DNA from: a virus | Lineage: Duplodnaviria > Heunggongvirae > Uroviricota > Caudoviricetes | IMG/VR virus record: IMGVR_UViG_2671180283_000013 | DNA: 17,125 nucleotides | Strand: one strand, 5' to 3' | Part shown: piece by piece, positions 1-17,125 of the stretch | Layout: each line of letters begins with the position of its first letter | Position numbering within the stretch: the first letter of the stretch is position 1 | The notes under the pieces: model-generated | What the model saw: the letters and a program-made list of their open reading frames with translations, nothing else | What the model was told of the DNA's origin: nothing | Databases searched by the model: none | Translations under genes and position numbers: made by a program

Positions 1-2071
1 CAATGACTCCGCCAGCAGTTTCCAGATCGATAGTCTTACTAAATTCCGGTCCCATATCTCCGGTTTGCGGATCGAAAAATATTGCACCTATTGAGGTGAT
101 CGGGGCATCAGGATTTTTTCCCATGGTTTCAAGGTCGATCATTAGATGGTCACACGTCCTGCTGGTGGATGTGATTTCGTGATGACCGTTCACCTTAATT
201 GGGTGATCTGCCGTCTCGCCAGTTTCATTATCGCTATTGTGATGCTGATTGCCGCCAGTGTTCTCCTTGTGTGGATGTTCAGCGCCTTCCATTTCCTCCG
301 GATCATCTTCCTGAACTTCAACCTGATACTCTTCATCGAATGTTTCTTGGTATGTTGCGTCGCCCATCACCGCGCCACAATCAGGGCAGTTGCCGCCGCC
401 GGTCTGACCGCAGGCGGTGCAGACTTTTTCCACTTCCTGTTGCGCTACTGGTTCAGGCTGTTTCGTTTCTGGCTCGTTTTGTAACGCATTTGGACTGTTT
501 TGTTCCGCTTTTTGGTAGTTCCGTTCCGATTCATGCTGGTTCTGGTTCACAGAATCGCGGGTCTGGATCCCCTTAACCCATTTCGGATCATTCGGGTCAC
601 TAATCCCTTCAACAAATTCACCACGTGATGCAGCAAGCAACTTATCAGCGTCAGGCTGGCTGATATTGGCTGCCTGCATAATTTTGTTTACTTCGTCAGC
701 GGTAACTTTTATCGGCTCTGGTTGTTCTGAATCTTCAGCGGTATCTACATTTTGCGGTAAGCCCGTGTATGTGCCATTTTTTCGGGCAAAATATTCTTCT
801 TTTGTGATTTCAGTGGCGCCAGCAGCCAGTGCCTTATCCAGACCAGAAAGTTTGTTTGCGCGACCGTATTTTTCTCCGTCCTTATCTGCGAAGAGGAAAT
901 AGAACGGCCCCTCACGCTCTACAGATGGTTCAGCTTCCGGCGCGGTTTCATTTTTTGGGATATCAGATACCTCAGTTTCCACTGCATCAGTTTGTGTTTC
1001 TGATGACTGGAGAACATCAACAGTGCCCAGGTCTGTTTCTTCATTCTCAAACACGCCCTTTGTCGTCAGGTATTCGCAGATATATTTGTTCAGTGCTACG
1101 GGATCTTTGTGAATGTCGATCGGACGCTCACGGACAAGGCCAAAAATAGTTTGGCGGTCGTAGCGAAGGGCATCAGGCTGTTTGCGCATTGATGCCGAGA
1201 TACGCTTCCAGTCTTCGCGGTCGTTGTCGATAACTTCATTTTTTGCCCAGCGATGGATGCTGCCGTCAATGTTTCCGGCATCCACATCACCAGGCCAGAG
1301 AGCGTAGGCCAGTTCGTCATCCAGTGTTTTCCATGTCTGCTTGTATTCGCGATGAATGGCAGCAATGACCGGGCTGATTTTTCCTGTTGAATTTTCACTG
1401 TGCTGTTGATTGGTTCTGGCGCGGGCGAGATCAACAACAGACGTGTATTTTCCGGTTTCCTTGCGTTCACCTTCGCGACGTTTTTTCCAGATGCGCATCT
1501 CTGCCTGAATTTCGGGCCATTTAGCACCAGGAATACATTTATGCTTAACCCACCCAATGGCGTGCAACTTAAGCTCCGGATACATGGCGTTAACTTCTGG
1601 CATTTTCATCAACGCTTCAACGATATGTCCGTCGAATGTTGCCATGTCTTCCTGCAACAATTCCTGTGCGCTAATAACCATATCAACGGTGATGTTTTCA
1701 CATGTGTCGAACTTAACCATGACAGCGTTCTGTACTTCAGGGGCCAGCTTGTCAAAAGTGACGTTCATCGGATCGGATTCAGTCTCAACCGGGACAAAAG
1801 AAGCAGACTCCTCATCCCAGCGGTTTTCCTGCATATATTCAGCATCCCATGAATCGAGGGCAGGGCGGGGTATGCCAGGTTTATCCTCGCAGACAATAAA
1901 TTTATAAGCGCAGTCCTGAGCAGCCGGATAATGTTCCAGGAATTGCCAGTGAAATTTTGCTCGAGCACGGCGTTCGTCGCCAGCTTCAATGGCTGTGGCT
2001 ACAGCCACAGCGCCTTCTTCCCTTGTTGCCAGTTCGTCAGGAATAGCGGCGCAAATAAAGACTTTACTCAT
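1..2071 (-). CDS. Large prophage exonuclease-like protein; N-terminus at 2071, C-terminal end runs off the left edge (about 690 codons visible)
   Basis: Minus-strand frame is open from ATG at 2071-2069 to the window edge; I checked every codon and found no in-frame stop. GAGGT lies about 9 nt upstream and an in-frame stop lies just upstream of the ATG. Translation starts MSKVFICAAIPDELATREEG. It contains a C-x2-C-x7-C-x2-C motif (CTACGQTGGGNCPDCG), an acidic low-complexity linker, and a DnaQ-like Exo I motif (HLMIDLETMG) near position 120-150. Position matches the exonuclease gene of the early-left operon of Rac/Qin-type prophages (from memory). Confidence 0.8.
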   Translation of the reverse strand, partial: MSKVFICAAIPDELATREEGAVAVATAIEAGDERRARAKFHWQFLEHYPAAQDCAYKFIVCEDKPGIPRPALDSWDAEYMQENRWDEESASFVPVETESDPMNVTFDKLAPEVQNAVMVKFDTCENITVDMVISAQELLQEDMATFDGHIVEALMKMPEVNAMYPELKLHAIGWVKHKCIPGAKWPEIQAEMRIWKKRREGERKETGKYTSVVDLARARTNQQHSENSTGKISPVIAAIHREYKQTWKTLDDELAYALWPGDVDAGNIDGSIHRWAKNEVIDNDREDWKRISASMRKQPDALRYDRQTIFGLVRERPIDIHKDPVALNKYICEYLTTKGVFENEETDLGTVDVLQSSETQTDAVETEVSDIPKNETAPEAEPSVEREGPFYFLFADKDGEKYGRANKLSGLDKALAAGATEITKEEYFARKNGTYTGLPQNVDTAEDSEQPEPIKVTADEVNKIMQAANISQPDADKLLAASRGEFVEGISDPNDPKWVKGIQTRDSVNQNQHESERNYQKAEQNSPNALQNEPETKQPEPVAQQEVEKVCTACGQTGGGNCPDCGAVMGDATYQETFDEEYQVEVQEDDPEEMEGAEHPHKENTGGNQHHNSDNETGETADHPIKVNGHHEITSTSRTCDHLMIDLETMGKNPDAPITSIGAIFFDPQTGDMGPEFSKTIDLETAGGVI

Positions 2072-2164
2072 TTTGTTTTAACCTCATGACAGATTTAAGG
2101 ATGAACAAATCCCTGCCATTGCTGGCATATAAGAATGAAACCGGATATTTATTACGGAACTGTT

Positions 2165-2356
2165 TTAAAGACCTGCCGGGATTTCGATATTATCCTGGTT
2201 AATAACTTTATCGACCGGGTAACAGTTACCGGGAATTTTCTGTTCGGTTGCTGCAGTCATACACTCCTGCATTGTCCTGTGAACACTGACTGCAATATCA
2301 ACTGGCACTCCGGAAACAAGAAAAACTGTCAGAACAAGCGCAAATGCTGAATTCAT
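2165..2356 (-). CDS. ydfD: Small membrane/lysis peptide, YdfD-like, 63 aa
   Basis: ATG at 2356-2354 with AAAGGA 8 nt upstream. Start overlaps the upstream gene's stop as ATGA (translational coupling). N-terminal hydrophobic segment MNSAFALVLTVFLVSGVPV. Size and position immediately downstream of dicB match Qin YdfD (from memory). Confidence 0.6.
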   Translation of the reverse strand: MNSAFALVLTVFLVSGVPVDIAVSVHRTMQECMTAATEQKIPGNCYPVDKVINQDNIEIPAGL

Positions 2357-2541
2357 TGTGCACATCCTTTTGGCATCAGACGTAAACGAGCCAGCATTGA
2401 AACAATGCATATTTTATTTAATAGCTCCCGTTCTTGTTTTCTCTTGTTAATGGCATCTTCAGTAAATACAGAGTTACTGATAGTGACACCAATTTCAAAA
2501 CAACCTTCAGACGTATTAACGTTTGGTAATAACGTTTTCAT
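2353..2541 (-). CDS. dicB: Cell division inhibitor DicB, 62 aa
   Basis: ATG at 2541-2539 with a strong SD (GAGGA, 7 nt spacer). Translation MKTLLPNVNTSEGCFEIGVTISNSVFTEDAINKRKQERELLNKICIVSMLARLRLMPKGCAQ matches my recollection of E. coli DicB almost exactly. Sits directly downstream of the dicF sequence. Confidence 0.75.
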   Translation of the reverse strand: MKTLLPNVNTSEGCFEIGVTISNSVFTEDAINKRKQERELLNKICIVSMLARLRLMPKGCAQ

Positions 2542-2710
2542 TATCGCGTCCTCAACAATGAATTTTGTGATGCAGTGCCTGGTGCCTCCAGGTGACGTTA
2601 ACCAGTTAACAATTAACGTCGGATACAGAGAATCCACCCATAACACTGTTTTTGGTTTTAACTGTTCCGCGTGCGCTTAGCCGCATTCACCGCATCACAA
2701 AATTCACTTT

Positions 2711-2768
2711 AAAAACGGCGGCAGAGCAGTCACGGAGTAAAACTGATACCGCCAAACGTCACCAGAAA
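2711..2768 (-). ncRNA. dicF: DicF small RNA (ftsZ translation inhibitor), includes 3' terminator hairpin and U-tail
   Basis: Reverse complement of 2711-2768 reads TTTCTGGTGACGTTTGGCGGTATCAGTTTTACTCCGTGACTGCTCTGCCGCCGTTTTT, which matches the DicF sequence as I remember it. It ends in a GC-rich stem plus T-run and lies between the upstream minus-strand ORFs and dicB, as in the Qin dicB operon. Ends are approximate. Confidence 0.75.
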
Positions 2769-3027
2769 ATTGATAACAGAGGGCGTTGCAGCGGGGTTGT
2801 CACTTAAGCGTATGGTCAACCTGACAACTCGGTGTCCTCAACGGGGAAGGAATAACCCCGCCATACTTACCGCCGCGCCATTTTGCGGGTTGCCACAACC
2901 GGAAGCGCACGGTCGAATTAAATTTAACGACACCGTACAGTGAGACGAACTTCGCCGTGCGCTTTCGTGTTGTGTGCCTGCTTTTAACCACGTCAGGCGA
3001 GGTGGTATCCTTAAAATCACCACAGTT

Positions 3028-3603
3028 TTAAGGATTCATTAAGCAATGTCGCAACCACCAATAAATCCGCTTAAGAACATGAAAATTGATTACTGGTATA
3101 AAGCGCTTACAGTTGTTGGCGCTGCGTTGTTTGTCTTTAATGGAACGTCTTTTTTTGACAGATATCCCGTTGTTCCATTGGGTTTTTTGTCCTCCGGCAT
3201 CTTTTTTATTGGTTTGGGGGAGTGGATTAATCACCCTCTCAAAGTGAGATTTATTGGCCCTGGAGTTTGGACTCGTGGATATAATCGTTCTTCGTGCGCA
3301 CTCGGTATCATCTTCGACATACTTGGTTGTTTCCTGATTGTTACAGGAGTCGTCAAGTTCTTCTGATGTAAAACCGCAAATGGGGCACGTAACGGGAATT
3401 TTGAAAAGCGTTTCTCCGGGTTCCAGAACAAAATTTTCTGCGGTCTGATTTTGCTTCTCATATTTGTGCTCCGCGTCATTGTGAGAGCACATTCTTATTC
3501 TGAGTGCCTGTTTAAACTCACTGAAGCTGAGAGCTTCTTCGCCTTCGGCAAGGCCTTCGAAGTATTCTTCGTAAGCCTTTTCCATGATTGTGTCGAAATC
3601 CAT
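3028..3603 (-). CDS. Acidic small protein, YdfB/YdfC-like by position; only the first 40-85 codons look like real protein, the rest of the open frame is probably antisense read-through
   Basis: ATG at 3603-3601 lies 1 nt after the ydfA-like stop (TGAtATG coupling). N-terminus MDFDTIMEKAYEEYFEGLAEGEEALSFSEFKQALRIRMCSHN is protein-like. No in-frame stop occurs until 3028, so the frame overlaps the plus-strand membrane gene at 3046-3366. The true 3' end is unresolved. Confidence 0.35.
   Translation of the reverse strand: MDFDTIMEKAYEEYFEGLAEGEEALSFSEFKQALRIRMCSHNDAEHKYEKQNQTAENFVLEPGETLFKIPVTCPICGFTSEELDDSCNNQETTKYVEDDTECARRTIISTSPNSRANKSHFERVINPLPQTNKKDAGGQKTQWNNGISVKKRRSIKDKQRSANNCKRFIPVINFHVLKRIYWWLRHCLMNP
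3046..3366 (+). CDS. Small integral membrane protein, 106 aa, embedded in opposite orientation in the early-left operon (same position as sieB in lambda/Rac; family unverified)
   Basis: ATG at 3046 with AAGGA about 11 nt upstream. Three clear hydrophobic helices (YWYKALTVVGAALFVF, VVPLGFLSSGIFFIGLG, CALGIIFDILGCFLIVTGVV). The overlapping minus-strand frame is K/R/N-rich, as expected for the antisense of a membrane-protein gene. Confidence 0.55.
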   Translation: MSQPPINPLKNMKIDYWYKALTVVGAALFVFNGTSFFDRYPVVPLGFLSSGIFFIGLGEWINHPLKVRFIGPGVWTRGYNRSSCALGIIFDILGCFLIVTGVVKFF

Positions 3604-3604
3604 A

Positions 3605-3760
3605 TCACTCACCTGAGTTTCTTTCCAGCCAGCGACGGGCACCATTTTCGGTTTTAAACGTTTTGCTTTTGGTATACGTCATCGCGGTGAACGTGCCGTC
3701 CTGGTTGGGGAACACGCCACATACCAGAGATTCGCTGTTGCCAAGATCGATAGTATCCAT
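3605..3760 (-). CDS. ydfA: YdfA/YdaF-like small protein (DUF1391-type), 51 aa
   Basis: ATG at 3760-3758. Translation MDTIDLGNSESLVCGVFPNQDGTFTAMTYTKSKTFKTENGARRWLERNSGE resembles Qin YdfA / Rac YdaF from memory. First gene downstream of dicA on the same strand. Confidence 0.6.
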   Translation of the reverse strand: MDTIDLGNSESLVCGVFPNQDGTFTAMTYTKSKTFKTENGARRWLERNSGE

Positions 3761-3840
3761 GCTGACCTCATTTCCCCTTAACGCTGGGGTAGCGGAACTG
3801 TTTGCTGAGAACACCGTGCGGTGTGTTGATGCAAATAAGA

Positions 3841-3854
3841 TTAGCCATGGCTAA
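3841..3854. promoter_or_regulatory. Perfect 14-bp palindromic operator candidate TTAGCCATGGCTAA, left of dicA; related inverted repeat ATGTTA-N4-TAACAT at 3877-3892
   Basis: Read directly: the sequence is identical to its reverse complement. Related palindromes flank dicA on both sides, in the untranslated region upstream of the ydfA-like gene. Confidence 0.5.
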
Positions 3855-3926
3855 CATATAGGTCAAGTGATTTTGTATGTTATGGCTAACATGATTGATG
3901 TGGTAAAAGATAACTCATTGATGATG

Positions 3927-4334
3927 TTATCTTTTATTTGTCCGCTGACGGGCTTTTAGTAATTCTTCAAAGAGTTTATTGAAGTTTTTTACTCGAGCTC
4001 GCATTTCGGCGAGCTGGGTATCCTGTTCTGATTCTGGCAGTGCATTAAACAGCTCAAGGAGCTCTAGTTCTTTGGGGGATAAGGCAACTGGCTTCTCAAC
4101 AGGTGGTGTTGGTTGCTTGTCTTCATCGCCAAATAGAATCCATGTTGGTGAGCATTGCAATACTTTGCTGAGGGCAAAAAGGTTCTTCCCTGTAGGTTCA
4201 CTATCATCCCGTTCCCATTGTGATACAGACACATGGGAGATTTTCAGGGCTTTAGCAAGAGACCTTTGGGTGTGTTTGAGGTTTTTCCGACGATACCTAA
4301 TGCGTTCGCCGATAGTTAAATTTTTTGTTTCCAT
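3927..4334 (-). CDS. dicA: DicA repressor (HTH, Cro/CI family), 135 aa
   Basis: ATG at 4334-4332. Translation METKNLTIGERIRYRRKNLKHTQRSLAKALKISHVSVSQWERDDSEPTGKNLFALSKVLQCSPTWILFGDED... contains a canonical helix-turn-helix and matches E. coli DicA from memory. Divergent from dicC. Confidence 0.85.
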   Translation of the reverse strand: METKNLTIGERIRYRRKNLKHTQRSLAKALKISHVSVSQWERDDSEPTGKNLFALSKVLQCSPTWILFGDEDKQPTPPVEKPVALSPKELELLELFNALPESEQDTQLAEMRARVKNFNKLFEELLKARQRTNKR

Positions 4335-4386
4335 AGTTAGCTAATGCTAAATCGTATTGACTATGTTTTTGTTAACATCTATTTTG

Positions 4387-4400
4387 TTAGTCATGACTAA
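4387..4400. promoter_or_regulatory. Perfect 14-bp palindromic operator candidate TTAGTCATGACTAA in the dicA-dicC divergent intergenic region; also TTAGCTAA (4337-4344) and TGTTAACA (4370-4377)
   Basis: Read directly: identical to its reverse complement. Shares the consensus TTAG-YCATGR-CTAA with the site at 3841-3854. Lies between the divergent repressor and cro-like genes, where operators are expected. Confidence 0.55.
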
Positions 4401-4417
4401 CAATAAAGGTGTTTTAA

Positions 4418-4648
4418 ATGCTTAAAACTGACGCTCTTTTGTATTTCGGTTCAAAAACAAAACTTGCACAAGCAGCAGGTATTCGTTTGGCTTCGCTTTA
4501 TAGCTGGAAAGGGGATTTAGTTCCCGAAGGTCGCGCGATGCGTCTACAGGAGGCATCTGGCGGGGAGCTTCAGTATGATCCCAAAGTTTATGATGAATAT
4601 CGTAAGACGAAGCGGGCGGGGCGGTTGAACAATGAAAATCACTCCTGA
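4418..4648 (+). CDS. dicC: DicC (Cro-like regulator), 76 aa
   Basis: ATG at 4418 with AAAGGTG upstream. Translation MLKTDALLYFGSKTKLAQAAGIRLASLYSWKGDLVPEGRAMRLQEASGGELQYDPKVYDEYRKTKRAGRLNNENHS matches DicC from memory. Divergent from dicA. Confidence 0.8.
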   Translation: MLKTDALLYFGSKTKLAQAAGIRLASLYSWKGDLVPEGRAMRLQEASGGELQYDPKVYDEYRKTKRAGRLNNENHS

Positions 4649-5153
4649 ACAGGCTCGTGAGGCTCTGGATGCCTGGATATGTCGACCAGGAATGACACAG
4701 GAGCAGGCGACGATATTAATCACTGAAGCATTCTGGGCTTTGAAAGAGCGCCCGAACATCGATGTTCAGCGTGTCACAGATGAAGGTGGCGCGGTTGATC
4801 AGCGAGCGCTTGGCGTTAATCGAGTGAAGATATTCGAACGCTGGAAGGCTATCGACACCAGGGATAAGCGTGAAAAGTTCAGGGCGCTAGTGCCTGCGAT
4901 TATGGAGGCTATCCGGATTAGTGATTTCAGGTTGTATCGTGAGATCAGTGATGGAAAAAGTATTACGTACATGATCGCCGGGTTAAATAAAGAATATGGC
5001 GATGTGGTGGAATCCGGACTGCTTTTTGCAGATCCTGCCGTTGTAGATCGTGAAACTGACGAACTTATAGAAAAAGCAATTGCTTTCAAGCTTGCGTATC
5101 GACAGCAATACCAACAAAAAGCTGGATGGAATTATGAGTCTTCTTTTTGCTGA
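4632..5153 (+). CDS. YdaT-like / CII-like early regulatory protein, 173 aa (family from memory, unverified)
   Basis: ATG at 4632 overlaps the dicC stop by 17 bp. Protein-like composition. Position after the cro-like gene is typical for YdaT/CII-like genes. Confidence 0.7.
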   Translation: MKITPEQAREALDAWICRPGMTQEQATILITEAFWALKERPNIDVQRVTDEGGAVDQRALGVNRVKIFERWKAIDTRDKREKFRALVPAIMEAIRISDFRLYREISDGKSITYMIAGLNKEYGDVVESGLLFADPAVVDRETDELIEKAIAFKLAYRQQYQQKAGWNYESSFC

Positions 5154-6099
5154 ACGCCCACTGGTTATAAACACGCAGCTGGCAATGAAAATTGGCTTAA
5201 ACGAAGCCATTGTTTTGCAACAACTGCACTACTGGTTGAGAGATACCAACTCCGGCATGGAATGTGATGGTGTTCGCTGGATTTATAACACAACGGAACA
5301 ATGGCTGGAACAGTTCCCATTCTGGTCAGAGTCAACGTTAAAGCGCGCGTTTGCAAGTCTGAAAACGCTGGGGCTTTTGCGTTGTGAAAAGCTCAATAAA
5401 TCAAAGCGCGATATGACCAATTTCTACACGATCAACTACGGGAGCGAGCTTTTAGATGGTGGCAAATTGAGCGAATCCATCGGTTTAAAATGCGCCGCTC
5501 CATCAGGTCAAAATGACACGATGGAAGAGGTCAAAATGAAACGCTCCATTGGTTCAAAACGACTCAATGTCATCGGGTCAAAATGGCCTGATGATCTTAC
5601 AGAGAATACAACAGAGATTACTACAGAGAATAAAAAGACTTCTCGTCCGGAAGCTTCGCAACCGGACCCGCAGACGGTTGAACAGGATTTTTTAACCCGA
5701 CACCCTGACGCGGTTGTGTTCAGTGCGAAAAAACGCCAGTGGGGCAGCCAGGAAGATTTGGCGTGTGCGCAGTGGATCTGGGGGCGAATCGTGAGTCTTT
5801 ACGAGCAGGCCGCCAGCGATGATGGCGAGATTTCGCGACCGAAAGAACCCAACTGGACCGCATGGGCCAACGACGTGCGCACAATGCGGATGCTGGATGG
5901 CAGAACTCACAGACAAATTTGTGAAATGTTTGGTCGGGTGCAGCGGGATCCATTCTGGGTAAAAAATATCATGAGTCCGTCAAAGCTTCGCGAAAAATGG
6001 GATGAACTGGTTATCCGCCTGGGGCGTTCGTCTGTACAGCGTTGTGTGAATCATATTTCTGAGCCGGATACCGAAATTCCGCCGGGCTTCAGGGGGTAA
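5134..6099 (+). CDS. Phage replication initiation protein (replisome-organizer-like N-terminus, DnaT-like C-terminus), about 321 aa
   Basis: ATG at 5134 (MSLLFAERPLVINTQLAMKIGLNEAIVLQQLHYWL...) overlaps the upstream stop by 20 bp; the track ORF's earlier start at 5080 would overlap 73 bp. Domain call rests on remembered family features, not a search. Confidence 0.7.
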   Translation: MSLLFAERPLVINTQLAMKIGLNEAIVLQQLHYWLRDTNSGMECDGVRWIYNTTEQWLEQFPFWSESTLKRAFASLKTLGLLRCEKLNKSKRDMTNFYTINYGSELLDGGKLSESIGLKCAAPSGQNDTMEEVKMKRSIGSKRLNVIGSKWPDDLTENTTEITTENKKTSRPEASQPDPQTVEQDFLTRHPDAVVFSAKKRQWGSQEDLACAQWIWGRIVSLYEQAASDDGEISRPKEPNWTAWANDVRTMRMLDGRTHRQICEMFGRVQRDPFWVKNIMSPSKLREKWDELVIRLGRSSVQRCVNHISEPDTEIPPGFRG

Positions 6100-6139
6100 G
6101 TGTTAATTTCTGGTCATGAGGTAATTTTCAGGAGGGCTT

Positions 6140-6562
6140 GTGGCAAAAGTTTTTACACAAGAAGAGCGGGAAAAAATTAAAGGGCAGGTTGTTGAACTCG
6201 TACGCCGGAGTGGGCGTGAGACGTTACGGCAACTGGAAGTCAAGACAGGTGCGACAAGATATCTGATGAGCGTTCTCGCAAGAGAGCTGGTTGCCAGCGG
6301 CGATGTATACAACTCTGGTTACGGGTTATTCCCGTCTGAACAGGCGCGTAAGGACTGGCAAAATGCCCGTAAAAAGCTCTCAAGGGCAAAGCTGAAGGAA
6401 CCATCTGCGGTTGATCCGGACCTTATCTGGTCATTACCTGACGGAGAAATACGTCGTTACGACAGGCGTCATAATATGATTTGTACTGAGTGTCGTAAAA
6501 GCGAAGTTATGCAGCGCATATTGTCGTTTTATCAGGGGGATGTCCGGTATTTATTGAAGTGA
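6140..6562 (+). CDS. Hypothetical protein, 140 aa, unknown function
   Basis: GTG at 6140 preceded by a strong SD, AGGAGG with 5 nt spacer. Protein-like, with a C-terminal CTEC motif. Confidence 0.7.
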   Translation: MAKVFTQEEREKIKGQVVELVRRSGRETLRQLEVKTGATRYLMSVLARELVASGDVYNSGYGLFPSEQARKDWQNARKKLSRAKLKEPSAVDPDLIWSLPDGEIRRYDRRHNMICTECRKSEVMQRILSFYQGDVRYLLK

Positions 6563-6896
6563 CGAGATTAAAGTGCATTAGTTCAGATGCAAATTGACAT
6601 TTTGTGGCACAGGGTAGAGCTAGCGTGGTTGTCCGCTTTGTGCCAAGAGCAGACGCTGGTAATTCGTGCCTAATATACTTCACTTAACTTATATCCCAGC
6701 TTTGATACAGATCATACAAATTAAATGCCCCAGTAATTGGCAGGCTGAGTAACTTAAAACTCCTTAGAATATAGGATGATTTGTATCGGCACTCATTCCA
6801 CCATGCATTCCGATTAACCCCGCATAGCCAGTTGAACTTTGCTACTCTGTGAGAGGTAGTACCTTCTATCCAGTGCGGATTTAATTAATGGAATAA

Positions 6897-8900
6897 ATGA
6901 TTATGAGTGAAAATGATACAACCCCAAAGAAGTCTACAAGCCAGATTAACAAAGCGGTATTCTTTACATCTGCTTTGCTAATTTTCCTTCTTGTCGCCTT
7001 TGCCGCCGTATTCCCGGATGTCGCCGACAAAAATTTTAAACTACTTCAGCAACAAATCTTCACGAATGCCAGCTGGTTCTACATACTTGCTGTGGCCCTG
7101 ATTTTACTGAGCGTCACGTTCCTTGGACTCTCACGTTACGGTGATATAAAGCTGGGCCCAGACCATGCGCAGCCTGATTTCAGCTACCACTCCTGGTTCG
7201 CGATGCTTTTTTCGGCAGGGATGGGGATCGGCCTGATGTTCTTTGGCGTTGCCGAACCTGTGATGCATTATCTTTCGCCACCTGTCGGCACTCCAGAGAC
7301 CGTTGCGGCAGCGAAGGAAGCCATGCGCCTGACGTTCTTCCACTGGGGTCTGCACGCATGGGCAATTTATGCCATCGTGGCGCTGATTCTGGCCTTTTTC
7401 AGTTACCGTCACGGTCTGCCTTTAACGCTGCGTTCTGCGCTCTATCCCATTATCGGCGATCGCATTTACGGGCCTATAGGCCACGCGGTTGATATCTTCG
7501 CCGTGATAGGCACTGTCTTTGGCGTTGCAACATCGCTGGGTTACGGTGTATTGCAGGTGAATGCCGGTTTGAACCATCTTTTCGGCGTGCCCATCAATGA
7601 AACGGTACAGGTCATTTTGATCGTGGTCATCACGGGGTTAGCGACGATTTCGGTGGTGTCCGGCCTGGACAAGGGAATACGCATCCTGTCTGAGCTTAAT
7701 CTGGGCCTGGCGGTGTTGCTCCTGGCGCTGGTCTTGTGCCTGGGTCCCACTGTGCTTCTGCTGAAGTCATTTGTGGAAAATACGGGTGGTTATCTGTCGG
7801 AACTGGTGAGTAAAACGTTCAACCTTTACGCGTATGAACCCAAGTCGAGCAACTGGCTGGGGGGCTGGACATTATTATACTGGGGATGGTGGCTTTCATG
7901 GTCGCCGTTTGTAGGTATGTTCATTGCACGCGTTTCCCGCGGCAGGACAATTCGTGAGTTCGTGACTGGCGTGTTGTTTGTTCCCGCCGGCTTTACGCTC
8001 ATGTGGATGACGGTGTTTGGAAACAGCGCCATCTATCTCATCATGAACCAGGGCGCCACTGACCTCGCCAATACCGTTCAGCAGGATGTTGCGCTTGCCC
8101 TGTTTAATTTCCTGGAGCATTTCCCGTTCTCTTCCGTGCTGTCATTCATTGCAATGGCGATGGTCATCGTCTTCTTTGTAACGTCTGCTGATTCGGGGGC
8201 AATGGTTGTGGATACTCTGGCATCAGGTGGGGTGGCAAACACGCCCGTCTGGCAGCGAATTTTCTGGGCATCGCTCATGGGCGTTGTTGCTATTGCCCTG
8301 CTGATCGCAGGGGGGCTGAGTGCGTTGCAAACCGTAACGATAGCGAGTGCATTGCCCTTCTCAGTTATCTTATTAATATCCATATACGGACTGTTAAAAG
8401 CCCTGCGTCGGGATTTGACCAAGCGTGAAAGCCTTAGCATGGCGACTATTGCTCCTACGGCTGCACGTAACCCAATTCCCTGGCAGAGAAGGTTACGCAA
8501 TATCGCGTATTTGCCGAAGCGCTCTCTTGTGAAACGTTTTATGGACGACATTATCCAACCCGCCATGACGCTGGTTCAGGAGGAACTTAACAAGCAGGGA
8601 ACGATAAGCCACATCAGTGACGCCGCCGAGGATCGTATTCGCCTTGAAGTCGATTTGGGCAACGAGCTGAATTATATATATGAAGTGAGGCTTCGCGGGT
8701 ATAACTCACCGACCTTCGCGCTCGCTGCGCTGGATAATGATGAGCAGCAGAGTGAACAACATCGATATTATCGCGCTGAAGTCTATCTCAAAGAGGGCGG
8801 CCAAAATTATGATGTAATGGGCTGGAATCAGGAACAGCTGATTAATGACATACTGGACCAGTACGAAAAACACCTGCACTTCCTGCATCTGGTTCGTTAA
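6897..8900 (+). CDS. BCCT-family transporter, BetT-like (choline/betaine-type) with long cytoplasmic C-terminal extension, 667 aa
   Basis: Contains the BCCT tryptophan signature WTLLYWGWWLSWSPFVGMFIARVSRGRTIREF and about 12 hydrophobic helices. Collinear with E. coli BetT as I recall it, including a C-terminal tail of about 170 aa; clearly a paralogue, not betT itself. Start could instead be 6903. Confidence 0.9.
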   Translation: MIMSENDTTPKKSTSQINKAVFFTSALLIFLLVAFAAVFPDVADKNFKLLQQQIFTNASWFYILAVALILLSVTFLGLSRYGDIKLGPDHAQPDFSYHSWFAMLFSAGMGIGLMFFGVAEPVMHYLSPPVGTPETVAAAKEAMRLTFFHWGLHAWAIYAIVALILAFFSYRHGLPLTLRSALYPIIGDRIYGPIGHAVDIFAVIGTVFGVATSLGYGVLQVNAGLNHLFGVPINETVQVILIVVITGLATISVVSGLDKGIRILSELNLGLAVLLLALVLCLGPTVLLLKSFVENTGGYLSELVSKTFNLYAYEPKSSNWLGGWTLLYWGWWLSWSPFVGMFIARVSRGRTIREFVTGVLFVPAGFTLMWMTVFGNSAIYLIMNQGATDLANTVQQDVALALFNFLEHFPFSSVLSFIAMAMVIVFFVTSADSGAMVVDTLASGGVANTPVWQRIFWASLMGVVAIALLIAGGLSALQTVTIASALPFSVILLISIYGLLKALRRDLTKRESLSMATIAPTAARNPIPWQRRLRNIAYLPKRSLVKRFMDDIIQPAMTLVQEELNKQGTISHISDAAEDRIRLEVDLGNELNYIYEVRLRGYNSPTFALAALDNDEQQSEQHRYYRAEVYLKEGGQNYDVMGWNQEQLINDILDQYEKHLHFLHLVR

Positions 8901-8907
8901 CAGCAAC

Positions 8908-8936
8908 ATGCCGCCACAGAGGCGGCATTTATTTAT
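8908..8936 (+). terminator. Rho-independent terminator-like hairpin after the transporter gene
   Basis: ATGCCGCC-ACAGA-GGCGGCAT: 8-bp perfect stem, 5-nt loop, followed by TTATTTAT, starting 8 nt after the TAA stop. Confidence 0.6.
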
Positions 8937-8963
8937 CCCGGCTGCAATATGAGGGAATGCAGA

Positions 8964-10241
8964 ATGATTTCACGCTGGAAATGGATGCTGAAGCAGACAT
9001 TTAAAAAACTATGGTTCAGGGCAACGTTATTCGCAATTGTCGCAATAATAACGGCCCTTTTATCAATTCTTTTTAAATCAATGATACCTGAGTCGGTTTC
9101 CGTGAAGGTTGGTGCGGAAGCAGTCGATAACATTCTGAACATACTGGCATCGAGTATGCTGGCAGTGACCACATTTTCGCTGAGCATCATGGTCACAGCC
9201 TACGGTTCAGCCACTACTAATGTGACTCCCAGAGCTACTCGTTTAGTTGTTGAAGACGTCACCACACAAAATGTACTGGCCACCTTCATCGGTTCTTTTC
9301 TCTTCAGTCTGGTAGGGATTATTGCCCTCAATATGGGAGCTTATGGAGAAAGGGGGAGAGTCATTTTATTCATTGTAACACTGGTTGTCATTGCCTTAAT
9401 CCTCATCACATTGCTTCGCTGGATACAGCATTTGACCTCTCTGGGGAGGGTTGGTGAGACAACGGCAAAAGTAGAACAGGCGGCCATCGAAACATTTATT
9501 GCGAGAGCAAGAAATCCCTGTCTCGGCGGATATCCATGGCTTGAGAACAATGAACAGCCGAAAGGAACGGTTGCAGTTTATCCGAAAAAGATTGGCTATG
9601 TTGAATATGTTGATATGGTGAAACTCAGCAAGCTGCTGACCAATGATCCCCGTCATGTATACCTCGTGGCGCAGCCGGGCAGTTTCATACATCCGTCCAC
9701 GCCAGTTTTGTACCTGAGTCAGGGCCAGGAGTCATCAATCAGCACCGATTTACTTGAGACGATTATTGTCTCGGATGTACGTTCATTTGCTCAGGACCCC
9801 CGATTTTGTCTTAGCGTCATGGCCGAAATAGCCTGCCGAGCCCTTTCCCCCGCAGTGAACGATCCTGGAACCGCCATTGATGTCATTGGCAGAGGTGTAC
9901 GTATACTTTCCGCTTACGCGCAGAATAAATCTGATGAAATAGAAGTGAAATATCCTTCTGTACATGTTGCACCACTTCAGAATAACGATCTACTTGAAGA
10001 CTTTTTCTCACCTGTTGCGCGCGATGGTGCCAGTATGAGGGAAATTCAGATAAGGGTACTTAAAGGACTGTCGATGCTGAGTAAGGGTTGGCCTGGAATT
10101 TTTGCTGAAGCCGCACAAACCCTAGCATTTGAAACATTAGAGCATGCTACTCGTGCTGACCATATAGATTCTGACAGATATCTAATAAAATCAATTTATT
10201 ATAATTTATTTAGTGGCGAAGATTCTAATAAAAAACCATAG
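8964..10241 (+). CDS. Membrane protein with about 5 N-terminal TM helices and a roughly 250-aa soluble C-terminal domain, possibly DUF2254-type; 425 aa
   Basis: ATG at 8964 is preceded by GAGGGA with 7 nt spacer; the alternative ATG at 8949 has no SD. Hydrophobic N-terminal third. C-terminal domain carries a motif (RALSPAVNDPGTAIDVIGRG) that I associate from memory with DUF2254 proteins. Confidence 0.8.
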   Translation: MISRWKWMLKQTFKKLWFRATLFAIVAIITALLSILFKSMIPESVSVKVGAEAVDNILNILASSMLAVTTFSLSIMVTAYGSATTNVTPRATRLVVEDVTTQNVLATFIGSFLFSLVGIIALNMGAYGERGRVILFIVTLVVIALILITLLRWIQHLTSLGRVGETTAKVEQAAIETFIARARNPCLGGYPWLENNEQPKGTVAVYPKKIGYVEYVDMVKLSKLLTNDPRHVYLVAQPGSFIHPSTPVLYLSQGQESSISTDLLETIIVSDVRSFAQDPRFCLSVMAEIACRALSPAVNDPGTAIDVIGRGVRILSAYAQNKSDEIEVKYPSVHVAPLQNNDLLEDFFSPVARDGASMREIQIRVLKGLSMLSKGWPGIFAEAAQTLAFETLEHATRADHIDSDRYLIKSIYYNLFSGEDSNKKP

Positions 10242-10644
10242 TTGCGGAGCAAGCGATACGGTTGTTGGCAAGTCAAGGGCAAAGCATTCGCGTGAGAGTG
10301 GGCGTCTGCTTTGTGCCATAAGCGGAAGTATTTAACAACTATCAGTGTTGTTCAACAGATAAAGGGGCACTTGATTTTTTCTGTTCTCAGGAAATGATAA
10401 AAGCGCGTCGGTTCAAGCCTGCTTAACGGGAGTTTGTTAATCCTGTTGCCGTGACGTTTTGACACCATTATGATGGGGAGACACTTAATGTATGAAGGTT
10501 CCGCCACTTATACCTGTCCAACAACTGCCTCGGGTGTTTCTTTGTATGAATAAGTGGTAATGAGTAGTGAATCGCTAACAGTCACCCGAACAATCGGTGC
10601 CTGCAATTAATTCTATATTCTAAACGAGGGGGAGATTATTACAC

Positions 10645-11625
10645 ATGAAATTTAAGGACAAGAACCTTAAGGCTCTCGCGGAATGTATCATAGGAGATAA
10701 TAAGGCATTTCTGTATCGTTCAAGCAGTCACATCACTGAATTTTTCCAGGACTGCGGCATGGATGTTACTCATGACGGATCCACTCGGTGGAAATGGACG
10801 GCCCAGAGGCTTGAAGAACTTCTTTATGAGCCACAGTCAAAGCCACATACTTTGCCGGAAAGGTTTGTTCATGTGCTCAGAACTTTAATGTTAAAAGAAG
10901 ATGCAATGGATGACGATCCAGGAAGATTAAAGGCGCTTGAAGAACTGAACAAGCCTTTGATGCGGGAAGGCTATGAGGCATTCTATGGTGACGATCGCCT
11001 TTTGTATATACGCCATACCGATACCAAAACGGTTTCAGTCAGTAATAACCCTCATCGGCCCTTAACGCCTCACGAAGTAGAATGCAGAAGGTTACTGACC
11101 GCGTTTCTTGATACCTGCTCAGAAGATGAGTTAATAGAAGATATTCTCCTTCCTTTATTCCGGCAACTTGGTTTTCACCGGATAACAGCAGTGGGACATA
11201 AAGATAAAGCGCTGGAATACGGGAAAGACATCTGGATGAAGTTCACACTGCCAACTCAGCATGTTCTTTATTTCGGCATTCAGGCAAAAAAAGGTAAGTT
11301 GGATGCGTCCGGTGCCAGCAAATCTACGAATTCAAACGTGGCAGAAATCTTCAACCAGGTACTGATGATGCTTGGCCATGAAATATTTGACCCAGAAACA
11401 AATAGAAAGGTGCTGGTAGATCATGCCTTTATCGTTGCTGGCGGAGAAATTACTAAACAGGCGAGGAACTGGCTGGGCGGGAAACTTGATGCCAGCAAAA
11501 GAAGCCAGATAATATTTATGGACCGGGAAGACATTCTTAATTTATATACTGTAAGTAATGTACCTCTGCCAACAGGTGCTCTCATCTCTGATGATGCCGT
11601 TAAGAACGATGATATTCCTTTCTAA
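10645..11625 (+). CDS. Orphan protein with a C-terminal Mrr-like restriction-endonuclease motif (PD-(D/E)xK-type) and an unassigned N-terminal domain of about 150 aa; 326 aa
   Basis: ATG at 10645 with GAGGGGGAG upstream. Motif pattern ...GKDIWMKF-x13-YFGIQAKKGK... (D-x17-QxK) followed by HAFIVAGGEIT, resembling the Mrr catalytic-domain signature as I recall it. The gene looks more AT-rich than the backbone by eye. Confidence 0.75.
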   Translation: MKFKDKNLKALAECIIGDNKAFLYRSSSHITEFFQDCGMDVTHDGSTRWKWTAQRLEELLYEPQSKPHTLPERFVHVLRTLMLKEDAMDDDPGRLKALEELNKPLMREGYEAFYGDDRLLYIRHTDTKTVSVSNNPHRPLTPHEVECRRLLTAFLDTCSEDELIEDILLPLFRQLGFHRITAVGHKDKALEYGKDIWMKFTLPTQHVLYFGIQAKKGKLDASGASKSTNSNVAEIFNQVLMMLGHEIFDPETNRKVLVDHAFIVAGGEITKQARNWLGGKLDASKRSQIIFMDREDILNLYTVSNVPLPTGALISDDAVKNDDIPF

Positions 11626-12052
11626 TCAGAAGTACGTCTTTTTCTGAAAGAATACGTGATAGGTAGCCACACCACACCTTTAGTGACCCCTTAATCTGGT
11701 AATATAACAGCCCGTATGAATGTCCGCGGCATCGCGGGCTGAAATTTATTAAAAATACTTATTCATCAAGCTGGAGTAGTTTGCCGAGTAACTGTAAACG
11801 CCCAACTTAACCGGACCATTCACTTTTAGATTGCTACCAGCAAACCAACTTCCGTTTCTCGCTCAAAGCGGACTAGAAGGTTAGCTTGCGTCGGACTTGG
11901 CGTATTTAAAGAAGTGCTGGTGGTAACTGGTTGTTGTGTTCCATTTCTACAAAACAAAATCACAGAAACTATACCCAATAGTTATATTGAATCAATGATG
12001 AGACAGCCTCATATTTATCAGAACTGGTGTACGTCCAATACAGGAGGTTGTC

Positions 12053-12142
12053 GTGCTGGTTCTCAAATGTGCGCTAGCTATTGCGGCTGTAATGGCAATT
12101 TATTGTCTTGCTATTGTTCTTACGGATCGCCTTTCTGATTGA
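12053..12142 (+). CDS. Candidate 29-aa hydrophobic membrane peptide (type I toxin-like): MLVLKCALAIAAVMAIYCLAIVLTDRLSD
   Basis: GTG at 12053 sits 5 nt after a consensus SD, AGGAGG at 12042-12047. Single TM helix with a charged tail. Not in the ORF track (below length cutoff). An alternative overlapping frame, 11914-12138, gives a 74-aa Cys-rich product. Confidence 0.4.
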   Translation: MLVLKCALAIAAVMAIYCLAIVLTDRLSD

Positions 12143-12353
12143 TTTTATATTGGCGAGGTGACGGGAGTTAAGTAGAATTGCTGCGGGTGCTTGAGGCTAT
12201 CTGCCTCAGGCATGAACACCAAAGGCAGATAGAGAAAAGCCCCAGTTAACATTACGCGTCCTGCAAGACGTTTAACATTAATCTGAGGCTCAATCTATGA
12301 ACGGCAAATCTAGGTTAGCCTCTTACGTGCCGAAAGGCAAGGAGAAGCAGGCT

Positions 12354-12509
12354 ATGAAGCAGCAAAAGGCGATGTTAATCGCCCTGATCGTCATCTGTTT
12401 AACCGTCATAGTGACGACACTGGTAACGAGGAAAGACCTCTGCGAGGTACGAATCCGAACCGGCCAGACGGAGGTCGCTGTCTTCACAGCTTACGAACCT
12501 GAGGAGTAA
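12354..12509 (+). CDS. hokD: Hok/Gef-family type I toxin, HokD(RelF)-like, 51 aa
   Basis: Translation MKQQKAMLIALIVICLTVIVTTLVTRKDLCEVRIRTGQTEVAVFTAYEPEE is near-identical to HokD from memory. SD AGGAG lies 9 nt upstream. The track ORF from 12297 is an in-frame upstream extension. Confidence 0.85.
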   Translation: MKQQKAMLIALIVICLTVIVTTLVTRKDLCEVRIRTGQTEVAVFTAYEPEE

Positions 12510-12576
12510 GAGACCAGGCGGGGGAGAATCCCTCGCCACCTCTGATGTGTCAGGCATCCTCAACGCACCCGCACTT

Positions 12577-12600
12577 AACCCGCTTCGGCGGGTTTTTGTT
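12577..12600 (+). terminator. Rho-independent terminator after hok
   Basis: AACCCGC-TTCG-GCGGGTT stem-loop followed by TTTTTGTTTTTATTTT. Confidence 0.7.
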
Positions 12601-12724
12601 TTTATTTTCAACGCGTTTGAAGTTCTGGACGGTGCCGGAATAGAATCAAAAATACTTAAGTAGCGCGCAGGGATAAGAGGGATGGTCCCTTAAAGGGGAG
12701 AGCTAATTATCCGGAAGGATTCTG

Positions 12725-12976
12725 ATGATGAACATCGAAGAACTGCGTAAAATTTTTTGTGAAGATGGCCTCTATGCTGTGTGCGTTGAAAATGGAAATC
12801 TTGTTAGTCATTACCGCATTATGTGTTTGCGAAAGAATGGGGCTGCGTTAATTAATTTTGTGGATGGTCGAGTGACAGACGGATTTATCTTGCGCGAAGG
12901 TGAGTTTGTCACTTCATTACAGGCACTGAAAGAGATTGGAATAAAAGCAGGCTTTTCAGCTTTTGCAGAAGAATAA
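12725..12976 (+). CDS. rem: Rem-like small protein, 83 aa
   Basis: ATG at 12725 with GGAAGGA upstream. 83 aa and located directly after hokD, as rem is in Qin. Identity rests on size and position; the sequence was not verified from memory. Confidence 0.6.
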   Translation: MMNIEELRKIFCEDGLYAVCVENGNLVSHYRIMCLRKNGAALINFVDGRVTDGFILREGEFVTSLQALKEIGIKAGFSAFAEE

Positions 12977-13042
12977 ACTCATCTACAATCTTGCGCGGGG
13001 CTGAACTCCCGCTGAGTAACACCGTGCCACCGGAGAAAACCG

Positions 13043-13321
13043 ATGGCACGCAACGTAAAATATTACAATTCTGATAATTCGCCCGTTCTTGCCTGCACGC
13101 ACGAGCGGTATTCTCACGCATTCAAGTCTGAATGGTTCCAACACCCTCCATGTACTGAAGAGCAGGCTGAATGGATAATTCAGTGTTACCGCAGGCGCGG
13201 ATACGAGGTTAAGAAAGCCCTTAGTCTCGACTACCGTCACTGGATAATCTCCGTCAGGCTTCCTTACTCTGAACGCCCACCGCGTCCGTCTCGCACATTC
13301 CAGCAACGCATCTGGAGGTAA
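13043..13321 (+). CDS. Hypothetical protein, 92 aa, translationally coupled to the downstream ydfU-like gene
   Basis: ATG at 13043 with GGAGAA upstream. Its stop TAA (13319-13321) is immediately followed by the GTG of the next gene, and a GGAGG for that gene lies inside its 3' end. Confidence 0.6.
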   Translation: MARNVKYYNSDNSPVLACTHERYSHAFKSEWFQHPPCTEEQAEWIIQCYRRRGYEVKKALSLDYRHWIISVRLPYSERPPRPSRTFQQRIWR

Positions 13322-13322
13322 C

Positions 13323-14378
13323 GTGCGGGTATTACTTCGACCTGTTCTGGTACCGGAACTCGGGCTGGTGATCGTTAAGCCGGGCCGTGAATCCATGCCA
13401 GTATTCCACAATACCCGGGTATTGATGGAGCCGGAACCGAAAAGCATGCGTAATCTGCCGTCCGGGGTCGTTCCTGCCGTTCGCCAGCCGCTGGAGGAAG
13501 ACAAAACATTGCTGCCGTTTTTCAGTAACGCACGGGTGATTCGTGCTGCTGGTGGTGCTGGTGCATTGTCTGACTGGCTGTTGCGCCATATTAAATCCTG
13601 CCAGTGGCCACACGGCGATTATCATCACAGCGAAACTGTCATTCACCGTTATGGTACCGGCGCAATGGTGTTGTGCTGGCACTGCGACAACCAGCTGCGT
13701 GACCAGACATCCGAATCACTCGAGCAACTTGCTCATCAAAACCTGTCAGCATGGATGATTGACGTCATCGGTCACGCAATAAGCGGTACGCAGGAGCGTG
13801 AATTATCTCTGGCTGAATTATCCTGGTGGGCGGTCCGCAATCAGGTGGCGGACGCGCTACCGGAAGCGGTATTACGTCGTTCGCTGGGGTTGCGTGCGGA
13901 AAAAATCCGCTCAATGTACCGTGAAAGCGACATCGTGCCGGGAGAGCAGACCGCCACCAGCATACTGAAGCAGCGCACAAAAAATCTTGCGCCGATGCCT
14001 CACGCCCACCAGCAAAACCCGCCACAGGAAAAGACGGTGGTAAGCATTGCCGTTGATCCGGAGTCACCGGCTCAGTATCTCCAGCGCCAGAAACCACAAC
14101 GGGAAGAGATGCCCGTATACACGCGCTGGGTAAAAACGCAGAAATGCATGACGTGTGACAATCAGGCAGATGATCCGCATCACATCATTGGTCATGGACT
14201 AGGAGGGATGGGAACGAAGGCTGACGATTTGTTTGTTATTCCGCTGTGCCGTAAATGTCATAACGAACTGCACGCCGGGGTAAAAGATTTTGAAGAAAAA
14301 CACGGCAGCCAGCTGTTGTTGCTGATTCGTTTTTTAATGCACGCGAGAAATTCGGGCGTCCTGAAGTGGAAAGCATAA
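13323..14378 (+). CDS. ydfU: YdfU-like protein (DUF968-type) with a C-terminal HNH/zinc-finger-like motif, 351 aa
   Basis: GTG at 13323 with GGAGG 4 nt upstream. C-terminus CMTCDNQADDPHHIIGHGLGG...CRKCHNELH has a Cys/His pattern typical of HNH-like zinc fingers. Position between rem and the Q-like gene, as in Qin. Confidence 0.75.
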   Translation: MRVLLRPVLVPELGLVIVKPGRESMPVFHNTRVLMEPEPKSMRNLPSGVVPAVRQPLEEDKTLLPFFSNARVIRAAGGAGALSDWLLRHIKSCQWPHGDYHHSETVIHRYGTGAMVLCWHCDNQLRDQTSESLEQLAHQNLSAWMIDVIGHAISGTQERELSLAELSWWAVRNQVADALPEAVLRRSLGLRAEKIRSMYRESDIVPGEQTATSILKQRTKNLAPMPHAHQQNPPQEKTVVSIAVDPESPAQYLQRQKPQREEMPVYTRWVKTQKCMTCDNQADDPHHIIGHGLGGMGTKADDLFVIPLCRKCHNELHAGVKDFEEKHGSQLLLLIRFLMHARNSGVLKWKA

Positions 14379-14744
14379 ATGACTGAACGCATAGAATTTG
14401 TTTTGCCTTACCCGCCAACGGTGAATACTTACTGGCGACGTCGTGGCAGCACATATTTTGTATCAAAAGTCGGTGAGCGTTATCGCCGTGATGTGGCACT
14501 AATTGTTCGCCAGCAGCGGTTGAAATTAAACCTGTCCGGAAGGCTGGCAATAAAAATTATTGCAGAGCCACCGGATAAGCGCCGTCGTGACCTGGACAAT
14601 ATCCTGAAGGCACCACTGGATGCACTGACGCATGCGGGGCTGCTCATAGACGACGAGCAGTTTGATGAAATCAATATTGTGCGCGGTCAGCTTGTTCCTG
14701 GTGGGCGGTTGGGGATAAAAATCACAGAACTGGGGTGCGCATGA
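14379..14744 (+). CDS. rusA: RusA-family Holliday junction resolvase, 121 aa
   Basis: ATG directly abuts the upstream TAA. Contains the RusA hallmark PDKRRRDLDN and ALTHAGLLIDDEQ, collinear with E. coli RusA as recalled. Confidence 0.85.
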   Translation: MTERIEFVLPYPPTVNTYWRRRGSTYFVSKVGERYRRDVALIVRQQRLKLNLSGRLAIKIIAEPPDKRRRDLDNILKAPLDALTHAGLLIDDEQFDEINIVRGQLVPGGRLGIKITELGCA

Positions 14745-15430
14745 ATAACCAGTATTTACAGTTTGTGCGTGAGCAGCTCATTATCGCCACCGCTGATTTG
14801 AGTGGGGCAACAAAAGGTCAGCTTGAAGCCTGGCAGGAGAATGCCATGTTCGATACAGGGCGTTACAGGCGTAAAAAAATCCGGTACCGCGATGAAGTGA
14901 CTGGAAAAATGATAACGCGGGATAATCCCCCAATCCCGGGAAAGCAATCGCTGGCGAAGGGGACGTCAATTCCTCTGGTCAGTCCGATTGAGTTTTCGAC
15001 ATCATCGTGGCGGCGGGCTGTTCTGTCTCTTGAAGAACATCATAAAGCCTGGTTGTTGTGGTGTTACAGCGGGAGTATTTGTTGGGAATATCAGATCGCG
15101 ATAACACAGTGGGCGTGGAATGAATTTAATACTCAATCCGGTACCAGAAAAATTGCAGGGAAAACGCAGGAACGCCTGAAAAAATTAATCTGGCTGGCGG
15201 CGCAGGCAGTAAAAGCAGAACTTTTTGGTGGGGAAGGTTATGAATACAAGGAGCTGGCATTACTGGTGGGAGTGACAACTAAAAACTGGTCCAAAACATT
15301 TACTCGTCACTGGGTTGCAATGAAACACATTTTTCACCGACTGGATAGTGAGGCTTTATTGTTTGTAATGAGAACGCGTTCAAAACAAAAGGCGGCATTT
15401 TCAAAGCAAAGTGTTGCAAAAGTAGATTGA
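14741..15430 (+). CDS. Late-gene antiterminator Q-like protein (QuuQ-like), about 229 aa
   Basis: ATG at 14741 overlaps the rusA stop as ATGA; the track start at 14735 is a GTG two codons upstream. Assignment rests on position: downstream of rusA and followed by a strong terminator and tRNAs, as in lambdoid/Stx phages. Confidence 0.6.
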   Translation: MNNQYLQFVREQLIIATADLSGATKGQLEAWQENAMFDTGRYRRKKIRYRDEVTGKMITRDNPPIPGKQSLAKGTSIPLVSPIEFSTSSWRRAVLSLEEHHKAWLLWCYSGSICWEYQIAITQWAWNEFNTQSGTRKIAGKTQERLKKLIWLAAQAVKAELFGGEGYEYKELALLVGVTTKNWSKTFTRHWVAMKHIFHRLDSEALLFVMRTRSKQKAAFSKQSVAKVD

Positions 15431-15493
15431 AAGGCATATATTTCATGCAAATCTGATATTTTGCCGATTTTGTACGTGATGGCAAAAGCAAAC

Positions 15494-15521
15494 AAAACCC
15501 GCCCACAAGCGGGTTTTTTTG
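15494..15521 (+). terminator. Strong rho-independent terminator downstream of Q (tR'-like)
   Basis: AAAACCCGC-CCACAA-GCGGGTTTT: 9-bp perfect stem followed by a T-run. Confidence 0.8.
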
Positions 15522-15640
15522 TGCCACTTATCTCGGATAGACATGGTGAATGCGCTGGTGGAGGAAGCAAGGGTAATTTTTAACCAGGTGATTCTTGAAT
15601 GCTTGCAACATTGATTTCGTAACGTTATTATCCTGCGCCC

Positions 15641-15716
15641 GGCCCTTTAGCTCAGTGGTGAGAGCGAGCGACTCATAATCGCCAGGCCGCTGGTTCAAAT
15701 CCAGCAAGGGCCACCA
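15641..15716 (+). tRNA. tRNA with CAU anticodon, most like tRNA-Ile2 (lysidine type) rather than elongator Met
   Basis: Cloverleaf folded by hand: acceptor GGCCCTT/AAGGGCC, D-arm GCTCAGTGGTGAGAGC, anticodon loop CTCATAA, T-arm with TTCAAAT, 3' ACCA encoded. Anticodon arm (GCGACTCATAATCGC) resembles E. coli ileX as I recall it. Confidence 0.85.
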
Positions 15717-15723
15717 TCACATA

Positions 15724-15800
15724 CCGCCATTAGCTCATCGGGATAGAACGCCAGCCTTCGAAGCTGGTTTCGCGGGGTTCGAGTCTCCGATGGCGGTCCA
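15724..15800 (+). tRNA. tRNA-Arg (anticodon UCG)
   Basis: Anticodon stem CCAGC/GCTGG with loop CTTCGAA, T-loop TTCGAGT, acceptor CCGCCAT/ATGGCGG, CCA encoded. One mismatch in the D-stem. Confidence 0.75.
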
Positions 15801-15813
15801 TTATCGGTATTCT

Positions 15814-15890
15814 GCGTTTTTAGCTCAGCCGGACAGAGCAATTGCCTTCTAAGCAATCGGTCACTGGTTCGAACCCAGTACAACGCACCA
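15814..15890 (+). tRNA. tRNA-Arg (anticodon UCU)
   Basis: D-arm GCTCAGCCGGACAGAGC, anticodon stem ATTGC/GCAAT with loop CTTCTAA, T-loop TTCGAAC, CCA encoded. One acceptor-stem mismatch. Confidence 0.8.
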
Positions 15891-16059
15891 CACTTATTTT
15901 CCCTCGCTCGCTTTTGCGGACCTTTTTTGTATCCGCACCACGCCCGGCGCATACCAACCACAGAGCCTTTCGGGGGGAGCTTATGGAGTGGTCAGTGTGA
16001 CTTTCTCTGTGGGCAGATCGCTCCCGGGCGTTGGCTCACCCACCCAAAGGAACGTCACG

Positions 16060-16492
16060 ATGTTTGGTATTTTTGGTAAAAAAAGCCCGCAGAGCGGCAA
16101 CGGAAATTAGAAAGTTTGAAAAACGCGATCTGGCACAGGTGGTGATTAACGCCGCATACCTGGTGGCCTGTGCAGATGGTGAATGTGAGGCTTCCTAGAA
16201 AGCGAAGATCGAACAGGTACTGCGTAATCAGCCTGCGCTGTACGCGTTTACGTCAGAAATTAATGCGATTAGCGCAACCATTATCGGTCAGCTGGATACG
16301 AACTTTAAAACTGGTCGTCGTGCGGCGTTACGTGAGATCGAGGATGTGAAACACGATACGCGTGAAGCGGAAGATGTGCTGGATGTGGCGGTGGCCATTG
16401 CGGAGGCAGACGGCGAAATTGAGCCGGAAGAGCGCAAGGTGCTGGAAGAGATTGCCGGTGTTCTGGGTCTTCGTCTGGAGAATTACCTGTGA
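16060..16492 (+). pseudogene. TerB-like (tellurite-resistance TerB-family) gene disrupted by a +1 frameshift near 16105-16112 and an in-frame TAG at 16196-16198
   Basis: ATG at 16060 with AAAGGAA upstream gives MFGIFGKKSPQSGNGN then TAG. The +1 frame continues ...KFEKRDLAQVVINAAYLVACADGECEAS, then TAG, then KAKIEQVLRNQ...REAEDVLDVAVAIAEADGEIEPEERKVLEEIAGVLGLRLENYL. The two acidic D-G-E repeats are TerB-like (from memory). Confidence 0.5.
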
Positions 16493-16656
16493 CGGTAAAA
16501 CTGCGCCTGACTGTGGCTGCACTCCTGCTGTTTCTGGTGGTGATGGTGGATTTCACCAGCAGAATCATGTCGGTGCTGGCGGATGGGGTGCTGGTCTGCG
16601 GCATTATGGTATTGCTGTGGCCGGTGATAAAAAGAAACAGCCTGCATAATGCTTGA
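16489..16656 (+). CDS. Candidate small membrane protein, 55 aa (MTVKLRLTVAALLLFLVVMVDFTSRIMSVLADGVLVCGIMVLLWPVIKRNSLHNA)
   Basis: GTG at 16489 overlaps the TerB-like stop (GTGA). Strongly hydrophobic. No clear SD. Below the track length cutoff. Confidence 0.4.
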   Translation: MTVKLRLTVAALLLFLVVMVDFTSRIMSVLADGVLVCGIMVLLWPVIKRNSLHNA

Positions 16657-16857
16657 TTTTTTTGTTTGCTGTTTATTAAAAACACTTCTGCATGGTGAAT
16701 CCCCCTGTGCGGTGGGGCAATCAGCAAGAAGGAATATGGGGTAATCGCGGATTCAGGTGCTGATACTGAATTCACCGGGAGGCACCCGGCACCATGCTTT
16801 GCCACAAAAGTGTTATTTCTGTTTTTCTCAAACTATCATCGTTATCCCTTTATTTTC

Positions 16858-16884
16858 GGCTGCGCATGGCGCGGCCTTTTTTTT
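16858..16884 (+). terminator. Rho-independent terminator
   Basis: GGCTGCGC-ATG-GCGCGGCC: 8-bp stem including one G-U pair, followed by TTTTTTTT. Confidence 0.75.
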
Positions 16885-16970
16885 ACGACCAGCCACTGGC
16901 AGATGGTCATCCTGTGATTTGATTCCGCTTCCGGCTTTTTAACTCTGTTCCTCTACACGGGAGAAATTCG

Positions 16971-17125
16971 ATGTCGATTAAACATTATGATGTTGTCAGG
17001 GCGGCGTCGCCGTCAGACCTTGCGGAAAAGCTGACACACAAACTGAAAGAGGGCTGGCAGCCATACGGCGGACCGGTTGCCATTACGCCGTACACACTGA
17101 TGCAGGCGGTGGCTATTGAAGGAGA
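16971..17125 (+). CDS. Hypothetical protein, 5' part only (MSIKHYDVVRAASPSDLAEKLTHKLKEGWQPYGGPVAITPYTLMQAVAIEG...), runs off the right edge
   Basis: ATG at 16971 with GGGAGA 8 nt upstream. Frame is open to the window end. Confidence 0.6.
   Translation, partial: MSIKHYDVVRAASPSDLAEKLTHKLKEGWQPYGGPVAITPYTLMQAVAIEG

Follow-up and report, generated by a model that had tools for sequence, protein, structure and literature searches.

Does a locus at which two long open reading frames occupy opposite strands of the same DNA hold two genes or one gene and its shadow, and, if two, why would the enclosing frame be kept open across the whole of the other? The question is raised by a 17,125-nt stretch of Caudoviricetes DNA (IMG/VR record IMGVR_UViG_2671180283_000013), referred to below, at its full length, as the window. 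A preliminary description made from the letters alone had reported an antisense-overlapping pair here, and both ORFs were indeed found where it placed them:

3046–3366, plus strand: ORF of 106 aa with an ATG start (ORF list).
3028–3603, minus strand: chimeric early-operon ORF ydfB′::X, 191 codons plus a stop codon at 3028–3030 (ORF list).

‘X’ is the name given here to an otherwise unnamed conserved gene. The plus ORF lies entirely within the minus ORF (3028–3603/3645), which measures 191 aa from the ydfB ATG at 3601–3603 or 205 aa from the first in-frame ATG at 3643–3645, the latter version being a frequent gene-finder call. The two frames share triplets (3046 − 3028 = 18), each minus codon being the reverse complement of a plus codon, so that stops in the minus frame are possible only from the plus codons TTA, CTA and TCA. 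The plus gene of the window has none of these three among its 10 Leu and 6 Ser codons.

In RefSeq, PGAP left the 106-aa membrane-protein ORF out of most carrier genomes inspected, and on the minus strand of the genomes checked it called a ydfB pseudogene fragment only; in one inspected genome, where X has a stop, the plus ORF is annotated by PGAP as WP_127712993.1. Phage annotators call the opposite (minus) strand and miss the plus ORF: the minus ORF is a CDS in the annotation of phage HannyBb and matches PHROG 35040 along its full length. Our literature searches did not find this gene pair described. The comparisons set out below suggest that the locus is a genuine two-strand gene pair, missed by most genome annotations.

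The minus ORF is best read against its operon, for which four features are needed:

3605–3760, minus strand: ydfA (DUF1391), upstream of ydfB′::X in a dicBF-type operon (annotation/Pfam).
3502–3603, minus strand: ydfB-derived part, codons 1–34 (MDFDTIMEKAYEEYFEGLAEGEEALSFSEFKQAL), identical to residues 1–34 of YdfB of phage Tritos.
2986–3502, no strand assigned: mosaic replacement module of 517 bp that carries X and the nested gene (BLAST against Tritos).
2716–2767, minus strand: DicF sRNA, downstream in the same leftward operon (Rfam RF00039, 72.5 bits).

The dicBF operon of the Qin prophage runs ydfA-ydfB-ydfC-dicF-dicB-ydfD (PMC5069750), and the window holds the same operon with the ydfB 3′ end and ydfC (KilR-like) swapped for the X/membrane-protein module. 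The genes ydfA, the 5′ part of ydfB, DicF, dicB and ydfD are all present, beside a DicA-like repressor, and the ydfB ATG lies one base past the ydfA stop. Full-length YdfB of 42 aa (PHROG 2061) ends in ..KQALSSSAKSNG; the minus ORF keeps residues 1–34 only, a part that PGAP labels ‘protein YdfB, incomplete, missing C-terminus’. BLAST homology with Tritos is confined to 2601–2985 and 3503–3798, with breakpoints at 2985/2986 and 3502/3503, and the module replaces the last 8 ydfB codons (plus stop) together with ydfC (396 bp in Tritos). Of 5426 complete E. coli genomes, 805 (about 15%) carry it, mostly at 99% identity or higher. The preliminary description had offered, as one of two alternatives, a minus gene decayed from a fusion of ydfB- and ydfC-like genes. 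This was rejected: YdfC (MQKREPVIIAPDYTDDELYEW..., KilR-like) has no homology within 2986–3502, ydfC being absent, and ydfB codons 1–34 join in frame a different conserved gene, X, which accompanies the membrane-protein gene. As judged from these alignments, the minus ORF is an in-frame chimera of ydfB codons 1–34 and gene X with its junction at 3502/3503.

The plus ORF had been described as encoding a three-helix membrane protein, and homologues, conserved motifs and predicted TM helices bear this out. The helices are predicted at residues 17–32, 42–62 and 85–105, with a beta hairpin at 65–79, and the AF2 model (pLDDT 83.6) is a confident 3-TM structure. A homologue search returned 60 homologues, the full-length ones at 34–58% identity, the family as a whole has about 486 representatives, and the motifs IDYWYKA and GLGEWINHPL are invariant in the homologue alignment. 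Substitutions in the plus gene fall mostly at third codon positions; between the window and locus L022 there are 11/7/36 differences at plus codon positions 1/2/3, and the single changes are plus-synonymous in 31 cases and minus-synonymous in 5. Purifying selection on the plus frame is strong.

This pattern also decides against the reverse assignment, in which the minus ORF would be the sole real gene and the ‘membrane protein’ a hydrophobic shadow of it, a reading to which we give hardly any credence. The genetic code does make sense and antisense hydropathy complementary, the in-register antisense of a hydrophilic protein looking hydrophobic, and the protein cluster to which the minus ORF corresponds (P0061) is the larger, with 1798 member sequences against about 280. 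The codon positions nevertheless refute this shadow reading, the substitutions sitting at plus position 3 (minus position 1) and not at minus position 3. It is also opposed by the invariant plus motifs, which recur in homologues with many stops in the antisense frame, and by the plus ORF being intact in 125 of 125 window-type copies, three haplotypes of which have a broken minus ORF. Conservation of this kind argues firmly that the plus gene is real.

Family searches gave little for either protein. A Pfam scan of the plus protein (E ≤ 1) returned only insignificant matches to TMEM238 and DUF7103, and Foldseek with its confident model against PDB and BFVD found nothing at E ≤ 1e-3. Across Pfam, NCBIfam, PADLOC and PHROGs, searched with both proteins and with X from eight other lineages, no informative family was found, the exceptions being PHROG 35040 (the same ORF) and PHROG 2061 (the YdfB N-terminus).

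The preliminary description had also placed the plus gene where lambda and Rac carry sieB, and here the slot stands and the identity does not. In lambda, P22 and Rac, sieB occupies the same mosaic slot, against the early-left operon and by the immunity repressor; the plus gene shares this position and orientation with sieB of Rac-like phages, and in phage vB_EcoS-666R9 sieB lies between the same flanks as the window module. Like the plus gene, with its three predicted TM helices, sieB encodes a small membrane protein. The plus protein as a SieB homologue was rejected, as it has no significant Pfam match and BLASTP against the annotated SieB of vB_EcoS-666R9 gave E = 0.54. SieB is moreover 162–203 aa long, compared with 106 aa for the plus protein, and the minus gene convergent with sieB (the neighbours are ydaF/ydaG) ends at the sieB 3′ end with an overlap of only 4 nt. 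The antisense of sieB, in the same slot and at GC 0.40, has 10, 10 and 23 stops in its three frames.

Within the minus frame, X falls into two parts:

3367–3492, minus strand: X N-terminal domain, non-overlapping (MCSHNDAEHKYEKQNQTAENFVLEPGETLFKIPVTCPICGFT), conserved in diverged lineages.
3031–3366, minus strand: X tail of 112 codons, the reverse complement of the nested gene and of 5 codons in its 5′ leader (sequence comparison).

X has its own ATG at 3490–3492 and a CPICGF knuckle at 3370–3387, and in the window its N-terminal domain ends exactly at the plus-gene stop codon. The X domain of X-bearing loci is always in the frame of the open antisense and ends 1–7 nt from the plus stop. It takes two forms across lineages, type B (..IPxECPICGF) and type A (..PGSVxIDxxTGxVxLIGW), and most type-B pairs show more synonymous than non-synonymous changes in the minus frame (e.g. 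9 vs 2, 7 vs 1). The start of X abuts the stop of a cro-like gene in type-A lineages, and in five of these the distance from the X stop to the next gene start is −8 to +22 nt; the annotation of the cultured phage mEp390 has X as gp39, flanked by cro (gp38) and a CII-like gene (gp40). By these comparisons the N-terminal domain (about 40 aa) is under purifying selection, and X is, on the same kind of evidence, a real gene. Broken copies exist: in L021 a nonsense codon stands in place of the Gly of CPVCG, L004, L119 and L130 carry stops, and when the type-A N-terminal domain was used to look for short X homologues standing alone, only frameshifted variants were found. The broken and frameshifted copies imply that X is dispensable, at least in cryptic prophages.

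How much does the openness of the tail mean? For the window alone, about 3.2 antisense stops are expected from local codon usage and the probability of none is about 0.03, which is only mildly unlikely, and the significance therefore rests on comparison across loci. The first viral_contigs matches being near-identical, diverse loci were obtained by re-ranking the alignment with a distant first sequence. Antisense stops number zero in 23 of 23 distinct X-bearing loci (GC 0.41–0.64), whereas only 12 of 35 loci without the X domain are free of them, the other 23 carrying 1–17. With 1.5–5.5 stops expected per locus, none was observed in any X-bearing lineage, and the openness persists down to about 40% plus-protein identity. 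The X frame then ends only 5–12 codons past the start of the membrane-protein gene.

The same absence is seen codon by codon. In 17 chosen overlap-group lineages CTA accounts for 0 of 175, TCA for 0 of 59 and TTA for 0 of 43 (0 of 277 in total), while other A-ending codons stand at 7–30%, those for Thr, Ala, Gly, Pro and Arg in the same genes at 17–30%, and plus-family members without X show CTA at 26%, TCA at 34% and TTA at 68%. Counting each column-codon state once gives 0 of 88 against 21% (P about 8e-10), an approximate value, as the lineages are related.

These counts bear directly on the reading that the minus ORF arose as a chance shadow, which would leave the plus gene and a truncated ydfB pseudogene as the sole real elements. 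An in-register antisense needs only three codons to be absent and long open frames are common, PHANOTATE and Prodigal over-call such frames, and PGAP does call the minus part a ydfB pseudogene. High-GC members without X (L023, L132–L135) are open by chance too, the tail is without sequence constraint, and the window taken singly is no great rarity at P(0 stops) of about 0.03. Chance openness is nonetheless strongly disfavoured by the comparative codon data, both the unbroken run of 23 open X-bearing loci and the codon-specific avoidance that holds with shared states collapsed, and further by the purifying selection on the X domain in the very frame of the open antisense and by the operon-style junctions of X with its neighbours; we regard this reading as very improbable. 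The second alternative of the preliminary description, a genuine same-locus overlap, is the one favoured by the stop-free loci and the purging of stop-complement codons. As to whether the minus protein is conserved over its full length, on which the preliminary description had made its reading depend, the open frame is conserved throughout, but the protein only in its ~40 N-terminal residues.

The tail itself behaves differently from the domain that precedes it. A synonymous-constraint test found no excess codon identity at conserved residues of the tail (ratio 1.07 vs 1.01 in controls). Loci L142 and L146, whose plus proteins are 98% identical, have 22 third-position differences, and the tail has diverged at about ten times the rate of the plus protein. 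Its hydrophilicity (GRAVY −1.09) is a consequence of coding in register opposite a membrane protein; most of the AF2 model of X falls under pLDDT 50, and the tail is predicted to be disordered. By these measures the amino acid sequence of the X tail is free to drift, with selection seen only against stops, and given neither amino acid constraint nor a confident fold, the tail product may be irrelevant.

We consider it probable, if far from certain, that the locus is a nested antisense pair on a mobile two-strand cassette, with the tail kept open for ribosome transit. Such a cassette would travel between temperate phages, its plus gene facing a repressor-controlled early operon, as sieB does, and probably expressed in the lysogen from its own promoter. 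On the minus strand would lie the early-operon gene X, its frame running on through the whole antisense of the membrane-protein gene; in the window, mosaic recombination would have fused X to ydfB, so that ribosomes coming from ydfA/ydfB would read straight in. Selection would strip TTA, CTA and TCA from the membrane-protein gene, sparing the tail any stop. The likely reason is that ribosomes need passage across the embedded gene, which would keep the early-operon mRNA translated. Continuous translation would avoid Rho-dependent polarity or decay, and ribosome transit would supply a tightly coupled next gene; the dicF/dicB region lies downstream in the window.

The purging of stops could also mean that the tail product matters, X being a protein of about 150–190 aa whose disordered C-terminus serves as a spacer, solubility or degradation tag. 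Length and composition would then count rather than sequence, and stops would be purged since a truncated X would be non-functional. This account predicts the same stop-purging signature and agrees with a tail that is uniformly hydrophilic and predicted disordered; no closely coupled gene follows the X stop in the window, which weakens coupling there. Against it, no synonymous-site constraint is detectable in the tail, divergence runs at the tenfold rate given above, the nested gene alone dictates tail length, and the tight start/stop junctions in several type-A phages fit coupling as well. We hold this account of the tail to be rather unlikely.

The region around the plus-gene start and the X stop holds two candidate elements:

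3003–3011, plus strand: TGGTATCCT, an extended −10-like motif 43 nt 5′ of the plus ATG (sequence comparison).
3007–3035, no strand assigned: AT-rich inverted repeat ATCCTTAAAA / TTTTAAGGAT (read from sequence).

In the five type-B enteric lineages, Yersinia among them, the TGGTATCCT motif is (near-)invariant at −43 to −46, and we infer it to be a candidate promoter of the nested gene; a strict sigma-70 scan found no consensus promoter for the plus gene and did not detect TGGTATCCT. This conserved motif and the operon-style junctions of X are indirect pointers to expression of the two genes. The plus gene has a Shine-Dalgarno sequence, AAGGA, at 3031–3035, and the inverted repeat covers the X stop codon, the putative −10 element and this Shine-Dalgarno sequence. 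Folding of the minus-strand RNA at the X stop did not reach significance (z = −1.25), a terminator scan gave one weak hairpin (3543–3562), no more than expected by chance, and Rfam over 2000–4500 matched DicF and, below threshold, STnc100, with no match within the module. Two side observations weaken the anti-polarity argument for the window: the X stop is in any case followed by about 490 nt of dicF leader that is not translated, and the antisense RNA has only a modest excess of C over G (C/G 1.1–1.5).

Antisense overlapping genes (OLGs) reported in E. coli O157:H7, such as ano, nog1, laoB and pop (PMC5960689, PMC9927249, bioRxiv 10.1101/2020.11.18.388249), likewise place coding frames on opposite strands, one of them suppressed by standard annotation; phages were excluded from the last of these studies (bioRxiv 10.1101/2020.11.18.388249). 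Those OLGs are mostly short ORFs within annotated genes of great length, supported chiefly by Ribo-seq or phenotypic evidence, whereas in the window the nested gene is the strongly conserved one and the pair is recognised by comparing sequences. The enclosing ORF also differs from them in its purging of stops without amino acid constraint, across phages to about 40% identity.

Also comparable are phage morons, extra genes transcribed independently within a phage operon, and antisense regulators of lambdoid early regions such as lambda OOP, a short non-coding RNA opposite cII. Like these, the plus gene is an extra gene in an operon, and its presumed transcript would be antisense to early mRNA near cro and cII; to our knowledge, morons lie between genes and not inside an ORF kept open across them. 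Leader peptides and translational-coupling ORFs are cases in which translation matters and the product does not, and they are short and not antisense to genes. Under the proposed ribosome transit the X tail would resemble them in that selection acts on passage and not on the peptide, and would differ in staying open for about 112 codons across a complete opposite-strand gene.

The usual evidence for long antisense overlaps in bacteria and phages, a low-level Ribo-seq signal, has left such overlaps contested; the evidence here is evolutionary and codon-specific, the nested gene being synonymously recoded in every X-bearing lineage in a way that keeps the opposite frame open. Two uncharacterised protein families are defined, one of them the small 3-TM protein with IDYWYKA and GLGEWINHPL in a sieB-like position. 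Carried by some 15% of complete E. coli genomes and by the cultured mEp390, the cassette offers a tractable system in which to address why an overlapping frame is kept while its amino acid sequence is not, and how phages place opposite-strand cargo in early operons. More tentatively, and with the balance of our judgement still somewhat against it, the locus could exemplify an undescribed type of cassette, in which a membrane-protein gene expressed in the lysogen sits inside an early lytic gene of opposite orientation whose tail acts as a ‘bridge ORF’. If so, the bridge ORF would allow an operon to accommodate an antisense moron without Rho-dependent polarity, at sites such as that between cro and cII or the dicBF leader, and the cassette might also tie lytic transcription to silencing of the nested gene.

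The window comes from an E. coli lambdoid prophage of Qin/DicB type, of which it is the immunity-left region; the operon is dicBF, as described in PMC5069750:

3927-4334, minus strand: DicA-like repressor gene
3605-3760, minus strand: ydfA (DUF1391)
3502-3603, minus strand: 5′ fragment of ydfB
2716-2767, minus strand: DicF (Rfam, 72.5 bits)
2353-2541, minus strand: dicB
2165-2356, minus strand: ydfD
plus strand: cro-like and YdaT genes

Both ORFs are present as first described, the plus ORF at 3046-3366 (106 aa) and the minus frame open from 3645 or 3603 to its stop at 3028-3030. The two frames use the same triplets, each minus codon being the reverse complement of a plus codon, and minus stops can therefore arise only from plus TTA, CTA and TCA. 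None of these occurs among the 10 Leu and 6 Ser codons of the plus gene in the window. Taken by itself, such a stop-free frame is only mildly improbable (~3.2 antisense stops expected, P(0) ~0.03). In the genomes inspected PGAP annotates solely a partial ‘protein YdfB’ pseudogene; in one inspected case it called the plus ORF (WP_127712993.1), and in that strain the minus frame has a stop. The 205-aa minus ORF is annotated in phage HannyBb (PHROG 35040).

The plus ORF is a real gene, as its distant homologues, invariant residues, confident model and substitution pattern attest. We found 60 homologues in a 5.8-billion-protein set, full-length ones at 34-58% identity occurring in Yersinia, Herminiimonas, Reinekea and metagenomes, and a profile search (E<=1e-3) gave 486 family representatives. 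Alignment columns Y16-W17-Y18-K19-A20, G56, G58-E59-W60 and N62-H63-P64 are invariant, and AlphaFold2 (pLDDT 83.6) models three helices (17-32, 42-62, 85-105) plus a beta hairpin (65-79). Among prophage lineages substitutions cluster at plus codon position 3, with 11/7/36 differences by position between the window and compared locus L022, and 3/1/22 between loci L142 and L146; where a codon has a single change, it is overwhelmingly synonymous in the plus frame and non-synonymous in the minus frame (e.g. 31 vs 5). The plus ORF is intact in 125/125 window-type copies. The protein matched no family in Pfam, NCBIfam, PADLOC or PHROG, its model gave no fold match, and it falls outside the SieB family to which its position had suggested it might belong. 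A decayed, heavily frameshifted chromosomal copy lies in Shigella flexneri (CP182557.1; positions 3001-3348 of compared locus L045). Five non-phage chromosomal homologues (L012, L013, L015, L017, L019) sit among small hypothetical genes, and their neighbours include genes for a DUF5677 protein and an AAA_14/DUF4143 ATPase as well as a ParD-like gene; these five neighbourhoods have no shared neighbour and no conserved partner hinting at function.

On comparative grounds, a second real gene, X, lies within the minus ORF. The minus-frame peptide just upstream of the overlap is conserved across lineages with only 51-58% plus-protein identity:

window: GETLFKIPVTCPICGFT
L022: GEILCRIPVVCPVCGFT
L009 (compared locus): GEDICFIPTECPICGFV
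Yersinia: NEEIFSIPIECPICGFR

Codon changes in this N-terminal domain are mostly synonymous and at the third position (e.g. 9 vs 2, 7 vs 1), and in each lineage a Met lies 34-42 codons upstream of the overlap (3490-3492 in the window). Besides the window's type B form (CPICGF), a second form, type A (..ERKFPGSVVIDPATGGVSLIGW), is found in numerous IMG/VR prophages, in Pantoea and in phage mEp390, and CPxCG forms also occur in loci L138 and L145 and in Roseateles. In type-A phages a cro-like gene precedes X, its stop at or a few nt from the X start, and, relative to the X stop, the following gene starts at -8 to +22 nt in five type-A lineages; in locus L158 that gene looks CII-like by its sequence. 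The record of the cultured phage mEp390 names X gp39 and places it after cro (gp38) and before a CII-like gp40; it leaves the nested plus gene without annotation. The gp39 record notes it as ‘similar to Bcep176 gp33’; the membrane-protein strand carries the annotated gp33 of Burkholderia phage Bcep176 (locus L205, 2366-2830, plus) and the other strand carries gp39, so the note joins opposite-strand ORFs of homologous DNA. X is occasionally broken (L021, L004, L119, L130 and frameshifted type-A variants).

The minus ORF had been read as a possible decayed ydfB/ydfC-like fusion. It is neither YdfB, which supplies only a 34-codon graft, nor YdfC, whose gene lies in the segment that the module carrying X, its Met included, replaces. 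Homology to phage Tritos (K-12-like arrangement) is confined to 2601-2985 and 3503-3798; between them 2986-3502 (517 bp) stands in place of 396 bp holding the last 8 ydfB codons (plus stop) and all of ydfC (KilR-like). The 3502/3503 junction is in frame, YdfB residues 1-34 (..FKQAL) running on into RIRMCSHND... Of 5426 complete E. coli genomes 805 carry the module, most copies being >=99% identical, and many E. coli chromosomes match the 751 bases surrounding the ORF pair at 100% identity; in other phages ydfC or sieB occupies the slot.

Several further features of the region were noted. At the ydfC position Tritos (locus L005, 1460-1678, minus; gene unnamed in the record) encodes a KilR-type protein, MQKREPVIIAPDYTDDELYEW..., and L021 and L022 have a PF27398:KilR gene. 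The same KilR-type sequence forms the C-terminal part of fused ORFs of 245-280 codons in some Rac-like prophages (locus L157, 2674-3513, minus; protein P0068), where the X frame passes its usual stop in frame into kilR. Between module and DicF, 2770-2985 is a GC-rich dicF leader stretch, 94% conserved with Tritos, in which gene finders call small minus ORFs (two are CDS in HannyBb) and Rfam has no family. A sub-threshold Rfam STnc100 match (2509-2718, minus; 33.5 bits vs gathering score 47, E=5.9e-5) spans the DicF-to-dicB leader and the dicB start. Over 129 bp, the DicF-region segment 2650-2778 matches a stretch of the 254-kb ‘Aeromonas phage AP1’ (MT713136.1) at 100% identity, which looks like contamination or chimeric assembly in that record.

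Judging from diverged homologues, the antisense frame is held open by selection. When loci were grouped solely by the X domain motif, which always lies in the in-register frame and ends 1-7 nt from the plus stop, there were 0 antisense stops in 23/23 distinct loci (GC 0.41-0.64). Loci without the motif have 1-17 antisense stops in 23/35 cases; the other 12 are open, and for the most part these have high GC or an X copy that is broken or variant. sieB, from the module slot and of GC 0.40, has 10, 10 and 23 antisense stops in the three frames.

Table. Codon usage in 17 overlap-group lineages (in brackets, family members without X)
CTA: 0/175 (26%)
TCA: 0/59 (34%)
TTA: 0/43 (68%)
ACA: 29%
GCA: 30%
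GGA: 28%
CCA: 17%
CGA: 20%

When each alignment-column/codon state was counted once, to discount shared ancestry, A-ending CTN and TCN codons stood at 0/88 vs 21% for other four-fold families (P ~8e-10), and TTA at 0/21. As the X N-terminal domain is coding and lacks a following stop, translation of X would have to run through the plus-gene antisense.

By the same comparisons, the sequence of the X tail is without constraint. At conserved plus residues, codons are identical no more often than permutation predicts (ratio 1.07 vs 1.01 in loci without X), and tails diverge ~10x faster than the plus protein. Over its full length the minus frame is conserved as an open frame, in all 23 X-motif loci; as protein it is conserved in the N-terminal domain only. 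Selection on the absence of stops only would mean that ribosome passage, or a product of composition only, is what counts. The main rival explanation is the latter, a disordered tail itself required: the AlphaFold2 model of X is mostly at pLDDT <50, on a shallow alignment, and the tail is strongly hydrophilic (GRAVY -1.09 vs +0.64 for the plus protein), a property that follows from in-register antisense coding.

We favour the X tail as a bridge for ribosomes across the embedded gene, given this stop-only selection, the tight fit of X between cro and the early gene that follows, and the cassette's position, antisense in every case, inside a repressor-controlled early operon. By translating across the embedded gene, ribosomes would block Rho-dependent polarity or mRNA decay and be delivered to the gene downstream. 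The in-register frame costs least to hold open, because only synonymous Leu/Ser choices are required. A promoter of its own is probable for the nested gene, and transcription from it would be convergent with lytic transcription: the candidate element is TGGTATCCT, which is conserved across the five type-B lineages at -43 to -46 (3003-3011 in the window), and a Shine-Dalgarno sequence, AAGGA, lies at 3031-3035. The mechanism has weak points in the window: a scan found no consensus promoter for the plus gene, the untranslated dicF leader comes after the X stop anyway, and the antisense RNA has a modest C>G bias. A weak terminator-like hairpin (3543-3562, plus; CTTCGGCAAGGCCTTCGAAG then a T-rich tail) lies 3′ of the plus gene within ydfB-derived codons; one such hairpin was found vs 1.7 expected by chance.

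We found the pair described nowhere among reported antisense overlapping genes (PMC5960689, PMC9927249, bioRxiv 10.1101/2020.11.18.388249), from which it differs in resting on a clean comparative signature, not expression data. By analogy, it may function as sieB-type morons do, as a lysogen-oriented membrane-protein moron.

Follow-up and report, generated by a model that had tools for sequence, protein, structure and literature searches.

A betU–DUF2254 osmotolerance gene pair packaged as a cassette between 24-bp sites in a Rac-like Escherichia coli prophage

Here we report that a transporter gene (6897..8900, + strand) and the membrane-protein gene that follows it (8964–10241, +) form a discrete 3.7-kb cassette, bounded by two 24-bp sites, within a Rac-like E. 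coli prophage. The window, to which all coordinates refer, is the whole 17,125-nucleotide stretch of IMG/VR record IMGVR_UViG_2671180283_000013. The pair at 6563–10241 comprises a BCCT-family transporter and a DUF2254 protein; it is betU with its habitual DUF2254 neighbour, the two-CDS cargo of Tn6062, and as such is already known and not novel. The new part is the packaging of the cassette between the 24-bp sites. We consider it likely, with good confidence, that the segment is an osmoadaptation cassette carried as lysogenic-conversion cargo, a judgement that covers jointly this role, the function proposed below for DUF2254 and mobility by crossover in the site cores. The features of the window on which the argument rests are as follows.

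6140..6562, + strand: DUF977 gene, the last conserved backbone gene left of the hotspot (Pfam PF06163, E 1.3e-28)
6631..6654, + strand: left boundary site, type A, a hybrid with a backbone-type left arm and a cassette-type right arm (GTCCGCT-TTGTGCCAAG-AGCAGAC)
6655..6896, + strand: non-coding cassette leader of 242 bp, the presumed betU promoter region, which moves with betU in plasmids and P2-like prophages
6897..8900, + strand: betU, osmoprotectant (glycine betaine / proline betaine) importer of the BCCT family, 667 aa (665 aa from the RefSeq start at 6903)
8908..8937, + strand: intrinsic terminator/attenuator between betU and the DUF2254 gene (ATGCCGCC-ACAGA-GGCGGCAT plus TTATTTAT)
8964..10241, + strand: DUF2254 gene (PF10011), 425 aa, predicted to have four TM helices, with ~265 aa in a cytoplasmic domain
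10304..10327, + strand: right boundary site, type A, a hybrid with a cassette-type left arm and a backbone-type right arm (GTCTGCT-TTGTGCCATA-AGCGGAA)
10645..11625, + strand: second hotspot cassette, encoding a 326-aa soluble protein with no family match
11850..11873, no strand assigned: site that closes the hotspot as a whole on the right, an inverted type B (TTCCGTT-TCTCGCTCAA-AGCGGAC), with conserved backbone beyond it
12185..12359, + strand: sok antisense RNA of hok/sok, the first conserved backbone feature right of the hotspot (Rfam RF01794, 111.7 bits, E 3.8e-25)

The gene pair is a widespread, previously cloned osmotolerance module found on mobile elements of E. coli, Salmonella and Klebsiella. 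Tn6062 on IncHI1 PST6 plasmids carries betU and a second CDS, and S. Typhi regained growth in 0.8 M NaCl when given a cloned fragment of 3405 bp that spans the two CDSs (Holt et al. 2011, PMC3139670); the clone held both genes, so the experiment cannot split the contributions of betU and DUF2254. This clone corresponds to approximately 6829–10231 of the window. The reverse cloning primer matches exactly at 10212–10231, and the core of the forward primer, TTGAACTTTGCTAC, lies ~55 bp upstream of the betU ATG and is exact at the corresponding place in 14 related loci, although the full 22-mer has no match within 3 mismatches. A copy of the pair on an S. Typhi plasmid is 99.8% identical in DNA and 100% identical in both proteins, and together with the primers it establishes identity with the betU fragment of Holt et al. 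The pair is present in ~1,370 of 5,426 complete E. coli genomes and on ~1,460 plasmids. An earlier note on this DNA named as grounds for refutation that the two genes are never adjacent elsewhere and each occurs only in chromosomal osmoregulation loci; they are in fact neighbours in thousands of genomes and plasmids, and in several distant lineages. An ExPEC-lineage copy, ~94% identical, occupies an island rich in IS elements, with fec on one side and nanXY on the other, and we did not find betU near leuX in CFT073. The spacing described in that note was also accurate, with 63 bp between the genes (8901–8963; about 60 bp claimed) and non-coding flanks of 334 bp (6563–6896) and 403 bp (10242–10644), against the claimed ~330 and ~400 bp. 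Tn6062 holds the same gene pair as an IS1 composite transposon, whereas here the pair lies between two 24-bp sites in a prophage hotspot. A composite transposon is ruled out in the window, where no transposase ORF or IS lies beside the pair, which is flanked by phage backbone and by a second cassette.

The upstream gene had been read as a full-length BCCT transporter with a BetT-type C-terminal tail, and both parts of that reading hold. Pfam PF02028, the model of the 12-TM BCCT core, is covered in whole (E 7e-199; 661.7 bits against a cut-off of 27; residues 21–506 on model positions 1–485 of 485), and the protein is 42% identical to K-12 BetT end to end, tail included. BCCT proteins carry a tryptophan-rich signature in TM8, given in PROSITE as [GSDN]-W-T-[LIVM]-x-[FY]-W-x-W-W, and the BetU translation contains GWTLLYWGWW, which fits this pattern. 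Its score against the NCBIfam BetT subfamily NF007399 is 752 bits (cut-off 695; residues 10–667), and that against the glycine betaine equivalog NF047988 is 593.5 bits, below the cut-off of 650. NCBIfam accordingly classes the protein with choline BetT, which counts against the betaine assignment. A structure-relative search placed 8ybq as the closest solved relative (E 4e-193). K-12 BetT, the choline:H+ symporter of the bet operon, shares the BCCT core and the long cytoplasmic C-terminal tail. By contrast, BetU is unlinked to betIBA, and in the glycine stretch of TM3 it reads AGMGIG, with Gly for the Asp of the GIGID found in choline-specific BetT; a structure of BetP G153D with bound choline exists. 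BetU reportedly carries betaines rather than the choline of BetT, and secondary citations describe it as a glycine betaine importer that serves osmoregulation in pyelonephritis E. coli.

In our reading BetU, a secondary transporter of the BCCT family whose cytoplasmic C-terminal tail is of BetT type, takes up glycine betaine and proline betaine at high external osmolality, and such import leaves a lysogen able to grow in high salt or urine. The betaine import step has been shown in the literature, both for the betU gene family and for this two-gene fragment. The suggestion of cargo for osmoprotectant uptake is accordingly upheld, by the identity of BetU and by the osmotolerance that the cloned pair gave S. 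Typhi (PMC3139670). We found no strong sigma-70 consensus upstream of betU in the leader.

The downstream protein, tentatively assigned to DUF2254 in the earlier note, matches Pfam PF10011 over its full length (E 1.6e-92, model positions 3–366 of 368; 310.6 bits against a gathering cut-off of 28.8). The RefSeq start at 8964 gives the 425 residues originally counted, and the first ATG, at 8949 (8949..10241), gives 430. Instead of the five or so membrane helices proposed there are four hydrophobic segments (residues 15–43, 57–79, 102–127 and 127–160), and TM2 and TM3 are highly conserved and rich in polar residues. We found no solved structural relative, and a literature search on DUF2254 (PF10011, COG4325, IPR018723) returned a predicted-knots paper only and no functional work. 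DUF2254 is a large conserved membrane-protein family whose neighbours point to ion or osmolyte homeostasis: homologues in other Proteobacteria adjoin BCCT, NhaA, ClC or MgtE transporters (NhaA in 9 species, ClC in 7), and most are single chromosomal genes, outside mobile contexts and beside ion transporters. The gene closest to that for DUF2254 encodes a BCCT protein in Pluralibacter, Pantoea eucrina (with the order reversed), an Aurantimonadaceae MAG, two Agrobacterium species and, at a distance of ~1.2 kb, Pseudomonas sp. TNT3. In ~68 of 80 species the DUF2254 homologue has no BCCT gene within 6 kb. Since BCCT adjacency occurs in only ~10% of sampled species, the linkage could stem from a general setting of membrane or ion functions and not from a specific partnership.

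DUF2254 is an inner-membrane protein of four TM segments whose cytoplasmic domain is conserved. Judging from its gene neighbourhoods, it would act beside ion-coupled transporters, for example as a sensor, a regulator or a leak pathway, and it may represent a new kind of membrane partner for such transporters (BCCT, NhaA, ClC). Its role is probably in ion or osmolyte homeostasis, and it is probably dispensable for BetU. This role is easily testable because the two-gene clone already has a phenotype.

The organization of the pair argues against tight coupling. Between the genes, at 8908–8937, lies an intrinsic terminator with a GC-rich hairpin (8908–8928) and a T tract, which folds at −14.9 kcal/mol (z −4.6) and is retained through compensatory changes in five diverged copies. 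The pair had been credited with a candidate terminator of its own; one good intrinsic terminator exists, but it stands between the genes and not after the pair. DUF2254 would be transcribed at a lower level, by read-through of this conserved terminator/attenuator. The earlier note had also proposed a two-component membrane system. If the pair were obligate, BetU would depend for its normal activity on DUF2254 as a regulatory or accessory subunit, such as an osmosensor or a partner in ion recycling, and three observations agree with this: the genes have stayed together through 89–94% DNA divergence, both on plasmids of Klebsiella, Enterobacter and Salmonella and in E. coli islands; BCCT–DUF2254 adjacency arose repeatedly and independently, in both gene orders, in alpha- and gamma-proteobacteria; and the polar TM2 and TM3 are conserved. 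However, besides the conserved terminator, IS911 cuts DUF2254 in many ExPEC genomes and leaves betU intact (~1/5 of sampled E. coli records), GC3 is strongly unequal between the two genes (0.59 vs 0.42), the Pluralibacter BCCT protein is 93% identical where its DUF2254 is only 68%, and most DUF2254 species lack a nearby BCCT gene, with NhaA or ClC as other neighbours. An obligate pair is on these grounds unlikely, and we favour a DUF2254 that BetU would not need for transport. The substrate range of BetU and the sufficiency of betU alone may be as described, as far as secondary citations and the IS911-truncated alleles, which are possibly clonal, indicate.

The proposed location of the pair within a prophage, between replication genes and sok/hok, is confirmed by the flanking gene families: the upstream side has cI-like HTH and YdaT-like genes, a replication initiator resembling O and the DUF977 gene, and the downstream side sok/hok, DUF968, a Q antiterminator and tRNAs. 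E. coli 13C1065T has the identical region, annotated. The earlier note had likened this position to that of trkG in Rac, a comparison that does not stand: K-12 trkG follows the rzpR/rzoR lysis remnants, the replication module is different and the boundary sites are absent. What the two share is an osmoregulatory ion or osmolyte transporter as prophage cargo, and Ly et al. 2004 (J Bacteriol 186:296), the reference for BetU of uropathogenic E. coli, names betU and trkG together in its title.

The region had further been called a hotspot for cargo and defence genes, and candidates for PD-T7-1, PD-T7-5, CBASS, AbiH, Tmn and PDC indeed occupy it as alternative cargo in other prophages. Most other cargo here consists of anti-phage defence genes, which, with DUF2254 being an uncharacterised membrane protein, raises the idea that one or both genes form an anti-phage or superinfection-exclusion system. 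Against this, neither BetU nor DUF2254 matches any PADLOC-DB 2.0 family at E ≤ 0.01, plainly metabolic cargo (LysR/ChaC/MFS, SDR, NUDIX+HAD) is also found in the hotspot, DUF2254 homologues are mostly chromosomal, and an osmotic role has been demonstrated for BetU in the literature. We regard a phage-exclusion role, which the earlier note had raised, as very improbable, and retain osmoadaptation as the function of the cassette.

The two sites that bound the betU cassette have the general form GTCCGCT-TTGTGCCANN-AGCGGAC. Imperfect 32-nt direct repeats are spaced 3673 bp apart, with clean junctions. Similarity to phage Tritos, a phage without betU, extends as far as ~6654, and a plasmid copy of the cassette begins at ~6630. 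On the right, identity across genomes stops after GTGCCA and gives way to at least 7 different continuations downstream. In 82 viral or prophage loci the sequence before the left site is the DUF977 3' flank, a conserved flank, TAGAAGGTTAGCTTGCGTCGGACTTGG, lies beyond the type B site in 56 loci, and lambdoid loci hold at least 20 cargo size classes between A and B sites. The core comes in two variants, GTGCCA and GAGCGA. Counted over unique contexts, the arms combine as C..G (34), T..G (12) and C..A (11), and the ExPEC island copy has a 3' site with both arms cassette-type, T..A. Variation at position 8 of the site and position 4 of the arm tracks the backbone, and the NN and inner arm track the cargo. 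From sequence comparison, the arms look as if swapped by crossover in the core. A single compensating base pair underlies the hybrid-arm argument.

In P2-like phages, G/FI cargo between the tail-fibre-assembly and tail-sheath genes, in 37 size classes, is enclosed by these 24-bp A and B sites as well. This G/FI (Z/fun) locus differs in backbone and genome position, and its site position 8 is C or A where lambdoid sites have T. Five cassettes are 99.6–100% identical between lambdoid and P2-like phages, with identity that begins and ends at the sites, and betU–DUF2254 itself occurs in one P2-like prophage (L276). Nilsson, Karlsson & Haggard-Ljungquist 2004 (Mol Biol Evol 21:1), on P2-like phages, may describe related sites. 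Short conserved sites define exchangeable cassettes common to unrelated phage families and a route by which cargo spreads.

We propose that the pair moves as one 3.67-kb unit with a single 24-bp recombination site at its 3' end. Entry would proceed by crossover in the 7-bp core TGTGCCA, common to the cassette site (arms GTCTGCT/AGCAGAC) and the resident hotspot site (arms GTCCGCT/AGCGGAC), and would leave one hybrid site on each side. The hotspot, from the DUF977 gene to sok/hok, is delimited by an A site and an inverted B site, and its contents are swapped between phages, lambdoid and P2-like families included. Exchange might depend on a site-specific recombinase dedicated to it; alternatively, it might occur by short-homology recombination, with functions of the host or RecET/Red-type functions of the phage.

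The arrangement resembles integron cassettes in its promoter-poor ORFs followed by one imperfectly palindromic 3' site, and in insertion beside a fixed backbone site, the formation of arrays and hybrid sites after insertion. It differs in that attC sites are 57–141 bp as against 24 bp here, that RYYYAAC/GTTRRRY cores are lacking, and that an inverted second site type, which integrons do not have, closes the hotspot. An integron gene cassette proper is ruled out, with no GTTRRRY core in the site and no IntI or integrase in the window. A shufflon- or Pin-type invertible segment is likewise ruled out: among 56 hotspot cargoes, 109 matches were forward and 0 reverse, and no cargo occurs in both orientations.

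Temperate enterobacterial phages may possess an unrecognised cassette system that resembles integrons and has the 24-bp GTCCGCT-N10-AGCGGAC elements as its target sites. If so, it would shuttle dozens of defence and fitness cassettes, betU–DUF2254 included, between lambdoid and P2-like phages and pass them onward to plasmids and islands, and an enzyme behind the sites, if there is one, would explain how such genes circulate among prophage hotspots. That this site system and DUF2254 as a new transporter partner both hold is a combination we advance tentatively and, on balance, doubt. The competing explanation, to which we give somewhat less than an even chance, is that the elements are conserved functional hairpins belonging to the phage backbone and to cassettes (transcriptional insulators, RNA 3' stabilisers or protein-binding sites), through which ordinary short-homology exchange would take place. 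For RecET-type recombinases a few tens of bases of homology can suffice, and RecET is encoded by these prophages; any crossover within the shared 24-bp block would yield equally clean boundaries; the arms are conserved in sequence with almost no covariation; and no recombinase co-occurs with the sites, the two tyrosine recombinases beside one array (L116) being absent at every other locus. Yet the inferred junctions recur in the same 7-bp core and not across the whole 24 bp, and the same sites serve P2-like phages, which to our knowledge lack Red/RecET-type functions. The 7-bp inverted arms around an asymmetric core in two variants also resemble recombinase core sites, and no T tract follows the hairpins, whose RNA fold is modest (z about −1.3). 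No Rfam family matched at the sites, and a literature search with their core sequences returned unrelated primers only.

The 326-aa protein of the second cassette had no Pfam, NCBIfam, PHROGs or PADLOC match. Its gene occurs in exact sequence on at least 1000 contigs and, at one locus (L090), is present without betU.

The window is a portion of a Rac-like lambdoid prophage whose host is E. coli. An identical stretch (100%) occurs in E. coli 13C1065T, where RefSeq annotates recET, kilR and sieB upstream and hokD downstream. The genes around the pair are as follows.

3927-4334, minus strand: cI-like HTH repressor gene, left of the pair
left of the pair: YdaT-like gene
5080-6099: O-like replication initiator (phrog_391)
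6140-6562: DUF977 gene, left of the pair
12185-12359: sok (Rfam), part of sok/hok, right of the pair
right of the pair: DUF968/HNH, the Q antiterminator and three tRNAs

Rfam matches at 2716-2767 (minus), 2509-2718 (minus), 16661-16833 (plus) and 15641-15887 (plus) are DicF (72.5 bits), two STnc100 elements (one complete at 100.8 bits, the second weak at 33.5 bits against a gathering score of 47) and the three tRNA genes, which lie downstream of Q.

The two genes of the pair occupy the positions proposed in the earlier note, 6897-8900 (667 aa) and 8949/8964-10241 (430/425 aa), with non-coding flanks of 334 and 403 bp and a gap of 63 bp, close to the approximate lengths given there. The first encodes a complete BCCT transporter (Pfam E 7e-199), and the suggestion that the second belongs to DUF2254 is borne out by a complete protein of that family (Pfam E 1.6e-92), in which we found four hydrophobic segments instead of the "five or so" TM helices first counted; the predicted topology of the four-helix protein has both the N and C termini inside. 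A good terminator is present only in the intergenic gap, and not downstream of the pair.

The transporter is BetU. It shares 42% identity with K-12 BetT from end to end, including the cytoplasmic tail, and its NCBIfam scores exceed the cut-off for the BetT subfamily and fall short of that for the glycine-betaine equivalog. Solved full-length relatives include 8ybq (E 4e-193) and BetP (E 3e-97). The glycine stretch of TM3 reads AGMGIG in BetU and GIGID in BetT; we take the betaine transporter BetP to carry AGMGIG at this stretch (G149-G153), and a structure of BetP G153D with bound choline exists. Judged by its residues, the TM3 stretch fits specificity for betaine as opposed to choline.

The pair is an already known module, BetU with its DUF2254 neighbor. 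Tn6062, on IncHI1 PST6 plasmids of S. Typhi, carries two putative transporter genes, SPAP0105 and SPAP0106 (betU), and a 3405-bp fragment with both coding sequences, cloned in pACYC184, restored growth in 0.8 M NaCl (Holt et al. 2011; PMC3139670). The reverse primer from that study matches the window exactly at 10212-10231; the core of the forward primer lies ~55 bp upstream of the betU ATG and has exact matches in related loci, while the full 22-mer differs from the window by more than three mismatches. From these matches, the cloned fragment corresponds to approximately 6829-10231. According to a recent paper, pyelonephritis isolates possess BetU as an extra, osmoregulatory importer of glycine betaine. 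The proposal that the pair is cargo for osmoprotectant uptake holds; the cloned betU module conferred salt tolerance on S. Typhi.

Imperfect direct repeats of 32 nt, at a spacing of 3673 bp, lie on either side of the pair. Each includes a 24-bp element in which inverted arms of 7 bp enclose a centre of 10 nt. We call elements with the core GTGCCA A sites and those with GAGCGA B sites.

6631-6654: left site, GTCCGCT-TTGTGCCAAG-AGCAGAC
10304-10327: right site, GTCTGCT-TTGTGCCATA-AGCGGAA
11850-11873: third element, inverted, with a different core (TTGAGCGA type), adjoining conserved backbone

The positions of the two A sites and the inverted B site therefore give the layout DUF977 - A - [betU, DUF2254] - A - [ORF326] - B - sok/hok. 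The intervening open reading frame (10645-11625, plus strand) encodes a 326-aa soluble protein and forms a one-gene cassette from the second A site to the B site; its exact sequence occurs on at least 1000 contigs, the protein has no match in Pfam, NCBIfam, PHROGs or PADLOC, and we regard it as a possible defence or accessory gene that has yet to be described.

Comparison with other genomes places the cassette boundaries at these sites. In phage Tritos, a phage without betU, the backbone matches the window as far as the left site and diverges beyond it; the S. Typhi plasmid copy of the pair starts at the left site; and at the right site three genomes are alike up to GTGCCA and then diverge. 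Matched arms (GTCCGCT/AGCGGAC) are usual in other prophages (34 unique contexts), and the ends of the betU cassette are the two mixed arm combinations, the pattern expected if a cassette site with T..A arms had crossed with a resident site with C..G arms within their shared core. In the ExPEC island copy, the retained 3' site has two arms that are each of the T..A kind, GTATGCT...AGCAAAC. A cassette carrying its own T..A-arm site would, in such a scheme, recombine with a resident C..G-arm site inside the common core; the predicted junction of the circular cassette is GTCTGCT-TTGTGCCA-AG-AGCAGAC, and the restored resident site would read GTCCGCT-TTGTGCCA-NN-AGCGGAC. Unrelated chromosomal loci totalling 1 Mb held the 24-mer pattern three times; phage loci that had been selected for the site held it 229 times in 1.3 Mb.

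Scanning viral contigs for the site gave more than 119 loci. In the 56 with both conserved flanks, the A-to-B segment comes in at least 20 size classes (984 to 6715 bp), and type-A sites have at least 55 distinct downstream continuations. The earlier view of this segment as a hotspot for cargo and defence genes was well founded: alternative cargo includes PD-T7-1, PD-T7-5, a CBASS cyclase with a 2TM effector, AbiH and a Tmn/YobI ATPase, further PDC-S06/S15/S33/S39, an Mrr-like nuclease, RelA/SpoT and WYL, and also metabolic genes (SDR, LysR/ChaC/MFS, NUDIX+HAD). None of the hotspot cargoes compared for orientation was inverted. On some contigs, small cassettes form arrays in which a B site followed 14-27 bp later by an A site separates one cassette from the next. 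One such array (locus L116, 1429-6702; dCMP deaminase and unknown ORFs between B/A pairs) adjoins an S24-peptidase-like gene and a side-by-side pair of tyrosine recombinases (335 and 707 aa) present in no other locus among those compared. Locus L104 has seven site-like elements in a 4-kb stretch (979-3958), its cassettes encoding a CAP12/Pycsar-type TIR effector and a GNAT acetyltransferase, and locus L154 has three in direct orientation with 21-nt spacers (6721-6835, period ~45 bp), where sites are usually single or paired.

Short-query BLAST located the same site in P2-like phages, where it directly follows the tail-fibre-assembly gene and precedes the tail-sheath gene, at the variable Z/fun locus of the P2 map. 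Such loci include L212 (5001-6490), L276 (2508-7212) and others in L214-L293. The NUDIX+HAD cassette of P2_4C9 is 99.5% identical over 1491 bp to its lambdoid copy, and the identity runs from the first base of the A site to the last base of the B site. A second scan yielded 101 P2-type loci. Their 53 complete hotspots represent 37 classes of cargo size, and 55 distinct combinations of site and cargo start occur. At least five cassettes are common to P2-like and lambdoid hotspots at 99.6-100% identity, betU-DUF2254 among them: L276 is ordered P2 flank - A - betU - DUF2254 - A - 984-bp cassette - B - P2 flank, and L249 also carries betU.

Position 8 of the site is T on lambdoid backbones and C or A on P2 backbones, whereas NN, the inner arm and a few bases beyond it track the cargo. 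As position 8 follows the backbone and the inner positions follow the cargo, the junction maps to the core TGTGCCA in both phage families. These alignments are consistent with exchange by crossovers within a 6-7-bp core between inverted arms, an arrangement resembling the core sites of recombinases, but they do not prove that an enzyme is involved. Short-homology recombination through the 24-bp block would likewise yield clean boundaries. Among the loci compared, no recombinase accompanies the sites from locus to locus, and the arms show no covariation among unique contexts. The inferred junction within TGTGCCA in both families speaks against short homology, and we give that mechanism and a site-specific enzyme roughly equal weight. 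Prior art on the sites is likely. Our literature search turned up no account of the sites in the lambdoid hotspot, nor of betU as a site-bounded cassette. The exchange of site-bounded cassettes across lambdoid and P2-like prophage hotspots merits further work.

The pair had also been proposed as a two-component membrane system, including a possible phage-exclusion role. The DUF2254 protein has no match in PADLOC or NCBIfam, and we found no functional study of the family, for part of which a trefoil knot has been predicted. In our alignment TM2 and TM3 are polar and highly conserved, and the soluble domain has an invariant charged cluster (QDPRF, E-x3-R-A-L-S-P-x2-N-D-x-G-T-A-I-D). A BCCT gene lies within 6 kb of a DUF2254 homologue in ~12 of 80 species-level genomes: it is the nearest neighbor in Pluralibacter and two Agrobacterium species, in reversed order in Pantoea eucrina and an Aurantimonadaceae MAG, and at ~1.2 kb in Pseudomonas sp. 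TNT3. Since a rough estimate of chance gives only ~0.1 such neighbors in this sample, the association is real but loose. Other immediate neighbors are NhaA (nine species), ClC (seven species), MgtE and a CPA exchanger, and three Pseudomonas chromosomes (L072, L080, L081) have the order NhaA-DUF2254-ClC, a Na+/H+ antiporter and a chloride channel/antiporter on either side. The lack of a PADLOC match and these neighbors argue against phage exclusion.

Obligate partnership is disfavored by the terminator between the genes, a hairpin with a T tract retained through compensatory changes in five diverged copies (-14.9 kcal/mol, z -4.6), by intact betU beside DUF2254 genes cut by IS911, and by GC3 (0.59 in betU versus 0.42 in DUF2254). 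The Pluralibacter BCCT protein is 93% identical to BetU, its DUF2254 protein just 68% identical to that of the pair. Taken together, these data make DUF2254 a long-standing yet separable neighbor of BetU, neither an obligate subunit nor a defence protein, with a probable role in ion or osmolyte homeostasis. Its function is worth following up, and the existing two-gene clone makes testing easy. K-12 Rac, cited earlier as having trkG at the analogous place, lacks it at the equivalent position. A 524-aa E. coli protein in our homologue set (P0049) is annotated with DUF2254 and TrkH (PF02386) domains, which suggests a prophage variant with a truncated DUF2254 gene abutting or fused to trkG.

Sequence covering 80% or more of the 3.7-kb query occurs in ~1,370 of 5,426 complete E. 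coli genomes and also in 1,457 of 72,556 plasmids, chiefly Klebsiella IncFIB/IncFII plasmids at ~93% identity, with others from Enterobacter, Citrobacter, Salmonella and Shigella; it is absent from every isolated phage genome of the phage collection. Two lineages of the pair exist in E. coli, the prophage copy (99% or more) and a second at ~94% identity in an IS-rich island between fecE and nanXY. Even sampling of E. coli records shows IS911 interrupting DUF2254 after ~113 codons, with betU left intact, in about one fifth of them; an ExPEC (CSF) isolate (L208, 8170-9684) is an example.

Follow-up and report, generated by a model that had tools for sequence, protein, structure and literature searches.

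Several described systems resemble parts of the gene analysed here. The AbiJ-NTD1 domain has been described in single-protein conflict systems, among them AbiJ, Stk2-like kinases and fusions of the domain to an Mrr-type REase, with the fusion listed and predicted to be Abi-like (Anantharaman et al. 2013, PMC3710099). A proposed role of the AbiJ-NTD1/Stk2 N-terminal domain is to detect a sign of infection and to restrain a toxic effector. Our literature search found no tested member of the AbiJ-NTD1 plus Mrr REase architecture. A further point of comparison is the C-terminal tip of SSB, which in E. coli reads MDFDDDIPF (PMC7913777; PMC5872125) and serves to dock more than 17 partner proteins (PMC7913777). 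A link between the SSB tip and SbcB is already important in phage defence, where SSB-like proteins of phages that bear an FDDDIPF tip set off DRT10 through host SbcB (bioRxiv 10.64898/2026.04.29.721553). We found no nuclease or defence protein for which the literature describes an SSB-like tail. Here we analyse such a combination, in a predicted nuclease encoded in a 17,125-nt stretch of tailed-phage DNA (hereafter the window).

Results

The gene is an ORF of 326 aa, the length first given for it, at 10645..11625 (+), with an ATG start and a ribosome-binding site read from the sequence (GAGGGGGAG, 10628..10636, +) 7 nt 5' of the ATG. Its product is WP_023147794.1, annotated as "hypothetical protein". 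The non-coding stretch 5' of the CDS, described at the outset as a region of its own of about 400 bp, covers 10242-10644 (403 bp); it had no ncRNA match in an Rfam search and contains a candidate sigma-70 promoter found by consensus scan only (TTGCCG-17-TATGAT, 10446..10474, +). Downstream, still within the cassette described below, a GC-rich hairpin (CCGCGGCATCGCGGG) with an A/T-rich run after it, also read from the sequence (11712..11745, +), is a possible terminator, which the terminator scan did not call. The window is ordered as follows: BCCT transporter (6897-8900), DUF2254 (8949-10241), the nuclease gene, sok/hok (12185-12509), rem, DUF968, RusA and Q. In K-12 Qin the slot immediately 5' of hokD-rem is occupied by relB-relE, which agrees with the placement first given for the gene, between transporter cargo and hok in the relBE slot. 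The AT-richness relative to the backbone that had also been remarked on is real but modest, with a GC content of 43.2% for the cassette and 43.5% for the CDS, compared with 47.5% across the window and 50.8% at positions 13000-15430.

Promoter region, CDS and 3' non-coding DNA together form a mobile single-gene cassette of ~1.57 kb (10306..11873, +). It is 99.7-99.9% identical among the window and two further loci, L001 and L002, with unlike flanks, and the E. coli cassette has the same ends within all three of these unrelated surroundings. The junctions are sharp (start TGTGCCATAAGCGG..., end ...GCTCAAAGCGGAC), with no terminal repeats, inverted repeats, target-site duplications or recognisable homing site. 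L001 is a Qin-like prophage; L002 is the end of a Mu/e14-like prophage adjoining a type II R-M system, and this neighbouring R-M pair has an endonuclease of its own.

We found 3,877 homologs of the 326-aa protein (E<=1e-3). The nuclease family comprises more than 3,700 proteins from at least 452 species and many phyla, and its members are 60-75% identical across phyla over their full length, N-terminal domain included. Occurrence is patchy, with the gene present in 187 of 5,426 complete E. coli genomes (~3%). It is carried by prophages, plasmids and defence islands with varying flanking genes. Of the 47 plasmids on which it was found, 25 are conjugative; in a Salmonella IncF plasmid its place is in the leading region, adjoining ssb, ardA and a methylase gene. 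Plasmids of clinical Klebsiella, Salmonella and E. coli also carry it. Numerous copies are in chromosomal islands among defence genes, and the nearest neighbours of the gene include type I/II R-M systems, defence reverse transcriptases, a CBASS effector, Hachiman HamA and toxin-antitoxin genes. None of these neighbours is a constant companion: among 96 loci there was no recurrent neighbour family, on which ground we rejected a partner methyltransferase or immunity gene, and no cognate methyltransferase stood next to the gene as in a type II R-M system. The gene is thus solitary as well as mobile, and the initial description of it as an orphan and stand-alone gene is supported. A 430-aa upstream ORF, considered as a conserved partner in the window and at the Ruficoccus locus L003, was rejected on finding that the two ORFs are unrelated. 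Sequenced phages almost entirely lack the gene: of 50,697 phage genomes 0 have it, and of 2.9 million viral contigs 20 do. It is therefore not a typical phage gene, and its prophage location is incidental; this near absence is neutral with regard to a defence role.

The nuclease domain, of Mrr/FokI-like PD-(D/E)xK type, spans residues ~160-305 (11122..11559, +). Candidate catalytic residues are E160/D161, where helix 1 begins, D195, immediately ahead of strand 2, and Q213-x-K215, within strand 3. Exactly 17 residues lie between D195 and Q213, as in the D-x17-QxK pattern from which the nuclease had first been recognised, and the strings quoted for it (GKDIW, YFGIQAKKGK and HAFIVAGGEIT) are all present. 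The pattern is not a chance one, since all of these candidates, together with P170, E191, G193, L202, P203, M241, D249, D259, H260 and A273, show no variation among 33 sequences that reach down to 27% identity. The AF2 model, built from a diverse alignment (with 30 near-identical homologs the pLDDT of the nuclease core was ~30), bears out the proposed fold: an alpha/beta core built around a mixed central sheet, its elements ordered alpha-beta-beta-beta-alpha-beta, with a conserved acidic residue ahead of strand 2 and with strand 3 carrying (D/E/Q)xK, as is characteristic of PD-(D/E)xK enzymes. Among the best structural matches are AspBHI and MspJI, which are modification-dependent enzymes, and a Foldseek search of the PDB and a viral library gave weak nuclease or Rpb5-like matches only. 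Direct searches of Pfam, NCBIfam, PHROGs and PADLOC with the window protein were without a match, including at E<=1 for the Pfam model Mrr_cat (PF04471, gathering threshold 21 bits), and a PDB sequence search with the single protein or the family profile gave none. Mrr_cat aligned below threshold yet colinearly with five of 33 relatives, among them P0141 (18.4 bits, residues 165-303 against model positions 4-112 of 115), P0193 (19.0 bits), P0153 and P0179. Both the nuclease fold and its catalytic residues are therefore conserved in this family, and we infer that the protein is an active nuclease.

The N-terminal domain (residues 1 to ~135; 10645..11049, +), to which the initial annotation could give no identity, is modelled as five helices and a beta-hairpin, mostly at a pLDDT of 84-95. 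Searches of Pfam and NCBIfam with the N-terminal half of the window protein and of 32 relatives gave no match to Mrr_N, SRA or any other modification reader; the AbiJ_NTD models in Pfam matched neither the window protein nor its relatives, and the Foldseek search of both the PDB and the viral set found nothing for this domain. Weak links came from PADLOC models: positions 5-115 of Stk2 aligned with residues 7-114 of relatives P0015, P0022, P0041 and P0050 (E 2.5e-4 to 8e-3), and positions 10-64 of AbiJ matched P0022 weakly (E 0.044). The window protein itself had no Stk2 or AbiJ match in PADLOC. Judging by these sequence similarities, the domain is possibly an AbiJ-NTD1/Stk2-N-like sensor or regulatory domain. 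In some relatives, unrelated N-termini are found on the same nuclease.

At its other end the protein has a hypervariable flexible linker, delimited by entropy and low AF2 pLDDT (residues 310-320; 11572..11604, +), and then a conserved mimic of the SSB C-terminal tip, DDIPF (residues 322-326; 11608..11622, +), within a C-terminus reading ...KNDDIPF. This tip, the feature that most constrains mechanism, had been overlooked in the initial annotation. As in the SSB-Ct motif, acidic residues precede an [I/V/L/P]-P-F terminus and follow a disordered linker. Mean entropy is 0.56 bits per site in the tip, 2.82 in the linker and 0.38 in the nuclease core. An ending of the form [DEN][DEN][IVLM][PST]F was found in 115 of 116 close homologs and is retained by divergent representatives; in many homologs the copy of E. 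coli SSB extends over its final 7-9 residues, (D)FDDDIPF. A set of 1,391 background ORFs contained, bar one unexplained exception, no annotated protein from outside the family with the tip motif. A form without the tail is retained in three Acinetobacter species, which shows that the tail can be dispensed with. The AF2 model shows no confident docking of the tail and no OB-fold, and there was no SSB match in Pfam or the PDB.

The tail also varies with the host. Actinobacterial homologs end in DEPPF with a PW upstream (DPW...DEPPF), like the SSBs of Actinobacteria, whose tails we read from sequence: those of Rhodococcus strain 5Ap, Nocardia and Arthrobacter end DDPWG...(D/S)EPPF. The nuclease of the same Rhodococcus strain ends in SPWALSNDEPPF. 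A literature search for "DDEPPF" found nothing. The PPF ending is present in 107 of 119 actinobacterial homologs, 93 of the 119 also having the upstream PW, and both elements are found in 0 of 116 E. coli-type homologs; these counts are not independent, as the switch from IPF to PPF/PW may have been a single evolutionary event. In Pseudorhodobacter the nuclease ends in PDEIPF and the SSB of the same replicon in DDEIPF, an alpha-proteobacterial comparison that is consistent with tracking but not discriminating. At the level of sequence, then, the tail is conserved and its variant matches the SSB of the host lineage. A generic acidic autoinhibitory tail is disfavoured, since the tail changes with the SSB variant of the host lineage, down to the PW element.

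Discussion

Our combined findings lead us to favour, with modest confidence, a stand-alone DNA endonuclease of three parts, encoded by a single-gene cassette, tied by its tip to the host SSB network and cutting invader DNA. The tip would dock into the SSB-tail pockets of host genome-maintenance proteins, or onto the SSB OB-fold, either of which may be its binding partner. Docking would couple the nuclease to SSB-coated replication or recombination intermediates, where it would cut DNA, the likeliest target being phage or plasmid DNA that is replicating after entry into the cell, with the N-terminal domain presumably gating this activity. The role is probably one in defence. This had been suggested from the start, and the residence in mobile elements, the defence-rich neighbours and the weak Stk2/AbiJ match argue for it. 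Two results count against it: a search of PADLOC-DB v2.0.0 with the window protein matched 0 defence families (E<=1), and 60-75% identity across phyla is atypical for immune sensors that follow fast-evolving phage proteins. The tail might instead be a bait, of the guard or decoy kind, with capture or release of the SSB-like tip freeing the nuclease from inhibition by the N-terminal domain; the trigger would be invader proteins that grab the host SSB tip, or a flood of ssDNA that re-wires the SSB network. We regard this as rather unlikely. If true, an immune effector would sense infection by impersonating the central hub peptide of genome maintenance in bacteria, adapted to the SSB of each host lineage.

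The structural likeness to AspBHI and MspJI, together with the D...QxK variant of the catalytic motif, could also point to a modification-dependent (type IV) restriction enzyme akin to Mrr/MspJI, in which the N-terminal domain reads modified DNA and the tail merely localises or tunes the enzyme. A solitary gene without a methyltransferase partner in 96 loci is what would be expected of type IV enzymes, and in the model the N-terminal domain ends in a long helix and a beta-hairpin, which could form a winged-helix-like DNA binder. However, this domain is helical rather than SRA-like, has no Pfam match to Mrr_N, SRA or another known modification reader, and is linked by sequence only to Stk2/AbiJ N-termini. 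Moreover, some relatives exchange it while retaining nuclease and tail, and the tracking of host SSB by the tail is left unexplained. We think a type IV enzyme improbable.

Its mode of spread raises the question of whether the gene serves its own element, with the nuclease aiding spread or maintenance of the cassette (by homing-like cleavage, addiction or competitor exclusion) or the tail mimic competing with SSB for partners in order to manipulate replication or repair. The 1.57-kb cassette with identical sharp ends in three unrelated flanks, the 47 plasmids (25 conjugative) and the Salmonella IncF leading-region copy beside ssb, ardA and a methylase gene fit such a role, and strong conservation suits an interaction with conserved host machinery. 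On the other side, the junctions are devoid of a target-site duplication, inverted repeat or recognisable homing site, many copies lie within chromosomal islands among defence genes, and the invariance of the catalytic residues implies that simple competitive mimicry is not the whole function. We consider an element-serving role quite unlikely. An accessory DNA-repair or structure-specific nuclease, tethered to a hub by a C-terminal peptide as in NucS/EndoMS and without a role in conflict, is very unlikely: hub tethering is the resemblance, but the gene is scattered in its occurrence (187 of the 5,426 complete E. coli genomes have it) and always in variable or mobile DNA with changing neighbours, and its tail copies the peptide of the hub, whereas repair enzymes bind the hub.

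A stand-alone nuclease in a prophage hotspot is, as a defence candidate, the common and ordinary part of this finding. What is unusual is that a nuclease family with thousands of members in many phyla should carry at its C-terminus a copy of the SSB tip matched to the lineage, this tip being the peptide around which more than 17 replication, recombination and repair proteins are organised. If the tail is functional, it offers a testable route by which a mobile nuclease could find, or be licensed at, replication intermediates, and it bears on how sequence-independent defence nucleases separate invading DNA from self. As a natural SSB-Ct mimic, it could also be a probe of the SSB interactome. 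A gene annotated as a hypothetical protein thereby gains a name and a hypothesis.

We compared the protein with the known systems that it most resembles. Relative to the Mrr/FokI-type nucleases (Mrr_cat PF04471, MspJI, AspBHI, type ISP LlaBIII, AF1548 and the Avs4 nuclease domain), the window protein falls below every Pfam threshold, and its N-terminal domain is unrelated to Mrr_N, SRA and the helicase/methylase modules. To our knowledge, no enzyme of this set ends in an SSB tip. With the AbiJ-NTD1 systems it shares a mostly helical N-terminal domain of ~140 aa followed by a toxic enzymatic effector, here a predicted Mrr-like nuclease; unlike them, its family has marginal N-terminal homology, absent for the window protein itself, and an SSB-like tail is not mentioned for them in PMC3710099. 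The tail is like that of bacterial SSB in having a disordered variable linker and then [D][D][D/E][I/V/L/P]PF at the extreme C-terminus. Unlike SSB, the protein has no OB-fold or other SSB similarity, its body being a nuclease, and its linker is ~12 aa compared with ~56 aa. NucS/EndoMS is likewise a PD-(D/E)xK nuclease with a C-terminal peptide, but that peptide binds a hub, the sliding clamp, whereas the nuclease described here imitates the docking peptide of the hub itself; NucS is moreover a vertically inherited repair enzyme, and the present gene a mobile solitary cassette. Finally, the triggers of DRT10 likewise have an SSB C-tip motif on a mobile-element protein, which acts in phage-host conflict via host factors that bind the SSB tip, as the nuclease may do. 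The tip is on an OB-fold phage trigger protein in DRT10, whereas here it is on a nuclease that is the candidate effector.

Genomic setting of the nuclease gene

The gene lies where it was initially placed, at 10645..11625 on the plus strand, starting with ATG and encoding a protein of 326 aa (WP_023147794.1). By sequence reading, a ribosome-binding site (GAGGGGGAG) stands 7 nt 5' of the ATG, and 403 bp of non-coding DNA separate the gene from the stop codon of the preceding one. The window is a Qin-like lambdoid prophage, whose gene order begins with a dicA-like repressor, a YdaT-family gene and a DUF977 gene; Rfam placed the DicF sRNA at 2716-2767 on the minus strand. Directly upstream of the nuclease gene are two non-phage cargo genes (6897-10241), for a 667-aa BCCT betaine/carnitine/choline transporter (6897-8900; Pfam E=7e-199) and a 430-aa DUF2254 membrane protein (8949-10241; E=1.6e-92; PHROG 27913). 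Downstream is a hok/sok type I toxin-antitoxin locus (12185-12509), with sok at 12185-12359 (Rfam, 111.7 bits) and a hok-containing ORF ending at 12509. It is followed by rem (12725-12976) and then, in order, DUF968, RusA and antiterminator Q. Three tRNA genes clustered downstream of Q (15641-15887) and the sRNA STnc100 (16661-16833) were found by Rfam, all on the plus strand. In K-12 Qin, relB-relE occupy the slot directly upstream of hokD-rem, so the initial annotation was right that the gene sits between transporter cargo and hok in place of relBE. The whole 17-kb window was found, at ≥80% coverage, in no complete E. coli genome of the collection.

A solitary and mobile gene

We surveyed 740 ORFs within 4 kb of the gene at 96 loci and found that a neighbour family recurs at most in four near-identical loci of one lineage, which bears out the description of the gene as an orphan. 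The gene was present in 187 of 5,426 complete E. coli genomes, where it travels in a 1.57-kb cassette (10306/10312-11873 in the window) whose copies share 99.7-99.9% identity although they lie in three unrelated flanks: the window, a Qin-like prophage where it lies beside an integrase fragment (locus L001), and a Mu/e14-like prophage end with a type II R-M pair, a GIY-YIG gene and an integrase alongside (locus L002). The cassette ends are sharp and identical in all three flanks (TGTGCCATAAGCGG... and ...GCTCAAAGCGGAC), and neither a target-site duplication nor terminal inverted repeats were seen at the junctions. Its GC content is 43.2%, whereas the window as a whole has 47.5% and the lambdoid late-regulation block further downstream 50.8%; the AT-richness suggested initially is therefore real, but only modest.

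The gene was also found on 47 plasmids, 25 of them conjugative. On the Salmonella IncFIB/IncFII plasmid pCFSAN001010 (L010, 9001-9981; L099) it belongs to the leading region, in the company of ssb, ardA and methylase genes. There it is flanked by duplicated 'DNA methylase' and DUF1380 genes, runs in the orientation opposite to its neighbours and adjoins an IS110 transposase. It was in 0 of 50,697 sequenced phage genomes, and among 2.9 million viral contigs just 20 had it; this near-absence indicates that the prophage location is one of many.

At individual loci the gene adjoins a DUF1156/SNF2-PLD block resembling DISARM (Cyanobacteria), HipA and AAA_15/21 genes (Vibrio), VapBC (Klebsiella), or an ATPase/helicase pair with an HNH gene (Mycobacterium). 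Matches to the nearest neighbours (149 neighbours at 85 loci) included integrases, type I R-M subunits, Drt3a/4/6 and RT-Toprim reverse transcriptases, a CBASS effector, a SAVED protein, HamA, caspase-like proteins, PDC candidates and PIN toxins. Judged from this list of matches, the neighbourhood is variable and rich in defence and mobile-element genes. At four Paracoccaceae loci (L059, L066, L068 and L070), an ORF of ~1,045-1,080 aa in the same orientation ends 71-74 bp upstream of the homolog. The neighbour survey probably counted this ORF with its type I restriction R-subunit matches; the association is lineage-specific rather than family-wide. The gene is thus shown here to be solitary and mobile.

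A conserved Mrr-like nuclease domain

The window protein matched no PDB sequence and, at E≤1, no model in Pfam, NCBIfam, PHROGs or PADLOC, leaving the initially proposed defence gene without a counterpart in the last of these, a defence-system database. At E≤1e-3, however, its family comprises 3,877 proteins (1,160 cluster representatives at 50% identity), with relatives in at least 452 species-representative genomes. These belong to Gamma-, Beta- and Alphaproteobacteria, Cyanobacteria, Acidobacteriota, Planctomycetota, Verrucomicrobiota, Desulfobacterota, Synergistota, Bacteroidota, Hydrogenedentota and Actinomycetota, and full-length identity to the E. coli protein across phyla is 60-75%. 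The family combines horizontal spread with strong purifying selection.

An AF2 model, built on an alignment reaching down to 27% identity, had a mean pLDDT of 82.7. Its structural matches (figures as listed) were FokI (10.0), AspBHI (9.9), AF1548 (9.8), the type ISP enzyme LlaBIII (9.0), MspJI (8.5), R.BspD6I (8.3), Avs4 (7.7) and NucS (7.1), with Hachiman HamA and Shedu ranking after NucS; the top Foldseek ranks were similar kinds of enzymes, weakly matched. Residues E160, D161, D195, Q213 and K215 were unchanged in 33 of 33 sequences, and in the model these catalytic candidates occupy the expected places, with E160/D161 opening helix 1, D195 just preceding strand 2 and Q213/K215 within strand 3. 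The motif strings quoted initially are present, and since 17 residues separate D195 from Q213, the D-x17-QxK pattern is correct. Sub-threshold matches to Pfam Mrr_cat, colinear with the nuclease domain, occurred in 5 of the 33 relatives, the clearest being that of the relative P0141 (residues 165-303 to model positions 4-112/115; 18.4 bits, cutoff 21). Together, the fold matches, the invariant motif and the colinear Mrr_cat matches support the initial reading of a Mrr-like PD-(D/E)xK nuclease as to fold and motif, though not as to formal Pfam membership. Both the nuclease fold and the catalytic residues are shown here to be conserved.

An SSB-like C-terminal tail

An invariant (I/L)PLP at residues 306-309 is followed by ~12 hypervariable residues (2.82 bits/site), whereas conservation returns in the last five residues (0.56 bits; nuclease core, 0.38 bits). 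KNDDIPF is the C-terminus of the window protein. Among full-length close homologs, 115 of 116 end in [DEN][DEN][IVLM][PST]F, most commonly DDDIPF; homologs in many species end in (D)FDDDIPF, and the tip is kept in divergent representatives at 38-59% identity. DDDIPF is the conserved C-terminal hexapeptide of SSB (PMC5872125), and in E. coli SSB the nine-residue acidic tip, MDFDDDIPF, is the docking site for more than 17 partner proteins (PMC7913777). A natural tail-less form of 312 aa occurs in Acinetobacter modestus, A. venetianus and A. halotolerans (L088, L089 and L090; 8001-8927), ending in ...NSIDVPEII(V) without the linker or the SSB-like tip.

A screen of the 96 loci (1,391 ORFs) gave the tip motif only in family members and in one 179-aa ORF. 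This ORF (L042:2905-3444, minus strand) ends in ...PPDDEMPF and lies 4.5 kb from an aberrant-tailed family member; it is not itself a family member, nor is it SSB-like by PDB phmmer or blastp.

The Actinobacterial SSB tails that we read from sequence end in PPF, with PW upstream: ...TDDPWGSS...GGSDEPPF in Rhodococcus pyridinivorans 5Ap, ...EDDPWGSAP...MDDEPPF in Nocardia and ...QDDPWAPN...DSEPPF in Arthrobacter. The nuclease homolog of R. pyridinivorans 5Ap, on another plasmid of the strain, ends in ...TSTSPWALSNDEPPF, and those of Mycobacterium and Corynebacterium in ...INPWTTTDEPPF and ...PKPWSGNNELPF. Of the 120 proteins most closely related to the Rhodococcus one, all that bear a genus name are Actinobacterial. 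A total of 119 had sufficient length for scoring; 107 of these end in PPF and 93 carry PW a few residues upstream, versus 0 of 116 for each in the E. coli-type clade. The switch from IPF to PPF/PW may be one ancestral event, in which case these counts lack independence. A nuclease and an SSB encoded on one Pseudorhodobacter replicon end in PDEIPF and DDEIPF, respectively; the SSB of pCFSAN001010 itself ends in ...PPMDDDAPF, not DDDIPF. We show here, as judged from sequence, that the tail copies the host SSB tip and that two separate elements of it track the SSB variant found in the host lineage. Such tracking favours binding to a recogniser of that SSB tail over the reading of an acidic tail of a generic kind.

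The N-terminal domain

Residues 1 to ~135 are predicted, with high model confidence, to form five helices and a beta-hairpin, for which structure searches of the model, including Foldseek, gave no match. The PADLOC Stk2 model (positions 5-115) matches residues 7-114 of several relatives (E 2.5e-4 to 8e-3), one of which also aligns weakly to the AbiJ N-terminus (E 0.044); the window protein itself aligns to neither model. AbiJ-NTD1 is a mostly helical N-terminal domain of ~140 aa, fused to AbiJ HEPN domains, S/T/Y kinases, HKD nucleases or Mrr-type REase domains and proposed to sense an invader component and restrain the toxic C-terminal enzyme (Anantharaman et al. 2013, PMC3710099). An AbiJ-NTD-like domain joined to a Mrr-type nuclease was already predicted computationally in 2013 (PMC3710099), and the protein family studied here would fit this architecture if the marginal N-terminal homology, seen in relatives of the window protein, is real.

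Eight representatives (P0233, P0255, P0179, P0172, P0128, P0132, P0140 and P0150) keep the nuclease core with unrelated N-terminal regions, and the tip is still present in some of them (IDDLPF in P0128, PPF in P0132). Another, P0193 (282 aa), has a C-terminal Trans_reg_C winged-helix domain (E=6e-12) instead of the tail. Such swapping of ends around a common nuclease core is the modular pattern of conflict systems. Since the N-terminal domain is itself very highly conserved, the cue that it reads may well be conserved too, either a host factor or a DNA structure rather than a fast-evolving phage protein.

Proposed mechanism and comparison with known systems

We propose that the window protein is an active DNA endonuclease whose tail would dock either on the SSB OB-fold or in those pockets of host genome-maintenance proteins that receive SSB-Ct. 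Docking would couple the nuclease to SSB-coated replication and recombination intermediates, its activity would be gated by the N-terminal domain, and its role may be the exclusion of invading DNA. We consider it unlikely that this protein is instead a type IV modification-dependent restriction enzyme. That the gene encodes a selfish nuclease serving its element, or a manipulator of the interactome, seems to us rather doubtful, and an accessory repair nuclease, by analogy with NucS, would be improbable.

Stand-alone nucleases in prophage hotspots are familiar. We found no description of an SSB C-terminal tip on a nuclease or defence protein in the open-access papers searched. The window protein is of above-average interest, because its tail offers a specific, testable mechanistic handle and the family is very widespread. 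The SSB-tip/SbcB axis is already important in phage defence, and DRT10 is triggered by a phage SSB-like protein with an FDDDIPF tip (bioRxiv 10.64898/2026.04.29.721553). That preprint describes no tip-bearing nuclease; there the tip is on the phage SSB-like protein, whereas in the family studied here it is on the nuclease itself.

Follow-up and report, generated by a model that had tools for sequence, protein, structure and literature searches.

MgtS, AcrZ, MgrB, PmrR and CydX are small single-pass membrane regulators of Escherichia coli. They are proteins of about 30 residues with one transmembrane (TM) helix, made from ordinary mRNAs driven by a Shine-Dalgarno (SD) sequence. The 29-residue peptide that we describe here shares these properties, and in both cases conserved residues within the helix suggest binding to a partner, but the two groups show no homology, and its family resides on mobile elements whereas the regulators are encoded in the core genome. 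A second point of comparison is provided by the enterobacterial type I toxins (Hok/Gef, Ldr, TisB, Ibs, ShoB, ZorO and DinQ), which the peptide resembles in size class, in having a single hydrophobic helix and in being carried by mobile elements. However, it displays no sequence similarity to these toxins in Pfam or NCBIfam, no antitoxin RNA and no long structured 5' UTR were found, and its helix is uncharged and Ala-rich, not amphipathic as in type I toxins. Comparative analysis of the locus leads us to propose that positions 12053-12142 are quite likely to be a genuine gene, unannotated in RefSeq, which would encode a 29-residue single-pass inner-membrane micro-protein belonging to a small Escherichia prophage/pINV family and separate from hok.

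The window, that is, the whole stretch of 17,125 nucleotides that was analyzed, represents a lambdoid, Qin-like E. coli prophage. Its features include the DicF RNA (2716-2767, minus strand), hokD, rem, a DUF968 gene and rusA, together with a Q antiterminator, three tRNAs and an STnc100-type RNA. The small gene is located on the plus strand (12053-12142), where the ORF listing shows a GTG start, 29 codons and a TGA stop at 12140-12142, and its translation is MLVLKCALAIAAVMAIYCLAIVLTDRLSD. As can be seen in the sequence surrounding the start site, acAGGAGGttgtcGTG, a consensus AGGAGG (12042-12047, plus strand) precedes the GTG with a 5-nt spacer. This is the arrangement that the original prediction had described, and its coordinates match both the sequence and the ORF listing. 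A sigma-70 promoter for the small gene is predicted at 11987-12015 on the plus strand, composed of a -35 TTGAAT (11987-11992), a 17-nt spacer and a -10 CATATT (12010-12015). Upstream of it lies a non-coding stretch of ~135 nt (11851-11986) that accompanies the main type of the locus, with an imperfect inverted repeat (11851-11872) at the left edge of the homology. Downstream, a promoter scan identified the hok promoter on the plus strand (12150-12178), with TTGGCG at 12150-12155, 17 nt and TAGAAT at 12173-12178. It is followed by a hok/mok/sok type I toxin-antitoxin unit (12185-12594, plus strand), whose leader begins at ~12185, with mok at 12297, hok at 12354-12509 and a terminator at 12577-12594. 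The Rfam hok/sok leader model aligns over 12185-12359 with 111.7 bits, and the hok coding sequence matches Pfam HOK_GEF at 5e-24. Also present, as originally stated, is a Cys/Gly/Ser-rich 74-codon frame of the ORF listing (11914-12138, plus strand), which overlaps the 29-aa ORF in another frame and lies like it upstream of hok; GTG 12053 falls at codon position 2 in this longer frame, which we judge not to be a gene (see below).

The 29-aa peptide is strongly apolar, with a GRAVY of 1.73 and a best 19-residue window of 2.58. Its predicted topology consists of a short N terminus with K5, an apolar helix of ~19 residues and a tail reading (T/M)DRLSD, and the protein is probably oriented with its N terminus inside and its C terminus outside. 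In the window, an AGGAGG followed by a start codon and an ORF of at least 25 aa occurs twice, against 0.68 ± 0.84 in dinucleotide shuffles, which for the window alone is within chance; the significance of the ORF rests on comparative data.

We compared homologous copies, collected from IMG/VR by two scans with independent exact patterns inside the ORF and supplemented with RefSeq loci, which amounted to 139 full-length copies including that of the window. The 29-aa frame is intact in 139 of 140 homologous copies, a figure in which badly decayed copies would be under-sampled since both pattern anchors sit inside the ORF, and which comes from loci that are related and recombining. The GTG, the 29 codons and the TGA are all kept in 138 of the 139 full-length copies, and in one copy the stop has changed to Cys, giving 31 aa. 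One copy, L255, has both lost its SD (AGAAAG) and had its frame broken by a 2-nt deletion, and looks like a gene decaying as a unit. In a hok-anchored sample, which is unbiased toward the ORF, the 29-aa ORF is intact in every copy (17/17).

The substitutions within the ORF, which exists as 35 DNA haplotypes and 25 protein variants, follow the 29-aa frame. All the replacements are conservative (V3A, C6Y, A7T, I10V, A11T/V, A12V, V13I/L, M14V/I, C18F, A20V, V21I, M24T, D25N/E, R26H, L27F and S28T), and once the pattern-constrained codons are excluded, the variable sites are distributed 9/6/13 over the three codon positions. Synonymous alleles number 18 of 38, versus 11.5 expected when transitions and transversions are kept at their observed numbers (P=0.008, a modest value because the divergence within the type is small, at 38 alleles). 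The other two frames, with 10 and 7 synonymous alleles, show no excess, and one of them contains stop alleles. The three-base periodicity of substitutions is thus confined to the 29-aa frame, for which the pooled pN/pS is 0.37, compared with 0.66 and 0.81 for the other frames. The original prediction had proposed conservation and synonymous-site analysis to reveal which of its two frames is under selection, and had named as fatal either indels that break both frames or a lack of conservation of the AGGAGG and start codon. The analysis singles out the 29-aa frame as the selected one, the 74-aa frame being that with the pN/pS of 0.81, and the 29-aa frame, its SD and its start are all kept. Comparison of the copies shows that selection preserves the 29-aa reading frame, its start position, the SD and the -10 hexamer, as well as a TTGnnn -35 in the majority of sequence types, and that the peptide itself evolves under purifying selection.

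The expression signals of the small gene were examined in 39 upstream haplotypes. The -10 CATATT is invariant (39/39), and GGAGG is kept in ~36 of the 39, with GGAGA and GGGGG as variants and loss in the decayed L255 alone. A TTGnnn -35 is found at exactly 17 nt in the main type, in KY208/HannyBb, OZ0387 and L256, and in pINV. These types have in common the position of the promoter, from -66 to -38 relative to the start codon, while the spacer and the ~30-nt leader vary freely. When the divergent types are compared with the window, identity increases abruptly at the start codon, from ~65% in the promoter and leader to ~90% in the ORF. The comparative evidence is good for what would be a working promoter and ribosome-binding site, and the small gene probably has a promoter of its own. 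On the other side, neither a 'TCTCAT' variant (11 loci) nor the Escherichia albertii type has retained the -35, the 34-aa paralogue described below lacks a predicted promoter and is probably transcribed as part of the phage early-right transcript, and the published dRNA-seq table for pWR100 of Shigella flexneri M90T lists no start upstream of the pINV copy, the nearest being those of icsP at 90709 and 90726. Because of these three observations, the transcription start near 12021 has the standing of a prediction. In the lysogen, a sigma-70 promoter belonging to the small gene would direct its transcription, with a start at ~12021 and a leader of ~30 nt, and translation from AGGAGG-N5-GTG would be efficient. 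Since a promoter/terminator scan found no convincing terminator between 12142 and 12577, transcription probably passes the hok promoter and enters the hok unit. A Ribo-seq preprint on strain CFT073 reports novel small membrane proteins; neither the text of this small-protein preprint nor that of the Pas sRNA preprint has information on the 29-aa ORF.

The locus is widespread in E. coli. The 316 bases at 11850-12165 occur at 2997 places in 2514 of 5426 complete genomes, with up to five copies per genome, and no annotated gene covers the 29-aa type among the RefSeq E. coli matches listed or examined. Carriers of the main type include strains IPCEC31 and UTI89, and the KY208 type is present in BL21(DE3) and REL606. 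An exact-sequence look-up returned submitter labels for the ORF, namely 'membrane protein' and 'hypothetical protein', and the records of E. coli B REL606 and BL21 label it 'conserved hypothetical protein'. Evi, Tritos, mEp460_ev081 and HannyBb are the only deposited phage genomes with the locus. A scan of GTDB species representatives gave true matches in E. albertii, in Escherichia ruysiae and in three short misbinned MAG contigs, but its 16-base pattern was saturated by chance matches, and the scan is no guide to the range outside Escherichia/Shigella. Homology to other prophages starts at ~11851-11859, irrespective of the cargo gene found upstream. These upstream neighbors differ (a NACHT protein, a DUF4209 protein, a LysR regulator, QueH and unrelated hypotheticals), which identifies this position as a variable cargo slot. 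The non-coding stretch at 11851-11986 carries 14-nt and 1-nt indels among loci, and it is swapped for unrelated DNA in the KY208, OZ0387, L256 and E. albertii types, in all of which the ORF persists.

Two relatives extend the family. The first, found by tblastn against plasmids, is a homologue on the invasion plasmid pINV (pWR100, complement of 90908-90997). It encodes a 29-aa protein, MLVLKGTLAIAAVMTIYCLIVVLMERFSD, that is 79% identical to the window peptide, is recorded as UniRef A0A0M1UIT1 and is covered by a Prokka coding-sequence call on pWR100 (CP037924_00134). The protein is identical in 134 plasmids representing all four Shigella species and EIEC. Relative to the prophage consensus, this copy has 9 synonymous and 7 replacement differences (dS ~0.6, dN/dS 0.20). 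It is orthologue-like, with the same length and the same promoter/SD/ORF layout as the prophage ORF, including the same AGGAGG and a TTGAGT-17-CATATT promoter. It differs by an ATG start at the same position and by its setting on a virulence plasmid with icsP as neighbor, where a hok promoter and leader remain recognizable downstream of the ORF but are decayed and truncated, so that hok is represented by a leader remnant only. The second relative is a 34-aa paralogue, MSDDISLVMEGALAVIAVVGVYCLVVFLMERLGN, which is annotated in RefSeq as 'hypothetical protein' (WP_001278460.1; UniRef A0A0K4ZJX7) and is present at 1465 places in 669 genomes, notably of O157:H7. Its alignment with the 29-aa type is gapless, with 54% identity over 28 aligned residues, a dS of ~1.4 and a dN/dS of 0.25. 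The two types share the motif ALA..AV...YCL.V.LM(D/E)RL, SD-driven translation and a location directly upstream of the hokD promoter in lambdoid prophages. In contrast to the 29-aa type, the paralogue has an ATG start, five extra N-terminal residues (MSDDI) and a different spacer to the hok promoter, in addition to the missing promoter prediction and the RefSeq annotation already mentioned. Across the family, L2, L8, A9, A12, V13, Y17, C18, L19 and L23 are invariant, and the boundary M(D/E)(R/H)(L/F) is conserved. Searches of Pfam, NCBIfam, PHROGs and PADLOC with all peptide variants gave nothing significant, and Pfam HOK_GEF (PF01848) matches neither the 29-aa, the pINV nor the 34-aa peptide at E values up to 10. 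A literature search found no mention of the peptide strings or accessions. YlcH of DLP12, considered as a possible relative, was ruled out by its sequence.

What kind of protein might this be? Its neighborhood raises the possibility of a second type I module beside hok, in which the peptide would damage the membrane and be restrained by an antisense or divergent small RNA. This is unlikely in our estimation, despite several features in its favor. With 29 aa, the peptide is well within the size (<60 aa) of type I toxins, and it is a hydrophobic single TM helix with a charged tail, encoded on a mobile element beside a genuine type I toxin. Moreover, it reaches five copies per genome, all prophage copies use the weak GTG start, and the minus strand has promoter-like sequences at 12171..12142 and 11995..11968, a minus-strand site recurring near -58/-85 in several unrelated upstream types. 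The RNA features, however, argue against such a module. A search of the sequence found no adjacent antisense or divergent RNA and no terminator for one, and while a check for an antisense promoter and RNA had been suggested originally, no minus-strand promoter is conserved across all types. The site at 12171..12142, which lies 3' of the ORF and overlaps the hok promoter, has no conserved counterpart in pINV or in the loci that lack hok, and a hypothetical divergent RNA starting from 11995..11968 is no more complementary to the mRNA than expected by chance (z -1.3 to +1.3). Nor is there a long or structured leader that would hide the ribosome-binding site, since the predicted leader is ~30 nt and leaves the consensus AGGAGG exposed. 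When the leader and ORF of 10 haplotypes were folded, z values ranged from -0.8 to +1.4 against shuffles, with no common structure. The upstream ~135 nt are equally devoid of a folding signal on either strand (z ~ +0.3) and of any Rfam match, as the hok leader alone was matched over 11650-12650 at a permissive threshold, and this upstream region is wholly replaced in four types that retain the ORF. As a possible site of antitoxin pairing, we examined an 8-nt direct repeat, GTGCTGGT (at 11914 and 12053), and rejected it. It is the only direct repeat, its length is that expected by chance, and it is removed by a 14-nt deletion in the otherwise intact mEp460-type loci. As neither an antisense RNA nor a structured leader was found, type I toxin status is unsupported. 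The missing RNA features lower the peptide's claim to membership of the type I class, although it may still be toxic, and it is probably not a classic antisense-controlled type I toxin.

The peptide could alternatively be tied functionally to Hok, as an antagonist or immunity factor, as a co-factor, or through transcription or translation across the hok promoter that tunes hok. This is decidedly unlikely, although three observations point that way: the 29-aa type and the divergent 34-aa type both adjoin the hok promoter on its upstream side, the ORF and hok have no terminator between them, and a family member is present in 23 of 80 hok-anchored IMG/VR loci (17 of the 29-aa and six of the 34-aa type). 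Yet the two are separable both ways. More than half of the hokD loci have no family member, and in some loci recombination has left only the last ~7 codons of the ORF attached to the hok promoter. Conversely, in ~10 prophage loci the ORF is followed by genes other than hok, and in all pINV plasmids the ORF, SD and promoter are intact alongside no functional hok. Since lambdoid gene order is kept by modular recombination, adjacency is weak evidence of a shared function. Contrary to one suggestion of the original prediction, the ORF is not part of the hok leader, because it ends at 12142, 8 nt ahead of the hok -35 (the distance is ~50 nt for the 34-aa type), because the hok promoter and the 5' end of the hok mRNA (~12185) are downstream of its stop codon, and because it also occurs without hok. 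The small gene is a unit separate from hok, which is a neighbor and a possible read-through partner. We also considered a general rule by which small membrane ORFs precede hok. The candidate for a second such family was a 27-aa ORF ending in VYSICRWG, but 185-aa DUF551 proteins have the identical sequence as their C-terminal membrane tail, and the rule was therefore withdrawn. There is a slim chance that the 29-aa and 34-aa peptides are an unrecognized protein layer of the prophage hok module, co-transcribed with it and either antagonizing or potentiating Hok, or setting the hok promoter by read-through. Were this the case, a second role would have ensured retention of the family on the Shigella virulence plasmid once hok had disappeared from it.

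It is very improbable that the ORF is fortuitous, its DNA being conserved as a non-coding part of hok regulation or through recent common descent. The overall divergence among prophage copies is indeed low (89-100% identity), and the last ~25 nt of the ORF co-travel with the hok promoter, so that conservation may be partly regulatory. The SD and ORF of a single window being within chance, and the M90T dRNA-seq table listing no start for the pINV copy, would also fit. These points are outweighed by the coding signature of the ORF, in which three-base periodicity is seen in the 29-aa frame only and replacements are conservative. The frame, SD and start have moreover been kept at a dS of ~0.6 (pINV) and ~1.4 (34-aa type), with dN/dS of 0.20-0.25, the ORF persists in loci with a decayed hok or none at all, and identity jumps at the start codon.

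That both frames are translated is extremely improbable, even though the 74-aa frame is open in the window and contains no stop inside the overlap in any copy, because no SD precedes GTG 11914, its length ranges from 23 to 154 aa across 138 loci (exactly 74 aa in 34 of them) as the 14-nt deletion and 1-nt indels shift its N-terminal half, its synonymous alleles are depleted (7/38 vs 11.2 expected) with the pN/pS of 0.81 given above, it is not open in pINV and is absent from the types with a replaced upstream region, and it has no match in Pfam or other family libraries. The dual-frame part of the original prediction consequently falls: variable length, indels, the high pN/pS and closure in pINV indicate that the 74-aa frame is not a gene and, judged on this comparison, it is a by-product of composition, its dual-frame look not being biological.

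We favor an ordinary membrane-embedded small protein that would work by helix packing, a type I-like toxin or a Hok modulator being less probable. In the family, small residues recur at a spacing of about three residues (A9, A12 and A/G15), which we read as a putative packing face. More tentatively, the peptide may act inside the membrane through helix-helix contact, either with a partner protein or with itself.

If this reading is correct, the locus exposes an annotation gap, since 2514 of 5426 complete E. coli genomes carry its DNA with no gene over it among the RefSeq matches listed or examined, another 669 genomes carry the 34-aa paralogue, and a copy is found beside icsP on essentially all Shigella/EIEC invasion plasmids. 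Deletions made at a prophage hok/sok locus or in the upstream regulatory region of icsP may consequently remove or truncate a selected membrane-protein gene. For the prophages themselves, the small gene would represent a compact candidate membrane effector, for example a toxin, a Hok modulator or an exclusion factor.

Only part of the small ORF, the 29-codon membrane-peptide gene preceding hok, is found in many hok copies, in which its last ~7 codons alone are kept, fused to the hok promoter. Such remnants occur in L283, L298 and other loci of the hok-anchored sample of 80 loci, as well as in the E. coli O157 genome matches H61-H69 (window 12120-12163). Since nothing but these last ~7 codons is retained, recombination breakpoints lie inside the small ORF, near codon 23. 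In one type of remnant, a new AAGGAG is found 7 nt ahead of the retained ATG (M24), which yields a six-codon mini-ORF, MDHLSD.

Other coding segments precede hok elsewhere. In many prophages, a hydrophobic segment ending in '...VYSICRWG' stops ~41 nt ahead of the hok mRNA start; 185-aa DUF551 proteins have it as their C-terminal tail. This segment is present in L274 (2371-2448), in L279 and 16 other loci of the hok-anchored sample, and in L010, where it lies upstream of the ORF. The segment in L274 starts at an ATGA overlap, in a frame different from that of the annotated upstream gene, which points to a DUF551 gene that has undergone a frameshift or to a tail translated on its own. A different prophage type, seen in L284 and five other loci of the hok-anchored sample, encodes a "membrane protein" of 59 aa with two helices (MKNALQFLFVAFWLF...VFMAVMCIEYWR), whose end lies 89 nt ahead of the hok mRNA start; the protein is found on >1000 contigs.

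Further upstream, the mEp460-type loci L007 and L011 harbor a natural 14-nt deletion (GAAGTGCTGGTGGT), corresponding to window 11928-11941 (columns 129-142 of alignment A1). The only repeat in common with the ORF start region is thereby lost, and despite this the small ORF and hok are both intact. On the Shigella virulence plasmid pWR100, it is hok that has decayed, to a truncated remnant of its promoter and leader upstream of icsP (L273 3090-3215). This remnant sits between the small ORF and icsP, within the long icsP upstream region.

As for RNA genes elsewhere in the window, a DicF copy is found on the minus strand (2716-2767), while the Q gene is followed on the plus strand by a cluster of three tRNAs (15641-15887) and, downstream, by an STnc100-family RNA (16661-16833, plus strand). 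The placement of the latter is of the type described for prophage Pas sRNAs (2026 preprint).

The left edge of inter-prophage homology coincides exactly with an imperfect inverted repeat, TCCGTTT...AGCGGA (window 11851-11872; consensus GTCCGCT-n9-AGCGGAC). Its left arm, though within otherwise non-homologous DNA, remains complementary in several loci, and no T-run follows the repeat on either strand. Possible interpretations of the repeat are a recombination junction and a terminator-less hairpin. Upstream of the small ORF, the slot occupied by the 326-aa hypothetical protein WP_023147794.1 (window 10645-11625, plus strand) holds variable cargo, that is, a NACHT protein, a DUF4209 protein, a LysR regulator, QueH or other genes in other prophages. 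WP_023147794.1, which has no match in Pfam, NCBIfam or PADLOC, is possibly a defence or moron gene.

Follow-up and report, generated by a model that had tools for sequence, protein, structure and literature searches.

Why does a lambdoid prophage carry three tRNA genes in a row behind its antiterminator gene, and is such a row tied to Shiga toxin, beside whose genes it is known? In the stretch of DNA analysed here (17,125 nt, hereafter the window), a three-tRNA cluster had been predicted at 15641-15890, downstream of Q, and had been likened to the ileZ-argN-argO array found upstream of stx genes in Shiga-toxin phages. The most probable answer, to which we assign a probability of roughly 0.85, is that the cluster is a copy of the known ileZ-argN-argO cassette of lambdoid Escherichia prophages, Stx-type and non-Stx alike, which stands at the head of the late operon and supplies decoders of rare codons.

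Three tRNA genes, all on the plus strand, were found by ARAGORN within 15641-15890, and they are the only tRNA matches in the window. The same three loci were matched independently by the Rfam family RF00005, whose gathering score is 29. They comprise ileZ (tRNA-Ile2, anticodon CAU) at 15641-15716, with 72.5 bits and an E-value of 1.7e-14, argN (tRNA-Arg, anticodon UCG) at 15724-15800, with 44.4 bits and 9.6e-07, and argO (tRNA-Arg, anticodon UCU) at 15814-15890, with 63.3 bits and 5.7e-12. Since the ARAGORN coordinates and the Rfam bit scores and E-values agree, a chance origin of these matches is excluded. The 3' CCA is encoded in all three genes, which are separated by spacers of 7 nt and then 13 nt. 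The boundaries coincide exactly with those of the original prediction, the folds were accepted with Rfam in agreement, and the anticodons are the ones that had been claimed (Ile-CAU, Arg-UCG and Arg-UCU), with no others assigned by the tools.

The CAU tRNA was labelled 'Met' by ARAGORN because the program cannot separate tRNA-Ile2 from tRNA-Met. It aligns over its full length with ileX of K-12 and carries C4:G69, C5:G68, C29:G41, A37, A38 and A73; among these, C4:G69, C5:G68 and A73 are common to both genes, as is the anticodon loop, and an A27.C43 stands where ileX has G27.U43. The methionine genes metT and metU have U4:A69 and A5:U68 instead, and are unlike the CAU tRNA across the acceptor, anticodon and T stems. 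The pairs 4:69 and 5:68 have been reported as the lysidine identity elements of E. coli TilS (PMC11947777), the bacterial isoleucine determinants include A73, C4:G69, C29:G41, A37 and A38, and the methionine determinants include U4:A69 with A5:U68 (PMC9976931). An elongator tRNA-Met, as the ARAGORN label had it, is ruled out by the acceptor-stem pairs and by the overall likeness to ileX. Because of this likeness, together with C4:G69 and C5:G68, the gene is identified, as far as its sequence can tell, as a tRNA-Ile2 for AUA; the identical sequence is annotated as tRNA-Ile by PGAP. After modification of the anticodon by TilS to lysidine-AU, such a tRNA would be charged with isoleucine and would read AUA.

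The features of a bacterial tRNA-Arg, namely A20, C35, G36 or U36 and an accepted discriminator base, are found in both of the other genes. With the D loop AUCGGGAUA and the anticodon UCG, argN has A20, C35 and G36; with the D loop AGCCGGACA and the anticodon UCU, argO has A20, C35 and U36. In both, A20 occupies the same position as in argU and argQ of K-12, and the discriminator is A73 in argO and U73 in argN. The main arginine determinants in bacteria are A20, C35 and U36 or G36 (PMC9976931), and the tabulated bacterial arginine discriminators are A/G73 and also U73 (PMC9976931, Table 1). By its anticodon, argN would be expected to read CGA and perhaps CGG, and argO to read AGA and, weakly, AGG, duplicating argU. 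K-12 decodes CGA and CGG only by inosine (ICG) and CCG tRNAs. We know of no K-12 counterpart of argN, the UCU and ACG genes being those looked up, and, to our knowledge, a U34 reader of CGA is absent from core E. coli.

The window is part of a lambdoid prophage of the DicF/Qin type. Its first features are an exonuclease gene, ydfD and dicB, followed by the DicF RNA (2716-2767, minus strand), by dicA, dicC and the replication genes, and then by a cargo block in which Pfam recognised a BCCT transporter and a DUF2254 protein. This cargo lies beside the nin region; the idea that it is a defence system and might in that way explain the tRNAs was rejected: PADLOC returned nothing, and the two Pfam assignments are those just given. 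Between the cargo block and Q lie hokD/sok, rem, DUF968 and rusA. The antiterminator gene itself (229 aa, 14741-15430, plus strand) matches PF06323 (Phage_antiter_Q) with an E-value of 9.5e-93, and in E. coli genomes the annotation of the identical region reads 'bacteriophage antitermination protein Q'; the upstream neighbour of the cluster is thus Q, as predicted. On the other side, a TerB-family pseudogene occupies 16064-16492 (plus strand; Pfam TerB, matched downstream of the stop with an E-value of 9.1e-08), broken by a change of GAG to TAG at 16196, codon 45, which bears out the disrupted TerB-like gene that had been noticed there. Strain CD45 has the same nonsense mutation, and in the O157:H7 strain TR01 the gene is unbroken. 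DUF3927 and then an STnc100-type RNA element follow the pseudogene.

Identity of TR01 and CD45 to the window is 100% at 15400-16100 and 99.4-99.8% when the comparison is extended to 15400-17125, and their gene order (Q, tRNAs, TerB, DUF3927, SASA esterase) is the same. The window ends where the gene for the SASA-family esterase begins in these relatives, in which this gene and the lysis genes come next. The cassette is accordingly placed between the Q/pR'-tR' region and the late (lysis) genes, the lysis side being read from the relatives. The early region of the window, with its BCCT transporter and DUF2254 cargo, differs from the TR01/CD45 type, and because the cargo differs, coverage of the window does not exceed 65% in any complete E. 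coli genome. No stx gene lies between the cassette and the end of the window at 17125, where the next genes are the TerB pseudogene and DUF3927, and no toxin gene is annotated in the identical regions of O157 TR01 and CD45. The earlier remark that no toxin follows is therefore correct, in that stxA and stxB are not directly downstream and the TerB pseudogene is found instead.

The frequency of the arrangement was assessed by counting matches to at least 80% of a 296-bp query (15600-15895, promoter plus trio) in complete E. coli genomes. The query was present in 2527 of 5426 such genomes; a single genome had as many as 13 matching places, and 323 records contained a copy with at least 99% identity to the query. 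Fully identical copies came, among the matches listed, from cattle, human and chicken isolates, and dog and giant-panda strains were also among the matches listed in a 701-bp search, in whose top matches the tRNAs lie between Q and TerB with no toxin. In addition, non-Stx prophages of O157:H7 contain copies that match the trio at 100% identity. Given this frequency and the Q and TerB flanks, the cassette is a general module of E. coli lambdoid prophages and not a property of toxin phages, and its presence is no marker of the latter. At up to 13 places in one genome, it could noticeably change the host's supply of decoders for AUA, AGA and CGA.

Species-representative genomes were also scanned with a 25-nt pattern of the ileZ anticodon arm, which proved too generic: it gave 45 loci, about two-thirds of them from unrelated phyla and presumably those organisms' own tRNA-Ile2 genes. 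The loci examined further were those of Escherichia, Shigella, Serratia and Lelliottia and one on a Collinsella-labelled contig. Arrays led by ileZ were found in E. coli, Shigella flexneri, E. albertii and another Escherichia species, and at the Serratia and Lelliottia loci a CAU tRNA also matches, where it stands alone or has other neighbours. Pattern matches in Methanobrevibacter and in a Clostridiales MAG were set aside as unrelated tRNA clusters. The Collinsella-labelled contig carries the same tRNA trio.

The feature is thus already known and very common, and it matters little as a discovery. The identical sequence has been annotated by NCBI PGAP in hundreds of genomes, and the idea of codon supply has reportedly been attached to these genes since the 933W and O157:H7 genomes were first sequenced. 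A literature search gave no relevant paper on ileZ, argN/argO or the 933W tRNA genes with rare codons, so that the history of the gene names is drawn from database annotation.

Two sets of candidate transcription signals precede the tRNA genes. The first begins with a candidate late promoter pR' (TTGCAA-17-TATATT, 9/12 matches in a consensus scan) at 15414-15442 on the plus strand, where it overlaps the stop codon of Q. A candidate tR' terminator, AAAACCCGC-CCACAA-GCGGGTTTT followed by a T-run, lies at 15494-15523 (plus strand) and would end a leader RNA of about 75 nt. The region 15449-15530 of the leader folds at -24.3 kcal/mol (z = -3.0), a stability that 0 of 200 shuffles reached, and a terminator scan puts the hairpin at 15494-15523 on the minus strand. 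The lambdoid pR'/tR' layout, with a short hairpin-terminated leader after Q, has been described for Stx phages (PMC7547250), and it is from their position that 15414-15442 and 15494-15523 are read as the putative pR' and tR'. A search for a curated sRNA family over the pR'-tR' leader gave none above threshold, with weak, sub-threshold similarity to isrK/isrJ only.

The second set belongs to the cassette itself. A sigma-70 promoter-like site (TTGCAA-17-TATTAT, consensus scan) was located at 15603-15631 on the plus strand, ending 9 nt short of the first tRNA; the G+C-rich stretch CCTGCGCCC (15632-15640, plus strand) runs from it to the 5' end of ileZ. The segment 15603-15640 is 95-100% identical in Stx2a_WGPS6, PPompW and Evi, and in Stx2a_WGPS6 and Evi the Q/pR' modules that precede it can be aligned only to 39-69%. 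By dRNA-seq, a tRNA promoter and transcription start have been found between tR' and stx2AB in an Stx2a phage (PMC7547250), and a 'pS tRNA promoter' has been named in a comparison of O157 (PMC2858043). This conservation and the published homologous tRNA promoter support the view that the TTGCAA-17-TATTAT motif is a real promoter. Since the conserved promoter-like site is the cassette's own, production of the tRNAs is probably not confined to the induced state but takes place in the lysogen as well. In the lysogen, the cassette would be transcribed alone from this site; after induction, Q-modified polymerase reading through tR' would transcribe it as well, and RNase P together with 3' processing would free the three tRNAs. 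Two minus-strand ORFs that overlap the tRNA genes (15528-15707 and 15695-15961) were taken as mechanical ORFs and not as genes. A closing hairpin with a T-run follows at 15905-15928 (plus strand), weakened by the changes 15905 G to C and 15920 G to A. In Stx2a_WGPS6, PPompW and Evi the sequence at this place is GGCTCGC-TTTT-GCGGGCC-TTTTTT; the hairpin of the window folds weakly (z = -1.6) and was not called by the terminator scan.

The two stem-breaking changes in this hairpin are among the observations that would be expected if the tRNA genes were neutral passengers, that is, hitch-hiking remnants in a decaying and probably defective prophage. In the same direction, the D stem of the argN allele of the window contains a C11.A24 mismatch, A24 being found in 1 of 14 homologues, that of the window, and the acceptor stem of the argO allele contains a U6.C67 mismatch. 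A standard 6:67 pair is present in 6 of the 7 argO homologues compared (G6:C67, and C6:G67 in K-12 argU), and U6.C67 costs about 7 bits (63.3 bits, against 68-70 bits for G6 alleles). Furthermore, the adjacent TerB gene carries a nonsense mutation, the prophage of an O157 relative has decayed (frameshifted terminase, truncated capsid gene), and some related arrays are annotated tRNA-pseudo or tRNA-OTHER. Single stem mismatches, however, are usually tolerated in tRNAs. All three tRNAs score far above the Rfam threshold, and the argN allele, at 44.4 bits, is about equal to the Stx2a phage copy at 43.0 bits.

The family to which these alleles belong also argues against passive decay. In an alignment of 10 argN-scaffold genes, 95.7% of cloverleaf cells form standard pairs, against 28-55% in a control with the partners slid; compensatory double changes occur at five pairs, and the covariation score was reached by 0 of 500 shuffles. 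In addition, ileZ is 96-99% identical across all prophage arrays compared, with unalignable flanks. The covariation in the argN family and the near-invariance of ileZ support purifying selection, which would act on tRNA structure. Promoter and ileZ are near-invariant across mosaic contexts, and copies at least 99% identical recur in the 323 records mentioned above, with identical ones coming from diverse hosts. Taken with these observations, the neutral reading appears improbable.

Codons were counted in the genes of the window, in 57 core genes of K-12 (19,724 codons) and in late genes of the two relatives that lie closest. Per 1000 codons, the K-12 core genes contain 2.7 ATA, 1.1 AGA and 2.9 CGA (sum 6.7), against 13.8, 7.0 and 5.9 (sum 26.7) in the window genes overall. 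The corresponding values are 10.2, 6.0 and 7.4 (sum 23.5) in the window backbone, 21.1, 9.1 and 2.8 (sum 33.0) in the window cargo, 6.7, 16.3 and 6.7 (sum 29.6) in the late-proximal genes of CD45, the closest relative, and 5.6, 9.4 and 5.3 (sum 20.3) in the O157 late genes. Together, the three codons are 3-5 times commoner in prophage genes than in K-12 core genes, an elevation that the original prediction had made a test of its codon argument. For ATA and AGA, every prophage set differs from the K-12 sample, with p ranging from 0.02 (ATA, late genes) to 1e-16 (Fisher). The enrichment of CGA is weaker (p = 8e-04 to 0.04, outside the cargo), and in the cargo CGA is not enriched (2.8 vs 2.9 per 1000 in the K-12 core). 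AGG, ACA and GGA are likewise enriched in prophage genes and have no matching tRNA in the array of the window; members of sister arrays, Thr-UGU and Gly-UCC, match those other A-ending rare codons. The toxin gene stx2A has 15 ATA codons in 319.

These enrichments fit a codon-supply role for the whole array family, as a correlation only. The earlier suggestion that the tRNAs compensate for the codon usage of AT-rich cargo or late genes agrees with the enrichment of ATA and AGA, but not with the level of CGA in the cargo; moreover, the enrichment is unspecific, and AT-richness is true of only part of the cargo, since the BCCT gene has about 52-53% GC. More decoders for A-ending codons would make it easier to translate phage genes and other genes acquired horizontally. 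Several observations weigh against the codon-supply cassette as the best explanation, namely the argN C11.A24 and argO U6.C67 mismatches, the weakened hairpin, the 44.4 bits and U73 of argN, the unspecific nature of the codon enrichment, the decay of the surrounding prophage, and the tRNA-pseudo or tRNA-OTHER labels of some related arrays.

The same genes could be of use in another way if prophage tRNAs mainly served as spares, replacing host tRNAs cut by colicin D or by anticodon nucleases. Colicin D cleaves tRNA-Arg, and two of the three tRNAs are tRNA-Arg; the body of argN (C1:G72, U73) is unlike any K-12 tRNA-Arg, and related arrays swap members freely, all of which is circumstantial. The anticodon loop of argO, CUUCUAA, is nevertheless identical to that of K-12 argU, so that nothing in it suggests changes made to escape a nuclease; the two genes also share A20, and their stems differ widely. 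Array members, furthermore, read A-ending codons, most of which core genes seldom use and prophage genes use more often, and no nuclease or defence gene was found nearby by PADLOC. A role mainly as spares is highly improbable in the face of these points.

The freedom with which members are exchanged is seen in the other ileZ-led prophage arrays of E. coli and Shigella flexneri, which have the order Ile-Arg(UCU)-Thr(UGU)-Gly(UCC) or Ile-'UUU'-Thr-Gly. The codons read by members of the related arrays end in A (AUA, CGA, AGA, ACA and GGA). The argN scaffold (C1:G72, U73) carries the anticodon UCG in the window and in Stx phages and UCU in the four-gene arrays of E. coli and Shigella; in PPompW, Evi and IPCEC31 it carries a 'UUU' loop with C33. 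One might see in this scaffold a prophage-specific tRNA chassis whose anticodon has been re-tuned between arrays, diversifying decoding and adding a U34 reader of CGA, but we regard this as a tentative and rather unlikely proposal. The form with UUU and C33 may be no more than a dead allele, and a scaffold with three anticodon states would seem to be only a mildly new point.

The extent of the homology with Stx2 phages defines the cassette as a unit. Stx2-phage matches found by megablast cover only query positions 169-534, corresponding to window positions 15568-15933, with 91-92.6% identity over these 366 nt. Stx2 phage records name the genes ileZ, argN and argO and place them directly upstream of stx2A/stx2B; we take these Stx2-converting phages to be of the 933W/Sp5 type. 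The likeness to the Shiga-toxin phage arrangement originally proposed is thus one of true homology to the stx2-linked array, whereas any toxin-specific meaning falls away, the cassette being common in non-Stx lambdoid prophages. Promoter and ileZ stand behind three types of Q, with 229 aa in the window, 162 aa in Stx2a and 273 aa in Evi and IPCEC31, and the cassette has four different downstream neighbours (TerB, stx2AB, ISEc20, or the lysis genes directly). Since the homology is confined to about 15568-15933 whatever the Q or the cargo, the cassette (plus strand, delimited by megablast and by the segment identities given below) is a self-contained, exchangeable unit of putative promoter, tRNA genes and terminator.

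The same confinement, with three Q types upstream and four neighbours downstream, would suit a cassette that acts mainly as a recombination anchor and as punctuation of the transcript: conserved tRNA DNA between Q and the lysis genes would promote the exchange of Q and of cargo such as stx, and tRNA processing would cut the late transcript. Such effects are compatible with a decoding role. As the main function, however, we give them only the slightest credence, for mosaic boundaries are expected of any conserved module in lambdoid phages, and the cloverleaf covariation and the conserved identity elements are left unexplained. Altogether, the codon-supply cassette has better support than any of the three other readings, be it a relic, spares against nucleases or a recombination anchor alone.

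Comparison with known arrays shows what the cassette keeps and what it exchanges. The sister arrays have the same ileZ leader as the window, and their second gene, built on the argN scaffold, is homologous; the array of IPCEC31 also agrees with the window in its promoter-like site and in lying after Q. They differ in membership, in gene number and in spacers (1-3 nt), and their second gene has UCU or UUU and not UCG. Against Stx2a_WGPS6 (NC_049945), identity is 39% in the pR'/tR' region, rises to 95% in the promoter, 99% in ileZ, 100% in both spacers, 91% in argN, 95% in argO and 93% in 15891-15933, and falls to 44% beyond 15933. The Q types differ (162 aa in Stx2a_WGPS6, against the 229-aa PF06323 Q of the window), the cassette is followed by stx2AB in the one and by the TerB pseudogene and DUF3927 in the other, and the allele of the window is set apart by argN G24A, by argO G6U and G73A and by its weakened closing hairpin. 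The anticodon order, the spacers of 7 and 13 nt and the promoter-like site are the same in both, and in Stx2a_WGPS6, too, Q/tR' precede the cassette and the genes for the SASA esterase and lysis come after it.

In homologous prophage arrays, the tRNA body that corresponds to argN (tRNA-Arg, anticodon UCG; 15724-15800) is marked by a C1:G72 pair together with U73 or G73, and homologues of this type were located at L009:4304-4379, L010:4223-4299, L003:21966-22042, L020:7194-7270 and L016:7394-7470 of the comparison loci. Across these arrays, the argN-type body carries three anticodons, namely UCG, UCU and "UUU". The loop of the "UUU" form reads CCUUUAA, with C33 replacing the universal U33, and PGAP either skips this form or annotates it as tRNA-Lys or tRNA-OTHER. 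The variants may reflect anticodon switching on one argN-type scaffold, or else a dead allele.

The tRNA cassette is closed by a hairpin with a T-run (15905-15928, plus strand), an element that is also found in the Stx2a, PPompW and Evi phages. Compared with these, the window allele carries two stem-breaking substitutions; therefore, with the hairpin weakened, transcription from the tRNA promoter may read on into the TerB-family pseudogene (16064-16492, plus strand). This gene is inactivated by a single GAG-to-TAG change at 16196 (codon 45), a nonsense allele shared with E. coli CD45, and is unbroken in O157:H7 TR01. In addition, a short plus-strand leader spans 15443-15523, from the pR'-like promoter to the tR'-like terminator, and folds into two hairpins (z = -3.0). 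The leader resembles the prophage sRNAs isrK and isrJ only weakly, at scores below the threshold; judging by its position, it could be an RNA of the StxS/IsrK kind, formed as a by-product when transcription from the late promoter terminates.

A cargo block (6897-11625, plus strand) lies between the replication genes and hokD, and owing to this block at most 65% of the window is covered by any one complete E. coli genome. Its plus-strand genes encode a BCCT betaine/carnitine/choline transporter (667 aa) and a DUF2254 membrane protein (430 aa), as well as a 326-aa protein without a match in Pfam and PADLOC searches; ATA is very common in the block (21 per 1000 codons). Furthermore, the DicF antisense RNA (2716-2767, minus strand; 72.5 bits) and the sok antitoxin RNA (12185-12359, plus strand; 111.7 bits), which belongs to a hokD module, are standard Qin-type prophage features. 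Between DicF and dicA, the window has a 205-aa ORF (3028-3645, minus strand), likewise without a Pfam or PADLOC match, whereas related prophages carry ydfA, ydfB and ydfC there.

An STnc100 sRNA was matched through Rfam at 16661-16833 (plus strand; 100.8 bits); the matched sequence lacks some internal parts of the model, and a terminator-like hairpin lies beside it (16858-16876). In the window, the element follows DUF3927 and precedes the point at which relatives begin a SASA esterase gene; in the Stx2a phage it lies immediately 3' of stx2B (L008:5731-5942), and in Escherichia sp. MOD1 it adjoins a match to AgvB (anti-GcvB; L037:757-1025).
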